Positions 1-12,631 of a DNA stretch of 12,631 nt are shown here, piece by piece. Below the pieces are notes generated by a model that searched no databases, was not told the DNA's origin, and saw only the letters and a list, made by a program, of their open reading frames with translations. The translations under genes and the position numbers were made by a program. Source of the stretch: Bugula neritina. Taxonomy: Eukaryota; Animalia; Bryozoa. The stretch spans positions 1 through 12,631 of the forward strand of contig CAXIUT010000163.1 of NCBI GenBank assembly GCA_964035545.1, written 5' to 3'. The first letter of the stretch is position 1. Every line of letters begins with the position of its first letter.

Positions 1-75
1 CCCAACCCCAACCCCAACCCCAACCCCAACCCCAACCCCAACCCCAACCCCAACCCCAACCCCAACCCCAACCCC
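1..75 (+). repeat. Left telomere, (CCCCAA)n
   Basis: Perfect C4A2 hexamer array at the sequence start, beginning CCCAA. This is the Tetrahymena-type (oligohymenophorean) telomere repeat. Confidence 0.98.
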
Positions 76-446
76 TACTTGTTGATAGTAAATATAGAGT
101 TATTCAATATATATATCAGAGCTATAATAAATATATTTAGGCATGAGATAAAAGGACCTATTTTAATGACAGTTCATAATGATATGAATGATTATCATTT
201 CTTACTAACATGTGTTCCATCTTTTAAAGCTAATTTTATGATTTGATATCTTAATATAAAAGAATTAAGGTAATACTTTTTATACCCTTTTTCGTAAATC
301 TACACATTAACACTATAAACTGCTCATATTCTGCCCAAAATAAGCTATTTTATCCTTTTCGTCTTTGAATGTCAAACGACTGGATATTTTTATTGACTAT
401 TTTAGCTTCAAATTTTAAGACCTTGATATAATTGATTAAAGAGAAC

Positions 447-2073
447 ATGCAAAATCTATTTCAAGCCAATCGCGATGAAGAACAATTCAGAACCAGAATC
501 AATCACAGAAATCAACTTAGACAACTCAATAGACATCACTTTAGCATCCATTACACACTTATCTAAGATCAACTGGATTAGCACTCACATCATAAAAACC
601 ACAAAAACACCCCCGAAAACTTCATTGACCCGAAATATAAAACCATCATCGATACGTACCATCCCTTCCATCTAGTTGCAGAAGTCTCAGCTACCATCCC
701 ACCGATCTACCTCCACTCATTTCCATACTTAATACCTAAAACATTTTATAAACCTACAAATCAGTGGTCGGCATCTCTCACCTAGCTTCTCTCCTAACCA
801 ACCCAGAGATCCGAGACATCTGTTTGGCTTCCGGTATCATAAGAGGACTGTCATCAATCTTCAATAAACACTAGCATATCTATTTGCAACTGAAAGCTAC
901 AGGTCTAATGCTGTTTATTTGTCGTTTAGTCAGCAACCAACAGATCTTTTCCGAGCAAATAAACCATCAAACTATCCCTTTGAATAGCTTATCTGTTCTT
1001 TTGAATACAAAACAATCAATATTAAGTAGAAATAGTCTAGGGTTGATAAGATAGTTGTTGGATAAAGGATATTCTATCAATGGAAACGATATTACTCTCT
1101 TTATTAGAGGACTAGCACTACAAACGTCAATAGCAAAAAAATATACTAATAATAATGATATTTAAACTATCCTCAATATTATCAAAAAAATCAATCCTAT
1201 CGAATAAATATCCAATAAAAAAACTATCATAGAACCGATCTGTCTCATTCTTCTTAGAATTTTATCAACTTGCCAACCATCATAAAAAAACAACTTTAAA
1301 TACCATATTTAAGCCATTATTACCAGCAGCGAATGGCTAAAAACAATCAACCTACTCTTATCTAAACAAAATCATTTGTAAATAACTAAAAATTATCAAT
1401 CATTTTGCTCATTGCTTTCAAACATAATCAGCAATAAAGAACTAATCAATGGTTAGGCCATAATGACTGTCAATAGTAAATCTTTGCTTAAATATCTAAA
1501 CAACCACAAAACTATCGACTTCATCGCCCATCTAGAAATAATCGGCCAGGTCTATCAATTGTTTTTATTAGAAAATAATCAAAATCACACTCATGATTGG
1601 TATATTACTTCTTCCTCTCTCTAAGTACTATAAAAATTAATAGCTAAAAATCATCTACCGACAGTAAATCTCAATAAATGTAGATAAAATTGTTCAAATC
1701 TGACTTATATCTGAATCGTCTATCTTTCCTCTACTTACAGCCACCTCTCTACCGACACCTCAACTCTATCACCATCAAAATACTCCTCTCTAAATAGCTA
1801 TAAATTACCAACTCCACTCATGACATAATCATCAAGTTCTTCCAACCAGGATACTCGACCAAAATAAAAGAATAAATGATATTGAAACAAATGAAATAGA
1901 CCTTTGAGAGAGCTAAAAGGCAGCTTTCTGGTGAATCTATCAGGAAGTTAAAGAAGATTATTTGTGAGGCTTGCAGTGATGTAGTGAAAAGAGTCAGAGA
2001 AAAGAATGGAAGAGAGATTGGTTTTTACTAAGAGCTAATCAGATAGTACTAATCAGTTGGTAATCCAATTTGA
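447..2073 (+). CDS. Divergent importin-alpha-like ARM-repeat protein, ~528 aa; join(447..655,676..1663,1684..2073), TAR=Glu
   Basis: Open from ATG447 to TGA2071-2073 once two 20-nt GTA..TAG introns are removed. The N-terminus RDEEQFRTRINHRNQLRQLNR resembles an IBB motif. DLPPLISILNTENILETYKSVVGISHLAS..NPEIRDICLASGIIRGLSSIFNKHEHIYLQLKATGLMLFIC follows the importin-alpha ARM1-2 pattern, and the length matches importin-alpha. The WxxxN motifs are not evident. Confidence 0.65.
656..675 (+). other. 20-nt spliceosomal intron
   Basis: gtaccatcccttccatctag; removal is needed to restore the frame into the ARM-like region. Confidence 0.85.
1664..1683 (+). other. 20-nt spliceosomal intron
   Basis: gtaaatctcaataaatgtag; removal avoids a downstream TGA and extends the ORF by 130 codons. 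Confidence 0.8.
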
Positions 2074-2261
2074 TTGATATTCCAAAAATCATAATCATCA
2101 ATTATGTCAATATAAATATGATAGCACTGTTTATTACTTCGATCACTTGTCTTCGAATCTTTCACCCATTCTAGATTAAATGCTAGTAGATTTTTAAATA
2201 GGCGGGATGGACCTGATATTTGATTTTATGATAATCCTAGTGTTATAATTCAAATCAGTGC

Positions 2262-4542
2262 ATGTAAGCGCCCAAACCACCATCCACTCCTGAACGTCCA
2301 GCCACGCCTACCGTCTTCTCGAAAAAGAACCTACAACGTCCCTTCGAAGTGATCTGCAGGATCAGACCACAAGAATAACCATAGTCTACGCCCGGTATGT
2401 CTCTTCAAATTCAGATATGGCTATCAATGAAAAGAAGTCAACTGTCACCATCATCTCAGATTCAAAAGGACTCAGCAAAGAGTTTGGGTTCCATAAAATA
2501 TACCCAGAAAATATCAAACAACAACAAGTCACCTCAGAAATCACACAACATATCATGGAAAACAGTCAAATCAACAGTATCTTTGAAACTATTCAGAAAA
2601 AGGCAGTCTGGTTATCAGCTATGGAGTGACTAACTCAGGAAAAACCTATACCGTCCTAGGCACTTAGGCCTAACTAGGACTACTACCTTCCCTTTTAAAA
2701 TAAATCATCAAAGAATTTCCCGATGAAACTATCAAAATAACAGCTTTGGAGATGTATAATGAAGATTTTTATTCACTGAAAGATAAAAACCAACTAAAAC
2801 CCAAATAATAATTTGGAATTTATATGTTCGACTAGATCAAACCTGAAGTAGTAACTCTTGACTGCCTTGATACTCTAATGAAGCAATACCAATAGAATAG
2901 AAGTCAAACTACTACTAAAGCAAATAAGAAAAGTTCTAGATCTCATGCTATTTTCAAGATAGTATGTAGCAGTTTATCTGTGGCAATAGTTGACTTAGCA
3001 GGTAGTTAGCGTTTGAACAAGGCCAATTCTAACCTACACTAGACTTTATCGATCAACAGCAGTCTACTTGTCCTTGGCAAATGTATGCACGCATTCAAAG
3101 ATCGCAGCATAATCCCTTATAGAGAATCAAAGTTGACTCGTATGCTGACTGAATACTTCACAGAATCATATAAGATATATATGATAGCACACATCAATCG
3201 ATCAGGGTAGATGTTCCACTAGAACATCAATGTACTAGAGTATGCTTCTTTGACTATGAATGTCCGATATGCCAATCCGATTAAAAACAGATCAATCATG
3301 AAAAGTATAAAGAAGATAGAGACGACTAAGAGTTGTGTGAAATTTAAAAAATAAAACAATTAGTAGTCTCCTGAAAGAGATGATAAAGTAGATGAGAATG
3401 AAGATAAGAAGATAAAGAAAAGTTAGAGAAAGAGCAAAAGAAAAAGTAAAAAATAATAAAAAGAATTGGCTGATAAAGCATTCAGATAGAGAAAGAGAAG
3501 AATGATGGATAGATATTTATAAAGACTATTTGGAAGAATGGATTAACATCATTTTCATTTAGATCAATAGTTTTAGATATTGGATAAGAAAGACCAAGCA
3601 TTTATTGAATAGATGAGAAAGATGTAGTATGTGAGTCCTAAGAAACAGTAAAAGGTGGAAATATCAATAAAAAAAGCATAAACTAGAATATAACTCAGAC
3701 AAGATATCTTAGAATAACTAGAAAGATAAAAAAGATAAAAACAAGTTGATGTTGCTACATAAACTTCCTTCAGAAATAACTAGTCGTAGTCATAGTCCTC
3801 AGGATAGTCATCGTAGGAATAAGAAGAGCAGAAAGGAAGTTTTTTGAAATCAGCAATGAAGCAAGTAGCTGGTCCTATCAGTAGTATAGTATTAAAAGTG
3901 ACTGATATGATTCGCAGTTGTTCCCAAAAGAAATAAAACAGATAAAATAAACATACTAATCTTATGATTAGAAATCATTTCGGAAGCTATCAAATTGGTC
4001 CTTAAGATAAATAGAACTAAACAGAAGATCTAGTTTATAGAGGCATTTTTGATAAAAAATAATAAAATAAAAATAATCTAGCAATGAGTCAACAATAATT
4101 TACATTTGCCTATGATTTCTACCAAAAATAAAAATAGATACAAGAATAAAGATAACTATATTTCAAACAAAAATAGTAATAATATCAAAGACAAGATTAA
4201 CTCATAAAAGAACTATAAATCAAAAAAGAAGAATAGTATAAAAGAAAAGAAGAAGAGCTAAAAAGAAGAGAAGATTAGTTAAAAAGAAAAGAATAGTCAA
4301 TAGATGGAGATTCAAACCATAGTTATGCCATCACTGAACAAACATTCACTTTTGCTCATAAAAACGATTAAGAACTACGATCTACAGACTAAAATACCTC
4401 AAGCAACTCAACTAATAACTTTCAATCAAAAATTACCAGACAGGATAAACCAGCTCAACCATTCGCCTTTGGGATGGCATCGTGGACGAGAAGTCCAGTT
4501 TTAACCCGTGCCCAAAAAAAGAAAAAGAAAACTATCATTTGA
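2262..4542 (+). CDS. N-terminal kinesin motor protein (kinesin-6-like motifs) with charged coiled-coil tail, ~746 aa; join(2262..2394,2415..2576,2597..4542)
   Basis: Motifs VICRIRP, P-loop YGVTNSGKTYT (GVTNSGKT at 2623-2646), LEMYNE, switch I NKKSSRSHAIF, switch II VDLAGS[TAG=E]R (2989-3012), [TAG=E]TLSINSSLLVLGKCM, IPYRESKLTRML and H[TAG=E]NINVLEYA. Ends at TGA4540-4542. Confidence 0.95.
2395..2414 (+). other. 20-nt spliceosomal intron
   Basis: gtatgtctcttcaaattcag; joins the RIRP exon to the next motor exon in frame. Confidence 0.9.
2577..2596 (+). other. 20-nt spliceosomal intron
   Basis: gtatctttgaaactattcag; removal puts the P-loop in frame. Confidence 0.92.
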
Positions 4543-4586
4543 TTTGTCTAAATAAATAAGATATTAGTTATCATTATAAGAGATAT

Positions 4587-5771
4587 ATGAGCATATTCTT
4601 TAACATTGGTCGCAGCACTACTCCTGACTACGTGTAACTGGACTCCTAGTTCATAACTGTCACTAACCTCAGAAATCTGATCAGTCGTAAAATCGGTGTA
4701 AAGGAGTAAGACATGAAAATAAAGAATGTAATAACTTTTGTCGAATACGCATCTAACTAATACATAAAGAAAGGATCGAGTGTTAGCGTAGATATATCTC
4801 ATAGAAATCTTATCGACGAACCTTTGAAATTCCATGAGATAATTAGTAACTAAAGGTTGTAAGCTATGATGGGAGATTGTCGATTCTATATGATAAAGAG
4901 TTCTAATGAGGACAACATTCAAAAAGCAAGAGACTGTTCTGTCTGGGCAACTACCTACCTCAACCAAGTAAACATAACAACTATCAAAGGATAAATTCAA
5001 AAATGCCTTTCAGTGCTACAAACACGTTTTCTTCTTTTTTGGGACCAATCGTTCCTTCTAACTGAAGGGATTGGCCAGAATGGAAGGAGAACCTGATAAA
5101 ATACCAGACAAATCGATTTGGTCAGGAGTAAGTAATATTCGCTTAGGAGGCAACTTTAAAATCAGATGGATCAGAAAAAAACCTCTCAGTCTCACCACCA
5201 TCGAAAAAAAATTAGGAGCTTAATCCAGAGATTAAATATCGAGAGCAACCGATGGCTACGAACCTGATAAATAAATATCCAAAAAAGTAGCCTTGCTATT
5301 CTAGTTGCCATTAGAACCCTACTATAAAATGTAAGACTTGTTTGATAGCAAAAAGGAAAAGTCAGGAATCAGCGGGACCATGATCAATAAACCAAGTGAC
5401 CTCTTTGCTTCTCAACTTGCATCTGTTATGCTCAAAAATGTATCAGAAAGTTCTCGTAATCTAAGATATATAAAGGCATTGACCAGCTAGGACTTACTGA
5501 TTAAATTCCACAGCCTATCATCATGAGACCTTTGCTTACTCTTAAACCTCAAAAAACAGAAAAAAGATCAAGTTCTGAGAGCAAGAGAAGACATAACAGC
5601 AAAAGACACAAGAAAGACAAGAAGCACAAGAAGAAACACAAGAAATCAAGCAAAAAGAGACGATACTCTTCTTCTGATTCTGATTCTTCAAGGAGTTCTC
5701 CTTCCCGAGACCGTCGCTCATACTCGAACAGTCGAGGATAGAGGTAAAAGCATAGAAGAAAGTAGAATTGA
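4587..5771 (+). CDS. DWNN(ubiquitin-like)-YTH domain protein with K/R/S-rich tail, ~380 aa; join(4587..4967,4990..5455,5476..5771)
   Basis: The N-terminus MSIFFNIGRSTTPDYVELDSEFITVTNLRNLISRKIGVKEEDMKIKNVITFVEYASNEYIKKGSSVSV follows the RBBP6/Mpe1 DWNN pattern. The YTH domain (about 4875-5301) reads RFYMIKSSNEDNIQKARDCSVWATT..LARM..SIWSG..RLGGNFKIRWI..DGYEPDKEISKKVALLF. The tail reads KRHKKDKKHKKKHKKSSKKRRYSSSDSDSSRSSPSRDRRSYS. The YTH call is strong, the DWNN call moderate to good. Confidence 0.9.
4968..4989 (+). other. 22-nt spliceosomal intron
   Basis: gtaaacataacaactatcaaag; removal restores YTH continuity (WATTYLNQ|DKFKNAF). Confidence 0.9.
5456..5475 (+). other. 20-nt spliceosomal intron
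   Basis: gtaatctaagatatataaag; brings the K/R/S tail in frame. If retained, the ORF stops at TGA5524-5526. Confidence 0.8.
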
Positions 5772-6027
5772 CGCCATTGAATTAACTTCTTAATCGAAAC
5801 TGGCCTCGGCCTTATCACAAACCATAATATCATGTATCATAAAAACCTTTTTAATACAGAAGTCCATAAACTCATAGATGTCCTTAAATAAGATAGTTGT
5901 TAATAAAATACCAGCAGTTCCTTAAAACTATCAATACTTCTACATTATATAAACTAGTTGCTAATAGACTTAAATCTTTCCACATTATAAATTAACAACA
6001 TAAAACAGTATCATTAAAGGTATTATT

Positions 6028-7422
6028 TCACCCAGTAAACTAATCCCGATCCGATATCATCTCTTCAGAAACCTCCTAAATCCTCCACAACAAATTTCTA
6101 ATATGACTATTCAGCATATTCTAAAACTTCACTCTCAAACTTTCATCGATATTGTACTTGTCCACCAACCGTCTCGACACCTCAAGAGCTGTCTCTCCCT
6201 AAAACACCATCAACTTCTCACTCAAACCTTCCCCCAAATTGACATCGATCGACAATATCGGCTTCCTGTCCATCGGCTCTTCCAGAATCTAACTCGATGG
6301 ACAAGAAGGATCGCTGCCTGACTCCTTCGTCTATGAAAATTAGCTATAACAAACAGTCTATTCACTTTTGTCTTTTTACTAGTAATTATTTCTACAGGTT
6401 GATTTCAGACGAACTGACCTTCTTACAGGATTGGCTACTTCCTGACAACTAGCCACCTTCTTCACAAAACTCATCTTCCCAGCACTACTACTATCTTCTT
6501 CGTCACTCTCAACTATCTTTATATTGCTGCTTCTCTTGCCTTTTTCCTGGACATAGTCGCCTTCACTCTGTCCGTATAAGATACGGTTGACTCTCAAAGT
6601 CAAATATTATTCATAGACAGCCAATTTGTTCAATTGAGAAGCCACTATTTTTAAATTGGAGTCAATCATTAATTTTTTACCACTATTCTCTTTGATTTGG
6701 TATCTATCCTGAGGATGGTAGTGATTGATATAGGTCAACATCTAGTATAGATTTTGACTAGGAACACCGCCATAAGTTTATCCTTCTAACTCCTGCCATA
6801 TCCTAATCAAATACTTCTAGTCCTCTATCTTCCTCAGATAATGCAGCTGTTTAAGCATACTAAATACTTCCTATAAACTCAAAAAACATTCACTTTCCCT
6901 CAAATGCGAATGGTTGCTATGATTCAATCTATCTGTTATCGACTTGAACTCCTAAAAGAACTGTTGGGACTATGACCGCTCGTGTGTCTGATTTATGATT
7001 GGTTTATCTGGTAGTTTGGTTGGTCTTTGTCTGACTGGGGAGTGATGATGATACTATCGAATGGGTACAGGATTAGAGTTCTTTCTATTATTTTGAAATA
7101 CTTTTTCTTTGCTAACTTATTCAGCTAGTTGTCTTTTTTAGTGACTAAAACTTCTCACAGGCCCACCCAATCTCTCCAAACTTCTGCTCTTGCTCTCCAA
7201 AGACCTATTCACCTTGTCTCCCACCTATCGCTTCTTCTTATCGTTTCTACTGCTATTCTGAGGAGTAAACGTTGGTCCTCTGATAGGCTATGACCCATGC
7301 TGACTGATATTGGTGGATGAATATGAAGATGGATTGATAGATTGGTTGGCACTTTTAGCTATTTGGTATAGTTGAGCGAACGTTTGTGGTTTAGGACGGA
7401 TGCGAGGCTGCTGTTTGGGCAT
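6028..7422 (-). CDS. Uncharacterised protein, ~464 aa, intronless; disordered N-terminus, degenerate EF-hand-like middle, small C-terminal domain
   Basis: 465 codons with no internal TGA, from ATG (MPKQQPRIRP) to TGA. The middle reads LSLEEVFSMLKQLHYL..LIRIWQELEGETYGGVPSQNLYEML. The C-terminal KPILSIDVNLGEGLSEKLMVFEGETALEVSRRLVDKYNI resembles a motif I recall from many ciliate hypothetical proteins. Confidence 0.85.
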
Positions 7423-7531
7423 TTTTTATTTTTAAGGTCGAGATATAAGTTTGTTGATTGGGAGAGTCAAACGTTTACGCATCAGTTAGTATTAATATTA
7501 ATTTAAGTTTAATTCTCATACTAAGTATAAT

Positions 7532-7558
7532 CATATCATCAAATATCATCAAATATCA
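7532..7558 (+). repeat. Short 10-nt-period (AAATATCATC)-type repeat just inside the internal telomere
   Basis: TATCA at 7534, 7544 and 7554. Confidence 0.7.
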
Positions 7559-7562
7559 AGTC

Positions 7563-7643
7563 GGGGTTGGGGTTGGGGTTGGGGTTGGGGTTGGGGTTGG
7601 GGTTGGGGTTGGGGTTGGGGTTGGGGTTGGGGTTGGGGTTGGG
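7563..7643 (+). repeat. Internal telomeric tract (GGGGTT)13GGG
   Basis: Perfect 81-nt G4T2 array in right-end orientation, with no CCCCAA tract following it. Confidence 0.98.
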
Positions 7644-7677
7644 ATTTATATCATTTTATATCATTTATATCATTTTA
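7644..7677 (+). repeat. TCATTT(T)ATA tandem repeat (~3.5 copies) directly after the internal telomere
   Basis: atttata tcattttata tcatttata tcatttta. Confidence 0.75.
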
Positions 7678-7710
7678 AATTCCTTATTACCAACAAATAA
7701 CGGTATATGA

Positions 7711-8235
7711 TCAGATCAACTTCCTCAAAAAGATAGCCATTTCTCTTTTAGATATTTTTCCATTTTTATTTGTATCTATCTCATTGCAAAACTCTCTCAC
7801 TTGTCCTTCAGTGGGCATGATCTCGATATATCCTTCCTGGTAGATGGCCTTCAACATTTCTCTCAGTTACCCGCTCTCCAAAGACCCATTCTTGTTGACA
7901 TCATACTTCAAAAACACAGCATCCATGGTCCTGTTCATCTTCTCAGTCTATTTCGCACTTATAGCCCCTTCGATTTCATTGATTCTCAAATCTTTTCGAA
8001 CCATTTCTTCTGCTTTTTGAGGTTTGTACTACAACTAGTACTTTTTATCTTCTTTTGCTACGTTGAAAGCAGACTAGTATTTGAAAGCTTTTCCTTCCTC
8101 TAAGGCCTAAAAGTATTTAGCAGCATATTCGATTATGTTCGTAGGTTGGTCTCTTAGTATTTATCTGGAAAAGTTTTTCAGGATTTGAGGGAATGAGTCA
8201 GGAATGGGATATTTTTGTATGTAGCGACTTGCCAT
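7711..8235 (-). CDS. RIIa (dimerisation/docking) domain + two EF-hands, 174 aa; radial-spoke RSP7/RSP11-like architecture
   Basis: YPIPDSFPQILKNFSR[TAA=E]ILRDQPTNIIEYAAKYF is an RIIa domain. The EF loops are DVNKNGSLESG[TAA=E] and DTNKNGKISKRE. ATG8235 to TGA7713-7711, intronless. Confidence 0.92.
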
Positions 8236-8320
8236 CAGTTATACAATTATTAATTATCATCATTTAATATTAAGACCAATACAATCAATAGCTTATTTAA
8301 AATATTTACATCAACAAACA

Positions 8321-10325
8321 TCAAAGGACAAAGCTTTTTACTTCTTCTTTTACCTGCTGGACAGCCTGAATCGATTCATCAATATGCTTCCAATCAACAT
8401 TTTTCAATTAATTGGTTATAGCACAAAAGGCATAGATACTCATCAATCCCTGTTGCCCCAACAGTTCGATAGGAAATCTCACAGGTCCTCCCTTTTTCCA
8501 CTCATTTTTATAATAGAGTATATTAGGAATATAAGGACTACTCAACTGGTTTTTAACTCTGTTTTTATTGGCATCTATCTTCAAAAAACTAAGCTGCTCT
8601 AATCCCAAACCTAAATACTATCATAAATACCTTTATCCTGGACTGCCTTAGCAAAACCACCAACAATCGGACTGATCTTCTTGCAAGTAGGACAAAACTA
8701 AGAATACTCATAGACCAAATAATCTTTATTATTATTGATCACCTAATTCTAAAACTGAGAACCTACTATTTTCCTAATACTCCTCAAAGGATGATTCTAC
8801 TCGGACTTGTAATATCGAGGAATTTGTCCTTTGACTCCTTCGTCCAGAAATTTACTTATCAGCTCCCCGTCAATCACATTTTGTTCATACAGATAGTCCT
8901 GAGTCTGCTTTAGATAGCTATCTTCTTTGTAGCCCAACTGTTCCTTCTGCTCTTTTGTTTTTATTTAGTGCATCATTGACTACCGATCTAACTCATCCAC
9001 ATTTGATAGAGTTATTTGCCATTATTTGTTTTTCAGGTTATCATCTATTTCTGTGATAGCTTTCAGCTTCAAGGAGTAGCATATGTTGGGAAAGGCTTTA
9101 TTTCTTTTTAGCTATCCAAAAGTTTTAAGCAACTTGGCATAATCTTCCTCTGATATTTTATTTCTATCAACTCTTAGTGTACACATCCATGGGGCAGGAT
9201 TAGCCATAGCATCAAAAGTCTACAGCCCGCCCAAATAATAATTCAACAACATGTTTTTAGAATTCTTGCTAAATAAAGCTATATCCATCAACCGGTGAAA
9301 TTCAATATTTTTATTTTAGTATTCGAGATAGTAATTGGCCTCTTCGGGTGTATAAATGTTATGTTTTCTAAACAAATGAATAGAATTAGCCCTCGCACTC
9401 TCCTCCAGCAACCCCACCTCTCTACACGCACTCCTCTCAACCACAAACAACCTGATTCCACTCAACCTGTTCAATCCCATCTCCATCTAGATGTACTTGG
9501 CAGCCAGTAAACGGTTATTTATCTTCTCCTGAGGCTAGTTTTTATCATAAACATAAAGAACAGCAGATTAGTGGTCAGTCAGTTAAGCCAATTATCGTTT
9601 TACCACCTTGATATCCTAATCATGAGTTATCACATCTTTTAAATAGGTGTTAATTAGAGTAGGATACTGAAGGAAGATGTCGAAATCGATGTTGGTCATA
9701 TTTTTATCATAAGAATTCTTTAGTAAAAATATGGTTTGGTCCTTTATCTATGCTTTCAAATGCTTTTTCAATTATAATTTTGTCTACTGTTTGCTCATAT
9801 CTTTCCTGTAAACCTTTATATCAGGAAAGGATTTCTTTATTTGATTTATCTGATCGATTATTTTAGACTAAAAGTTTTAGTTATAAGGTAGATCTGACAC
9901 TATTATTACCCGCTTACTATCAAATTATATTTCTTCTATTTTGAAATCGTTCAACTCTTTCAATTGTTTAAACACTTTTCTTTCAGGTTTGCTCTCCTAT
10001 TTGACTTATTCTTTTTTAGATTAAACAATAACCTTCATATGACTATATTTACTTCATCCTATTTTGACTTGCTTTCGACCTAAACTTCTTTTTTTTATTC
10101 AATCTTATCTTACTTGAGTTAGCTTTCTTTATTTTAGACCACAGGAACAACTGGTTATGTAGGTTGAAGAAGATCTATTTGATTGTATGTTTATCTAATT
10201 AGCAAAAACAAGTACAGCTCAGGTGTATTTAACTTGTAATAGGCATAAGTAGCAGTACTAGCTAGTGATAGACCTAACAGCATCTTAACAGAGGATTTGT
10301 TCAATATCTTTTGGAATCTACTCAT
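8321..10325 (-). CDS. Thioredoxin/PDI-fold protein with CPTC active site and N-terminal basic + hydrophobic leader, ~654 aa; complement(join(8321..8610,8631..10032,10053..10325))
   Basis: ISKFLDEGVKGQIPRYYKSEENHPLRSIRKIVGSQFENEVINNNKDYLVYEYSEFCPTCKKISP..FLKIDANKN..PYIPNILYYK matches the PDI b'-x-a' pattern, with CxxC at 8683-8694. Two 20-nt introns are required. A further in-frame 21-nt intron (10195-10215) is possible. Confidence 0.85.
8611..8630 (-). other. 20-nt spliceosomal intron
   Basis: gtatttatgatagtatttag on the minus strand; removal restores the thioredoxin domain frame. Confidence 0.9.
10033..10052 (-). other. 20-nt spliceosomal intron
   Basis: gtaaatatagtcatatgaag on the minus strand; it contains an in-frame TGA. 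Confidence 0.88.
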
Positions 10326-10352
10326 TAATTTTAATTGATGTTTATATTATGA

Positions 10353-12362
10353 TCATACATCCAAATCAATTATCTAGTCCAAATTCTATTACACCTGTCT
10401 GATCTTTCCCTTAGCCTTTCTACGCTTCTTCTCTGCTTTTAACTAAGTGTTCAACAACTAACCACTCTGACCTATTCCACTCTCCACCTCTTCATTCATG
10501 TCTTCAACTATCATCTCCTACATCAGTTGCTATCCCTCTTTCTTTAAATACCTCTTATTCTTACGCTTTTTACTCACTCTTACCTATTACTATTAGCCCT
10601 CAACATCAATTATATTTTCCTACACACTGCCTTCATTGTCTTCTTATCTTTTTAAATTCTTTTTATTTTTACGTTTTTTACTCACTTTGATCTCTTCCTA
10701 TTGCTTTTCATCTTCAATATCGATAAAATCTATCTCTCCATTATCATTGTCTCCAGTTCGATTTCTATTCTTTCGTTTTTTACTTACTTTAGCTTATCCA
10801 TTATCTATTTGATCTTTATTATACTAGTCTCCATACTATCCTTTTAGTGATGTATTAGATTGATTATTAGAGTTGGTTGTATCAGGATTACCTTATCTTT
10901 AATCAAATACTAAAACAGTATCTTAACCTTTTTTATCTTTTCTATTTCTCTTTTTTTTACTCGCTTTTACTTCAGATTATTCCACATCCTAATAATCTAC
11001 TATATTAACATTTGAATTCATAAGATTCATATTCTATGGCTTTCCTAATCTATCATCTACTTTATTATCACCTAATCTATTATCACCTAATCTATTATCA
11101 CCTACTACTTTATTATTTTTATTGATTACATCTTTTTCATTATCATTATTTTGACTACTCTTTTTACCTATATTTTATTCTAAATTCTTAGTTTTTCTTG
11201 ATTTTTTGGTTCTAATAGCTGGACTAAAAGGTTCTTCATAAGAATTCTAGATCATCTCCTCGTCAAATACTATTTTAGGAGATCTATCCTTCTAAATTCC
11301 ATCTTTTTGAAATTCTTCAGTTAATTAAATACTCTTATTTCTATTCTAGTCAACATTACTATCTCCTTTAAACTTCTCAATATTTTAATGAGGAACATTT
11401 GTCAAATCTATCGTCTGATATTTTTCATTAACAGTAGGGCTTAACACCTTTTGACTTGATGATTTTCTATTTCTTACCACTCGATTCTGCTAGTTAGGAG
11501 TAGAAATATAATCAGAATCATTTATACTTCCTTAAGGTTTGTTTATATCAGTTTTTCCTTAGTTCTTTACAGTACGACCACTCATTTTGTTCTGCACAAA
11601 TATATTCTACTACTAAAATATATAATTCTCAGTTGTCTACCTCACTGCCTTCCTCACAACCACCTTATCAGGATTTATCTATCTATTTTTCTTCCTAAAA
11701 ACTTTCTTGTTGTCTGATTATCCATCCTAATTCTAAAAATACAAAGCATCTGACCTGATCTCATCAACTTCTATCGTATCTCTCTTCATTCCTCTCTCTT
11801 CCTTCCTTTCTTACTCCTCCCTGATCATTTTCTACTCCTAAACCTTTCTCTCTTGAAGATACTAATCCTTTCTCTGCATAATCTTCTTTTTCATCAATTT
11901 CTCGTACTCCCTCTAAGATTTATAGGCCTCTTAGATCTAGATCATTTCATTCCCTCCCTAGCAACATATAAACCGATACAACTCCTGACAGAAATGTTTC
12001 TCTTTCCTTTCTTCTTACTTGATCTTCTCCTCCAAAACTTCTTAAAAACTATAGCCAAAACGAATCTAACGTTACGAGTAGGTCTCATCATAATTCTAAA
12101 GAAATCGCTTGTTGCAACGTCTAAGGTTTATTTTATGTTCCCCTTCTATCTCATATAGACGATCAAATTAAAAATAATCTATAGTACGATCTACAAAACG
12201 AGAACAACCTTTCTTAACACTTTACCAACAAGTCAAATCTTAGTCTTCATCTTCAGGTGGATAGAACTACTCATCTTTCCAGGGTCGTTCCTTTTAGTTG
12301 ATCTAAATCTCCTGGGGATCTGACATATTTGATACATTTGCCTAAAGATCTCCCTTCTCCAT
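10353..12362 (-). CDS. Low-complexity K/E/N-rich protein, ~669 aa, intronless, with repeated acidic + basic (NLS-like) modules
   Basis: 670 codons with no internal TGA, from MEKGDLEANV to ..DEIIDLDV-TGA. There is a coiled-coil-like E/K stretch near the N-terminus and repeated VSKKRKN motifs in the C-terminal third. Confidence 0.85.
11063..11104. repeat. 15-nt coding tandem repeat (~2.8 copies) encoding GDNRL
   Basis: tattatcacctaatc x2 + tattatcaccta, in frame in the minus-strand CDS. Confidence 0.85.
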
Positions 12363-12528
12363 TATAATCAATATAAATATCCACTCCGAACTAAAACCGT
12401 AAAGGATAATTAAAAGTTTAGTATCATAAAATTTTATTCAGTTGAAATATAACAAATTAATATCAATATTATCAGTAGATATATCATGTTCTGACATTTC
12501 ATCCAAAATAGGTTCATATTTTATTTAT

Positions 12529-12631
12529 GGGGTTGGGGTTGGGGTTGGGGTTGGGGTTGGGGTTGGGGTTGGGGTTGGGGTTGGGGTTGGGGTTGGGTGG
12601 GGTTGGGGTTGGGGTTGGGGTTGGGGTTGGG
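12529..12631 (+). repeat. Right telomere, (GGGGTT)n with one variant GGGT unit
   Basis: 103-nt G4T2 array ending TTGGG, with an irregular unit at 12595-12598. Confidence 0.98.

Follow-up and report, generated by a model that had tools for sequence, protein, structure and literature searches.

The window, which is the whole 12,631-nucleotide stretch of DNA that was analysed, carries on its forward strand at 4587-5771 a three-exon gene whose 380-aa product joins an N-terminal DWNN-type domain to a YTH domain of the YTHDC1 type, the domain assignments being made by profile comparison and, for DWNN, structure modelling. The domain content suggests, short of proof, that RNA methylation and 3'-end cleavage are directly linked. 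The preferred reading is that the protein may act as a nuclear m6A reader tethered by DWNN to the CPSF73 cleavage machinery, a tentative assignment by homology and analogy that falls a little short of an even bet. This functional hypothesis appears to be unpublished.

The earlier note, made from the letters of the window, was unsure whether this architecture was new, and the doubt was justified. In the literature no DWNN-YTH fusion was found, and joint mentions of DWNN and YTH concern Yth1/CPSF30 or unrelated topics, but the architecture is already in public databases from other ciliates. ESM Atlas holds a cluster named 'DWNN/YT521-B-like domain-containing protein' with 94 members, most commonly Ciliophora, of which 100% carry YTH and 96% carry DWNN. 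The cluster was found by the shape of the DWNN model (TM 0.76), and it is likened to the window protein by annotation and shape, orthology aside. Its representative is 627 aa long, in contrast to 380 aa here. The window gene belongs, as a short and diverged member, to an unstudied family that databases list under automatic names.

Gene model and genetic code

The window is ciliate macronuclear DNA, with C4A2 repeats at 1-70 and G4T2 repeats at 7567-7640 and 12533-12631, and TGA is its only stop codon. An upstream kinesin gene (2587-4539, stop at 4540-4542) lies 44 nt from the DWNN-YTH gene. After removal of two tiny introns, the latter forms a single reading frame from the ATG at 4587 to the TGA at 5769-5771, and it is shown to be one real spliced gene. 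Exon 1 (4587-4967, forward strand) contains in one open frame the start codon, the whole DWNN domain, a linker, and the first 30 residues, about one third, of the YTH domain. Both domains are thus on one ORF, as the earlier note had proposed, and this arrangement is conserved in relatives. The N-terminal residues MSIFFNIGR are also kept in relatives, with stops or unrelated sequence 5' of the start.

Intron 1 (4968-4989, forward strand) is 22 nt long, reads GTAAAC...AAAG, and lies in phase 0 after Asn-Gln. Its placement is based on the collinearity of the Pfam YTH profile across it (positions 1-29 before, 32-52 after), on GT..AG introns of 20-23 nt at the same codon boundary in five relatives (L001-L005), and on a 509-nt contig from X4, a run whose library type is not on record, from which the intron is exactly absent and which is elsewhere identical to window 4819-5349. 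This contig looks like spliced mRNA or cDNA. Intron 1 is retained in the public runs X2 and X3, and the lineage of the close orthologue P0010 is without it. A search of public sequencing runs found the gene absent from all runs on record as RNA.

Exon 2 (4990-5455, forward strand) encodes the remainder of the YTH domain and a spacer. Intron 2 (5456-5475, forward strand) has 20 nt, reads GTAATCT...AAAG, and interrupts an Arg codon in phase 1; it was chosen among ten GT..AG candidates by comparison with L001, which features a 21-nt intron, GTAATCT...GTAG, in the matching Arg codon, so that the window and L001 are both spliced to ...SRIDQLG.... The same comparison ruled out a 26-nt candidate at 5440-5465. 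In the public runs, no spliced read was found across intron 2. Exon 3 (5476-5771, forward strand) encodes a Lys/Arg/Ser-rich tail (about 5553-5768) and ends with the TGA at 5769-5771.

One correction to the earlier note concerns the genetic code, which had been read with TAA and TAG as Gln (ciliate code 6). That code is ruled out by kinesin switch II and by the Glu columns of the relatives, and the comparative evidence assigns both codons to Glu, the peritrich nuclear code, with the gene coordinates unchanged. The upstream kinesin uses TAG for the invariant switch II Glu (DLAGS-E) and also has it within the E-x-L-x-x-L-x-Y/F-A motif. P0002, a relative with 89% identity, has ordinary Glu codons at all five of the TAA/TAG positions that the window has in the C-terminal part of YTH. 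Across ten relatives, 30 of the 40 comparable cells in the TAA columns of the window are Glu and 2 are Gln, and all 7 cells of the TAG column are Glu, giving Glu in 37 of 47 cells and Gln in 2 when the columns are combined. Searches were done with stop-free pieces, with five N-terminal segments, none longer than 81 residues and with TAA/TAG written as X or Glu, and with the orthologue P0010 as a proxy.

Conservation of the fusion

Relatives were found with a 53-aa YTH piece searched against 1.84 billion representatives, which returned a handful of fragments. When the contigs of these relatives were read with TGA as the only stop, the same N-terminal domain was seen 5' of YTH. The DWNN and YTH architecture was identified in L002, L003, L004, L006, L010, and L011-L015, and by sequence comparison the fusion is assigned to every related locus with enough upstream sequence. 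Additionally, in a metagenome scan run with alignment A4, since A1 varied too much for the purpose, 21 of 21 loci had a DWNN-like domain, located 214-260 nt 5' of their YTH match. For P0010 and its cluster members, eight genomic contigs show a single 216-aa ORF that encodes the two domains without interruption. This gene adjoins a kinesin in the five contigs listed (of the eight), with STT3 on the other side in three of the five, where the contig is long enough.

The family spans a GC content of 28% to 62% and at least three lineages, namely the peritrich-like clade of the window, the L006/L035 clade, and the GC-rich L010 with in-frame TAG codons. Between the window and ten relatives, synonymous sites are saturated, and dN is 0.10-0.34 in DWNN and 0.055-0.10 in YTH, such that DWNN evolves two to three times faster than YTH. 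Both domains are under purifying selection. A homologue search with L010:125-853 matched only itself, a profile search gave nothing but mis-called fragments, for none of which both Pfam domains are recorded, and a search of ESM Atlas by sequence features returned only YTH-only or weak ubiquitin clusters.

It could be argued that the gene is an artefact, either two genes, a chimeric assembly, or a pseudogene, since X4 contigs cover 4569-4761 and 4819-5349 and no single cDNA-like X4 contig spans both domains. This explanation is barely credible, and it is effectively refuted already by the continuous frame, in which no TGA and only about 25 codons separate DWNN from YTH, by the uninterrupted ORF of the P0010 cluster, and by an architecture that recurs in all 21 metagenome loci with evident purifying selection.

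The YTH domain and its likely ligand

The YTH domain occupies 4878-5310 on the forward strand and is split by intron 1. The Pfam YTH profile (PF04146, cut-off 22.1 bits) matches it in three collinear pieces: 4863-4967 (profile 1-29, 24.7 bits), 4990-5058 (profile 32-52, 12.9 bits), and 5062-5220 (profile 57-101, 23.4 bits). The close orthologue P0010 scores 74.5 bits. The Pfam comparison that the earlier note had proposed thus recovers YTH in the window copy, but DWNN, for which it is the best family, scores 24.3 bits against a cut-off of 26 bits.

Comparison of the family profile with the PDB gave the nuclear m6A reader YTHDC1 (YT521-B) as the best solved relative (E 5e-25, 91 bits, range 88-91), followed by TgCPSF4 (7ng2, 81.5 bits) and AtCPSF30 (5zuu, 76.6 bits). 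YTHDC2 (about 70 bits), MRB1/Pho92, YTHDF (50-58 bits), and Mmi1 (37 bits) were lower. By these scores the domain classes as DC type, nearer to YTHDC1 than to YTHDF or Mmi1. The methyl-adenine cage consists of Trp 4944-4946, Trp 5119-5121, and Leu 5143-5145, all on the forward strand, which align through the family profile with W377, W428, and L439 of YTHDC1, and the Asn at 4914-4916 (forward strand) aligns with N367. The earlier note had named these cage residues and the DC-type Asn, and the profile alignment agrees with it. Ten family sequences are invariant at the second cage Trp, at the cage Leu, and in the columns of the LGGNF.I.W motif, the WATT motif of the first Trp is kept in the aligned family sequences, and the W/W/L cage is intact. 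The window protein differs from YTHDC1 in having Ser in place of N363 and in a loop that is three residues shorter after the second Trp. YTHDC1 also has a charged, low-complexity tail, as the window protein does, but it is without a ubiquitin-like domain.

Given its intact DC-type cage, the YTH domain is likely to bind N6-methyladenine, and binding of m6A is considered probable. The same pocket could instead read, in single-stranded or transcribed DNA, the 6mA that abounds at ApT sites of ciliate macronuclei. YTHDC1 is able to bind 6mA in single-stranded DNA. In ciliates, heavy AMT1-dependent 6mA is found near transcribed 5' regions (PMC7145601, PMC12695648). A role in reading DNA is nevertheless very improbable, because all characterised YTH proteins act on RNA and because the RS-like tail and DWNN point to RNA processing. 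Furthermore, Tetrahymena has METTL3 (AMT4) and METTL14 (AMT3) orthologues (PMC7145601), and hence an RNA m6A writer exists in the ciliate class to which the window belongs. A nuclear role of the protein in RNA processing seems rather more probable than the converse.

The DWNN domain and a possible route to CPSF73

The DWNN-type ubiquitin-like domain comprises residues 2-71 (4590-4799, forward strand). For the first 79 aa of the window protein, read with Glu at TAA/TAG, DWNN is the best Pfam family (24.3 bits, E 3.9e-5), and the match covers 3-70 of the 74 profile positions; with X at these codons the score is 22.2 bits. Both scores are under the gathering cut-off of PF08783, the one with Glu only just. 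Other members of the window clade score 18.9 and 12.6 bits, also under the cut-off, whereas the deeper relatives L035 (45.2 bits), L006 (34.7 bits), and L010 (28.0 bits) are above it. A phmmer search of the window N-terminus against the PDB gave no DWNN match. In the PDB, the L006 N-terminus matches Mpe1 (6i1d_B) best, in an alignment that spans the entire domain, and the window-clade profile has the RBBP6 DWNN 2c7h as its best single-stretch match. Profile-profile comparison with hhalign of the clade against L006, L010, Mpe1, and RBBP6 together gave P 1.4e-10 (probability 96.9%, 70 ungapped columns). Individual steps gave 2.4e-7 for the clade against L006/L010 and 2.8e-7 for L006/L010 against Mpe1/RBBP6; the direct comparison of the clade with Mpe1/RBBP6 gave only 4.3e-4, and the reversed control 9e-3.

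An AF2 model of the orthologue domain has a beta-grasp fold (pLDDT 84.1). Foldseek with this model ranked the Mpe1 UBL (6i1d_B) first and the RBBP6 DWNN (2c7h) second, and in ESM Atlas the six nearest sets by shape were all DWNN clusters, with ubiquitin below. As a caveat, VIA-align Z-scores of the model tied with ubiquitin and ISG15. VIA-align did not separate DWNN from ubiquitin and was set aside as a discriminator. The DWNN identity of the window copy is therefore supported by the relatives over the cut-off, the profile-profile comparison, and the fold searches, which together identify the N-terminal domain as a diverged DWNN, as the earlier note had claimed. Human RBBP6 and yeast Mpe1, activators of the CPSF73/Ysh1 endonuclease, are its best solved matches and likewise begin with this domain.

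For the Mpe1/RBBP6 UBL, binding to Ysh1/CPSF73 is the one role that has been established (PMC6436931, PMC9380774). In Mpe1, joint mutation of F9, D45, R76, and P78 ejects the protein from CPF (PMC9380774). The equivalent residues of the window protein are Ile7, Glu40, Ile70, and His72, and of the four positions the window clade conservatively keeps only the acidic one, F9, R76, and P78 being lost. In contrast, L006 has Phe, Asp, Arg, and Asn (then Pro) at these positions, and L035 carries YKFKS and VERVNP at the contact segments. The canonical YRF/YKF/FKF motif is kept in L006, L035, and L010, respectively, and ...ER.NP is kept in L006 and L035. In alignment, the Ysh1-contact residues thus appear largely retained in the L006/L035 clade, and in the window clade either the partner surface has co-evolved or DWNN has been repurposed.

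Repurposing would leave a YTHDC1-like nuclear reader whose DWNN-derived domain has lost the CPSF73 contact and might serve, for example, a splicing, export, or ubiquitin-receptor partner. The replacement of three of the four contact positions, the fast evolution of the domain with a score below the Pfam threshold, and the VIA-align tie with ubiquitin and ISG15 are consistent with such a loss. On the other hand, the canonical motifs of L006, L035, and L010 are in place, CPSF73/Ysh1 docking is the one function established for DWNN, and a partner surface can co-evolve with its ligand, so that repurposing is viewed as rather unlikely. For the window clade, physical contact with CPSF73 is itself suggested by homology and analogy; it is possible, though on balance doubtful.

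The sequence that follows DWNN differs from that of RBBP6/Mpe1. In the 380 aa of the window protein neither a CCHC zinc knuckle (C..C....H....C) nor a C..C pair was found, the total number of Cys being 3, and there is no RING pattern; the absence of zinc knuckle and RING had been reported in the earlier note. The PSR and RING/U-box of RBBP6/Mpe1 are likewise missing. YTH is the only Pfam family found downstream of DWNN. With 18 Lys, 14 Arg, and 19 Ser, the final 80 residues form a basic RS-like tail, also as first described, and similar Lys/Arg/Ser tails are present in L001-L004, L006, and L010.

The function of Mpe1 requires the zinc knuckle, PSR, and RING in addition to the UBL (PMC9380774), so a tether consisting of DWNN only could, by analogy, recruit, modulate, or compete. 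RBBP6 isoform 3, the protein in 2c7h, resembles the window protein in having DWNN without zinc knuckle or RING, but differs in that it has no RNA-binding domain. Di Giammartino et al. are said to have found in 2014 that this DWNN-only human isoform inhibits 3' processing. A protein that, in the manner of isoform 3, occupies the RBBP6 site and blocks or delays cleavage at the m6A to which it is bound would fit the loss of all three modules that Mpe1 requires. However, competition depends on the same putative CPSF73 contact and presupposes a canonical RBBP6/Mpe1 in this ciliate with which to compete; this role is judged unlikely. A further proposal is that DWNN-YTH is the working RBBP6/Mpe1 of the ciliate, with the RNA-sensing zinc knuckle, PSR, and RING swapped for an m6A pocket, such that CPSF73 would be allowed to cut only at methylated nascent RNA. 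This is a speculative and improbable variant.

The preferred reading, a reader tethered to the cleavage machinery, can be described as a sequence of steps. The YTHDC1-type pocket would bind a methylated adenine, with m6A of nascent RNA as its most likely target, and DWNN, the module that docks on CPSF73/Ysh1 in RBBP6/Mpe1, would anchor the reader at the 3'-end cleavage machinery. The RS-like tail may direct the protein to the nucleus and mediate its contacts with SR-type proteins. In this way m6A close to 3' ends would stimulate or adjust cleavage, polyadenylation, and termination. The evidence that weighs against a CPSF73 tether is the replacement of three of the four Ysh1-contact positions, the fast-evolving DWNN, and the missing zinc knuckle, PSR, and RING.

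Such a protein would be a functional analogue, through a different subunit, of CPSF30-L from Arabidopsis and of CPSF4-YTH from Toxoplasma, other apicomplexans, and chromerids, which also combine a DC-type YTH with a cleavage/polyadenylation module. In those proteins m6A is linked to poly(A)-site choice and read-through is suppressed (PMC9778586). The partner there consists of three CCCH zinc fingers with YTH C-terminal to them, whereas the N-terminus of the window protein is a ubiquitin-like domain and no CCCH zinc-finger motif of CPSF30 was found in it. Additionally, the function of the CPSF30/CPSF4 proteins is shown by experiment, while that of the window protein is a prediction, and the resemblance would be one of function only. 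The earlier note had drawn this analogy and it is apt, given that the CPSF30/CPSF4 proteins are the next-best solved YTH relatives after YTHDC1 and that Tetrahymena CPSF30 is reported to have no YTH domain (PMC9778586).

Plants and apicomplexans carry YTH on CPSF30 and in this way couple m6A to the choice of poly(A) site. Ciliates, which are sister alveolates, are without that fusion and have a conserved one in which a similar DC-type YTH is joined to the one domain known to hold the 3' endonuclease. Should DWNN still contact CPSF73, RNA methylation would be wired to the cutting step itself for a second time and independently, and this would bear on how read-through is avoided in gene-dense genomes. 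A poly(A) signal gated by methylation, if true, would be well matched to genomes whose genes lie only tens of nucleotides apart. Within the family, the peritrich-like clade with its diverged contact residues provides a natural comparison.

Genetic code of the locus and its relatives

The kinesin gene (window 2587-4539), the DWNN-YTH gene (window 4587-5771), and the related loci L001 and L016-L033 use the peritrich nuclear code, in which both TAA and TAG encode Glu and TGA is the sole stop codon. The assignment to Glu is based on the switch II motif of the kinesin, which reads DLAGS[TAG], and on the Glu codons that relatives carry at positions where the window has TAA or TAG. The GC-rich locus L010, from one of the deeper lineages, is 936 nt long with a GC content of 62% and encodes DWNN and YTH in a single 311-codon frame that features two in-frame TAG codons and neither TAA nor TGA. 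L010 probably comes from a different organism in which TAG is reassigned.

Introns and a possible 5' end of the transcript

The introns are 20-23 nt long and their positions are kept between species (window 4968-4989 and 5456-5475; L001-L005). The lineage of the close orthologue P0010 lacks intron 1, as do L006, L010, and L035. In L001, intron 2 has a length of 21 nt, and because of this it keeps the frame and is hidden from plain translation. A contig from X4, the public run that shows splicing, covers window 4569-4761 and begins 18 nt 5' of the ATG. This start may reflect a very short 5' UTR of the DWNN-YTH gene, but a contig cannot prove where a transcript ends.

Telomeric repeats and gene order

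C4A2 repeats are found at the left end (window 1-70), and G4T2 repeats are located both internally (window 7567-7640) and at the right end (window 12533-12631). The left ~7.6 kb appears to be a two-telomere minichromosome that carries the kinesin gene, DWNN-YTH, and a minus-strand gene (window 6031-7515), and the remainder of the window appears to be a second piece with a telomere at its end. The gene order in L011-L013 (and L002) is kinesin, DWNN-YTH, STT3. The window retains the kinesin neighbour, but the next gene downstream of DWNN-YTH is not STT3: it is another gene, in convergent orientation, beyond which lies a telomere.

A related entry in the protein collection

The 90% cluster of entry P0038 groups a 56-aa YTH-like fragment with a 405-aa tryptophan synthase beta subunit from Streptosporangium. 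This joint cluster looks like an artefact of clustering or of mis-assembly in the collection.
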